DNA of 64,000 nucleotides, taken from NCBI GenBank assembly GCA_051362555.1, contig CM120641.1:12276001-12340000 (forward strand), written 5' to 3'. The stretch comes from Lingula anatina (lineage: Eukaryota > Animalia > Brachiopoda). Under the pieces are notes generated by a model, which ran no database searches, had not been told where the DNA came from, and saw nothing but the letters and a program-made list of their open reading frames with translations. A program made the translations under genes and the position numbers. Below are positions 1 through 64,000 of the stretch, piece after piece. The stretch's first letter is position 1. Every line of letters begins with the position of its first letter.

Positions 1-434
1 ACAAAGATGGTTTATAAGGCATGAAATGGTAGAATGATCAGGCACACTTAATGATGCTCAAGTTTACAATATGACCTTGTAATACAGCCTCACAGCAGAG
101 TAGGACAAACAAGTCATCATTTACATATAAATGTCATAATGGAATAATATATTCACTGTATGATGTATGTTCAGTGCAAGTGATTAAAGTCCTCTTTTGC
201 ATGCACAACTTATTTCATTAACATTTATGTCCTGCATACAAATAAAAGAAGTCAACTCCGTAACCTCCTTAAAAATAGCCTTCTAGAAGTTTATTAAAAA
301 GAAATTTTCAGCCAAGCTAAGATATCACACCTGTTAAATCCAAAATATCATTTGCTCCATTTTTCTTTTACATTTCAAGTTTAAAAAAATCATAAACAAT
401 TTTGAATATCCACACAATATATATTGCATCTCAG

Positions 435-491
435 ATTACTGGACCGCAATACGAGGAAGCATCTATGCAGGCACCTAAAATCATCTGCATG
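435..491 (+). other. Candidate 57-nt internal exon of an unidentified plus-strand transcript
   Basis: Acceptor ttgcatctcAG and consensus donor ATG|GTAAGT; length divisible by 3; two frames open (ITGPQYEEASMQAPKIICM or LLDRNTRKHLCRHLKSSA); no recognisable homology. Confidence 0.3.
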
Positions 492-1561
492 GTAAGTACA
501 GCATTTACACTCTCGCTGCAATAGTTCTTAGTTATGAATTACTGCAGCTCAATAGCACGTATACATAAAGTTGCCCTTTTGTGTATCCTAAGACTGAAGG
601 TTCTCATGTAGTTACTATGAGGTCACATCATCAATCAAGCTGAGGAACACCTACAGCAATTTAGTCATTTCTTGGTTTTAACATCACTTTTCAGCAAGTA
701 TACATGGCAAGTGTCTGGTGCCACTGTAAAGTGAATGTTGGAGTGTTAAGAATTAATGACTTAAAAAAACAGTATCTGTAAAATCCACAATTTTCCCCAC
801 TGAAAAGATTGAAAAGATTAGGACATGAGCACAGGAAGATAAAATATGGGTAGGTGAAATAGCTATCATTCCAGTAAAATTACCACATATCTGAGAATAT
901 GTGTATGTTAGAGTGCAATATTGAACAAGTTATGAAATTGTCATATGATACATCTTTACATGAAAGGGAGATTGAGAAACTGGTGAAGCCAAAACTAAGG
1001 AATTATACACAGTGTTACAAGCTACAAATCTAAAATTCCTTGTGACATATCCAGTTTCAAAAATGTCCTCCTAGTAAGCTGAATTAAGGGTTCTTCCTCT
1101 ATGAAATGAAATAAGCAGGCTCTGGAAAACACATTAGCTAAGAGATTATGAATTATTTAATGATGAAGATACTGAACACACACACACAAAAAAATTATAT
1201 TGATCGTGTACCATTTGTGGTGGATGATAAAGCAGCCCCATAATGGCCTAACCTTGTTATGGTGTAAATCAAAGTTTGAGATTCCATATATCAAAAAGAA
1301 TTTTTTATAAATGGGTGACAAGTTTTGTTTATGAGGACTGTAGCATACAAACTGAGGCAAACTCCTTAAATGCAACTGACTGCATTAAGTTTGGCTTGCT
1401 TTAAGTGATAAAGCTCACCTCTGCTGGGAGAACATTTTTAAATTAGTGTTTACACATTTTGAAATGTTGTTCAGCTGCTATAAATGTTTATATGTGACTA
1501 CTACAAAGGATATCTGCATTTCAATATACTGAGCTAGGTTTATTCTAAATATAATACCTAC

Positions 1562-2130
1562 AACAGAACACAACCCACTTGTCTAGGGGAAATCTCAACA
1601 CAACCCCCTTCTCCAGTACACCCCAACACAATGCCCACTTCCTTTGTAACCCATGCACTCTTACAGTGAGTATTCCAACACAACCCATATTCCCACACAT
1701 ATCCCAACACAATCTTCCTTTACCATGCATTCCAACACGATATGCTTTTACAGAAATAACTCAACACAATCTTTTCTCACAACCTACTTCTCCCAAACTT
1801 CCCACCACAGCCCTCTTCTGCATATCCCAACACAACCCACTTAACTTGCACAACTACAAGCAGAATTGCAACACAGCCCACTTTTCCGGAACATGACAAC
1901 AATTTATTTTCACAGGCAGAATCCCAACACAACCCACTTTGCCCAAGTATCCTAACACAACCCACTTTTCCCACACATCTCAACACAACCCACTTCTTCT
2001 ACACAGTCCAACACAACCCACTTCACCCACATATACAAACACAACCCACTTCACCCAAAGATCCCAATTGACACAACCCACTTCTCTGCACATCCAAATG
2101 CATTGTAAACCCACTTCTCCCACACATCCC
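1562..2130. repeat. Degenerate ~28-29 bp C/A-rich minisatellite, core CAACACAACCCACTT
   Basis: Core recurs with ~29-bp period, cleanest at 1921-2095 (e.g. atcccaacacaacccacttt, cctaacacaacccactttt, ctcaacacaacccacttct); explains the T/H/P/Q-rich spurious ORFs here. Confidence 0.85.
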
Positions 2131-4603
2131 AACTTCTCATGCATGGACACAATGCCTCAACCTTTATACATTCCAAAACAAACCTACTATTAAACCCACT
2201 TGCATAATACTACTACTGTGTTAGCATACCTACAAAAACAAGCTCACTATTCTAAATCACATCTCAATACAAGGCCAGAGTTAGCAGTTTATTCTTCCTC
2301 CCATCCCAACATCCTATCAGCCCAAATCTTTCATCATCAACTAGTAGCATCACCATAAAGAACAGCATCTTTAAAGCAAACTCTTGTGATATGTTTCACA
2401 AGTCGCTTTTTTTTTCACCAATCACCATTGTTTGCTCTGGGTTCATACATCAAATATCACAAAGTAAGTGGACCAAACCAAGTACTGATAGGAGGCCTTA
2501 TCAATTCAGCCCTCTCTTAACTGCAAGTCTTTATTCTGCCTAGAACACCAAGCTTATGATAGCACTCAGCATTTGTGAGGACCCAGAGAACTGAGAAAAC
2601 CCGAGAATAAATTAAGCTATTAGTCAAAGTCAACAGACTAAAGGGTTTGATATTGATTCAACCGCCTTTCCTTGTTTCTGCCTCCAACACCTGTCAGTCT
2701 TGATTCAAACCTTGTTACTCAGAAAACCAACCACAGCCATTAAAACACAAAAAAGTATGTATGTCTTCTAAGCTTGTATCTTCCTATCATAAAGTGCATC
2801 ACAAAGATGACATTAATGATCATTACGGATCCAGGCAGCAATATCCTCCTTCTTGTCAGGTCAACAGGACTTTTATTAATTATATCTGGTTAATGTGATT
2901 GTGTAGGACTGTTAGCATTAATCTGCTGCCACCCCCATCTTTGCAAACTAAAACCATCTTGCTTTTACAGGTTACTTGCATAATATAGTATTGCAACAGA
3001 TGGTTGTCAACATAACATGAGATTTCTCAAAATGTGCAGCTCCTTTTGAAATTGCATGTGTGTCATGAGCCCTTGAAATAGTAAAATAGTATATAAATGG
3101 TCACGTATGTATATTTGCCTTTCTGTTCAATACTGTTTATTTATTCTGTTATATACTTCTTTTCTTTTAAATTAGTGTTCACACAAGTATGTAATTGAAT
3201 GTATTTGTTTTAAGATTGTTCACTCATTTGTTAGGTTTGGACGCCTCCAAAAATATAACCATCAAGTTCCAATATACGTCAGAGATAACCCACAGATGAT
3301 CACAGCCAGCTTATAGTGCTGTAGATTGTAGGAATTTCAGACAAATGAAGTCCAAGGCTGAGTATCTAAACAAATCAATACATGACAATGCATATCTCAC
3401 ACCTGAACAGAGAAAGCCAATTACTGATCCTTGAAGGCTTCAGCATTGCAAATCTCATGATTTGTTTACAAGGATCCATATTTTCTTCTTAATCCCATAA
3501 GATGATAGACTGCATGCTGATATCATGCCATCAGTGGCAGAAACTCATCTATGAATTATACTGAAAATGGATGAAAACAATATTGGCTACATTTCCAGGA
3601 AGCTATTACAAATAATCATGTTCTTCAGAACAGATACTGTTCTCATCAAGTATGGATATCCATAACCGCCAAGTACCACATATCCTATCTTATACATTAC
3701 GAGTAAATAAACTAAGTGCTAAACACTTTTTTACCATGCTCACGCTCAAATTTATGTTAAACATGATGGCACTTATTTATATCCCTCCATGTATATGTAG
3801 GTGCCCAATATCCTGTCAAATTAGGAATTAAATTGCTGTATACTGCATTATCCATCAAGGTTGTGCCAATGGCTGCCTTATGTTGTGTCTGTCTACCATC
3901 TAAATGAAAATGAACAGGACAACAAGCAAAGAGGAAAAAAAGATCTGAACAGTCAGGATCAGTAGAGGTTCTTCACCTTTAAAATGTCACACTGCTCATC
4001 AAAATCAATCAAATTTAAGAAGGGAGTCCATAAAAGTGCTATTGCCCTAAATTTGGTTAGTTTTATTTAACCAATGGAAGCTGAATCAAGTCCCAAGGAG
4101 TCTGCCACATTCTTGAATTTTAAAACACACTTATTGTTAGATGCAAAAATGTGATACTGTAGATCTTCAAGATACCCAGATTTCTGTATGATACCAATGA
4201 TGACGGTAATTTAAACGACTCTGAAATTTTTATATTATGATAAATTACTGAGTTGGTTGAATGATGCATTTTGTTTTAGATAGATTTTATTGAATTCACA
4301 GATGTAAGTTTCTGTTGGAATATTCTATCATCTTCAGTAAGAGTATAATTCTTCACATAACCAGATTTTTGCATTTGTTCAAAAAATCAATTAATTGAAC
4401 ACATTTGATATCCATTGTATTTCATCATTTGAAAATTAATACACAAAAAATAATTAAATTAGTTAATTTAATTAAATGACCTGCTAAGATAGGTGGTACA
4501 CAATTAAGTGGATCACACCACTTTCCAGACCTTTCAAATATTACACAGATTTGGTTTGTCTAGCACAGCCAAGGGATTCCTAGCTGCAATGTTTTAAAAA
4601 TAC

Positions 4604-4775
4604 CAGGCCCATAGCCAGGGGGGTTCAAGGGGTTCAAAGGAACCACCCATATTTGCTGGGAAAAGGTCCGCTCTGAGTAAAAATTGATCTAGATACAAGA
4701 AGGTTTCATGGTAAAAGGTCCACTTTTTCAGAAAAAGACCCCCCCCCACCTTTGAAATTGCTGGCTATGGGCCTG
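4604..4775. mobile_element. Non-autonomous hAT-like MITE, copy 1
   Basis: 15-bp TIR CAGGCCCATAGCCAG...CTGGCTATGGGCCTG; flanks aatac/aatat (5-bp TSD, 1 mismatch); near-identical copy at 20392-20561. Confidence 0.85.
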
Positions 4776-4974
4776 AATATATCATTTGTACATATCAATT
4801 TTATCTTTGGAGCTTTGGGATGTGGACTAATACACAACAGATATGCTGACAGAAGTGACAAAGCTATCTATTTAACTGAAGAGTTCGTTTGTAAGTTTTC
4901 CTGGTTAACCATCTCTGTCAAAATAGATGTTTAGTGATAAGTTTAGTATGCCTGTATATATCCATCCTCACACC

Positions 4975-5145
4975 AGTCTACCCATCTGTCTATCTGCTTG
5001 GCTGCCTTTGATTCATCTTTACATCAGCCTATCTGTCTGTTTGTCTGTCTGTAAGTCTGTTCATCTGTCTGCCTGTGTGTCTACATGTATTTCTGCATTC
5101 CCACTGATCTGTATGTCTGTCTTTCTCCCTACCTATCTGCCTGAT
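4975..5145. repeat. Degenerate (TCTG/TCTA)n simple repeat
   Basis: Runs such as atctgtctgtttgtctgtctgt, ctgtctgcctgtgtgtct, ctacctatctgcctg. Confidence 0.65.
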
Positions 5146-6001
5146 AATAGGACAGCACTGCATGAGAATAATGAACATTGCTTTTAAATCTACAATTAAT
5201 GTTTCACTTAGACAAGGATCAATCAAGTGCATTTGGGAGAGATGTATCTGCATCTGTGAATCCGGGCATGTTTTGAAAGATAGTTCACCACAGCAAACTG
5301 GGACTATGTATCACTGTTGTAGCATAACTCCACTAACTCATTAATCAGTTAACACATGACTCTATGACTACATTTTGACAACAGGACCTGGGACAAAAGG
5401 GTCACCTGAGTAAAGATTGAGCAGGCTCCTGTATGAGGTAAAAGTTCAAGAATCCCTATAGGATCTTAAAGCAATTACTGCCTTCTGTAGTCTTCCCATT
5501 TCCTTTTTTTAATGTAAGTCAGGTGGAGAAAAATATGTTCTTAAAATATGAACTGTTAAGATATTTTTGAATTAGGGACTTGGGAACTCAAGAGAGAGAG
5601 GCAGTCCAAAATTAACACAAACTTGTTAAAGACACCAGAGTAATATTCCACTGGACTGTTCAACAAAATGGTTTAAATCAAAAATTTGTATAAACAAAAT
5701 CTGCTATGAATAAATTCCTTTTCACAAGAAATCCCAACTGCCATTTTTTCAAACTTTTAAATCAGCTCCTAGAGCAAAATGTAATAGTCTTGACAATGTT
5801 CTTAATTCTTAGAGTCAAAAACAGCTATGTATCAACTAGCTACATTCAATATTTGTACAATTAATGCTCCATTGCCAAAAATACAAATTCAACTTTTTCA
5901 AAACCAAAAATGATGCATGCTTGCATATCTGACAATGCATAATATCTTCAAAACTACTGTGCAAAAAAGGAAAAATGTATATGTCAAATTCAAGGAAGTG
6001 A

Positions 6002-6002
<1 letters not shown>

Positions 6003-6053
<51 letters not shown>
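6003..6053. repeat. Poly(A) run, 51 nt
   Basis: Uninterrupted A run. Confidence 0.95.
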
Positions 6054-6054
<1 letters not shown>

Positions 6055-6589
6055 GACCTCCAGTCACAGCTTTTTTAATGTGACATTTAAAGTAAACCTT
6101 TAAAATAAATAGACCTACTATTTTCAGATACAGATAATGATGGTTGGATCAAACCTGTCAGAAATACTTGTTATCTTAATATGTAAGACAATCAGAATCC
6201 CTATGATTATAGCACAGTGCTTTTCCCAAGATCTTTTCAGTATGTAATCCCTTACCTAAAAGCTACCTTTATGTTTCATGCACCAAAAAACAAAAATAAA
6301 AATAATAAAATAAAATAAAAAGGAAAAAAGGAAAAAATCAACAGGTTATCTAATTATTTGAATTAGTATATCTGCCAAACCAAAACCTTTAAATAGCAGT
6401 TGACAAATAATATCTGTCAATAGAAAAATGCACGGAAAGACTGCTGTCAGCTTCAACAAATGGATTCCACATCTTTGATAAAAAAGAACAGCACAGCTGC
6501 CAGTTTGCAAATACCTAATACCATATTTAAACAAGGCAGCAAAGCTGTCAAATGTACAGACAAAAAGCAGAAAACAATGATACACAAAA

Positions 6590-7500
6590 AGGTCACTGTC
6601 AATTCTGATGCAATAATACATTATGCTTAACACCAAAGTCCAAAATTTAATTATGCACAACAGGTAATTAAAATGGATAACTAACATAAGGTTTCAGTTT
6701 ATGCTTTGAAAATGCCAGAATGAGAAAAATGAAAATATAATTTTAAACAATTACATTAATTCATAAAAAATAATTCCATCCAGTTGGTTTTCCAATTTGA
6801 ACTGTATGTCAGTCCTAAGAACAATTCTTGTAAGTTACAAAACAATAAGTTTTCTTTCCATAGCATTTGTGATGGCAGTGCACAAAGTAGGTTTTTTGTC
6901 AATTCTGATGCAATATTACATAATGTTTAACAGCACAGTGACCATCAATTTTTAATAATAAAAGTATCATGGATATTCAGAAAATGTGACTACCAAAGGT
7001 CTTCAAGTCTATGGAAGTTCAAAGTCACACCCTGAAAATGCCAATATGTGAGAAAGCCATTATTTTAGTCCTATTTCATTTTTAAGTTTTACGGTAAGTG
7101 GTCACTATGGCAGCAATGCCCAAAACAGGGTTTTCTTCAATTTTGTTACAATATTACATAATGCCTAACATCATAAATACCACCAATCTTTAAGTATGCA
7201 CTGCAGGGAACAACTTTTAAAACAAAATATGACACAGTTTTTATGATATCTGTAATGTTGGAATGCTGAAAAAAGCAAAAAACAGCATAACTTTTGGAAA
7301 AATGGTCTGATCAATCTGATTTTAGAACTTATCCTGTATTTCAGTAAGAATGACCACTCCTGACAACAGGCCTAATGGTTTTTGTTGAAATGTGTTATCA
7401 GTACTGCATGTATGTTGAAAAAAGCAGAAAAACAGCATAACATTTAAAAAATGACCCAATTATGCTGATTTTTAAACTCGGCCTGTATTTTATTAATATT
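6590..7500. repeat. Old element with internal degenerate repeats (possibly a Helentron-associated non-autonomous element)
   Basis: Block gtcaattctgatgcaat..taca.aatg.ttaaca recurs near 6598, 6898 and 7137; block atg.tgaaaaaagca.aaaa.cagcataac...tgatttt.aact..cctgtattt recurs near 7263 and 7412. Family assignment is inference. Confidence 0.5.
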
Positions 7501-8523
7501 CATCAGTTCCATAAGTAAAAATTTTTTCCACATATCCTGTTATCACTGAAAGTTTATGGCAATGGTGATGAAAGCCAGCAATTTCAAAAAAGGGATTTTT
7601 TTCTTAGTAAATAAGGAAAAGTTGTTAGCAGCAGTCTAAAGTTAAAAACATATTTTTTTAATGTTTCAAGGTGTACAAAAAGTTAAGTTGGTAATTAATG
7701 TATCCTATCAGGCAATTAAAGTAATTGGAGAGAAAATGTACAGAAGAACACCAGAACTTTTTAAAGGTTTCTTTAAAAACTTTGAGTATATAAAACAACA
7801 ACAACAACAACAAAAGGCATGTCCAGGGAACAATGTCTTATACTGACAATATGAAAATTATTAAACAGGACATTCTTTTCTTAAAATCAGATACATCAAG
7901 ACAACCAAATAAACTCAATGGATTAATCATGAACTGGAAATAAAATATTCAACCAAACCATCCTAAAATAAGTCCTACACATACACATTCTTTGGATGAT
8001 GCTCTGACACAAGACTGACTGAGTGATGAAAAAAGTAAAGAGGACACTTAACCATCATGGACTTATTATTGAATTCAGTATAAAAAAAGGTTGTAGAAAT
8101 GACCTGGCTGTCAAGGCAGATTAGCACAGAAATGAGTAAGATGTGAAGTAAAGTGGAAATAGAATTTGCAAATTACCAAAATCAGATTGGCAAAAACAAA
8201 TCTAAGCATATTGATGATCTAAATCAAAATCTGTTTGCCCTGTGCATGGTAATTATTAGACATCTGCTGAGGGCTTCACAATCCAATCAAATTCAATAAC
8301 TTGCATTTTGAACTGTTGCAAACCAAAAAGAATAATGGAACAACACAAGGTGAAACTGAACAATTACATGTCTTCACAGTGTTTAATCCAAAAGCAAAAT
8401 TAATCATCTCAAAACTAGAGGATCAGAGCAGTGATACTGCCACCAGGTATTGTCCCACCAGTGAGATTTACCTCATTCAGATTAAATGGTAACTATGGAT
8501 ATATTCGTTTTAGTTAAGAAATA

Positions 8524-9000
8524 GGGACCATTCCCACAGATATTTGGATCGATCTATCTCCCTGGGGAGTCTTACTAAATTGCTATTAACTTGACCAGCT
8601 TAAATGTCTGTCAAGCCTAGTAAAGCTGTTAGGGGGTAATTATCTTTACCCTATAGCTGATTCGGTAGGCGTGACAGACATTTAAGCTGATTAATTCATC
8701 ATCATCATCATTGCTCTTCGTCCCGCGTGGGACATAAGGCCACAGTCACTTCTTTCCATTTGGCCCTGTCTCTGGCTACGTGCTGGGCCTGTCCCCATGT
8801 AAGGTCCCCCTCCCTCAGCTCTGCCATCACTGTTCGGCGCCAGGTGGTCTTGGGCCTTCCTCTCTTTCTTTTTCCGGGTGGTGTCCATCTCAGAGCTAAT
8901 TAATTAAAAGCTGATTAATTAGTTGATAACAATTTAGTGAGACTCCCCAGGGAGTTAGATCGATCCATGCAAATGGATCATTCTTGGCATGGGAACCCAG
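8524..9000. mobile_element. ~245-bp foldback (palindromic) non-autonomous element, copy 1, interrupted by an RTE insertion
   Basis: Starts GGGACCATTCCCACAGATATTTGGAT; internal inverted arms (ctccctggggagtc..taaattgcta / ta.caatttagtgagactccccagggag); uninterrupted copy at 46823-47067. Confidence 0.85.
8697..8907 (-). mobile_element. 5'-truncated RTE-clade LINE 3' end with 13-bp TSD
   Basis: Minus frame reads LRWTPPGKRKRGRPKTTWRRTVMAELREGDLTWGQAQHVARDRAKWKEVTVALCPTRDEEQ*, the typical RTE ORF C-terminus (W.P.GKR..GRP..TW...A.DR..W); (TGA)n tail; TSD aagctgattaatt at 8684-8696 and 8908-8920. Confidence 0.92.
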
Positions 9001-9039
9001 TCATAGGGTCTGGTAAATATGCAAATTCCAGTGCAAGGG

Positions 9040-9945
9040 AAAGAATAGGTCAAAGGTCAAATTCAGGGTGACATTTATACCCCGTTCACACTACAGTCAT
9101 TTGTTCCAATAAATAGCGAATTAGGTCCCGATTCGAATAACTGTAGTAGTCTGAATGCATGGGGATTTTTGTAAAACGGATTTTCAAAATCCTGCTAGCG
9201 AGCTGGATTTTCTTCAGCGATTCGAAGAATCAACACCTGTACAGATCTTACTGCGCATATGTGCAGATAAGTGCGGGTATCTATGAATGCTTGTTTATTA
9301 CTTTAGTGATTGCACCAAACGTATTTGGAGGTCACCACTCACTACAACATGAGGAAACATAAACTTATTTTAATTGCCATCTTATACTTCCCAAGAATGC
9401 TGGAATGTCTTTTGAGTTGCATTTGCCGTTACACTTTTTTGTTGGTATTTTGAGTTTTCTTGTGCATTGCATTCTTCAGTGTTCAAAACAGGAAGTTAAA
9501 CCTGAATTTTTCAACATGGGATTCGGTTTCGCTTCGGGAGTGTGAACGCAATACCGAATCGAATTCCTCACAAAAAATTCGAATTATAGAAATGCGCATT
9601 TTTGCAATTGTAGTGTGAATGGGGTATAAGATTGCCAATACAAGACTTCCTATTCTAGTTCAGTTTTGACTATGGGCATATCTATGCCAATTTTGGAGAC
9701 AAAAGGGTGGGAAATTATGCCAAGTACAGTTTCAAGTGAAAAGAAGGTCAAATTTCAAATTCAAGGTCAAAATAAGATTGACAATATATAACTTCGTGTT
9801 CAAATTCAATTGTAACTTGGATGTATCTCTGCTAGTTTTGGAGATATATTATAATGGCTGGAATATTTGTGAAGTACAGTTTGTGGTGAAAAGTAGGTCA
9901 AAGGTCAAATTCAAAGTCACATTAAGATTGCCTTTATATGACTAA
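9040..9945. repeat. Three ~150-bp units of an AGGTCA-rich tandem repeat, first unit interrupted by a MITE
   Basis: ggtcaaaggtcaaattca.ggt.a.a.taagattg motif at ~9047 (split by the insertion), ~9746 and ~9895. Confidence 0.7.
9078..9626. mobile_element. PIF/Harbinger-like MITE
   Basis: TIR TACCCCGTTCACACTACA / TGTAGTGTGAATGGGGTA; TWA flanks (tta/taa); the empty-site sequence acattaagattg is visible in the sister repeat unit at ~9919; CpG retained. Confidence 0.8.
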
Positions 9946-10090
9946 TGTGTGCGCCTGACTTAATTACCCCTTAGCTGGTGGAGGAGGCGTGTCAGACAAT
10001 TAAGCTGATTACACTGGCTGCACCTACATAGCGAGAATCCCTGCAGGGATAGATCGAACCTGCTCCGAAGTTTATTCTGAATGCTCCCTA
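9945..10090. mobile_element. Partial, diverged relative of the GGGACCATTC foldback family
   Basis: ggcgtgtcagacaattaagctga and gggatagatcga match the family arms; ends gaatgctccct (reverse complement resembles agggaccattc). Confidence 0.55.
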
Positions 10091-11149
10091 ATATAAGGGT
10101 CAGTAAGGGATAAAATGACATTTATTAGACTTGTTGTCAAGCAACGAACTGTTTGATTGACATCTTTTTCAAAGTTAGCTGGGTTCAAGAGGAAAAATTG
10201 ACTTGAACAATGAAACTTTCAACCTACTGTAGTGTTCAGTTAATATATTGAGAATAATTATGGATTTCATACAAGAAGAGACCTATTTTAGAGAGTCACT
10301 AAAGAATTATGTTGTCTTTGTATGTCTGAGATATGGTTTTCCTCAATACACCAATCTTAAATTGAAGTTCACAAAATTTCCACATCTATTTTTTACCCTT
10401 ACCATCTCGTTTTAATAGAATTTGAGCATTGCAACATTATACTCTTAAACCATAAGGCAAACAAAAAATAAACACCACTTCCAGTGTTGCACCTGACAAA
10501 ACGCTACAAACAGAGGTTTCTAACTTTTAGGGTTCAAGATAAGAGAGAGTTTTTGATGATCAGCATCTAATGGCTGCTTCTCCCATGTAAATGCAGCAAC
10601 TGATCCCAAACTCACAAAGATGAAAGGAGACCTCATGTGTAACTCCTCACCATAATATGAAAGTTTATGTCTATGTAGTTATTGAAAATCGGCCCAAACA
10701 ATTTTTTTTCAGAAAAAATGAAATATTTACAAAATTTTGAAATGTTTGATCTTGGAATAAAAGTCAAATTTCAAATCATATGTATTTGAAATCTCCACCA
10801 GTGACTCTTGGTCAGACTTCTATACTTGTAGTAAAACCTCCCATAATTCCTTTTATTTGAGAAATAATTCAAAAGCATCTACTTTTCAAAAATGTTGACA
10901 AGGGTGCAATGATAAGTCCTGGCACCAACACAGCTCAAAACCCAGGGGGATCAAGTTGAGATTATATTTGACCTAAATCCAAGTGATAAAAAGACAGGCT
11001 CTTGTGGTGTAGGAGGAGAAGCGGTGATGGTGACTTGCAACTGACAACAGAACACAGAGCCGACATTTATAAAACCATGAATACTGCTAGCACTCACACT
11101 GGTGATACAATAACCTAACCTTTCAGGCAGAATTATTTAAAATATCCAC

Positions 11150-11427
11150 AGGATACAATTACTTCAGTATAAAAGATGCCATTCAGGTCTACAATCAGTC
11201 TTCTGGAAAAACAATTGCACAGAATGACCGATTTGAAGTTCAAAATATGCTATTTCAAGTAAAATTAATGAAACCATTATATTTTATAAGGATATGATTA
11301 CTTCAGTATAAAAGATGCCATTCAGGTCAACAATCAGTCTTCTGGAAAAACAATTAAACAGAATGACTGATTTGAAGTTCAAAATATGCTATTTCAAGTA
11401 AAATTAATGAAACCATTATATTTTATT
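11150..11427. repeat. 139-bp direct tandem duplication
   Basis: 11150-11288 and 11289-11427 both start aggata..attacttcagtataaaagatgcc and differ at only a handful of positions. Confidence 0.95.
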
Positions 11428-12782
11428 ACTGTCCCTTTTTTTAGAGATGACTAGTCTTGGCAACATGCGATTAGGAGGTTGGTACATTTGTATAATTCTT
11501 ATCTACGTCATTTATTCACCCAAGCAATGATCTTCTTTAAGCCAAACGGTAAATTATAACAATCTAGCCTTTTTGCAATGCTCCCTGTTTTTCTTGTTAC
11601 ATTCAGGACTTTTTACCACCTAGGATTTGTCAAAAAAAAAAAAAAAAAAAAAAACTCATGGCCATATTTTCTATCAAACATTTTGCACATGAAAAAACAA
11701 TTGTCAGACATTGACAGTGATTTCCACATAAGTAACACAAAACTGTTATTCATAAAATGGTATCTTATATCAAAAGAATGTCAAAATTAACGAAACAACA
11801 AAATGGACTTGCCAATAAATGTGCCAAAATCCTGGATTGGTAAAAATGTACATATTTGCAGATTTGTCAGGTTTAAAAAAGGACTATTTTTTGTGAACAT
11901 ACCAAGATTCAAACTTGTGGTGGGATTCAAGTTCAGTTCCATTACTGACAGCTTAGCTTATCAGGGTTTTTAGTCACACACTTAAACTGCCATTTATATC
12001 AAACATTTAAAATACCAAGATTTGTAACTTAGTTCCTTAAAAAAACCTAACTTTTGACCCAAGATCCAAACATATTAAATGGCAATCCCCAATAAAAAAT
12101 GATCATAAACAAAAGATAATTTTGGTTTTTGTAATGAATCATCTCTATTGAAATTCAGAGATAAACTGCTATGTTTTCATAACCAATATAGTTTTTGCGA
12201 AGCTGCCATAATTGGTCCATTGTGTAATTAATATCCATTAGATAGTTTCTATCCTTCAACATGTATCAGTCACATGTAAGCATACAATCAATAATCACAT
12301 TTCACTACTATATTTATTAAAAAAAAAAAATCTAAAAATTCCACTGCTATATAGTTATTTTAAGAAGAAATCTAACTCATTAATGCAATTTATTTACATA
12401 GCTTGCAGTGAAGAATGTCAGTTAAATTGTTGGTATAATGTGGAAAGTAAGTACGTATACTGTTTTCTGCATATACCAAGTCCACTAATGTATATGCTAA
12501 ATAAGTGAAGACCATTTCACTGGATTGTGAAAATAAAACATACTTAAAAAACATTCATATTGGTCCATTTTAACAATGCCCTCCTCTTTGATATCTTTGA
12601 TCATTTCAAATATACTTGCTGCCACCTCTGTTCCCATCAATGTGCCATGCCAATGTTTATTTTATTTTTCCTTTTCACTGGATAATAAGAGATAAAAGCT
12701 CTGAACACATGGGAATGGATATTGTGAAAAAAATATGTAGAAAATGGGCCTGTAATGAGTTTTCTGTCATGTGAAATAATCT

Positions 12783-12783
<1 letters not shown>

Positions 12784-12836
<53 letters not shown>
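12784..12836. repeat. (CA)n microsatellite
   Basis: Pure AC run. Confidence 0.95.
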
Positions 12837-12842
<6 letters not shown>

Positions 12843-13639
12843 CAACATTTATGAAAACACATGGCATATTCTGACACATGCTCCCACCTGTCTGTGCAAT
12901 TGTCCACATCACAATTTAAACTTAACGTGGATGTGATTTCCATAAATTGCTAGTAATATCATGAATAAATTGTGGTGCATATGTCACTGTGTGTTTTATC
13001 TGTGTACACTGTGGGCGAGTATCCTTATTCTTATCATGATCACGCTCTGCATGACTTGGAAATTAGCATTCAGCAAAGTCACAAATGAAATTAATTTCAT
13101 CAGTGATATTCTCGTCACAATTCTATGAATACAAAATAATCATTTAATTAATTTTTCAAGAAACATTATCAACAGAATCATATTAACTTGAATAATTTAT
13201 GTATTATGGGTTATATTATGTAAGTATTAGATCCACAAAGGACAATGAGAAAATAAAGACAAGTGAGAGAAAGACAATGTATTATCTTAATTCTCAAACA
13301 AAGTCTTGTTTGCTAAAACACTACAGCAGCATGCTATTAATAACTGTAACAAACAGACAGAATAAAAAGAAACAAGGCAGAGACAGCCCTAATTTGGACA
13401 GACTGTAAATGTAAGCAATTTCACTAATTACCAGCTTCAATATGCTGAGAAAAATTCAGTCTTAACTACACTGGAAAACAAAATGTTACCTATTGTGTAG
13501 CGCAGTCCATCAACGTGAACAATGCATCCACGTCGGTTGACAAGGCTAGAAGTGTCACTCTTGGCCGCAGATAATGGGCGACGAGGTGACGGGGGTAGAA
13601 ACCCCCCAGAATTTGGCGGACTTTTACTCATATTGTTCT

Positions 13640-15210
13640 TCATTGGGTCACAATACTAAACATGATAATTAGGTGAATCCATCAGGTTCCATTTACAAGC
13701 TGTATTTGCCATTCCACGTATAACAGTCCCAAAGCTTTTACATCATTTTGCATCCTTCATGCACTATTACTCCAAATTCTCAGCCTTTCTATTAGAATCC
13801 CAGTGTAAAAAATGATCTATCTGGTCAATGCCAATACAAAAACGTAAAGCTTTGACTGCCATCATCAGATATCCATATTACTGCTCTATGTCATAATCAA
13901 TGCCTGTCATTTCTTCAGTGTGCGTAAAGAACTCCCCCATATTCAGAATCGTTTATGGATTGAATCTATTCTATAAAATCATATAATGTCACATTGGATT
14001 TGCAATACGGGCAAGTAGGTGGTGGATGTCAACTGTAGAGGCCAAATGGGTCTGTCACTTAGAGCCCCTGACGTAAAGAACATCCCAGAGAGCACTAAAC
14101 CACTAAGATGGAAGGTTCACATCAACCTTAAAGACATATCACACCAGCATCCGGCTTGGCTGTGGCCAGAGACAACTTGAGGGTTTTTCTCATCAATAGA
14201 TCTTCTATTTCCACATCGGTGAGCCAGGTCTCTAACTGTGCAAGGCTTGGAATTAATACACAGCACACAAACCTCATCAACACGATGTCCAAGTTGCCTC
14301 ATCAATTACAGATCCATTTGCTGCCGCCGCTGTGCACGCTCATCATGGTGTGAGGGAAAGAGACAACAACCATGGGGGGTCAATTATGCAAAAAAATCAC
14401 AGAAGCAATCAAACTGGAGCAGAAAATCGTGCATAAATCTGCTGAGGTCAATATCTCTCATGTGAAGAATGAGAAATAAAAATTTCAACTGTCAGTCAAG
14501 ATCTTAACCAAAAATCATAAGATTATGAGAAAATAGTTCTGGATCTGGCATTTCCCAGCAGAGCATAGTGTCAAAGCTGAGGCTTCAATCGTTCCCTGTA
14601 GACAGTACTGCCAGCTGTACCATACTCAAGGGCATGCATTCTCTATTACTTCTACTGATTGAGGTCCCTGTTGAGTACTGCTGTGCATTATCATGCAAGG
14701 CAAATGAAAAGCCCATCAAAGGCTGGCTGATAATTCCCAATGGCTCACTCCATCTGTAATGTTTGCTGATGCCATTAGAACCAAAATAATGCTAGATATG
14801 GACTAAGTATGATACATATTACAGATGGACAGGCAGTCAGACAATTACTGAGCAGCATGAATTAAATGTTAAGCAATTTACAGAGGACTGTAGAATCTGC
14901 CGCCCCCTTCAAGATTGAGGTTCACCAATAGCTGAGGTGATAGCACACTTTGTCCAAAGCTTGCCAAGCTATTATCTCTCCTGCAAGTTCTTAATCATGT
15001 GCTATAATTCTAGTATTGACTTTATGTTTGGACTTAATTAATGATGGTTCTGTGCATACAGAACCGATATCATTGGTAATATCTCCATCTAATGTCCATG
15101 GGAACAAAACGCAATTATGAAATGGCTTATAGATCAAATGGTCCTGTGTTCGGGCTTTGCTATCTATCTCATCTACTGAAATTGGATGGCAAACCTGCTT
15201 CATTTCAGTG
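13640..15210 (-). pseudogene. Highly decayed non-LTR retrotransposon (LINE) ORF2 relic
   Basis: Colinear motif remnants on the minus strand: CHPISVDEIDSK (~15190; cf. YRPISL.S..SK), QALDKVCYH (~14960; cf. KAFDKVWH), VLNRDLN (~14670), ACKWNLMDSP (~13690; cf. the KW.L.DSP.C tail of I/Ingi-like elements); many stops and frameshifts. Confidence 0.5.
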
Positions 15211-15735
15211 TCATCTCAATAACAAAATCATATAGAGCCAAGAAGAAATCTTCTTTTCACAAAAATGTTATATAAATATGTTTCCATGTAATGAAGAAGG
15301 TGTGAGGTGTAAAGAATAAGCATTTCCACACAGAAATCATTAAGTGGAAGCAATTAGCCTGCATATCTCAGATTTTTGAAAACAATCAATAGAACCCAAC
15401 AGTTCATATTGGTATAACGCATCTATTCAGTAGCATTCATGAATATGTGAACATAAAGCAGTTTGCGTGAGTTGGGAACACATGATTGGTGAAGATATGT
15501 ATTGCACATTGTGTTGCAGAGACTCAATATTATAGAGACTTGACATTTCAGAAGTAGTGACTGACAGTGTTGCATGTACCCAATGTGATATAAAAAAACA
15601 CTCATTTCCTGTCTTAATTATCTGGTGTACATTCTTTTCTTGACTGTCTTTAAAGGTGTATATCTATTTCCTAAATTTCTCTTCATTAAAGTTCAATTTA
15701 AAGCGAGGGTGGATTCCAAGTAATGTAGACATATT

Positions 15736-16701
15736 TACAGGCCAGATCCCAATCTAGTCCACTTTTCAAGTGGCCCAGACCACATCCCAATTGTGTCTTT
15801 GCATTGTTAACAGCATAATGAGCATGTTAATTGGCCAAGTAATTTACAGGTGAGCTGCCAGTATACATCTTAACCTATGACAGCATGGAACAATGATAAA
15901 ATAGCTCCTTTAAGGCATAATACATTTTGGGAAAATATAGGATAAAGAATATATTGGTATCATGCTTATGTAACATTGTTTAAGAATGTATTTCATTTTT
16001 AAAATAATACCAAATACAATTGTTCAAACTGACACAATTGATGTTGGTCATTTCACAGCTGTTTTCAGGCAACTTTTTTATCAGGTACAGTGACTGTGAT
16101 AAGGTTGATCATACATTTCAGATCGGTTTTTCACATAAACCTTGTGATCTTCATTAATCAATTAAATTTTAAGCAATCACCTGTGAAAAACTCAGGTAGA
16201 CACTAAGCGAAAGAAAACACTGAGCTCAATTTTTTTCGCTTCGATAAAATCCACTTTTTTGTAATTAAAATGACCCTTTTACTCTTGGGAAAATGGGCAG
16301 GTTTTCATAAAATTAATCCAAATGAAACATTGCTAGCTCTCCCTGCTACACCTTTGATTAAACATTCCTTTACTAGACATTTTAATCAATCTACTTTTAG
16401 TATTGTGATATACCTCTATAATAACGTATTAAATTTTAAAATTAAAATGTTTTCCTTTTAAATATTTATGCAATAATCTTTAAAAATTGTCCTCAGATGA
16501 ATACAACTGCATATATTTCAATTGCCACACCTGTAAGTATCATCATATGTGCCTTGATCTATGCCATCCCTTATTTAGTTACACATGCCATACAAACAAA
16601 CTGGTACCTCACATGCTCATTATGCCATTAACAATGCAAGGACCCAAATGGGATATGGTCTGGGCCACTTAGGAAGTGGACAGATTAGGATCTGTCCTGT
16701 G
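15736..16701. mobile_element. ~965-bp MITE with ~90-bp imperfect TIRs
   Basis: Left acaggccagatcccaatctagtccactt..aagtggcccagacca.atccca.ttg.gtc.ttgcattgttaa..gcataatgagcatgt (15737-15826) is the reverse complement of 16611-16700. Confidence 0.8.
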
Positions 16702-17546
16702 ATAAACTACTTCTATATACTAATTTCTTAAAGACTAACATAAAGCCAACATGCCAAGGGATAAACCAAAGTGATCATCTGATCAGCCATAAAAGAACTT
16801 TAAAACTGTACCTTCTACAAATTTCTGGTAGTAAACTGACCTAATGATCTGTTCCTCCAGTTTGTAAAAGTCTGTTATGATGTAATCATCACTCTACACT
16901 TATTGAAATGAGTTACCAAAAATGACTGAGGGTTCTATATAGCACAGAAAGTGAGCATAAGCATAAAACATCTGTGCAAATATGAATTTTCAAACATGAT
17001 ACAATGTTCTTTCGTATTTGTCTAAGTTATACTATTGTTAACTACATGGTGGCATTTGGTTGGGTTTTGTGGCAAAAAATTGACTTCAAATACATCTTTA
17101 AGGCCAGTGTTATTTTGTGTATTGGTATAATTTTTGTATTAAAAGATACTGAAAAATTAGCAAAAAAAAAGAAAAAAAATCTCAAAATTTTTTGCCTTTG
17201 CATTGTATTTCTGCATCTACCTAGATACAGTAAACTGAATGACAGATATAATTTTTCTTTTAATTTGACATTATTTTTTATCATCATATTTATTTATTTA
17301 TTTATTTATTTATTATCTATCTGACAAAAAACATTCCTTTCAGATTTTAAAGCCAACAATGCTAAAAGGTAAAAACAGATTAAGACAGTTTGTTTTATTC
17401 TGTCATGAAAGGTTTGTTTATGCTTGTTTTCTGTATATAACCTTGAAAATAAAAATTGTAGACTGTTGTTGGAAGAGTTTTTGTATGAAATACAAATACA
17501 TGAATACATGCATTCCTCTACATTAACTATATATGTTTTCTCTTAC

Positions 17547-17717
17547 CTGCATCATTAACAGGTCAATTTGATTTTCCATATATCTGATATGATGTTTACA
17601 GGTCTAATTAAAAGGTCTGGTGGATAAAGATGATTTAACTGCTTAGTAAATATTAGCAGAATATTGCTTTAATTATTAGCACTGGCCACAGATAGTGAGA
17701 ACAATCTAAATTATATG
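17547..17717 (-). other. Candidate minus-strand exon (mostly non-coding; ends in MENQIDLLMMQ, phase 0)
   Basis: Strong acceptor ctttgttttttttttAG and donor CAG|GTAAGA. Confidence 0.35.
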
Positions 17718-19888
17718 CTAAAAAAAAAACAAAGGTATCCTGTACTCCCACTACTTGGCTCCATGTCCCACGCTTATCAATTAGAACAAACTCATAAAGA
17801 GCAATTTGATAACCTTTCTTTGTGTAGAAAATGTGCTTCTTTGATGTTTGCAAGCATCAAAAAACATAATATACAGGGTATCTGCAGACCTTTGACAGAT
17901 GTGGTGTACGTGGCTGGCAAACACATTTAAAACTCAGGAAAATAGCTTTCAAATTTTAAAGTTACTGCGCTATATTATTATTATTATTATTATAATTATT
18001 ATTATTATTATTATTTCATGATTGCTATATGATAAATATGCCAAAAGAATAGTTTATTTTTTAGAAGAAATTACTAAAACAAGCATGAATGACTATACAT
18101 TTCAGCCATCAACCTTATTTATGCAGACATGCATTTAATGCTTAGATCCATAAAAAATTAGTTATTGAAATATATCACAAGAAGATAACTTTTGTTGTCA
18201 ACACACCATTTTTTCAGTTTGAATTTCACCTGATTATAGTAAAAACTCAAAAAATGACATAGGTCTTCTTACTATGTGAGATGCAACACTGTTTTTGTTT
18301 AATTCTTAAAAATGTTTCTACCATAGAGAAAGAAGCATTAATATATAGATATTGCAATATATCACTAATGTAGGGAAGAAAGGGTAAAATTAGAGATGAA
18401 AGTTTACATTTGATTTTTTTGCAACATTTCCCTTAATATTTTATTTCTCATGTGTGTATGCAAAAAAGGGAAGACTTTAAAAACTATAATAAATCACTTT
18501 ACACTGAATCATAATAAACGGTACAAAAGATTTGCATGATCAGAGTTAGATCATGCCAAATTCTAATCTATATTGAATTTGACAATTTAATCTTAATCCC
18601 ATCCACTGGGATGCTCTGAAACAGAAAGAAAGCACCTGTGCTGTATGTGAGTGTAACTGAAATAATCTTTTGAATTTTATCAATCTAGTATATTGAATTG
18701 GACAATTATCAATTGAGGTGGTCTATGCAAAAAAAACAAACAAAAAAAAAATTATCTAACTGAATATAAGTCATTTGTTTTGTTTAATGTTTTATCCCAT
18801 GTTAAACTCTAGAAATAATATTGCACATATTCATATTAATTATTCAGCAAAACTATGCAAAATCTAGAACTAAGCCCCTTGTCCTATCATCCTACAGTGT
18901 ACCACAGGTACATTATAAAGAAAAGAGCCATCTGTTGTAGTTTGCACTTTTTATATTCAGGCTATTCAGAGAAGGACAAATATTGGGTATCACCTACTGG
19001 CAATACTGATCAAAGCTGTCTTTTGGTAATATAGCAATGGGACTGATAAACACATCTATGACAGAGATGTTCAGTAATATTGTCATTTATTCAATTTATT
19101 CATGCAATTTTGGAATTTTAGAGTTTTTATCACTTAAGTAGTTACATTTAGTTATAAGCTACATCCTTAGAGATTTTGATCACAGTATTACCTATCCTTG
19201 CCACAAAAGCCACAAAAAGTAACTTCAAAAAATCAATGAGTATATTTAGCAAATTTACCATCTCTGGTGATGTGCTAGTAAGACTATATAATACACAGCC
19301 GCATACTGCGTGAGGAAAACAGCCTCAGCCTTGAACTAAAATCAAGTTTTACAGGACGTTTTCAGTTGTAAAAGGATTGATTTCCTTCAGTCATGGCTTT
19401 GTCTCCTAATTTAAGTTAAAATCAAAATCAGTACAAAAATGCATGTTAAAGCTATCTATAGTAAATGTATCTTAATTTACTTTAGTATCTCTACAGGTTA
19501 CACAATTCATTTGAGCACAATTGACAATTAATATCAGTATACAAGGTAGCCTTCTCCCCCCCCCCCCATTTTAAGCAATGAAGTATTTTCTTGTTATTTC
19601 AAAGCCTGACCATGTGTATATAACTCATAGAACTGAAACAGTAATTACAAGACTTTTTTCACATGTTGCGTCAGGAACAATCTGAAAATTTGCTTATCAA
19701 TCAGTAACCTGTAACCCCTGCATTGATCACCACTCCTCCCCCAAAAGGCATATGCTTTAAATCCCCCCAAAAGGGTATAGGTCTGAACTGTGGGTCAATT
19801 CCCACCAAATTCTACATTAAACTGGAAATAATCTGAATATGTCCCTAGATAAAAGCGAAATACAAGACAAATATGGTTTCAACAGGAC

Positions 19889-20095
19889 AAGGTTTAAATT
19901 AAACCTGGCTTAAAAGGTACATGATTTAGTTTAACCCATAACCTGGCATTGAAGGTACATGTGAAAAGAGAGGTTTAAGTTAAACCTGGTGTAAAAGGTG
20001 TAAAGTTTAAGTTAAACTGTGAAAGGGACATAGATTGAGTTAATTTTAAGTTAGACCTGATGTGAAGGGGTGAGCTTAAGTTTAACCTGGTGCAA
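19889..20095. repeat. Array of short palindromes AGGTTTAA(G/A)TTAAACCT
   Basis: About six degenerate copies with tails like ggtgtaaaagg/tgtgaaaggg at roughly 30-35 bp spacing. Confidence 0.7.
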
Positions 20096-20391
20096 AATGG
20101 ACGTGCAAATGGTTCATTTGGTAAGTGATACAGTGGAGCCTTATTCTACATGACAAGTTCAAACTGCACATTTTTCAAATTACCTGATTATCAAAACATG
20201 TCACTGGTACATGCATGCCTCATAATGCTGTGGGCAGGCCTACCACTGCTGTTACTAGTGTGTGTATGTACGTGTGCATGTGTGCATACATGTATGTGTT
20301 GTAAGGGATGGATAAAATTCATAACAATCTTTCCCATTTTAAAAATCTCTTATTACCATAAATAATATTTCAAAATTGAGCCTTAAAATTA

Positions 20392-20561
20392 CAGGCCCAT
20401 AGCCAGGGGGTTCGGGGGGTTCGAAAGAACCACCCTTTTTGCTGGGAAAAGGTCCACTCTGGGTAAAACTTGATCTATGTACTTGAGGAATTTATGGTAA
20501 AAGGTCCACTTTTTCAGAAAACGAACCCCCCCCCCCTCTGAAATTGCTGGCTACATGCCTG
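20392..20561. mobile_element. Non-autonomous hAT-like MITE, copy 2
   Basis: Same family as 4604-4775; perfect 5-bp TSD aatta/aatta. Confidence 0.88.
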
Positions 20562-22579
20562 AATTAAGTCATGTAATGCTAATGTATTCACAAAAGTAGA
20601 CAATTTTTGATCTTGATGAAAAAAAACTGAACCACTATGTGTTAAAATACTTTGTTGTTTGGTATCAAATGCTGTGATGATTTTTCATCACGTAGCAGCA
20701 TTTAGCACTCAGGATTGATCCAAATTACTCGATAAGTCATTTTCAGGTGCTTTAAGTAACCCTGTCAATTTGATAGGTTATGTTGAAACTAAAGAAACAC
20801 AAAAATGTTTTATAAAGGTGATAAGCAAATACCACAAATAAATAAAATATATTGTGTTATACTTCATAAACTTTTTTTTGTATAACTCTTGATATTAAAA
20901 AACTGATGTTAATGTACCACAATTCAGTCATTACATAATATTTAGAATGTAGAATATTTTCCTATTCATTAAACCATCATGTTTCATTCTTTATACTATA
21001 TGCATAATATTTCAAAAATGATATGGCATAATTATCATGTTTACTAGAATCAATTTTACAAAAAAAAAATATATCGAAAAAAGAAAAAAGTCTTATTCAA
21101 TTGCAAAGCACTTTTAAATAGAACCAGAATATATTTGACACCAGTGTCAAACTCTTTTCCACGAATCTACCTCATAAATCAAGAAAATCACCATCCAAAT
21201 TGAACTGCTTGACCAGTGCAGCCTCAATCAATACATGCTTTTCTACTTTCAATTTCTATTTCCATAGTTAGAATCCTTCATTCCTCCTGACAACTCCCAG
21301 TCCATACACTATTCAAGTATTAATCCACAGTTGCAGTACAGATATCACTGTGCTATTTTACCATTTTTGCCCATACAGTAGCATGCTAACATGAATTTAT
21401 ATGAATATTATAAGTTAAATATCAAGGCTCATATTACTGAGAGAATAGAATGGGAAAAGGAAACCAAAGACCACAGTTATGATAAAATTTGACAAATTAC
21501 ATACATTTGAATGATAAGACAAGCAGCCAGGGTATGTTGTGTGTGATCACTCCAGTCAATAAGTATGCGATGTACTTTAGTAGTATATGAGTGAATACAA
21601 AAGATCGGGAAGACTAATGATGACTGCAAGTTATCATTATTGTTGTTGGATGTCCACATTACTTAAAAATCCTCTCACAAGGACTTCATGACTGCAACTT
21701 CTTTCTTCTCTGACACAATCAAATCCTGCCAGCCACCAGTATCATACATCAGTGCTGAGTTGATACTGGGAATGGAAAGCATTATTTACATACAATCAAG
21801 TCTTCCTTTTCTATTAGTGGAAATAAAAATCAAGATTACTTTCGTTGCTACCTCAATGAGAAGATAATTTCTTTATGTGCACCCATAAAATTGCATTGCA
21901 GTGGAAACTTTCAGTTTGATCTAGTGGGATTTAAAAAAGAATTCAAACAATTTCTAATGTCTGTGAGATATTTGCAGCATTTATAAAAAGCTGAAGAAAT
22001 CAGTTAAGATTGGAAATACTTAATATAATATAATATAACACCATCTATAGATTACACAAAGTAGTAAAGTATCAACAGTTTGCTTATATCTATACTCCAT
22101 ATTATTCAAGGCAAAAATAAATGCAAACTGTGAAACAAAAAAATTCCTAGGAAAGTGGAAAGAAAAATATACATACTTATACTGCTACTGTAGTGTATAC
22201 TCTTTTGTCATTTGGCAGGGCAATATAAAAATTAGCACAACGGTTTTCTACAAAAATATTTTGTGTATAAGAAAAAACTTTAAAGTGTGTTTAATATGTG
22301 CCAGTACAAGATACTGCCTTACAGAAAGCAAGATGATACCTATCATGGTTTCAGGTTTCTAATGCAATCTGATAAATGTAAAAGCAGGTGAACACCCAGG
22401 GTATAACACTGTTTGAAAAACAAGGACAAATTAATCTTTTTAAAGATCATTTATTATTTTTGTGGTTTATGTGTTTCATTATTTTTTAAAATTACTATCT
22501 AAACATAATTTCATCTGTCTATTACCATGTCACTTTGAATAAATCGACATTTGTTTAATCATTTTTTACTATATTTCAG

Positions 22580-22799
22580 GCAATCATAGAGAGTGGACAA
22601 CTTACATGTATGGAGCCTGGCATGACCCGACTGGAAAGGATAGAATTTACTGTGAACAGTCAGTGGCTCGCTGAGACTAACTCAGTGTACCAAAAAGTCA
22701 AGCACCTTTGTTTTACAGAAGTTGCTAGAGGATTTTTTTCAGCCCACAAGAAACAACTTCAGTGAATGATTTTGTAGTTAGTTACAAGAGCTCTGCAGG
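22580..22799 (+). other. Candidate 220-nt plus-strand exon (non-coding or stop-containing)
   Basis: Acceptor ttttactatatttcAG, donor CAGG|GTAAGT; frame 0 is open for 61 codons (AIIESGQLTCMEPG...KKQLQ*) then stops inside the exon. Confidence 0.35.
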
Positions 22800-23017
22800 G
22801 TAAGTTTCATATTCAAAGAGAAGCAAATTGACAACATGCTAACAGGCTGATTATATTTTGCAACAAAATTTTATTAAAATAGTTTTCCCAAACATAAGAT
22901 TGATTTTAAATGGTTTATTTTGATGATTTGTGGCGAGTATATTTTTACCTTTGGGCTTTCCTTTTTATCTATGGAATGTCCAAGTTAGGTTTAACTGCAA
23001 TACAAGTAAATACATCA

Positions 23018-25525
23018 AGGAAGGTGACGGACGAGAATGTCATAGACACCCAGAAGGAATTCATTACTCTGTATCAATCAGCAGGCGAATGTATGAAACG
23101 CACACGAAACGTTAACAAGAAGAAAACTACGCAACCAGACTGGTGGGATGAACAATGCGCAATTGCTAAACAAGATAAATATAAAAAGTTAAGAAAATTT
23201 AGGAAAACAAGCTCGCAGTCAGATCTGAGCGAGTATTTAGACTCTAAACATATGTTCAGAAATATATGCAGAGATAAGAAAGCACAATTAGAAAGGACGC
23301 GACGTTTAGAGCTTATTGATTGTCGTAACAACGCAACTAAATTCTGGGCGTGTATAAAAAATGCCAGTAAACAATCCCAAAGCGTCAGTAAAGAGACACA
23401 ATATATTTCAGGCGGAAAATGGTTTAGCTATTTTAAGGCATTGTTTGCTATGAAGGAACATACTAATGCTAATGACGATATAAAAGAAAGTATTTTCAGA
23501 GATATTAATTATGTTAGAGATTCAAGTATACTAGATAGGGATATAACAGAAGATGAAATTATTCTAAGTGCTAAATCACTTAATAACGGAAAAGTAGCGG
23601 GTATTGATGGTACATGTATAGAAATGTACAAACAAACTATAAACAAAACATTACCTTATTTAAAATTGTTATTTAACAAAGTGTTATCAACAGGTAACGT
23701 CCCTCAAGACTGGTGCGTAAGCCTAATCACACCAATTCACAAAAAAGGAACTAAACTAGACCCTAATAATTACAGGGCTATTTCTGTAGTGAACAGTCTT
23801 AGCAAGTTATTTATGAAAATCTTAAGTAATCGCCTGACCTCATGGGCCGAGGAAAATGGTGTGATTGACTAATCTCAAGCAGGATTTCGTAAGGGGTATT
23901 CGACAACAGATAATATCTTTAGCCTTCAAGCAGTTATCCAAAAATATTTGTCAAGACAGAAAGGTCGACTGTATGTTTTTTACATAGATTTTTTAAAAGC
24001 TTATGATAATTGTGTCCATGAACAACTCTGGAAAAGCCTGCAGCGTAAAGGAATTCCAGACAGCAGTAATCTACTATTAGTTTTTAAAACGATGTATAAC
24101 CAACTCAAATCGTGTATAAAAACACAAAATTGTCTTACTCCATTTTTTCCATGCGAAATTGGAACCAAACAAGGATGTGTGAGCTCTACGATTATCTTCT
24201 CTCTATTTGTGAATGATTTGGTCGAATACATGAAACTTAAATGTGGTAATGGAATCTTTATTACTGCAGACTTTACAGAATTGCATGCCTTAATGTTTGC
24301 GGATGACGTCTCAACTATTGCGGAAACTGTTATTAAGCTACAAAGACAAATTAATTCAGTGAGTGATTTTTGTGACGAAACAGGTATGAAATTAAATCTA
24401 GACAAATCCAAGGTAATGGTATTCAGGAGAGGTGGTGTATTAAAAAAATGCGAAAAATGGACATATAAAGGAAATAGAATTGAGGTCATATCCAGTTATA
24501 AATATTTAGGAGTCCTCTTCACTCCTCGATTAGCTTGGTCTAGAACGCAGGAACATTTGTCATTACAAGCGATAAAGGCATCTAACGCAATATTTCGCTG
24601 TCAAAAATATTTTGGATATTTTGATTATCAAGAAGCCTTTAAATTGTTCGATGCAACTGTGAAACCGATTTTAATATATGCAGCAGAAATATGGGGATTT
24701 CAACAGGGTGCAAAAGTTGAACAAATTCATGTCTGTTTTTGCAAAAGAGTAGCCTGCTTAAATCAAAATGTGACAAATGTTCTAGCATTAAGCGAATGTG
24801 GTAGACTCCCTCTTTATGTGTCATATATGACTAAATGTATTAAATACTGGGTCAAACTGTTAACCATGCCAGCAGAAAGATACCCCAAGCAATGTTATAT
24901 TATGTTACGCCGTTTAGACACTGAAGGAAGGTCATCCTGGGCAACTTGCATTAAAAACTTATTATTTCATTATGGTTTTGGATACGCCTGGATAGCTAAC
25001 GATATCGGGGATGCAGAGGCGTTCTTAAGTTTATTTAGAACTAGAATAACAGATTGTGCAAAACAAACTATATTTGCCGATATTAATGTATCACCTAAAT
25101 GCATCAGTTATAAACTCTACAAAAGCGCTTTAAATCCTGAACGATACCTTTCACTGCCTTTAACCTACAAGCAAAGGAAAATACTTTCAAATTTTCGTTG
25201 CTCAAGTCATGAGCTCATGATCGAAAGAGGCCGTTATACTAAAATCGACAGAGATCAAAGGTTTTGCCCTTTATGTCTCAGACTAGGCATTCACACAGTA
25301 GAAGACGAAATGCATTTTTTACTTTTATGCCCCTTGTACGATGAATTCAGAATGAAATACTTTAGAACTGAATGGACATCCCGCTTTCCAAATAAACATT
25401 TGTTTACAACTATAATGTCTGACGAGAACGAAGAGAGTATTTTCTCACTGGCTAGATTTTTATTGAACGCCTTTACTCTAAGAAGTAAAATAGTAGATAA
25501 CAATGTTAACCTTCCAGATATGTAA
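23018..25525 (+). pseudogene. LINE ORF2 (reverse transcriptase plus C-terminal CCHC knuckle), no endonuclease domain, one in-frame stop at 23870-23872
   Basis: Motifs DWWDEQC, KVAGIDG, PIHKKG, NYRAIS, D*SQAGFRKG, IDFLKAYD, GTKQGC, LMFADD (24290-24307), YKYLG, FRCSSHELMIERGRY, CPLC..EDEMHFLLLC; track ORFs 22910-23872 and 23948-25525 are the same frame. Confidence 0.93.
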
Positions 25526-25679
25526 ATGAAATAATTGTATATGTATGGTGTATTCATAATTTATTTCTGTATGTAAAGCCTTGATTGTATATGTCATCTG
25601 TGTTTATACAGATTGTAATGTATTGTTGGCCAGAGGCCTTAAACTACAAAGAATAAATAAATCATCATCATCATCATCA
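23018..25679 (+). mobile_element. Young 5'-truncated LINE (probably RTE-X clade)
   Basis: RT-encoding ORF2 remnant, short 3' UTR with AATAAA (25652-25657) and (ATC)n tail to 25679; catca at the 5' junction (23013-23017) matches the tail end (short TSD or microhomology); CpG retained in CpG-depleted surroundings. Confidence 0.92.
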
Positions 25680-27021
25680 GCTATAAATTTGAAAATGTTA
25701 TCTGCCCGTAGATGTGTGAGGAATTTAAGTATTCTTCAAAGTGATTTAAGCAGTTAAAATATATAAAATTGGCCCCAAAAGAACATTTTTATTTTAATTT
25801 ATGGAAAACTATAAGATTTTTTCAACTGAGTTTGGTCTCTCATACAGTTTAAAGATGTTTGTATTTGAATTCAAATGCACCTAAATACCTGCATGTCAAG
25901 GAATAATAAATAATTCAAATTGTATTATAAACAATTCAATTGGCTTGTGGCACGTGTGGAAAAAGTGTGCTGGAAACCTAAAATTTTGCAAAGGGAAGGC
26001 ACTTACTTTTGGTATGAAATGTGTTAACGATGTCTAAGCAAACTTACCACCAAATTTGAACAGCTGACACCTTCAGATGATGCAAGAGCAAAATTTATTC
26101 ACATGACAGGCTGAGATCCTACGTAACAGTATATCTTAAAGATATGTAGACATTCCATTACATATTTCTAGTAATGGAGAAGGTAAAATTAAGTCAACAT
26201 CATGTGACTCGTTTTTGAGTGCAAAAGTCAAACAAATTCTTGTGTACTGACATGGTTACTATAATAACTATTAGCCGTATGAGTGCTGTTCTTTGTATTT
26301 GGCTAACTTTTTGGGTTTTTGCAAGTGACAGTGCATATTGTCATCTTTCCTATCAAAAGTTGCAGTTTCCCAGCCATTGGGACAGTTTGGTAGGCTGGAC
26401 AAACAAGCACCATTTGAAAAATTTGATTTTTAAGTGGGGGAATTAAGTTTCTGTGCCCACCCTACAGATACACACACACAATTTAGAATAGTTCATTTAG
26501 AAAGCCCTTCCCCCCTCCCCCCCAAAAAAGTAAATCTTACCACGATGAAAGTAAAACAGACCTACTTGCCCAAAAGGGTAAGAGCCTGAAAATAGTTTAT
26601 GTTATGCCCCACAATAATATCTATATTATTATATTAATATCTCTAATGTCACAAGGGCCTTTACATGGCAGTTCTATATGCTATGATAAAACTCCAACAA
26701 ATACTTCTCTTTCCTGCCTTAAGAATATAATAGGAGCCTACCAGTACATACTTATTGACCATAAATAAAATTACATCTTCCATAGCCCACTAGCTTCTGC
26801 TTATGACTGGCATCTTCAACTTGATGTTTTCAGGTGGATAAGGATGGCTTAATTCATTTACAATAACATTTAACCTGTTTATAAAGAAGTACTATTTGCC
26901 TACAGAAGCATGGAGGCCACCTATGTAGCCATATGAGGAGCCACGCCAATAACTCACAGAAAGTCTTCCTGGATCAAGGGATTACCTCTATCTTACTTAG
27001 TTACAGAGTTATGTTGGAAAC

Positions 27022-27939
27022 CGATAACAGGCCTAACCAACTACCAGACTCAGCACCAACGGATCCAGAATAAACCGGTATATCAGACCACACTACCCAT
27101 TTTCAAGGTGTGTGTCAGATCGCATTACAGAGTATCAGCCACCACACCGATTTTGCCTGGTGCGCGATGTGATAGCGATGATCGTAGTAATAGATAGACC
27201 CGAGTCAGCGAGGGTTATGTGGCATACATGAGTGCGAAGCACGAGTGGATGTCACATAACCCTCGCTGACGAGGGATCTATCTTATTTAGACCACGGGTC
27301 CATTAGCGGGTTATAACGCATTCATGCGAGACGTGCAGTTATGCGAGTTACACCACGTCTGAATCTTTTGTTCTTCACTTCCACCGTGGTCTAAAGCAGG
27401 GTTGGAAAGTAGTGCATCTCATCTAGATTCATGCGCTGCTGCAATTTTCCCTGTTTATGCTAAAAATCTGACAATACCGCAATTTTTAACATAAAATTTA
27501 GGTTCGAACATAGCCAATGATGTTTTGTAAATAAGAACTTGCAAACTTATATATTCATTTAGAAAAGTAGACCTAATTTTGATAGCGGAAGCATATTCTG
27601 TCGGGGGTTAAATATTTTCTGGACGAGATTCAGTGAGTCGCTGTCGCCATGTTGTCACTCGGAACTACTCCGATGTCTCCGCACTTGACAATAGTATGGA
27701 GCTTGCGGAATGAGCCGAGGATTGCTGATTTCCATGTTGTTGTATTCATACGACTCCTACTTGATGAAAATGAGGCCCGATACCCGGATGACAGGTAGGC
27801 TTACAAAATTTGTGATGGGGTATGATACTCTGTAATGCGATCTGACACACACCTTGAAAACGGGTAGTGTGGTCTGATATACCAGTTTATTCTGGATCCA
27901 TAGGTGCTGAGTCTGGTAGTTGGGTAGGCCTGACTATCG
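27022..27939. mobile_element. ~920-bp non-autonomous element with ~115-bp TIRs and an internal ~90-bp palindrome
   Basis: 27022-27137 is the near-perfect reverse complement of 27823-27939; internal hairpin 27191-27283 centred on GTGCGAAGCAC; CpG-rich. Confidence 0.88.
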
Positions 27940-28391
27940 CATACCAATTTACAAAACATTGAAATTGACAATTAATGCTTGGTTGCCCTATGTACAGAAA
28001 CAAGTGGCCCAGATAAAGCAACTAATAAAAAGAGAGTTCCTGCTCTAAAAATGTTTACTTTTTATTTTTATTGTAAGAATATCAAGCATGTCACATAAAT
28101 GAGATATGAAAAGATGATATATGACATTATATTACATGATACAGCTGTATTTTGCCAAATGTAAGCCTTTATAATGTATTGATCTCCCCTACGAGCATTT
28201 CCAAACTTCAAGGATGATTATATATTCATTCCAAGCTGGCATGTCTTTTAGGTCATCACAGGTTAACTAGCTATCATATCATCCCTAAGACAATATCCTT
28301 CAAAACAATTCTTATTCTGCTCACAAAGCAGTCTAATCTGTTTATGGCCAAAAAAATCCTGTCATAGGTCATGACCATGCATAATGCTTAC

Positions 28392-28731
28392 CTTGATTTT
28401 TCCTACATGCACCATCCAAACATCCGCATTTGACTATCCAGCACTCCTTGGAACATGTACTTCCAGCCATTTCTTCTTGCTGGCATAAATCTGACATTGC
28501 ACATTTACCAACTAGTTGTCCAGCTAAGACTTCTCGTAACTCTTAAAGTACTTGTTCCGTATTTAAAACTGAAAAATCAGACCTTCTACTGGGACTATTA
28601 AAAATTCCACAACTAAACCTCTGGAGAAATTGCAGTGATTTCATGCAATTGGATCGGAATGTGTGGTACTTTTGGGTAGATTTGGTTGGTCCTTTTCTCA
28701 GATTAGAGGAGAAAAATCGATGGCAATGCAT
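28392..28731 (-). CDS. Candidate exon with 5' UTR and coding start (ATG 28497): MSDLCQQEEMAGSTCSKECWIVKCGCLDGACRKNQ, phase-1 donor; gene unidentified
   Basis: Acceptor atttcAG at 28732-28733, consensus donor AAG|GTAAGC; ATG with G at -3, open to the donor, in-frame stop upstream; Cys-rich peptide. Confidence 0.45.
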
Positions 28732-29089
28732 CTGAAATCTGTATTTTAATTAAATAAAGGAGAATTTCTTCATACTCTGATTTCCATGTGGTTCACATGA
28801 AGTGCCCAGATCTGCCGCAAGTGCCAAAAGCAATCAGAAATCTAGAGCCCTTTGCTTCATATTAAATGTGAAAAGGTGAACTGTGAAATTGCCACACAGT
28901 TGACAGAATTAAAATATCAAGATTCAATAAAATGATCTTGTCTCTGAGGGATAGGTTAAATTTTCTTGCAGGAGTGATACAACCAAAGAATTAACTCCTA
29001 TGGCTTTTTTCAGTGAGGTTTACAGAGATACTGGAGAAACTTGATCTTAAAGCAAATCTTCTTGGCAGGCTTTGCAACTCAATTTGTTT

Positions 29090-29320
29090 ACAATTATAAA
29101 CACATTCAGCAAAATATATCAAAAACATCTGAAACTAGAAATTGATTAATTATGTACAGATTTTGATAAAATTTTCAGGATAGGTCACAGACAGACCAAG
29201 AAAGAAATGATAATATTTGAGTGATGATTAAGTAATTAATTAATGGTTTATCATAAGTTAATTATTTGTCTTGGTGGAGGTTGCTCTCTCTGAGAGAAAT
29301 TTTGAGTGCTTTTCTCGTTT
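29090..29320 (+). mobile_element. Remnant end of a Helentron-associated non-autonomous element
   Basis: Ends cttggtggaggttgctctctctgag..tgagtgcttttctcgttt, resembling the ggcggagg..cgctctctgagtgc.ttctagtt terminus recalled for such elements; left boundary approximate. Confidence 0.4.
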
Positions 29321-30248
29321 CAGATGATAAATCCTATTTAAGTTCTAAGTTCTCAATATTCTAGTCTTCGACTCACTGAAATGGAGAGTCTGGTCAGAAT
29401 TTCACTCTCAATAGTACAGATCAGAAATTAAGAACAAGTGTGTAGATAATAATTTTCTCTGTGTTTTTGGATAAGGTAAACTATGTAACTTGATAATAAA
29501 ATTCCTGAATTTTCCAGAATTTTTTCATTGTTATATTAAGGTCAAATATGCACCATAATATTATTTGCTGTCATATTAGAAAAAACTTAAACTCATATTC
29601 TGTTACTGAATATAAATGTACACATTCCAAACCAACATCTTTATACTAAAGGGGAGGTAGGGTGGAAGGGGGTGTACAATATATACACTGAGTATATGCT
29701 ATTATTCTATAAATATAATTACCTAAGTTCAGTATCTCAAGACTAACAAATTTATTTGGCTTTCTTTTAATGAGGAGTCCAATGGGACCAGGTTCAGGGG
29801 AAATTTAAATACATTTCCATTTAACAAGTAATACCCATGCAGTTATTAAAGATGAAGCTATTTAAGGCTCATCTAGACTGCAATTTACTGAATTCCCAAT
29901 GGGCAGCTAAATGGAATTCAACTCACAGTGAAACCCCATCCAGTTATCTTAACTGTGACTATCTCCCTATACTTTCAAAATATTGACTGAACATTTTGAT
30001 GCTTAATTTCTTAATCAATTTTGTAAGTAAACAATAGTCATATAGGTTTCATGAAGTTTCAAAATGGAGCAATTCAAAATGATTGCTTGCAATTGGTACA
30101 TGTAACATTTACAAGGGTATCCAATTCTCTGCTATTATGTAGCTATTAAGCTAATATGTCTGCTGCATGCCTAGAATTAGGATTAGATCAATTAGGATCA
30201 AGAGATTGCATAAGTACTATGCCCAGAAAGGAGACTAAGTGTTGGTTG

Positions 30249-30325
30249 AACCAGGGAATTACATCGTAGACAATATTATTCCCTGGTTGAACTTAGTAGA
30301 GGATGCGATCTGGGCACCAACAACT

Positions 30326-30356
<31 letters not shown>
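30249..30356. repeat. Short hairpin (aaccagggaat...attccctggtt) followed by a 29-nt poly(A) run at 30328-30356
   Basis: 11-bp inverted arms and A run seen directly. Confidence 0.7.
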
Positions 30357-30360
<4 letters not shown>

Positions 30361-32001
30361 AATGTACTATGAAAAATGTCATCAGTAAAGTCCAAATTTT
30401 TAAATACACAAACCTTGACAAGGGATTGGTAGTCTAATTTATACATTCTCTATACTGTATGAAGACAAAACTGGTCTTTAAATCATAATCGACTTAACCT
30501 GGACAATGAGGAATTTTAAATGGAGTTTTGCCATAGAAATAAAAAACTCTTTAAAATAAAAAAAACACATTTAAATGTTTTTTAATGTTTCTTTTAAAAA
30601 CTTTTTCAATTGAGAAAACTAAAAATATAATTTTGAAACTTCTTACATCGTGCCTGCTGTGCTTATCTCACAGAGTTATTTTCAGCATTATGTCTTGGGA
30701 CCAGTTAAAGATAGCAATGGGGATAGATGAGATAATTATCAGAAAAAGCCATTTCCTGGACCTTTTTCATGCCAAATGTGTCAAGCCATCCTCAATCATA
30801 TCCTCCCCCCCCCCCCCCCCCCCATTACATAATGAAGTTCTTGCCCACATGAAGGTAAACATTAAACATTACTTGTATACCAATACCAAAAGCGTCCATT
30901 GACAACCGAGTCTGGGATTAGCTGCAACACTCACAATTAAATGGTGTATTGAAATTTCAATCATCTATTTGTGGAACACTATGGTACACACTGAGACAGT
31001 GTGTTCTTAAACCCAGTGCATTATGCCATTGCTTTAGTTGTTATCGAAAATGCATTCTGGTTGTTACGGATACAATCCAACACAATTACTCCAGGCCCTA
31101 TCATGTAAAAACTTTTTTCTTTATTGATTATGGCAAAAAAAAATTATCATATTCATCCCGACCATGTATATTTATCATTTTTGTTACCATTTTTTAACAA
31201 CCTATTATCCACCTGAGGCTGGATCAATCATATCATCAAGCTCAGTTACCGTTTTCAATTATTTTTAGCTAAAATAATGTTTGTATAGATGAAGTCATAT
31301 ATGCATGTAAATGACACTTTTCCGCCAGTCCTCACATACAGCATTTACCTTAGGTTCTCTGCTATGGGGTTAACTCTATTAGTTCAGCAACAAAAACATG
31401 ATAAATTCATTCTGTGCCAAAACCCCTAAGGTAGATTGATATGTTAGAATGGTATAATTTGGTAAAAATAGCTTTTTCCTCCTTGTTTCTTTTAGGGAAA
31501 ATGCTTATCTGTAAATGCATTAAAATTCAAAACTTTAAGAGCAAAAACACCCTTTTTAGTTGTTATATTTACCAATTCACATGCTTCTACTTTTAAGCTC
31601 TGATCACAAATATAAGGCAATGATCACAAATATAAGGCTCAAGAAAAACTACATGTATTTGGTTTGTAAGGCTTGACGATTCGAACATTATTCTAGTATC
31701 TTTAAAGGGTAGAAGTAAACAATCTAAAGGCAATAAGCATGATTCTCATACACACAAGTACTGCAATTTAAATACAAAAAATCATACTGATGTGTTTTGA
31801 TCAGTTTTTATTTAAAGTGTGCACTAAATGGGCATCTTGTTGTCACCTTCGATTAACAGAGCTTTTTGCAATGAAACAACCAGAGCAATGTGCGCCTCCT
31901 GTCAGATTTAATTAACGAGTGCCTTTTTCTGAGTGCCCTTTTGATCAAGCCTCGAGAGCCTTTTGCACTGGACTGCCCTAAGCGAGGGCACTTTCTGTCA
32001 G

Positions 32002-32938
32002 GGCTCTATAACTTGAAAGCATTGCAAATTGAGATCGCATACAAGCACAGCAATCCATTGCTATTTGCAGTGGCGATTGCGCCCACCCATTAACTCGAAG
32101 CCTTAACAACGCATCGCAATTATAGCTTCGAATGCTACTAAAATCCAATTGCCGCATATAAAGATGATTTCATAACACAATTACACATAATGTAATTTTA
32201 TTTCAGTATGTTGCTAATCAAGAGATTTTATTTATAGAAATATTACAATTACAAATACTGATATTGATATTTAAAGTGTTTGACACCAGTAACAAAAACA
32301 ATTTAATAAGCAAAGCACACGTGTTTGGTCTGACACAATTACTGACACAATGGTGATCAGTAGTGTTCAGTCTCACAATAACAGACACCGAGGAAGGTCA
32401 TAGTGTGACTGAATGCTTTGTTTTTGCTTTTTTCATTTTGTGTAGAAAATGAAACTTCTAAACTTATGATTATTATCAATGGACTACGCAGAACAATATT
32501 CATCAGATATGAAATGTTTAATTTTTAAATTTCTATTTATAACAAAACTTGACTTACCCAGATAGCAAGATGACGTCGGGCCAACGTCTTCTTGCTATCT
32601 GGGTTAAGCAAGATTCATGTGAAAATTTACTGCAAGTTTTCCTATCAGAGGTACCAAGTGACTCAATCTTTCATAAGCTTTCATGCTTTGTTATATGCTA
32701 TTATGGCTAGCAACCCAAACTTGCCACCATGTTTAATTACATTTAATTACACTTTAAAATGATGAATTATGCATCTGTAAAGGCCATTGCAACAGGATTT
32801 ACTTGTAGCCAATAATAGCTTTGAAACTATAGATGATATTGCTAGGTTGCAAATTGCGTTGCTTTTGAGTTATAGAATAGGACGAATCGCCATGCTTGCG
32901 CTCAGTCGCAATTTGCAATGCTTTCAAGTTATGGAGCC
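32002..32938. mobile_element. PIF/Harbinger-like MITE with CAG TSD
   Basis: TIR GGCTCTATAACTTGAAAGCATTGCAAATTG / CAATTTGCAATGCTTTCAAGTTATGGAGCC; cag at 31999-32001 and 32939-32941. Confidence 0.85.
32557..32603. mobile_element. 47-bp mini-element with CCCAG termini (CACTA/EnSpm-like)
   Basis: Perfect 14-bp TIR CCCAGATAGCAAGA/TCTTGCTATCTGGG; tta on both flanks. Confidence 0.75.
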
Positions 32939-35900
32939 CAGTTTGAATAAATTAGCACCTTTTCTGGGATCTGGGTTCCCTAGAGCCTTTTTTAGGGCTT
33001 TTCCAACCAGTGCCACTGGGGCACTTGTTTCTATAAAAGGGTTCTAACTTGTAGCAAAAGAGCAGGACAGAGTACAATTAGTGACTCGAGAATTAAAGAT
33101 TAGTGATTTGAGTAACAGTACAGAGTTTAGAGTAGAAACGGTCAAGATATATAATGGGAAGCCAGTTGTGACTTTTGAGTGAAATTTAGCTGAATAAACT
33201 TCATAGTTTTATTTGCAACTGGTGGCAGCGTTTACTTGGAATTTCATCTATCCCACTTAGAAAAGGAAGTAAAAACGTGGCAATACCATTTGATCCTCCT
33301 TTATGATATCCTGGATCCCCACATAGGTTTTCAACAATACATACTGGCATACACTTTAAATTTCCATGGAAAAATCAAATTTTCCAGAATTAACATAGTA
33401 ACACAGTAGAGGTACACTCTATGTACCACTCCATGAGATTTACCTGCCAAAATGAATTTTCTCAGGGAAAAAAGCAATTGTCCCATACTCACGAAAATTT
33501 ATCTATCCCCCTCTGCACTTGGATTCTACCTTTGACAAAATTTATAAAGTTTGATTTTAACTTAAAATGATTGGCCAGTCATTATAACAATACCATTTTC
33601 CTATAAACTCCAATGGAATTATCAACAGCAGTTATGCTCCAGAAAGACATATTTTAGGGGTTAACCCATTTGTAAAGTATATACAATATTTTATAAGAAG
33701 CTGTAGATGGCAAAAATAAGCATTTAGGGGATTTTCAAACCCATGATGTATACCTTTAAGTTTCTAGTTCCTAAGAGATACATGTACATGTAGGTAATGA
33801 GCAACTTCAAGTACCAAATAACACCTTATCCCCTGATAGAATTATTAAACTATGCATGCATCTTTTAGTAAGAGTGAAAATTTTTCAATTCAGCTAAACA
33901 CTATTACAGACAGTCCAGAATGTGAATCTTTTTAATAAAAGCAAATGTTGCTCTCATTCTGATGAATCCCTTGGTTAGGAGCAAAGAGGTCTTGAAAAAA
34001 GCATTTGGTAGTAAATTTTGTTACAGTTTAGTCAACTGTCTGCTTTTTAAATCCAATACACGCCAAATTGCCATCATGCTGCAGTTCCCGAAGGTGATCA
34101 AGTATCACCAATGGAACCAACTATAGTTTTCTGTTCTTACCATTCAAAGCCTTGCATTCAAGTCAGGATTTAATGTAATACTTATCTCCCTATGATTGCT
34201 AAAGAAATGTTTTCTACAAATCAATCTGTACCCTGAGTATCTGACATAGCTTTTTGGGAAAAATGTCATAATTTGGAAATCCCAAATGCTGACACAGCAT
34301 TTTAGGAGCAGGTACTAAATGACAATATGTCAGACTTCACTATATCTTTAAAGAAACAGACTGAAATGTACAAAATATTTTCAAAGTGAGATATGTAAAA
34401 ATCAAAGTCCAACAATTATGATTGCATAGTTTTGTCATTGCTTTTAACTTTACAGTTTTTTTTAAATTCCAAAACACTCTTTAATTTCACCTGAAAGTAG
34501 CACATCCTGACATTTTTACATAAATAATCACCAAAAGATTAAGCCAGGCAGTTTTCCACAGTGGCTACTATAATTACAAATTTTGAGATAATGAATCATC
34601 TAACTTTCATTTAATAGGCATTTTCCTTAGCTCTGGGACCTTTTTCACAAAAGAGCTTTGGCCCAAAAAGTGGTCTTAATTTACTCATCAAAATCTTATT
34701 CGCTCTGACACAAGATTAACTGATAGTTTCTTGTCAATTAATATACTGTGCCTGTTTTAAAACAGGAAAGGCATGGCTCTACTGTTTAAGACCAACTCCA
34801 GTTGAAAAAGTACCATCAGAATTTGATCAGACATGTCTGAGAAAGTTTGACTGGAAAGGACAGAAAATAGTCAGAAACTACAGTAAATGGTCACGGATAC
34901 TGGGGAATACTCTAAAAATTGCAGTAAAAATAGCCGAAATACTTAAATGAGCTTTGTCCCAGTATTTCCTAAAATTAGGTCAGAAAAATTCTCAGCATTT
35001 CCTACAACATTTTGTCCAAGTGAATTACTCTAAGTTTTAAATGTCTTTACTGTTATTATGCTCTCTAAAACCACCCAAGGCGGAATGGAATGAGACGAAC
35101 AACAGGTTTAACCATTATCATGATCACCTCAAGTTCGCTAAACAATGCCTGTTGGGAACTGTGCAATGCCATCTATGATATTGCTCCAGTACCAGCTTAT
35201 GATTTTAAAAATCTGTCAAAATTTTAATCTTGACAAAATTGTAGAGGCTTTTGAGGTCGTGAATCTGCCCAGATGCTGCATGAAAAGGGATTTACAGGCA
35301 GTATACAGTGTACATGTAGGAGCACTGTGCAGACATCGCATGACAAATATAATCTAGGCTTAAGTAACAGTGACGAGGGGGCCTGTAGGACTAGTGAATG
35401 AAGTGGTACACTTTCAGTTAATGGTTGACTGGTTACATGAAGATCCACCTCCTAGTATTTCCCTTTATTCTAATTGATAATGGGACACTGTGTTAAATTT
35501 CTTTGAATGGGCTGAAATCACTGAAACAGAAAATCCATCTTTTTAACACCTCATAACAGCTTAGCTAATGCTCATTCGATCATTGCAAAAGATTAGCTAA
35601 AAAATCTACCACGACTTTTTTTCTCATTTTTGATCTTCCATCAGGCAGACAATAGAGCCTTCAAAGTAAAAATATCTCAGCCAATAGCCCAATTACATTA
35701 AGTAACAGCAATATGCATCTAATAGACATTTCATGTTGTTTTTACTGTGTGATAATTGCAAGGCAATTTTCTTGCTTGTTCCATGCATGGTTGCCCCAGC
35801 AACCAGTTGTGTGTATACTTAAAGCTGGGATGTAGCATGTAGACAATCACAAACAAATCTGTGAGTGTGTACAGATAAAAGCAAAGAACCATTATTTTCA

Positions 35901-37407
35901 TGTATAAAACTAAGCTTCTGTTTAACAGACTGAGGCATTTATCAGCATGCAACAACTTGTTATGCCTACTATGAAGGAATGCTGTCTTGAATTAAAATCA
36001 TTGCCAGTCTAGCTGTTATACAAAAGATAAACAGTAAAAAAGCTATCTCTCAGAACAAGCCTCTTTGAACCAAATAACAGCCAAAGACAACTTTTTACTT
36101 GCCTTATGTACATGTATCAATTACAGCCAGAAGTGTATCAAAAAGGAGCCTATCAAAAAGGAGTATGTTTTTCAAAAATATACCTAAAATTCCCATTGAC
36201 TTATTTGAAACTTCTAAACCTCTGCATATATTGATTTTAAACAACAGGTTTTTTTTTTCAAAAGCAAATTCTATCTCCATACACAGTTAATATACCTTTC
36301 TCTGTTTCATTTCCTTACACCAGGAATCGAAGTACTGTATTTAATGTATCAGGACATGCAATGCCTTCAACTAAGGAAAACAACAATATCAAATAATCCA
36401 AATAGTGATATTAAACAAGGGCATTATTTGTATAGTAATGTTCTAAGTATATCAAATTAGAAAAAAAAAACATAACTGTCTTGCACTGAATTCATTTTAT
36501 TGGGTTATTATTACTACATCCAAGGTTCATGCCATCCCCTAAAATGCACATATCATTACAGCTTGAACACTGTAAGTCAATTAATAATGCAACAGATAAA
36601 AGTTAATTTCATAACACAGAGCATGTGTGTTATCTTCCATAAATCTAATTTGATCTTGAATAAATGCATCACACATCCCACAGGATTCCCCTTTGATTAG
36701 CAAATTCCATTATCGGAATTTCACTTTAAAGCATTATCAGTTTTTGGCAATTGTTTTCACTTGAAACAGCAAAGCCAACAAAACTACGAATAACATATAA
36801 TGGAGTTGGCAAAATTTATGGTTCTCAATAATAAAGTTGGCAAAAATACATATATAATGAAAGTAATTATTGAGAAAGATATGCCAAAGATTATGTAATT
36901 AATACCATTCAAGTAACAACAATTTTCTACAATAAACATCTGCCAATAACTGAGTGCCATCACGCATACCAGCACTAGTATGGAAGCAATAGCCTATTCA
37001 AAACCACTGTGTGTTGACCGCATGCTTTTTAAATCTGTCAGCACCAGTTTTATTTTTTTAATAAAGGGTGAAATTTGATCTACAAACATTTATACAGGCC
37101 ATCTCAGGTCAATTTCATTATGTCAGAACATAATCATATGCACATCTGACAGACTTTTTTGTATCATGTAAATTGCTTACAAGCTTTAAATTATATACAG
37201 GCAAGTACCAGAGTGTCATATCTTACAATCTTTGAAGAAAAAAAGAAAATTGTGGCATTTGTCATACATATCTACATGCAGGTACTAGTATATTTATCTG
37301 ATATCCTATCAAATGGCAACCCTTGGTGTACTGTACATAAATTGGACAGTTATTCAGCAGAAACCTGTTGACTATATATATTCAACATTTCCCAGTGCTG
37401 CCAACAT

Positions 37408-37444
<37 letters not shown>

Positions 37445-39558
37445 TGTTCTCACATCAGTTCATCCAATATCTGCTGCAGGTTAATTGGTCCCTATGATTA
37501 ACTGGAAACAACATCATCATATAGATGGGACTTTCAGACCAGTACCGGTACTTGTGGAAGCATCAATTAATTCTTCATCCTGCTGTCCATTTGCCTTAAT
37601 ACCTTCATCATGCTTGGTTTAGTCTAATCAATTACTGGCCTACAGCTAGGTTACCTGAAGTCCTGAACACTGAACGAAATACAGTCACATACTGGCTTAT
37701 TTTAGTAAAAAATTTACCATGATGTTAATTATTGTTTTAGTTAAGATAATACATTTTTGAAAAATGTGCATGTACTTGAATGAACTGCATTCAACTTTTC
37801 ATTTCTTTTCTTTACCATCTTTAGCGTGTGTCAAATCATTTTGTTGAAAAAGTCTCACATGGGTATATGATGAAAAACACACACACACACACACACACTT
37901 AATTATTAACACAATACATACTGTATCTCCCAGTGATTTACAATGAATGACCCTTTTTATTTTAGATATTTGGATAGAAAATGATGCATCCCATTTCAAG
38001 CATAAAAAACCTTATTTATATCTGATTTCAAACAATAAATGCACACGGTAACTGCAGCATTTTATATACTGTGGTCAAATAAACTGTTGGCCTTTGATAG
38101 TGAACACTGACAGCTGAATCAATAATCACTTACTTCAGATATCAAATTTACTTATTTCATTAAGCATTATTTGTCAAGATGAACGTCAAGTCATACAATG
38201 AACATCCTAGAAAACCATTTATTTAATATATGACAACTATAAACATGTATATTGGTCTGCCTTCTTACTGTTCTGAAAGTAGCTTAAATTAAGCTGTCAT
38301 CAACTGTGAGGAGGATAGTTAGTGCCAGGGTATGAAGAAGACCTACAAAGAATCTTCATTTCATAACTTTGTCAAGGTGCTCAGGCTTGCTACTCACTAT
38401 CATGAAGTGTCTCCTGTGAAAACTTCATATAATTCACATTTTTATTAAGCACTGTGGCATCTTCATTTGGTCAAGTAAAGGTAACACATACATGTACTAG
38501 CTATAGGCATTGAGGAAAGCATTGAGAATAGACTTATGAGATAGTCCTTTCTTAAAACAACACAGGAGTGGGTTTCAAAGCATTTATTGCTTTCTAACTA
38601 CTGTCACTAACTAAGTTACATTTTAACAGGCCAATTAAGCAATGAAGCATATTATAAGCACAAGAGGCATTATGTACATGTAAGCTTTAAAATATATTAA
38701 ATACAGAGTTCACAAATCACAGTTCATAAATTTAACTTGGCAGAGAATAAAAACCCTCCTCCCAATGAATGTAGAAGATAATGTTAATGTGAAAAAGTCA
38801 GTGCAAGTTGTTTCACAGTTGTCAACATGTTGGGATTGATGTAACAGAAAATGGCTCCTTTTCTCTAGTTGCCCAGAGACTTTACAATCGGCAGGGGTAT
38901 GCCCGCCGTTACCAACCACGTTGCTCTTCCTATGTGTATTATAGGAGTTCGAGGATAGTCCTTCCTGCATGGCATGTTTGAACAGAGAATGAAAGCTATC
39001 CAACAGTTGTCATATTTCTAAATTAGAGAGACCCTTATTTTGCCTACTTAATTTTCAAAAATTGTCAATCTAATATACTGTTAGTTAATAAAGCATTTAT
39101 TATATAGATGAGGAGTGGTGAAAAAATGGAAACAGATAGAAAAGATAACCATTAACCATTGCAATTTTTTAAAAGCACCATTTCTTCAATAGAAAAAAGT
39201 ACCACCATCAGTGACTTGGATCTAATTATATACGGTAATATGCCAAACAATTCGACCAAGATTAATTAATTAATTTCATGGAAATGTCAGTTTGGTCCAA
39301 TTGATTAAAATACAGCAAATGGAAACCTTTGATATCGTCGGATTGTTAGGGGTATCTGCCAAAACGTCCATCTTTCCGGAAGTATTGTATTTTACCGGAA
39401 GTGTTACGCAAGATAAGCCGCAATTTTCCCCTAACACGTGTTTCAGGCTTGTTTTATCCTCCTTTTAAAATCTTATTTTGCTGTGTACAATATGTGCTAA
39501 CATTAATTAACATTAAAAAAGACGACAATAATAATTTCTAATTATATATTTCCCTCAC

Positions 39559-39574
39559 CTACGATCATTTTCAT
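39559..39574 (-). CDS. Candidate coding end of an alternative first exon: MKMIV, phase 1
   Basis: gcatcATGAAAATGATCGTAG|GTGAGG; A at -3, strong donor, inside the CpG island. Confidence 0.4.
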
Positions 39575-39959
39575 GATGCGCTTCAAGAGTGGGACGAGTA
39601 TTTCCCCAGAGACGGGTGTTGTAAACAAAGGCCGGTCACTTATATTTGAAACCGGTAGCTTTAGTAGACTTAAACTAGTTATGTGATCTACGTTCGCCCT
39701 ATTTGAATTTTAATATGACAACTGAAATCAACCGAATTGAAATTTTTTACCAGTCTGAGATCAGTTGTTTTCAACCCGCAAGGCTTGCTCAGCGTCGAGG
39801 CGTAGACGTACTTCCGAAGAAAATTCAATCACCCGTATCAAAGAATACCAACTGGCACTCAAACAGAATTCAGTGTAACTTCAAATTACTTATAAGTATT
39901 TTATTTAAAAAGCATGTCATATTAAAACATATTGAGAAAAGGCAAAATACGGAGCCTAC

Positions 39960-39975
39960 CTGTGCCGATAGACAT
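39960..39975 (-). CDS. Candidate coding end of an alternative first exon: MSIGT, phase 1 (may be non-coding)
   Basis: ATGTCTATCGGCACAG|GTAGGC; good donor, weak Kozak context. Confidence 0.25.
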
Positions 39976-42191
39976 ACAGTAGGCCTATCTTGCTGGCACT
40001 CTTCCGATTTTCTTACTTATATACTCTCGCTGTGCACAAACCACGGTGCATATTGAAAACCCCACTGATACAACCCGAACGTAAAATAAGCATTTAATTG
40101 CCATAATTTTCACAAAACAAGTGCATTTATAATTTGACGCGAGAATTGAGCACATGCAGAAATGAGACAGGTCTTAACTGGTCTGGTCCAGCATAGCGCA
40201 AACCACATGTTAATGAAGACGGTCCCATTTTGGGGGAGGGGGGTCACAGGAATGGAGTTCTTTGTGGATTACGCTAAATATCATCAACATTTCATGCATC
40301 TGGGGAAATAAAAAGTGACTCACAGGTAACGTAAATATCCAGTGGAACTCTCTATGAAGCTCTCATGGAGTTAAGGAAGACGTCATTTTTATTGTTGACA
40401 AATCAGTTACCCATGTAGGTGAACAGCTACACGTGTTCGTCAGATTTTGACAGCGCGTGGTATTTGGCGCCAAGAAGTCTGGGCGGTCAATCCCGCTGAT
40501 CTTTCGGTCGATTGAAGTAAATGTAAGATCTTGCGGTGTTGACTTCAAGAATGTTTCTCCATCTGCATATATATTTCAATCAAACTTGAAAATAAATTGC
40601 TTATTCTTTCCAAACTTTTTATTGCTAGCAAACGCTATATATGGTCTATATGAAGGTGTTTTTGACGTATTCTACCCACTGTCGATATTTGGTTTCAACC
40701 AGAATGGACCTTTTTTAACCCCCCCCCACCTTCCCCAGTTACGGGCGTGATGAATCAGTCAGCGAGGGCAAGTCTGCTTAATTAGCACAAATTGTATGTC
40801 TATAACACTATTTTGTCATCTGGGACAAAGGAAATGACAGGTACGTCATGCTTCCAGATTAGATCTTCAATTAATAGTTTCTTCCTCATTGACGAGAGCT
40901 ATTGAAAGGACAACAATTGACAAAGGGTCCGGCATGCAGCATCTATATGACTGGCTTGAAAATTTACCGAGTCTTGCCGACGATGTGGTCGAACAATCGG
41001 AACAAGAAAAAAATTCTGTCGCATGATTTTGACGTATGGACTAAATGTTTGAGCCCAGAAAAATTAATTTTATAAAATAATTTTTATGGTCGGATTGACT
41101 GGGCCCGTCGAAATGCTTGGCACATTACCGTAATATCATATGGCTTTAATGACACAATATAGCAGAAAGTGTTTTTTTAGATTTGATATATTATTATATG
41201 ACACCTGTTTAGATAGTTGAACACTGTACATTGGGGAAGATGAGTATAAAAAATTGCAATAAACAATAAATGCATTTCTGCATTTCACATTTTTGTCTGT
41301 CAATTTCTTAGAACTGGGGCTCAGTCTCTCTAACATTATTGGAGACATTTTAATATTAAACAGTCAATATCAATTAATTGATCAAACATTTGTTTTAGTT
41401 ATGAAGACAAACCAGTAACAAGTACATTTTCAATAATAAAGCAATCTAACTAATTAAGTCAGGTGTGAGCATAAATTAATTACCAGCTATATATGTCTAT
41501 TAACTACATGTCTCACAAAAGCAGCAGGCTTGTGAAACAGATATTAAAGAACATTTTAATGCAAAATATTCATTAGAACTTAAGTTCTACTATCTCTTTT
41601 TTTTTGTGTAGAAGTAGAGTGACAGAGAAGTGAAAAGGTGAAAGCAATATATGTGAGATGAAGAGTAGTGCTTAATAAAAGGGGGGACAGTGGCATGTAA
41701 CCATGGCATTTAAATACTTTCTGTTCTGAAATGATCAAGTATAAATGAGAAGGGAAAGAGCAGGAGAGGAGAGAGGAGAGAGAAATAGAAAAAAGGGAAG
41801 GATGGGGGAGAGAGGGAGAGAAAGAGAAAGAAGGGGACCAGAAAATAAGAAAGCCTATTTCAAAAATGAAATATTAGAATAAAAATAGAAAACAAATAAA
41901 TGAATTGCAGGCAAATTTACAGCAAGACAGGAGGGTTTTCAAAGATCTGACAGTAAGCCAGCTAAGTGTCTCTATCTGAGACAAAGAAATGAAAGGTATC
42001 AAAAAGTCAAAAGTAAACATATATATGTTTTATATCTATTCCATTTTATTTTGATTATACCTATTCTTTTTATACTCTTTGTATTGAATGTCATATTCTG
42101 ATGTTCCCATTCTGTTTAATAATCTATATTCCTTTCATACTCTTATGCAATCATTTTATTTCTCATTCTTGTTACCTACCAATTGCAAGTA

Positions 42192-42192
<1 letters not shown>

Positions 42193-42237
<45 letters not shown>
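42193..42237. repeat. (TA)n microsatellite
   Basis: Pure TA run. Confidence 0.95.
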
Positions 42238-42239
<2 letters not shown>

Positions 42240-44978
42240 CAACTGAAACTTTACATGTACCAACATCCATTCACATTCAAACCCAAATGTATCTCTTCTA
42301 TTTTTTACCTGAATGGTTACATTCATGAATAAATTCTATTCATGCTCTCTCTTCCCATTTTTCCCTCCATCCATTTTCACGCATGGTGTTTGATAGCTTA
42401 AGATAATGGATTTATGCACTAAAATGTTCAGATACATCCCACAGTGCTGTATATCCCATAGTACTGTATATAAATGTACTGGTAAATTAGCCTGAACCAC
42501 CAGAAATCATCACTTGATACATAAAGCTTTCAAATGTACATAGTTCTGATTGTTTTCTGTCATTAAGGTACAAAATGGGCATTATAATGTTTCCAAAATG
42601 ACCACCGTGATGCTTAGTATAATGCTGACAAACAGCTTCGTTATCAAGCTGGGAAAATTTCATACAAAAACAAGCAAGATCCAAGCAGCACTGGTTTGTT
42701 ACATTAATGATGGCCTCATTAGTACCACTGGCTAAAATTGTTGATAGGGTTTGTTCTGAATTGATCAAGACAGGCCCCAATTAACAAAAATATGATTTCA
42801 CTAATGGCTCTTGTTTTCAACCGAACTGCACCAAATTTGCTGCCTGCTTCCTAAAAAACATCACATATTTCTTTTGTATGAAGAAGTCTCAATGCTTTTA
42901 TAATCTTAAAACAAACATTTTCCTCAAATGTTTCAGATATGAAATAGATCATATTAAATCTTATTGAAAATTGATCCCCAGTTACTGTGACAGTCACTAT
43001 AATAAAGAGAATAGCCTACATCCAATGGGCACATGTAAAACTAAAACAGCCCAAAAAGAGTAGTGAGTCCTGAACTGTGACCTGGAAACAGGGCACTGGT
43101 AGTGACCCTAAGGCTGTGGCCCAGAACAGGGAGTGGGCTCTTCGCTGTGGCCCAAAAACGGGAGTGGACCCAGGCCCTTAACTTAATTAACTTGACCTTT
43201 ATTGCTAGAGTATAATCATCATATGATTTTGCAGTTATTCATTCACTTCACCAATTTTAGGCATATTTTTTTCATTTGATGCTTTATTTAATTATTCATT
43301 TAATCATCTTTTTTTTTTGGGGGGGGGGGGGGAGAGAGGGGGACATTAAAAGGGTATACGGCTCTAAGAGCTGAGTTAAAGGCTGTCAAAAATGGCCAAT
43401 CCCTCTTACAGATCTAGTTTGCATGTCTATGTTGACACCTAAAGTATAGGATCTACTAGCCACCCAGTCGATATATCCCAACTGTATTGAATGTGAAGTT
43501 AAAGTACAAACTTTTGACATCTCATGCAGCTGTATCAGCATAACAATAGTAAATAGTCTTAATGTGCCAATCCATCCACACAGTGGAACAGCTTGGTACT
43601 GCTCTAATCTTCAACACTGGCATCGAAGTGACAGCATTATGGAAATAAACCCGCATTGGGATTATTAAAAAATGACATATGTACATTTGATTTGACAGTG
43701 TAGACTTGTACAGCACTTGGTGCTTAATACTTAATGGCCAAGCTGTACAATGTATTGAGCGACTTTTATTCACACTTTTCTACCTTAAAAATACTTTGTT
43801 ATGAATTCAGGCACAGTTTATGCATAATTCAAAGAGGGGTTTTTAATCCATATTTACTGCATATGTTTTATGCTGGTATAAAGATCTGTTTAATTCAATA
43901 TTGATCTTTTTTCATTCATTTAATATTAAAGTCAGATCACTAAAAACATTACAAATGCCTTAAAATTAACACTGCAAGCAAGTCTATTTACACAGTAAGT
44001 GCTATATTTGGATTAGAGAAAGAGAGAATTTGTCTGTGAAGAAGGGAGTTTTCTTAAAAGGAAATACTGGTTGCAGGATGTCAACATAGAACAGATCATC
44101 TGTCATTCTCCATTTCTAACCAAGACTGTTACGTTGAAACCAGGATCTTAAGCAAGATTATTTTTGTAAAAAAGAACCATTTCTAGCATTAAATGGCTGA
44201 CATAATACAACTTTAGGTTCCCTGCACATATATATCGATAAACATTTGTGGAAACAAAAAACAAAAATTGTTGCAGAAAAAGGGAAAAAAACAAATATGC
44301 GTATACATGTAGTTGGGAGTGGGAGGGAGAAAATGCCAATTTCATTGCCTTCCCCCCTTTCCCCTCTTTATAGTACTTTAGTATGACATACACATCAATA
44401 CATCAAAGACCAACAATAACATACCTATGGTGTATCTTGCTCCATCCAAAGTGAATGTGGCACTCTTACATTTGGAAAATTTCCTGGGTGCAGTAGCAGC
44501 TTTCTTTTTCTCCGACATGATAGCTGGCAGAAGGGTGTGGCACTAGCAACCTAGGCCTTGCACTCTGTGATATTTGACTCAGAAGGTAAAAGAACTCGAG
44601 TTCCCAGAAATGTATGTTGCACACTTCTAGCTCTACTTGTCACATGTACTGGTGATCACTGGCTGAAACACTAATGCGTTTCCAAAGAGAATGCACATTC
44701 TTTGCTTGCTGAGGTCCATCTGCAAGTCAAGCAAACTCTGAACTGGTATGATCACACATCAGTAAAGCAAGATGTTTAAAGGGATGTTCGTATATGTTCC
44801 ATGTATTGACATCTTGCTCAATGTGAGTAAATTAACACTCCTCGATATTGGTTATGATATAAATAATTACATCCTGGCAAAGCCATCTTTTGCTAAAACC
44901 TATTTTCTCTATGAAATTGGTAGAAGGCTAAATTTCCTGCCATATACAATATACCTTTACTAGCTGAATTCTTATTAC

Positions 44979-45070
44979 CTAGATCCACACAAAGCAGAAG
45001 TGAATTGTGCAGGTGATTCAAAAATTCATGCTATTAACTTCATCTGTATACTAGTAGTCCCCTGCACAAT
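44979..45070 (-). other. Candidate 92-nt 5' UTR exon
   Basis: Strong acceptor tcttttttatttcAG and donor TAG|GTAATA; lies downstream of the candidate first exon at 53787. Confidence 0.4.
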
Positions 45071-46822
45071 CTGAAATAAAAAAGATTTTTCATTACTTGG
45101 AAACATTGACACAGGCACCCACTGGAAACACCTTCAACTTGTTTCTTGATGCCTACGCAGTCACCAGTAACAGCACTCTGGTTTCAATTGAGTTCTCAAT
45201 CTCAAACAGAGAAAATTGATCCATCTGCTTTTAAAAAATGACATACAATTAATATCCCAATGGCTTCGATAAGTATTGAGTCAAGAAAATAATCAAAGTC
45301 GCATTAAAGCCTGTTTGAAGACAGTCAGAGACATCAGCATATTTTTTTGAGAATCCATGACAAAAGTCAAGACGAGTTATTATCTCCTGCTTGATGTCAT
45401 CTCTATATATGCCTAGTAAACTAATAATGCTGCAGCTCAGCTGTATGAAATTGCAAATTGTGTGTCACTCAATTACTGGATCATGCAGCCTCCATTCGAC
45501 ATTCACTCTGTATGTATACTGTGTGGGTATTCCAGCCAATGAAGCTGATATAACATGACTGGTGAGAATTAATGTTCCACTACATATGAAGTAATTCCAT
45601 CAGGATATGACAATTCAAGACATTTTACTGCAAGGCAGTATACCAGTATGTACGATAATGGAAGACATAATGTCTGAAAAAAATTATACTCTGTAAAATA
45701 ATTGCCCTCAGCCACAGTTATGTACACCAGCTACATGTAGCTCTCTGAACTGTTAATTCACAAATCTAGAGCTTTTACCCACAACATCTTTCTCTTGTAT
45801 ATTTGATCAGATGGCACTGTATACTAAAGGTATACTATACATGTTTATAAATGTCCCACTGAGATATTTTCTCTGTCTTGATATTCTGCAAATCTATTTA
45901 TCTTTCCCAATTCAGTCCTTAAAAACAATAAAAACCCTCAAATAAAAGAACATGATGTCAATTAATATTCCCTTCTGGAATGAACAGGAAGATGCAGCAG
46001 TCTAAATGTCTGACTAAACATTTAGAATAGGATTATTAAATTTATTAGAAATGGTATAAAAATAGCGTCCAAGTAAAGGGACAAGTTGAGCAACGATACA
46101 TGTCAGTAGGAGAAAAGTTTTTTTTTTCTGGAGGAAAATTCGACATAGCATGAAAATCAAAGATTTAGGATACCCTAAAGCAAACATATTATCAAGTTAA
46201 AGTACTGGTGTATACAGTGGTACCAAACAACATTTTACCACATTACTTCTTATCTTATCAAACCATTACTTTAGTGGTTTGACAATTCTATTTGACTGAT
46301 AAGAATGCCAGTTATAATGATATTTTTCAAGAGCTCTCCAATATGTATTATAACTGTAGATAATGAATGCAAAAATGTTTTTGGTTGTTGAAAAATCATA
46401 AAATGAATAACATATATACAGACAGGTATTTTTCCATTGACATTATGATGTCAATTATTAATCAACTTCTTAATGAAATTAACAATGACCAAATATCTTG
46501 AAAAAGTAGCAATGTACACTTTCATAAGCTAATTCAAATGTGAACAACAGCTTGTCAACACAAAATGAAATTTTCATAACCTATGAGTAATGACTCGCAA
46601 TCTGCATAATGCAAGTAATCATTTAGCAATTAGCCCTGTGGGATTACATACTCACACTTCCTTCTAAATTAGAAAGCTTTCAAGGGATCTTACTAGTAGA
46701 CTACATGTACTTATTTTAAGTAGATAACATAATCACCTTAACACAAATGTGCAAAAACAATGCAACAAGTAGCAATGGCGGCCTCTTCTGTTTAACCAGT
46801 TGTCATCCTTGCCATACACTTA

Positions 46823-47067
46823 GGGACCATTCCCACAGATATTTGGATTGATCTATCTCACTGGGGAGCCTCATTAAATTGCTATCAACTCAACCAGTTT
46901 AAATGTTTGTCACGCCTAGTAAAGCTGTTAGGGGGTAATTATCTTTACCCCCTAGCTGATTTGGTAGGCATGACAGACATTTAAGCCAGTTAGTTGATAG
47001 CAATTTAGTGAGACTCCCCAGGGAGTTAGACTGATCCAGATTGATCGATTTAGGTATGGGAACCCAG
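46823..47067. mobile_element. ~245-bp foldback element, copy 2 (uninterrupted)
   Basis: Aligns end to end with 8524-9000 once the RTE insertion is removed; central palindrome tagggggtaattatctttaccccctag. Confidence 0.88.
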
Positions 47068-47072
47068 TGTTT

Positions 47073-47590
47073 GGCTGCGTTCACATGAAAAATCTAAATT
47101 CTAAAAACCTAAAATCCATTGGCTGTATCTAGTGATCACGGTCTGTGCCCTGAATTCCCTGCAGCGTAATTAACTAGCAGAGCGAGCGAGTTACTTCCAA
47201 AGCTGTAATTAAATCTCGGTTGCACTCGAAGGAAATTCTGATACCTGGACGCATGCACAGAGAGAAAGAAAATGACGGTCAAAGTTGCTTTGAAAAATGT
47301 GTTTGTCGATTTTGTGCAACAACAAGACGAGGAAGATGAGGTCTATATACACATGACAGATATGAGTGCAAACTGACGAAATCCACAGTTTAGAGATACA
47401 ATTGCGCAGGCGTCCAGGTGTCAGACTCTCCTCCGAGTGCAGCTGAGAATTAATTACAGCTTTGGAAACGACTCGCTCACGCTGCTCGTTAATTAAGCCG
47501 TAGGGTATTCAGGGCACAGACAGTGATCACTAGATACCGCCAATGGATTTTTAGGTTTTTAGAATTTAGATTTTTCATGTGAATGCAGCC
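47073..47590. mobile_element. PIF/Harbinger-like MITE with ~185-bp inverted arms
   Basis: GGCTGCGTTCACATGAAAAATCTAAATTCTAAAAACCTAAAA... (47073-47258) mirrors 47402-47590; flanks ttt/tta. Confidence 0.9.
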
Positions 47591-50500
47591 TTATATGCTT
47601 AACCCCCAATGTGTACATGAAATCAAATTTTAAGGACTTATTTTTTCAATTAGAATTTGCAGATCACTGACTGTAACTCCAAATGATCTGAAAGTCTATA
47701 CACAAGCAGTTTTTTAAGTATCCACGCAAATCATTTAAGGGCTCTAGAAAGGAAATGAATAATCATAGAGGTAATGCAATGTTTCTTATTTCATATTGAA
47801 TAAAATAAAATATGCTTTCTCAAAACTCCAATCATAGATAAAGTTAAAGGGCAGTGTCCAACATGTGACACCATATCAGCATTTTTGGGATTTCTCTGGT
47901 TAATCTGTTTTTCATGTTTTTGTTTATAAATAATAAAAACATACATGTACAGTATCTGAGGTTGCATTATATCATCGATCTGATCAACAGACACATAAAA
48001 GGAAAAGCTGGCAGCAAAGTAATTTACTGTAAGCTCTGTTAACCTGCCTGATTTTTTCTGCTTTTACAACCCTTAAGACTGATATATATAAATCAGTTTC
48101 ATGTATATCTTTCTATCTAAGCAACTGATTACTATGAAAAATACTGTACTTATAAATAAGCATATATGGCCTACAGATTGGTGTTAGGGATTGTTGATGA
48201 ATTTGTTTGTTAATTTGTAAGTTAATTATCACCTTCTGAAGTGAACAGTCAATTGTAATACGAAATTTACCTAATTTCAAGTGAAAACTGATAAAGTTAA
48301 AGGGAAGTCATTTAAGGGAATTTTGTGATATCCTTCTGTAGTGCTTTCACTCATTTTAAATTTTATATTGCAGTTTTTGATAGCTACTCTGGTGCTAGAG
48401 AACATTCCAAAACCCAAAACAGTATTTTTCCTCCCAAAATGCCAATACTGCATTATCTGTAGGACACTGCACTTCATCTCAGTATACTTTATTGCATTTT
48501 TGGGAAGTATATTTTATTTTTTAATAAAAAGAACTAGTACATTTCTTTGATTTTATTCACTTTCATGCATTGCCTGCTTTCTCCCCCCCCCCCCCCCCCC
48601 CCCCTCCTTTAGCATAATATTTCATACTTGAAAATAATGTTCATAACTGGGGATATGTTATCTAATAAACACTCAACAAATGAAAATAATTCTGTGACAG
48701 AACCTTCAATATCCGATACTAGAAATCTAATAAGGTATAGGGGAGGTCGAGAGGGAGAAGCAGAGGACAGGCATGCCCCCTAGGACCCCTGACTTTCTCC
48801 CCCTACCCTCACTAAATATTCTCTCTAAAATTCCATTTGTAAATACAGAAACTTGCCAAGTGAAGTGTAGAAAAGATGTATTAATGCTTTTACTCCCAAA
48901 CTGCAATCACAGTTTTATTTTGATGAATGCATACTGGAAATTACCAACACAATTTAAACCTGGATGGCTACTTACCATGCTTTTTCCCTTACATACAGCT
49001 TACGACCCTTGGTAATTTTTGTGAACTGAACACTAATGTCAATGCAAAATACACAAGCAGTTTTCATTCAATTTTCATTTACCTTAAGGCTAAGGAGAAA
49101 TGATGGCAAGATAATAAGAAACCTTACATCTTAATTCATCCCTATATTACTTGTAGGTCTTGGCCTTAATGCGATCATGCATGGCTATTGTGCCTGCAGA
49201 TTAGCTAGCTTATATCTACACTGCCCAATATTATCATTCTACTAAGGTGTCAGACTACTTATTCCCTCAGGTATCTCAGTGGGTATAATATCCAGGAAAT
49301 GAGTTTTGCCTGCATCTCTATATCTGTGCCAGATAGAAACAACGTATATCAAAGTGAAATGATGAAACAGCACAACACCCGGAATTCTGATATATTGCAG
49401 TTCATTCACAGAATCTGTAACAGATTGCAATTTCACTCAACCTCAAATATAAACACTGAAAAGTCATTTACCTAGGAACGTGTAACTTGTCTTTCAGGTA
49501 AAAGCATTTCAAAAGCACGACAAAATATATTGTTGCTTTACCTAGAACACTAATAGAAAAAAAGAAAAATGTCAATTTTTCTGTGGTTCCGTAGGTGGAA
49601 AATGTGGATTGAAAAATGGTGAGCAATTTGAGCATTTTGTTTTCTTTTCACCCCTGCATATTTTCAATCTAGCAGAATCTGCAGGCAGGCAAAATCACTC
49701 TAAGATATAAATATGTAGTCAACTCATGGATATCTTCCATTTCTTCTTTTACAGAATGTTTAGAAATTGTAATTCTTAGGTTATTGTGCACCATTAGATT
49801 TTAAACATGAAAGACAGATCTATGATTATATACCTTAAATATGACATGATCAAAACACTGACAGTACACCAAGCAGGTTCAGTGGTAATTGTTTGCACCA
49901 AATGGTTTTTAATCATTTTTCTCTCAAAACTGAACCACGTTTTTACCTAGATTTAACAATATATGCTACAAACAATGTAAAGAATTTATAGAAATATTTA
50001 CTGGGTATGAACATTATTGAATTAAAGCCAAAGGTGCATTTATGTCTAGAAAAGCAGAAAAAGTATTTGGAAATAGTTGTTGTCCAAAGGGTTGTCAATG
50101 TCTCATTGCTCCAAATGCACCAGTCTTTTGTCTAATAAATTACGTACATGAGAATTGCATCTAAATACAATAGGGAATAATCACTAAAAACATGGAATGC
50201 CTATAAATGAACAGAGTTTTATCCATAAGGCAGTTTGTCATTATGCATTTAATGTACATGTACCGGTATTACATGTAGGATTAAGAAAGATTCTATCAAA
50301 AGGTGCCACTGCTGGATGAAAATATTTTTGCTCAATTGCTTTGCTCTATTGTTTATATACATCATCTCATAAAAAAAAAAAAAAGAAAAAAAGAAAAGCT
50401 ATGGGATGAGATTCAGGGATGGAGTGTTCAGACACAAACCTCTCTCACTTAAAATGTATCTTTTGTATTTAGCATCGACAAAATCCTACACGTCTACATG

Positions 50501-51076
50501 TATAAACTTCAATAAAGTATACCTCTTACATATTTTTCATTCAGACGGGCTGGAATCAAACTTCAAAAAGTATGGATGTGTCTTCTGTGCTTAAAACCTC
50601 ATGAAAGTCATCGTAGCACAGCATGTGTCCTGAGAACAGATGAATCGAGACAACACATTAGGGATATGATATTTAATAGGAAGCCATTTCTGCAAGCAAG
50701 GGCCATCTTTTTGGTCATCTTAGATATTTCTGATTGGCATCATGTCTAATAGACTCATTTTCACATCAGTAATTGACAGCCTCAGTTTTCTTTTCTTTCT
50801 TTTTTTTTCAGAATACTATATACAAAAAGAAAGTATGAAGTATTTACAAATAACTGATATCTGATATCTAATATTCAAACCCAAGGTGACATTTGCAGTA
50901 AAAAAGCAGGCATTCAGGCTGACAATCTTCCTTCCACAGTTTTCCAAAGTCAATTCAAAAAGATAGCAAAGCACTTCTCTTACAAAAGTGTATTTCAACT
51001 AAATTTGTCTCCCAAAATTCCTAGAAGTTTTTGAAGTAACCCTTTCTGATGTCTTCATTAAATTCAGGATTTGTAC

Positions 51077-51243
51077 CAGGAGCGGATCCAGAGCTATTTA
51101 CTGACAGTCTTCCAAATTATCTTTGTTGATTCATCCTCCAATTTTGACCGTCTTCCAACAGAAAAAAATAAATACCGTCAATGTAGACTTGAAAATCTGA
51201 CCGTCTTCCGGAAGACCCAGAAGACGGCCTAAATCCGCCCCTG
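51077..51243. mobile_element. hAT-like MITE (second family) with perfect 5-bp TSD
   Basis: TIR CAGGAGCGGAT / ATCCGCCCCTG; TSD tgtac at 51072-51076 and 51244-51248; internal gaccgtcttcc subterminal repeats. Confidence 0.88.
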
Positions 51244-51332
51244 TGTACATACATACATGTGAATACAGGGAGATAATGTGCTTTACAATGTAAGATGCTG
51301 CATATACCAACATTTGTCTACTTTTTAATCTT

Positions 51333-51382
<50 letters not shown>

Positions 51383-53786
51383 GACAAAACTGAAGAAAAA
51401 CACATGCAAATATATATTTGTTTTTTCTTCATACTAATATATTTCAGATTAACAGAAATGCACATGCACCTGATTTATATATCTTTTATATCCAACATGG
51501 CATTTACCAACCCTGAACAGCTGGAAATTACACAAGGAATTACCAAAGTGTTAATATTTCCCAGTTTTATGCACATTTAATTAACACATTCCTACTTAAT
51601 TTGGTAGTTTGCATGATTATTTCGAATGCTGGCTTACAGTATATCACTTATGCAGATTTTTACTAAATACAAATATTCAATGTTTATATGAATTTAAACT
51701 CAAGCTAAGATGGCTAGAACAATGTGCTGACACACCCATATACGTATCTATAAATAAGACCAAGCTTGGATCTCAACTTGATCACTGAAGTCCAGTGTAT
51801 CTAAGCAATGTTTTAGTTAATGGCATTCAGGTGCCATCTGCATTGTTAAGTACGGGTACATTATTTTAACTCCCTTAAACTCTCTCCAGAGACCAATGTT
51901 AAACACAGGACATCAATAAAATATTCAGTGACCCAGTTGAAGCATGGGACTGGTCTCTGTGATATTGACAAATTCCAGGAACGTTGGGACCATACAGACT
52001 TGCACAAAATACTGTCTGTTTAAAGCAATTCGATGTCACATTTTTCATTGATTTCTTTTTCTTTTATCATTCCTTTTTTTCAATTACCATAGTTACTTTC
52101 TAAGAAGTAGACTTTCACTATAGAAATGATTATCATAGAAACAGGTCATGACTATCTTATTCCACTCTTATCACCTCCAAGGGTCTGCTGCTAGATGACG
52201 TGGAAGTGGTTTCAGTCCTACTAAAATCTCACTTATGGTTTTACAACATTGTTTAACATGGCTTGTAGACATGCATTACTGATTGTAAACTAAATGAAAT
52301 ACAAATTACTCTAATGTGGTTCTATAACAATGGGAAGAAAATGTGAACTGATTGTAAAGTACGTTTTTTCTCTTTATTTCATTCTTGAAAAACACTGTTG
52401 TTTGCTATTTTCATTGAAAGGAACAGATTAGTGGAGATATACATGTGTACCAAATATGACAAATGTATATGATTATGTCTAATAGCACTATCAATACTAG
52501 TACATGTTGTGTCGTCGCTTTATATTTATTGACACCAGTGGAAATAAATATTGATGGTTGCTGATATAAAACAATGTTTTTGATCCATTTGTTATTTATT
52601 TCTGTATATCTCAAACACTGACACTGACAACTTCATGAACTTTTTCAAGATGCATGATCAGGCTGTTTGCACCATTATGAAGTGAAACATGCTAATAACA
52701 TAAACAAATTTCACTATATATTTGTTGCATTGCTTCCACAAGGTTTCACTCACTTCTTCGGGTTTTTTTAATGGCATAAAAAGTTTATCCTTCAAATATA
52801 CCTGGTAGGTCTACTTATGGAGTATAACCACCACCATCCCACCTTCTACATGTGTTTCAGACATGTTTAGGACCAGTATAAAACTACAGAGAACTACGTA
52901 TAATAAGACCTTTGATAAAAAGACAAAGACTAATATAAATAATTTAAATGATGATAAAATATTAAGGCATAATTTAATAGACTCTGAAAACTGTATTTTA
53001 CAATGACATTAAAATGAAAAAATCAGTTGGAGAACTGTAAAGATAAAAATATTTTAAGACTTTTTTTAATGTCAGGCCTTGTTTCTATTCCAGTATATTG
53101 AGATGCCATGGCCAATTTCAAAGTAAGGGGGCTGATTTGGGGAGTGCCCTGTGATGTTTTTTTTTTTCTTTTCTTTTTTTTTCTTTCATTGTGCATCATG
53201 GGCAATTTTTCTGTTCATGCAATAAATGACACTGGCTATCATTATAATTTAATTGAGAATTGTGAAAAAATATAGTGAATTGTGAAAAAATATAAAAAAA
53301 AACATCAGGTTCTTTCAGACATTCCTTTAACTTTTAGAAAGTGTAAGTTCAGAAACTTAACAAACAAAAAGAACTGTCAGTTGAGGAAAACATGATGCTT
53401 GACGCCTATCATTAAACTGGGACTCAAAAGGCAACGCAATCAATGGCAACCCTCCATTTCACACGAAGCCCTGAATCCATGGGAAACTGATCCCCACCTT
53501 ATCAATTTTGACATTCAGGTATGCAGTGAGGCATGTACATGTATACGGTGTGAATTACCAGCAGTCTCAACTTCGTTTATTAATACAATTACATCAGCAC
53601 AATGTACATGCCTGACTGAATTTACAACGGTGGCATCTGGTGCCAAGCTGGCTGGTGTATCTAGTGCAATTGCTTTGAAGCATTGTTTATACCCACATAA
53701 AAATCTTGTTTTACTCCAATGGTTAATAACAGTGTGCGGGTGTTAAAGATGCTGCATAAAATCAAATAAAGTATGACGTAGCTTAC

Positions 53787-53950
53787 CCTGTAGTTTCCAC
53801 CACGATCTTACAGGTTGCTACTGGTTGAAACAGAATAAAAACTTGAATTGTGTTAGATGCGAATCCAGAAAGAAGTTGCGGCAGGCACCACTTAAGCAAG
53901 GGTGGGTTCCGGCATAATGGTAAATAGCGGAGGGGTGAGCAAAAGCAATT
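53787..53950 (-). other. Candidate non-coding first exon (start site approximate)
   Basis: Consensus donor CAGG|GTAAGC at the boundary between CpG-rich and CpG-depleted DNA; only a short uORF (MPEPTLA*). Confidence 0.5.
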
Positions 53951-54250
53951 TTAATTTAGACATAACACAGGGCCTTGCTTCCTTTCTTAGCCTTTTAAGA
54001 GGGTCGCATGGGTATTTCGATAACCGCGGAAGCTACTTTTAAGTGTTAAATACTGTGATTTGTGAATTGATGATTTTATTCCCCGTGACCCGTGATCACT
54101 ACAGTATCCCCACTCCATGGTGCCCTCTTATAAACAGAACAACGGGAAGTAATATACGTCCCAAATAATATCACTCAGTCTCAGTATATAGGTCCGTTTA
54201 ACTTTTTTTTATTTTATGAAAAGTAAGCAAGCGGAAGAATTGTTTGTCCA
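53900..54250 (-). promoter_or_regulatory. Promoter-like region of the large minus-strand gene
   Basis: CpG-rich with ETS-like GGAAG cores (ccgcggaagc ~54024, acgggaagt ~54142, gcggaag ~54231). Confidence 0.45.
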
Positions 54251-54934
54251 ACAGGAACTTAACTAACATAAATCTGTTAACTTACAAAATAAAATAATAA
54301 TTTCTAACTTTATCTGTTTTCACACAAACAACATAAGTTGCTTAATTTTAAACCTTCATCACTGTCGCTCGCAGAATCATCTCACATTTTCCAATCGATC
54401 TATTTCATTTTTACCAAAGCAGAAAATCTGCAACTTGTCAGGAAGCAAGTATGGTGTCTAACGTCCCAGAAAATGTCTTGGATGTTTATTTCAAATAACT
54501 CAATGAATAGCTTGCGGCTAGTTTCATGGTGTCACTGGATTTTTAAGAATTGAAAAATCTTCGTTACTTGCTTGGTGCACGTCATTATATTTAGTTGCCA
54601 GACGTTTTTAGTAATATTTTAGCCATTGATAAAATAATCAATTTAATTTTATCCATTAGTAACAAGAGAATATGGTAACAGGACACAGTCAATTGTTTTA
54701 GACAAAACACGAAAAAACTGCATTCACAGAAAGTAGTTTGCAAAACCTTCGTTATGAAGCAACGTACAAAATATTCTTGAAGTTGAGGACAAAATGTGTC
54801 AGTGAAATACATGTGCATCTCGTTATACCCCTTAAGCACGGTCTAGTTTTTTTTTTTTTTTTTTTTTAATAGTTTTAATAACGTTAGAATATTGTCCAAA
54901 AGCGTTGTTATTTTTTTTAAAAGCTTTTTTAAAA

Positions 54935-55000
54935 AAAGGCTTATCCTCTTTTGTTAACGAAAGTTTAAAAACTTTCGTTAACAAAAGAGGATAAGCCTTT
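54935..55000. repeat. Perfect palindrome: 32-bp arms, 2-nt spacer
   Basis: aaaggcttatcctcttttgttaacgaaagttt-aa-aaactttcgttaacaaaagaggataagccttt. Confidence 0.97.
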
Positions 55001-55707
55001 GTTACTTCGTGCCCATACCAGATTTATAAAAAGATCCTAGATTTATCACTTTCTGTCATCCGAGATTTAGAAAAAGTAGAATCTGGATGTATACTTAAAG
55101 TTTTATTGGTTATCAGACCCGCTCAGAAATAAATAATAATAATAATAATAATAGAATAGAATAAGAATAAAAATAAAACAGATGAGAATTCTGTTAATGT
55201 GGTCCATGCAGAATGTCATGAAAAACTCAGGTGACGTAAAAAGCTCTATTTAAAGCTAATGTAAGTATCTGCAATAACAAAACCTTGTACGGCAGTGCGT
55301 TTTTTATTTGTAGTTTGATGTCAATTCTCTGAAAGTAGGATACAGACACTCACTCTGAACTGATAACAAGACGCAGTATTATAATTATTAAGTGAACACG
55401 AAACCCAGTGCATATTAGCCACATCAATCCACTATTCCTGTATTGCAATCCACACGGTGGCAAAGCACCAAAGAAGATCACCGGGTGCCCTGTAAGTGCA
55501 CGCTTATTGACACGTATACTGTATATAAGGATAATTATGTTGTATAGAGACAAGAGAAGAATCTTTGCGAACACTTTATTCTATTTTTATTACTTTCTTT
55601 AATATTTATTTTAGAGGTTTTTAAAGTGATTGAATCTAACTCCATTTTAATACTATTTACATGCATTCAATATATTTAGTATATTGCAAAGAGAGTGCAG
55701 TAGACCC

Positions 55708-55751
<44 letters not shown>
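55708..55751. repeat. (TTA)n microsatellite
   Basis: Pure TTA run. Confidence 0.95.
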
Positions 55752-56029
55752 TGCTTCATTTCTGAACATGTACAAGTAGCTGATCCTTTTCACGTACCAG
55801 TATGTACGTCATTTCTGTACAAATTGGCCGGGCTCCAGAAGACTAAATGAAATCTAGGAATTTATATAAGCAGATATGTTAGAATCTACAGCTATAGGAT
55901 AATTTCTCATGTCTTTTTACGAGTTGTAATTTGCCGTTCCATACAAAATGAACGGCATTTCAAGTGACTGTCTTATGTTTCTACTGGACATCTGGGCGCT
56001 TTTTGTCGACCAGCCGATTCGATATGATA

Positions 56030-56037
56030 TGACGTCA
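56030..56037. promoter_or_regulatory. Full CRE site TGACGTCA, with a Fox-type TGTAAACA motif nearby (~56063)
   Basis: Motif match only, in CpG-retaining DNA. Confidence 0.3.
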
Positions 56038-56331
56038 CGCACAAAGGATCGATAAGTGAACATGTAAACAAATGAATACAGTAGGGGCCTACCTTATGGG
56101 GGGAAAAAGCAGAAACCAAGCCTATATGCACATAGACCTGTACCCTTTATAACTGAATGTACAGCAATACGAGGAGCATACATGTACGTGTAGTTCTTTT
56201 TCAGTGTTCATAACAAAAAAGCAAAATAACCATACATCGTATACGTGTATTTTTATCTCCATAAAACAATAAAAGTGAAGGGGGTAGTCCTTGGGGGGGT
56301 ATGCTAAAAGCATCCCAGTTTTATATCCTAC

Positions 56332-56755
56332 CTTCATCTTCTTCTATTCGACAATAACTTCCCGCCATATTACACGTGCTAAACCGTTCTTTGGGGATAG
56401 TAAATGAAGCCGTGTCCGCCACAGAAAATCTGTTCGTATTGTTTTGTGCTTTATGAAACAGATACGTAGAGTTCTTGTGGCGCTGAAGACGATGATGAGT
56501 TTGGTCCTGCTTTCTTTGGGTGTCAACTCTACCGTACCCTGGTACTATGTTTACTGTAGTTGCTGAGACCGACAAAGTCAATGGTCCATCGGCAATAAAT
56601 TGCTCATTGTCTGAGGTGTGTCGACTAGAATTTCTACGTTTTTCATTTACAGTATTTGTCTCCTGGCGATCTGACTGGCTTGCAACTGGGTATACTGGTC
56701 TGTCTGGCACAAGGCTACTACGTGATACTTTGCAAGCACTCGGGCAGGAACCCAT
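56332..56755 (-). CDS. Candidate alternative first coding exon, 141 codons, N-terminus MGSCPS, phase-1 donor; gene unidentified
   Basis: Among the longest non-transposon ORFs in the window; polar, disorder-like composition; donor GAAG|GTAGGA just before the ORF stop; MGxCxS acylation consensus. Confidence 0.5.
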
Positions 56756-59146
56756 ATCTGATCTCGCAACCTATTTTTTCTTTAGTCTTTCTTTTTCTTT
56801 CCTTCCTTCTTACTTAGGTTCTTTCTTTCTTTCTTTCTTTCTTTCCCCTTTTCCAAAATGTTTATGAGAGAGGTGGAGTAATGTTCGTACTGACACACTG
56901 GCTATACAAGAACTGAATCAGGTCCAGTTGTATGACCAGTCGCTCAAGACTTCCTCCTTTCATTGAGGCAGATATTTCAGGTCTTCAGATATCAGAAGTA
57001 AAAACAAAAATTGTCAGTCACAGCTGCTAGTGGCTTGCCTCATTTGATCTTTTCCGCCGATGATATTTGCACTTGTACAGAACCATTTCATTAACTTGGA
57101 CTGGTCCTGCTGGCAATGCTGTTGACTTACTCGACGGTCTTTTATTTCCAGACGTTTACCGAGTAACCGTCCTAAGAAACCAAAGGATTTTTCAAGCATT
57201 TACTCATTTACCCGTTTATGAAATGACTGTGGCAGTTTTCACATATTAGTTTTGATTGACAGTTATTGTGCTGTTGGCTGCACATATAGAGGCAAAGATT
57301 ACTCTTTTCCATTTGAAGATCTCATTTTAATTTCCTTCCATCCTCGAAGGAAATGCGTCAAATATACTCTGGGCTGCTTCTGTAACAACCCACTGTCCTT
57401 GAATACATTTTCCTCTGGTGATTGTATTCCTGTGCTCTTAATGATGTTGCAGATGATCTCTTCATTAGGTGCGCTCGTTCTTATCGTTATTAAATGTGAT
57501 AACACAAAGATTTTAATATTTAAGTATTTACACCACAGCAATCTACATACATGGCGCGTGGTCTATTAAATACATCCATTTCTCCGTGTATTATAAACAT
57601 TCAAACCTGCCTCAGCTAAATGGTTCGGTTCATCATTTAAGACAAAACAGCATATATTTTATAATACCGCTTTAGAAATCTAATTACAAACCATGCACTG
57701 TATATCGCACATGTTTACATATCTTTTAGAGCGCATAATATTTGGCTACTTAATCTTTTTTTTATTGTTATGTGTGTGTCGTGTCTCAACAAAAGTGATT
57801 GCATATTTCATAAACAAAAGGCATTTTAGTGTATTTTATGCACTATATAGTATATGGAAGAAGAATATGAAAATGCATGCAATTTCCCAATCATTATGGA
57901 AGCCATAAGAGGCTGCACCTATACACGAAGTAAATCAGCTAAAACGATCGCACTGTTACATAATTATATCTAATTATGCACTTTATCAAGTTATAAAGGT
58001 TGATTGTTTATCCAAAAGGGGATCACAAGCATTTTGGTTCTAGACAGAATGGCCCAGAATTTTTTTAGTTACAAGGATTCGACATGGCAGCAAGACTGTG
58101 CATTCCTTGTGGAAACATCACGAACAACTAACACAATTACGATTCGCTTCCCAACCCAATCTCAGGTCAATAATGCAGAATAAAAAATTTATACATAATC
58201 GGGGGAGAATTGAAACGCTCTATCTCCTTTTTTACGTGTTGATATATTGGCAGTTTAATGCCCAGGATGGGAGAGAGAACACACTTGATATACTCATAAA
58301 CAGTGCTACCAATCCTGCTGTCAAAAATAAACTACTTAGAGAGATAGGACAAATTTTCAGCTTTCCAACGATAATAAATCCATAAGAGACTGAACTTAGA
58401 ATTCTTACTCATCGATGTGTTAGAGTAGGGTTGAGATAACAGCCTTTTTGTAGTGCCCATGTACCCAGTTGTCTAATTATTTCTGATTATGATATTATAT
58501 TATTTCAGATTATTTTATTCTTTTTTTTTTCGTTTTCATTATTGTTTTGATTATTACATTAGCGTTTTGATGAATTCAATGTGTATAAATGTTCATATGG
58601 GAAACCTGGCCTTTTAAAGCACAGCTTCAAGGAATGCTTGAGACGCAGTTCACACAAAAAAATAATAAAACCCACGATGTTCTTAGAACCTAGTGGCATG
58701 GCGGGTTACTGCAGAGGCCAGCCATGTTTTGTTATAAAAAATCTTTAGGAAAATTCATATTGAAATAATAAAAAGAAATAATAAGTGCTAAAGGAAACAT
58801 AATGCAGAGAAAAATAATATTTTGCCGGCTTACCGTCCCCATTTTATTCGAAACAGCTTACCCAAAACACACATTTTGAACTGTTGATTCGTATTCTCTT
58901 TTAATAAAACTTAAAATCACGCTGTAGTAATTAGCAAAAAATGCATTCTTTACATGTTCTTCTCTTAAGCATATGCGATATGCACATGTAAATATAACTA
59001 TTAAGGGGGCATACATTTTTTTCATTGTTTTCACAAATGTACAAAACGTTTCCAAATCCCTTCCTAGCGTACCAAAAAGAAATGACCTTTACAGAAATTT
59101 GTATCATCATTTGTATTTTTTTCAGAAGCGCACAGAGCTTCCAACA

Positions 59147-59177
59147 CAACACACACACACACACACACACACACACC

Positions 59178-59213
<36 letters not shown>

Positions 59214-59239
59214 AACACACACACACACACACACACACA
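59147..59239. repeat. Compound (CA)n microsatellite
   Basis: Three CA blocks separated by cca; source of the HT/CV-repeat spurious ORFs. Confidence 0.95.
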
Positions 59240-59718
59240 TTCGGTTTGTAGACTTTTGAAAATGATGATAAAAATGGATGGCCCTAAACAATAATAGTAA
59301 ACTTTGGTTTACGAATACAATTTATTTATTAATCTAATATTGTAACACAAACACGAAACAGCGACGTCAAGATTTCCATTCACACTCTTCGGGCGGTATC
59401 ACATTAATAATTGCATATGCTTATGTACAAAATCTGATCCACGTGACAGTATACAAGTAAAACACTTACAGTATTGACGATTTTTGTCATAATTCTGCCA
59501 TATGGCAAAAGAAATGCTCATATTCAGAGGCAGTGTTCACATTGTCAAGTTCACACTAACAACAATGATATGATTGAGTGTAAATATTTTTCCGATATAT
59601 TATGGAATATAAAACTTATCAGAAGCGTTTTAAATAAATGTGTTTCTTTTACAAGGAAATTCTAGCTCTGTCAGATAAATAAATTTGAATTTTCGTGCTC
59701 TAGAAGGAAATTGTTTGT

Positions 59719-60015
59719 TTAAACAAGTTCAATCATTTGTTTTTCCTTTTCCGCTTTATTTGGAGACATGATGGCGTGTCCATTAGAAACACCGTTTTGT
59801 TGGTTCGTTTCGTCTTCTATGATAATTTGTGCTTGACTCTTGTCGACGTCATTTTGGTTATTGTCAACCTCCAAACGATCGACCGTTTTTTCTGACTTAT
59901 TTTTCTCCTTGTCGTCATCGTCCCGTCCAAATGTGATGTCATCTTTCATCCCGGTGATGTCCCAAACGCGTATTGTGCAGTCATGTGACCCGGTGAAAAG
60001 CTTTCCGTCAGCAAC
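59719..60015 (-). CDS. WDR86: WD repeat-containing protein 86-like, last coding exon
   Basis: Acceptor ccactAG, phase 0; VADGKLFTGSHDCTIRVWDITG (last WD40 repeat) plus acidic tail to TAA at 59719-59721; candidate AATAAA at ~59321-59330 on the minus strand. Confidence 0.88.
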   Translation of the reverse strand, partial: VADGKLFTGSHDCTIRVWDITGMKDDITFGRDDDDKEKNKSEKTVDRLEVDNNQNDVDKSQAQIIIEDETNQQNGVSNGHAIMSPNKAEKEKQMIELV

Positions 60016-61936
60016 CTAGTGGAATATTAAGGTGTCAGTGACTAGTCTAAATTGTGCTTTAGATTGGGTATACGATTACTTTTAACTTATTTGACGTAAA
60101 ACTATATAATCATTTAGCATATAACAAACGTATTGTCTTCAAACTATTTGCAGCTAATGCACTTCACTGGCAAAGGTATATTAAGAAAGTCTAATTCAAC
60201 AGAGTTGTTGAGCCTCGGTAATCACAGCAAAATAATGTCATTACTACATACTAGTTACGATGTGCTGCGTAAAATACTCGTAACCAAAGAAACATGATAA
60301 TAGAGGGTTATTACGCAATCATATTTAATACATATTGGTAATCAAATAATGTCGAGGACTTCATCGGAGGAGATATCCCTCTCTGCCACCATTTTTGATC
60401 GTTTTTTATTTGTCATACCGTGAAAATTTCCACATGGGGGCTTGTTGTGTTAATGTCATTTATAAGAGAAGATACCATATACTGATAAACATGGCATCTT
60501 ATATTTTATAAGATGAGGCCGGGGGTTTGCCCCTGTCAGAATAAAAAATTCTTTTAAATATGATTTGAAGCGTGCATGTGTGCGAGCGAGCGAGCGAGTG
60601 CGTGAGTGAAATGCGTCTTTTTATTACAGGTAATTTCCACGTCGTTGCGGGATGCCTACGTTTAGGCACACGCAAAAACAAAGAAATATAGATTAATGTA
60701 GCTCAAAAACTAAATCTCCTCAAATGAAGCCTACGTTAGTCTGTGAAAGCACACACACATTACTACAAGTCAGAAAGAGCGAAGAGGCAAATGCTTGAAA
60801 CCAAAGTAAATACTGAAGAATAAAATACAAAGTTTTGTGTTAGTGCAGAAACACAGTAATCATACTCTCTGGCAAAGGTAAACATTGGCACTTTTGAATG
60901 GAGAAAAAAGGATGTGGGACTAGCTTTAATATGTTTCCTAATTCGTATCCCATCTCTAATCCCTTATTCTCAGGGTTCTTCTCATATTTCCTGTAAACTA
61001 TTCAATTTAAACCCGTAGCCTTCGATTTACTTAGAATGCATTAACATCTCAATTTTCTCAAAACGCTGCAGCAAATAAATAATGCAGTCTTAAATGTAAA
61101 ATATAAAAAATCATTCGACTGACTTTAATTTAAATATATCAGTATATTTCTAAAAATAAAATATTTATTTAATTTTACAACGTTATTGTCTTCGAAATTG
61201 ATTGACCGTCAGCAAACGTAACTGTTTTCACATTAAGTGAGGTGGATATCCTGCACACAACGTGAAAACATGTTTATGTACACACGGTAAGCATCTGGAG
61301 GGTAAAATAATACGCAGCCGGGGCTTTAACCAGACAATCAACTATTTGCTGTCGTCATGGCCTTTTACAACTTAACTCAAAACCACCGTAATATAGTTTC
61401 TCTGTATGGTTCGGTAACAAAGGGACGAGATCGTTACAGAAAACAAAATTAGTGAGTGCACTTTCCATATGGTCATGCGAGGTGCGTTATGAACCCATGC
61501 ATTTCTGAATTAGTAACGCCATGTCGATTACGCAGCTCGACATTTGGCGGTTACTGCTCGAATTATGCGCGGTTAACGTGCAAGTGCAATGCAACATCAC
61601 TGGTGCTGTGGAAAACGGATCCAAAAGGGAACAATGACAAAACAGATTAAGGATGAAGACGGGAGGGTGCTAAGAACGTGGCTATCTTCTTAACCGACCT
61701 GGATGTACCCACATGTAGCATATCGATTAAAAAGCTTATTTCAACAACTATTCATGTCATTATTTCGTTACATAATGATTATTTTAGGAGATATAATGCG
61801 TAAGAGGTTTTCTAAGCCTGATCTTTATACCCTAAAAACTATAATTCCACTACTAATAGGCCGCATTCACATCGAGAAGAGCCGAGGCTCTACAAAACCG
61901 AGACCTACATGAAAGAAAAACCGGCTAATCTTTCAA

Positions 61937-62226
61937 TAGTCTCTCCGCCTCTCACACGCCTCCCCATGCGTCGTCCCAATGGAGCCGGGATTCTCGCTAA
62001 GGCGCAGACAATGTGATTAGCTTAATTGTCTGGCACGCCCCCTTCGCAAAGCAACATGACCAACATCGGGGACCACAAAGTTTTCCCGACTTTACTTGTT
62101 CTCGTACTTTAAGTTACGATGGGGTGTGCCTGACATTTAAGCCACAAAAACTGAATGCAATTTTGTAAGAATCCCCTGGGAGTAAGATCGATCTAGCTGT
62201 TATGACAGGGTTATGGGAATGATCCC
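61937..62226. mobile_element. Diverged relative of the GGGACCATTC foldback family, in the WDR86 last intron
   Basis: Arms agcttaattgtctggcacgcccc / ggggtgtgcctgacatttaagc; ends gatcgatctag...gggaatgatccc (reverse complement of the family start). Confidence 0.6.
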
Positions 62227-62684
62227 TTAGATCTAACAAATAAGTAAAATCTTTCATGGTTTGGAGGTTCTAATTAGTTTTGACACTGGTCTGAAGCTTT
62301 CTCTGACAAAAACACATATTAAGCTTTATATCTCCTTACGTAACTGTTATGCAATAAATTAAAAATTAATGATATGAAATGAAAAGCTGTTAAAATAATC
62401 TTCTTATATTCAGCGTGTTGGTATACCTTAGTCGGTGAAGAAGATAGCCACGATTCTGCCCCCCTCCCCCGTCTACATCCTTAATATTTTCATTCCGATA
62501 TGAAATGAGGAATGTCATGTCATCAGAGTGCCTTGGACAATTTGTACTTCGAGCATTTAATCGAGATTTTAGTGTAATCTTAGGTTTTTCTCTATAGTTT
62601 TTGAAATAGAAAAATAATTTTGGTTTATGACCTTGAGTTCCCCTTCGGATTGTGTGAAGGCGCATGCTTTATCAACAACTCTAC

Positions 62685-62788
62685 CTGTAGGCAGTTAACT
62701 GCGAACGTATGACCACGAAATACTCTCTTCATCGTCCCTGATTTGGCATCAAAACATCTGCTTAACGTATCTCCACATCCGGTGAATA
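62685..62788 (-). CDS. WDR86: WDR86-like penultimate exon, variant B (104 nt)
   Basis: AG|TA TTC ACC...CTA CAG|GTAGAG; (V)FTGCGDTLSRCFDAKSGTMKRVFRGHTFAVNCLQ, matching the recalled vertebrate WDR86 segment FTGSGDACARAFDAQSGELRRVFRGHTFIINCIQ; phase 1 in, phase 0 out. Confidence 0.9.
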
Positions 62789-63077
62789 CTGATATAGCCA
62801 AGAATAAAAATAGTTGAAATGTTGAGAAAAAAAGTATAAATGTATAAACCAAGGATTAAAACAACAAAGACACGCGTCACTGGAAATACACAAGTTGTCG
62901 TCCCATAAATGCGCCTACCTTTTGCTAACAACACAGGGTTCTTTTTAACGCCTCCTACACCCACCCACACTACTCCCCCCCCCCCCCCCCAAAAAAAAGC
63001 GCGTTTTGTAAAGATACCCTAAGTAAGTTAGCGAAGGGGAGACGTGCACATGGTACCAGTTAACAGACGACATTAAC

Positions 63078-63181
63078 CTGCATGCAGTTGGCGCCGGTTT
63101 CATGGCCCTTGAACTGACGCTGAACAGACCCGGACTTGGAGTCAAAGCAACGCACAATGCCGTCCCCACATCCGGTGATCA
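63078..63181 (-). CDS. WDR86: WDR86-like penultimate exon, variant A (104 nt), duplicate of variant B
   Basis: ttattttAG|TG ATC ACC...ATG CAG|GTTAAT; (V)ITGCGDGIVRCFDSKSGSVQRQFKGHETGANCMQ; same length and phases as variant B; not shown in this frame in the ORF track. Confidence 0.85.
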
Positions 63182-63883
63182 CTAAAATAAGATGGGGTTA
63201 ATAGCAACAGACAATTGCATAGGTTTACATATGAAGCAGTACAGTGAAAATTGGATTTGTCTATCTTATCATTTTTCATTTATTATTTTGTTATTGTCAG
63301 CCATCGCTCTCCATGCGTGTCTTGTAAAATATGTATGCTTTTTCACGGCATATATTCTGCCTGCCTGTTTGGTTTTGTTGATTGATATTGATGGTGTAGT
63401 TGTTTATTGTTTTGAAATATTGTTTTGTGGAGAGAAAGTATATCATGGTAGCCTAGACAACGTGGTGAAGACTGTGCTCTCCTCTGTAGCGCTGGAGCAC
63501 GCCTGAAATTACATTATCATATCATAAACATGAAAACAACACGAAACGCTGCGATAGTGTCAATTATCACTAAGGTGAACTTGGCGCTTCATAAATACGA
63601 CGAGAAAAGGCAATCATTTGTTGCAGTGGGAGAATAAGGTGACCTCTTCTTTTCCTGTGGCGCAAGGAGTAACAATTCCCGTGCTTAACAGCACGCGAGA
63701 GCTACATCACCCAATCTAAAGCACAAGACTTGCTTTTTAAATGGATTCGCACTTTTAAAGTTAAGTTCCCAACAATATTTTAAAATGCGTAAATGTACTT
63801 AATTTGTAAGGCTATATACATCGTGTACTTCAAATGGGCATAAGTAATAAATACGTAGTTCACAATAAGTGCCAATGCCTTAC

Positions 63884-64000
63884 CAAGTCCTTCATGAAAC
63901 TTTACACAGCTCACGCTGTGTTTATGTCCTCTGTAGATTCGTGTGCAATCTCCGAATTCTGTCACCCACGCTCGACCTGTCTGGTCTGAGCTTCCGCTAT
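63884..64000 (-). CDS. WDR86: WDR86-like internal exon (continues beyond the window)
   Basis: SGSSDQTGRAWVTEFGDCTRIYRGHKHSVSCVKFHEGL G|GTAAGG; WD40 GH/W signature, phase-1 donor. Confidence 0.88.

What the first reader, a model, noticed from the sequence alone, without database searches (positions are those of the whole stretch)
62685..63181. Mutually exclusive tandem exon pair in a WDR86-like gene
Seen: two homologous exons (63078-63181 and 62685-62788), each exactly 104 nt, each AG/GT-bounded, both phase 1 in and phase 0 out, 289 nt apart. They encode VITGCGDGIVRCFDSKSGSVQRQFKGHETGANCMQ versus VFTGCGDTLSRCFDAKSGTMKRVFRGHTFAVNCLQ. Either one joins the flanking exons in frame; including both or neither shifts the frame. 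The WD40 core (TGCGD, RCFD.KSG, F.GH, NC.Q) is kept despite many synonymous differences, which suggests both are under selection. Inference: two isoforms swap surface residues of one beta-propeller blade. I do not recall mutually exclusive splicing being described for WDR86, a poorly characterised gene, but could not check.
Basis: partly seen in the sequence, partly recalled or inferred. Interest (0 to 1): 0.8.

Follow-up and report, generated by a model that had tools for sequence, protein, structure and literature searches.

The report
Swappable twin exons in invertebrate WDR86
An invertebrate's gene for the little-studied scaffold protein WDR86 carries two old side-by-side versions of one exon and likely uses one or the other, and several other invertebrates keep two or three versions at the same spot, so the gene probably makes equal-length proteins that differ in one repeat.

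Summary
Observation confirmed: two 104-nt AG/GT exons (A 63181-63078, B 62788-62685, minus strand), 19/34 residues alike, synonymous sites saturated. RNA reads from 3 of 8 runs show B joined to both neighbours (18 and 3 reads); A's junctions reached no listing, but read-depth arithmetic in one run fits 3 spliced A reads exactly, so A is likely a minor form. The gene is WDR86. Lineus longissimus RefSeq isoforms X1/X2 differ only in this exon, and 9 of 62 metagenome loci (6 distinct sets) carry two or three tandem copies under purifying selection. Whether one ancient duplication or several made them is unresolved (AU p 0.23). The exon straddles blades 7-8 of a predicted eight-bladed propeller; canonical top-face hotspots barely change. 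Exclusivity is likely kept by weak upstream donors plus decay of double-inclusion mRNA; a perfect 18-bp complementary pair brackets the cluster here only. No paper or earlier scan note on WDR86 exon swapping was found. A new member of a known kind.

The parts
63884..64000 (-). Upstream constitutive WDR86 exon (runs off the window; ends in phase 1, donor GTAAGG)
   Evidence: Translation; BLOSUM score 169-179 against the matching stretch of Tubulanus, Lineus, Owenia, Capitella, Potamilus and Bugula WDR86-like proteins; joint 63884>62788 in 3 reads
63078..63181 (-). Alternative exon A (first copy, 104 nt, weak donor GTTAAT); likely the minor form
   Evidence: no junction listed (threshold 3 reads); in X8 bin depths equal 68 and 24 bases, exactly what two upstream>A reads and one A>last-exon read give, with zero depth in both adjacent intron bins; the one variant seen in it is synonymous
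62789..63077 (-). 289-nt intervening intron; CTAAC at +46..+50 but 10 AG dinucleotides and an AG-free zone of only 93 nt; no unusual fold
   Evidence: fold z-score +0.76, 156 of 200 shuffles fold as well
62685..62788 (-). Alternative exon B (last copy, 104 nt, donor GTAGAG); major form in the runs laid; closer to mammalian WDR86 (21/34 vs 17/34 for A with Heterocephalus)
59719..60015 (-). Coding part of the last exon (strands b, c of the closing blade plus a low-complexity tail), stop included
   Evidence: joint 62685>60015 in 8 reads
63709..63726 (-). 5' arm of a perfect 18-nt complementary pair, 157 nt after the upstream donor
   Evidence: duplex -37.1 kcal/mol with extensions
60052..60069 (-). 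3' arm of the pair, ending 36 nt before the last exon's acceptor, just upstream of a CTGAC branch-point motif; pairing would loop out both exons
   Evidence: 0 of 200 shuffles and 3 of 79 like-sized stretches elsewhere in the window reach 18 nt

Best explanation
The window holds the 3' end of a WDR86 gene with two tandem, long-diverged copies of one 104-nt coding exon, which are likely spliced mutually exclusively to give two equal-length proteins predicted to differ in 15 residues across blades 7 and 8 of an eight-bladed beta-propeller. Shown: both copies are intact, B is joined to both neighbours in reads, and the same position carries two or three selected copies in other invertebrates. Inferred: B is the default and A a minor or tissue-restricted form, because upstream copies carry weak donors; double inclusion would shift the frame and put a stop 77 nt before the next junction, so such mRNA would be removed by nonsense-mediated decay; the 18-bp pair that brackets the cluster may bias the choice in this lineage. 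The swap would retune the rim, outer strand and bottom loop of the propeller (B has one more basic, one fewer acidic residue and a Phe in loop da) rather than the central top-face hotspots, and so probably changes partner preference rather than fold.
For: Anatomy and frame logic. pS 0.80 vs pN 0.32 between A and B. Reads: B>last 8+5+5, upstream>B 3; no A>B or skip-both joint listed in the 3 of 8 runs with exon reads. Depth arithmetic in X8 fits 2 upstream>A reads (68 bases) and 1 A>last read (24 bases; an A>B read would give 21); the same arithmetic reproduces the 5 listed B reads (169 bases) as a control. Lineus XP_064646055/XP_064646056, both 461 aa, differ at 13 positions, all in this exon. 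Tandem AG/GT copies of length 3n+2 between the same flanking exons in L001/L002, L011, L025/L035/L044 (two), L022, L031 (three), L037 (two seen). Positional orthologues under purifying selection: L031 vs L037 copy 1 has 8 synonymous and 0 replacement changes, copy 2 10 vs 2; L011 vs L025 copy 1 pS 0.87, pN 0.08, copy 2 pS 0.74, pN 0.17. A bryozoan-like 434-aa protein on a 2049-nt contig (P0284, likely a transcript) carries the first copy alone (97% to L025 copy 1), while the Bugula gene model carries the second type. Donor +3 base is A in 0 of 10 non-last copies and 5 of 6 last copies (related sequences, not independent). Eight-bladed fold: 32 strands, pLDDT 83; best matches Tako8, ODA16, Fbw7.
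Against: No A junction reached the tool's 3-read listing in any of 8 runs; its use rests on about 3 reads inferred from depth in one run, and X9's reads over A are unspliced. 5 of 8 runs had no reads on the exons and only 6-30% of each run was read. NMD of the double form is a prediction, not observed; skip-both would stop in the last exon and escape junction-based decay. The 18-bp pair has no counterpart of that length in L001, L011, L022, L025 or (cut) L031 (longest perfect helices 7-13 nt). The model is of the Lineus orthologue, not of the window's protein; surface assignment uses strand register, not coordinates. No partner or function of WDR86 was found in print (listing).
Confidence: 0.82

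Rival explanations
1. Exon A is an old duplicate that has recently lost function in this species (a pseudo-exon with splicing noise).
For: Weak donor GTTAAT; no listed junction; about 3 inferred reads against 21 listed for B; A-vs-B dN/dS averages over both lineages and cannot see a recent release.
Against: Length, frame, both splice sites and the GD, DSKSG, GH, NC.Q motifs are intact at saturated synonymous distance; the one variant in A is synonymous while reads show 8 differences in about 100 nt of the nearby intron; first copies are selected and expressed in relatives.
Confidence: 0.08
2. Exclusivity is enforced by competing RNA pairing: elements just after A's and B's donors compete for one docking site near 61960-61941 in the downstream intron.
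For: Best shared docking window pairs at -19.2 and -19.6 kcal/mol; 2 of 60 shuffles did as well; arrangement matches the downstream-docking type described in PMC6071210 (passages).
Against: The site lies in a repeat on which reads from other loci pile up (61864-62017) and is G+C rich; the result is borderline and one of several tests; the upstream-docking model gave 29 of 60; no close genome was available to test conservation or compensatory change.
Confidence: 0.2
3. A distant branch point close to A's donor sterically blocks A-to-B splicing, as in OGDH exons 4a/4b.
For: CTAAC at +46..+50 of the 289-nt intron, near the roughly 50-nt threshold given in PMC7969005 (passages); no YTRAY motif in the last 60 nt before B.
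Against: Ten AG dinucleotides in the intron and an AG-free zone of 93 nt only; intervening introns of relatives are 366-2675 nt with AG-free zones of 15-124 nt.
Confidence: 0.07
4. The tandem copies in different invertebrate groups arose by separate duplications of a duplication-prone exon rather than once.
For: The 34-column tree does not reject A+B as sisters (p-AU 0.23) nor the two L001 copies (0.086); bryozoan copy 2 and the two Lineus forms do not sort cleanly into A and B types; single-copy loci L005, L010, L026/L045, L016 exist; convergent duplication of orthologous exons is reported in PMC9741552 (passages).
Against: A is closer to first copies of other animals (23/34 L025, 21/34 L001) and B to last copies (25/34 L001) than to each other (19/34); first copies share G after the Asp and last copies of the window, L001, L022, L031 share F in loop da; weak-donor asymmetry is shared.
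Confidence: 0.4

Closest known systems
Lineus longissimus WDR86-like isoforms X1/X2 (XP_064646055.1, XP_064646056.1)
   Same: Same gene, same 34-residue segment swapped, equal length isoforms.
   Different: A database annotation, not a described system; genomic order of the copies not seen; neither form maps cleanly on A or B (A: 21 and 20 of 34; B: 23 and 20 of 34).
Human tandem duplicated exon substitutions, e.g. OGDH 4a/4b, FYN, ATE1 7a/7b (PMC8373072 supplement searched; PMC9741552 passages)
   Same: Old tandem homologous exons, one used at a time, swapping part of a folded domain.
   Different: WDR86 is absent from that catalogue and from the supplements of PMC5740500 (positive controls found); the pair here is seen in invertebrates and expands to three copies in some.
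ATE1 exons 7a/7b RNA-structure control (PMC7797038, abstract and outline only)
   Same: A long-range intronic pairing near a two-exon cluster could set the isoform ratio.
   Different: ATE1's elements are conserved and tested, and compete; here one 18-bp pair brackets both exons, no competing partner is established, and it is not seen in distant relatives.
Eight-bladed WD40 propellers ODA16/DAW1, Fbw7, Tako8
   Same: Fold of the Lineus orthologue model (TM-score 0.96 to Tako8, 0.89 to human ODA16, target-normalised).
   Different: 26-29% identity; fold neighbours only, no inference on partners.

Membership tests
Mutually exclusive tandem duplicated exons | Adjacent homologous exons of like length and phase between shared flanking exons | tested here: met
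Mutually exclusive tandem duplicated exons | Each exon is spliced to both flanking exons in transcripts | tested here: inconclusive
   B: listed directly. A: inferred from depth arithmetic, about 3 reads in one run. Met in Lineus by annotation.
Mutually exclusive tandem duplicated exons | Transcripts with both or neither exon are rare | tested here: inconclusive
   No such joint listed in 3 expressing runs, but depth is low and the listing needs 3 reads
Mutually exclusive tandem duplicated exons | Both copies under purifying selection | tested here: met
   pS 0.80, pN 0.32 for A vs B; copy-wise selection in relatives; no close relative for exon A itself
Mutually exclusive tandem duplicated exons | Both protein forms exist | not testable with these tools
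   No proteomics
WDR86 | Exons match named WDR86 proteins better than other WD40 repeats, in order | tested here: met
   Upstream exon scores 169-179, swapped exon 118-136 on Lineus, Tubulanus, Owenia, Capitella; second-best repeats 51-72; exon boundaries coincide with points where mammalian WDR86 isoforms diverge (P0219, P0220, P0234, P0235)
WDR86 | Full-length eight-repeat protein | not testable with these tools
   Only the last four exons lie in the window and no genome is held; tested on the Lineus orthologue
Docking-site/selector RNA control (Dscam, 14-3-3, Mhc type) | Conserved competing complementary elements | tested here: inconclusive
   2 of 60 shuffles for a downstream site inside a repeat, 29 of 60 for an upstream site; conservation not testable
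Distant-branch-point exclusion (OGDH type) | Branch point under about 50 nt from the donor with an AG-free zone to the acceptor | tested here: not met
   AG-free zone 93 of 289 nt, 10 AGs

The most novel reading that the evidence does not exclude
One duplication in an early spiralian or bilaterian ancestor made a swappable WD-repeat cassette in WDR86 that has been kept for over half a billion years, lost in vertebrates, arthropods and some worms, and expanded to three copies in others, where two selected copies even drop the conserved GH of the closing blade; a shared weak-donor code keeps the last copy as default, and in this species an 18-bp RNA bridge around the whole cluster switches between A, B and a truncated, decay-resistant skip form.
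Probability: 0.25. Interest if true: 0.65.

Novelty: new member of a known kind. Interest (0 to 1): 0.47.

Why it matters
WDR86 is conserved from corals to mammals yet has no described molecular function in the papers listed. A segment that several invertebrate groups keep in two or three selected versions marks where the protein likely meets its partners (blade 7 outer strand, loop da, closing blade 8) and gives a direct test: compare the interactomes of the isoforms. It also adds a clean case for the question of whether shared tandem exon swaps are inherited or reinvented, and shows a candidate splice-site code (weak donors on upstream copies). The class itself is well known, and this scan has logged many such pairs in other genes (229 notes), which caps the surprise.

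Tried and rejected
No own genome is held. Index search for runs listed no RNA holder, only 9 raw-read runs by species label; 8 were laid, X6 was not; X1, X2, X4, X3, X5 had no reads on the exons, which is no test. Word-based protein search with exon A found no candidate; the HMMER search with exon A was swamped by long multi-WD40 proteins and gave nothing usable; an alignment of single exons was not used. The protein Atlas gave no answer. The viral collection held no match. Isoform look-ups of 30 clusters; 25 pairs from the first 20 clusters were aligned and only Lineus showed a clean same-length swap; the last 10 clusters were only inspected at the best-matching stretch. A third copy in the window was sought and not found. 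The 18-nt pair as transposon ends: rejected, no target-site duplication is apparent in the flanks (sequence) and no other copy within 3 mismatches in the window. A distant branch point and upstream docking: not supported. Tree tests neither rejected a species-specific duplication nor showed an ancient clade of first copies (p-AU 0.23, 0.086, 0.225, 0.337; 22 of the 44 rows were used, the long and redundant rows left out). Literature: WDR86 with 'mutually exclusive' (3 listed, none on topic), WDR86 alone (124 papers, 40 listed), WDR86 with isoform and alternative splicing (3 listed), MXE with WD40 (0); listings only. Subscription papers and bioRxiv supplements were not searchable.

Full report
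Observation. On the minus strand, exons A (63181-63078) and B (62788-62685) are each 104 nt, AG/GT-bounded and 289 nt apart, with 59 of 104 bases and 19 of 34 residues identical. One exon lets the last exon read 98 codons to its stop; both put a stop at codon 9 of B, 77 nt before B's donor; neither gives a stop at codon 2 of the last exon. No third copy lies between the flanking exons. Synonymous sites between A and B are saturated (pS 0.80) while pN is 0.32, so the duplication is old and both copies were constrained for most of its history.

Gene identity. No genome is held. A search with exon B reached one arthropod protein, and a search with that protein listed 120 of 125 hits, many named WDR86. 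The upstream exon scores 169-179 and the swapped exon 118-136 on Lineus, Tubulanus, Owenia and Capitella proteins, against 51-72 for the next-best repeat. Mammalian WDR86 isoforms diverge exactly at this exon's ends, so the exon boundaries are old. The window's best matches are spiralian, but my set held no echinoderm, hemichordate or amphioxus protein, so the animal's phylum is not settled.

Expression. Nine raw RNA runs were offered by species label; 8 were laid, 6-30% of each read. Three (X7, X8, X9, one study) have reads on the exons. Listed: B to last exon in 8 reads and upstream exon to B in 3 reads (X7); B running into the last exon in 5 and 5 reads (X8, X9). No junction of A, no A-to-B and no skip-both joint reached the 3-read listing. 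In X8, however, the bins holding A's acceptor and donor contain exactly 68 and 24 bases with zero depth in both neighbouring intron bins; two upstream-to-A reads give 68, one A-to-last read gives 24 (three bases are shared by intron start and last exon), an A-to-B read would give 21, and the same arithmetic reproduces the five listed B reads (169 bases). This is an inference from about three reads, possibly two fragments. X9's reads over A run on into introns and are unspliced. The one variant seen in A is synonymous. A is thus likely a real minor form in these samples.

Relatives. Lineus longissimus RefSeq isoforms X1 and X2 are both 461 aa and differ at 13 positions, all in this exon; it was the only clean swap among 25 pairs aligned. 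A pattern scan of metagenome contigs gave 62 loci. Nine (six distinct sets) hold tandem AG/GT copies of length 3n+2 after the same upstream exon: two in L001/L002, L011 and L025/L035/L044, three in L022 and L031, two visible in L037. Four distinct loci with both flanks visible have one copy (L005, L010, L026/L045, L016); the rest are partial, transcript-like, arthropod-like with the exon fused to the next, or unrelated. L011 and L025 are bryozoan-like (88-98% to a protein clustered with Bugula), L001 best matches the annelid Paralvinella, L022 is an unresolved spiralian. Copies are orthologous by position within groups and each is under purifying selection: 8 synonymous and 0 replacement changes for copy 1 of L031 vs L037, 10 and 2 for copy 2; pN 0.08 and 0.17 at saturated pS for the bryozoan copies. 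A likely transcript (P0284) uses bryozoan copy 1 alone and the Bugula gene model copy 2. The Nucella gene model appears to fuse parts of two copies.

Age. A is closer to first copies of other animals (23/34, 21/34) and B to last copies (25/34) than A is to B (19/34); first copies tend to have G after the Asp, last copies an F in loop da, as in vole WDR86. But 34 columns cannot decide: AU tests reject neither sister status of A and B (p 0.23) nor a clade of first copies (0.225), and the Lineus and second bryozoan copies do not sort cleanly. PMC9741552 (passages) reports both ancient and convergent events of this kind. I put one ancient origin at somewhat better than even.

Protein. The AlphaFold model of Lineus X1 (47 sequences, pLDDT 83) has 32 strands and matches eight-bladed propellers (Tako8, ODA16, Fbw7). 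By my count of strands the exon gives b, c, d of blade 7, loop da and strand a of blade 8. The 15 differences fall 1 in b, 1 in loop bc, 2 in c, 2 in loop cd, 4 in d, 3 in loop da, 2 in a. With the rule of PMC3419727 (passages), D-1 is G in both, R1 is N in both and R1-2 is G or A, so the canonical top-face hotspots hardly change; rim, outer strand and bottom loop do, and B is more basic (5 K/R, 2 D/E against 4 and 3). Which residues are exposed is inferred from strand register and general WD40 knowledge, not measured. In L022, L031 and L037 the upstream copies lack the GH whose His belongs to the structural tetrad of the closing blade (recalled WD40 rule), yet are selected.

Mechanism. Shown: frame logic, and that the donor +3 base is A in 0 of 10 non-last copies and 5 of 6 last copies (not independent). 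Inferred: the last copy is the default, upstream copies need activation, and double inclusion is removed by nonsense-mediated decay, a route that PMC6071210 (passages) lists for exons that are not multiples of three. A distant branch point as in OGDH (PMC7969005, passages) is unlikely: a CTAAC sits at +46..+50 but 10 AGs lie in the intron and relatives lack long AG-free zones. A shared downstream docking site is borderline (2 of 60 shuffles) and lies in a repeat. A perfect 18-nt complementary pair (63709-63726 with 60052-60069) brackets both exons, unique in the window, reached by 0 of 200 shuffles and 3 of 79 like-sized stretches elsewhere; it ends 36 nt before the last acceptor. It is not seen in the distant relatives, so its role is open; ATE1 (PMC7797038, abstract) is the precedent for a long-range pair setting an isoform ratio.

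Novelty. Searches found no paper on WDR86 exon swapping (listings only), WDR86 is absent from the supplements of two human catalogues (controls 68, 69), and the scan holds no earlier WDR86 note. The pair is implicit in one RefSeq annotation. It is a new member of a well-known kind, made more interesting by its spread, the three-copy clusters and the unknown function of the gene.

Noticed in passing
window 22910-25525 (+): LINE-type retroelement: two long frames in one register separated by a single stop at about 23870; the second matches Pfam RVT_1 (E 2e-23).
   Followed up: partly
window 61641-61811 and 62311-62490: Degenerate inverted repeat of about 170 nt (71-87% complementary) in the intron after exon B, MITE-like.
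   Followed up: no
window 61864-62017: Short repeat on which RNA reads from other loci pile up in all four runs, with strand-switching joints (hairpin-type element).
   Followed up: partly
L022 5481-6675; L031 2057-3883; L037 532-1578 (oriented loci): Three-copy clusters; the first two copies have lost the GH motif and vary in length (104-113 nt) but are under purifying selection.
   Followed up: partly
P0273, P0168, P0162, P0286, P0274, P0169, P0179, P0314, P0158, P0270, P0155: WDR86 proteins share an N-terminal MG...S start, often with a Cys, which looks like a myristoylation/palmitoylation signal (motif recalled); suggests membrane anchoring.
   Followed up: no
L027, L034, L036, L043: Arthropod-like loci have lost the intron after this exon, which would rule out the swap in this form.
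   Followed up: partly
P0216, P0345 vs P0344 (Haemaphysalis): Two tick isoform models lack the normal sequence after the upstream exon while a third has it.
   Followed up: no
window 60016-60169 and 62789-63882: Unspliced intron reads are common in X7, X8, X9 around the cluster, so splicing of these introns may be slow or the libraries carry pre-mRNA or DNA.
   Followed up: no
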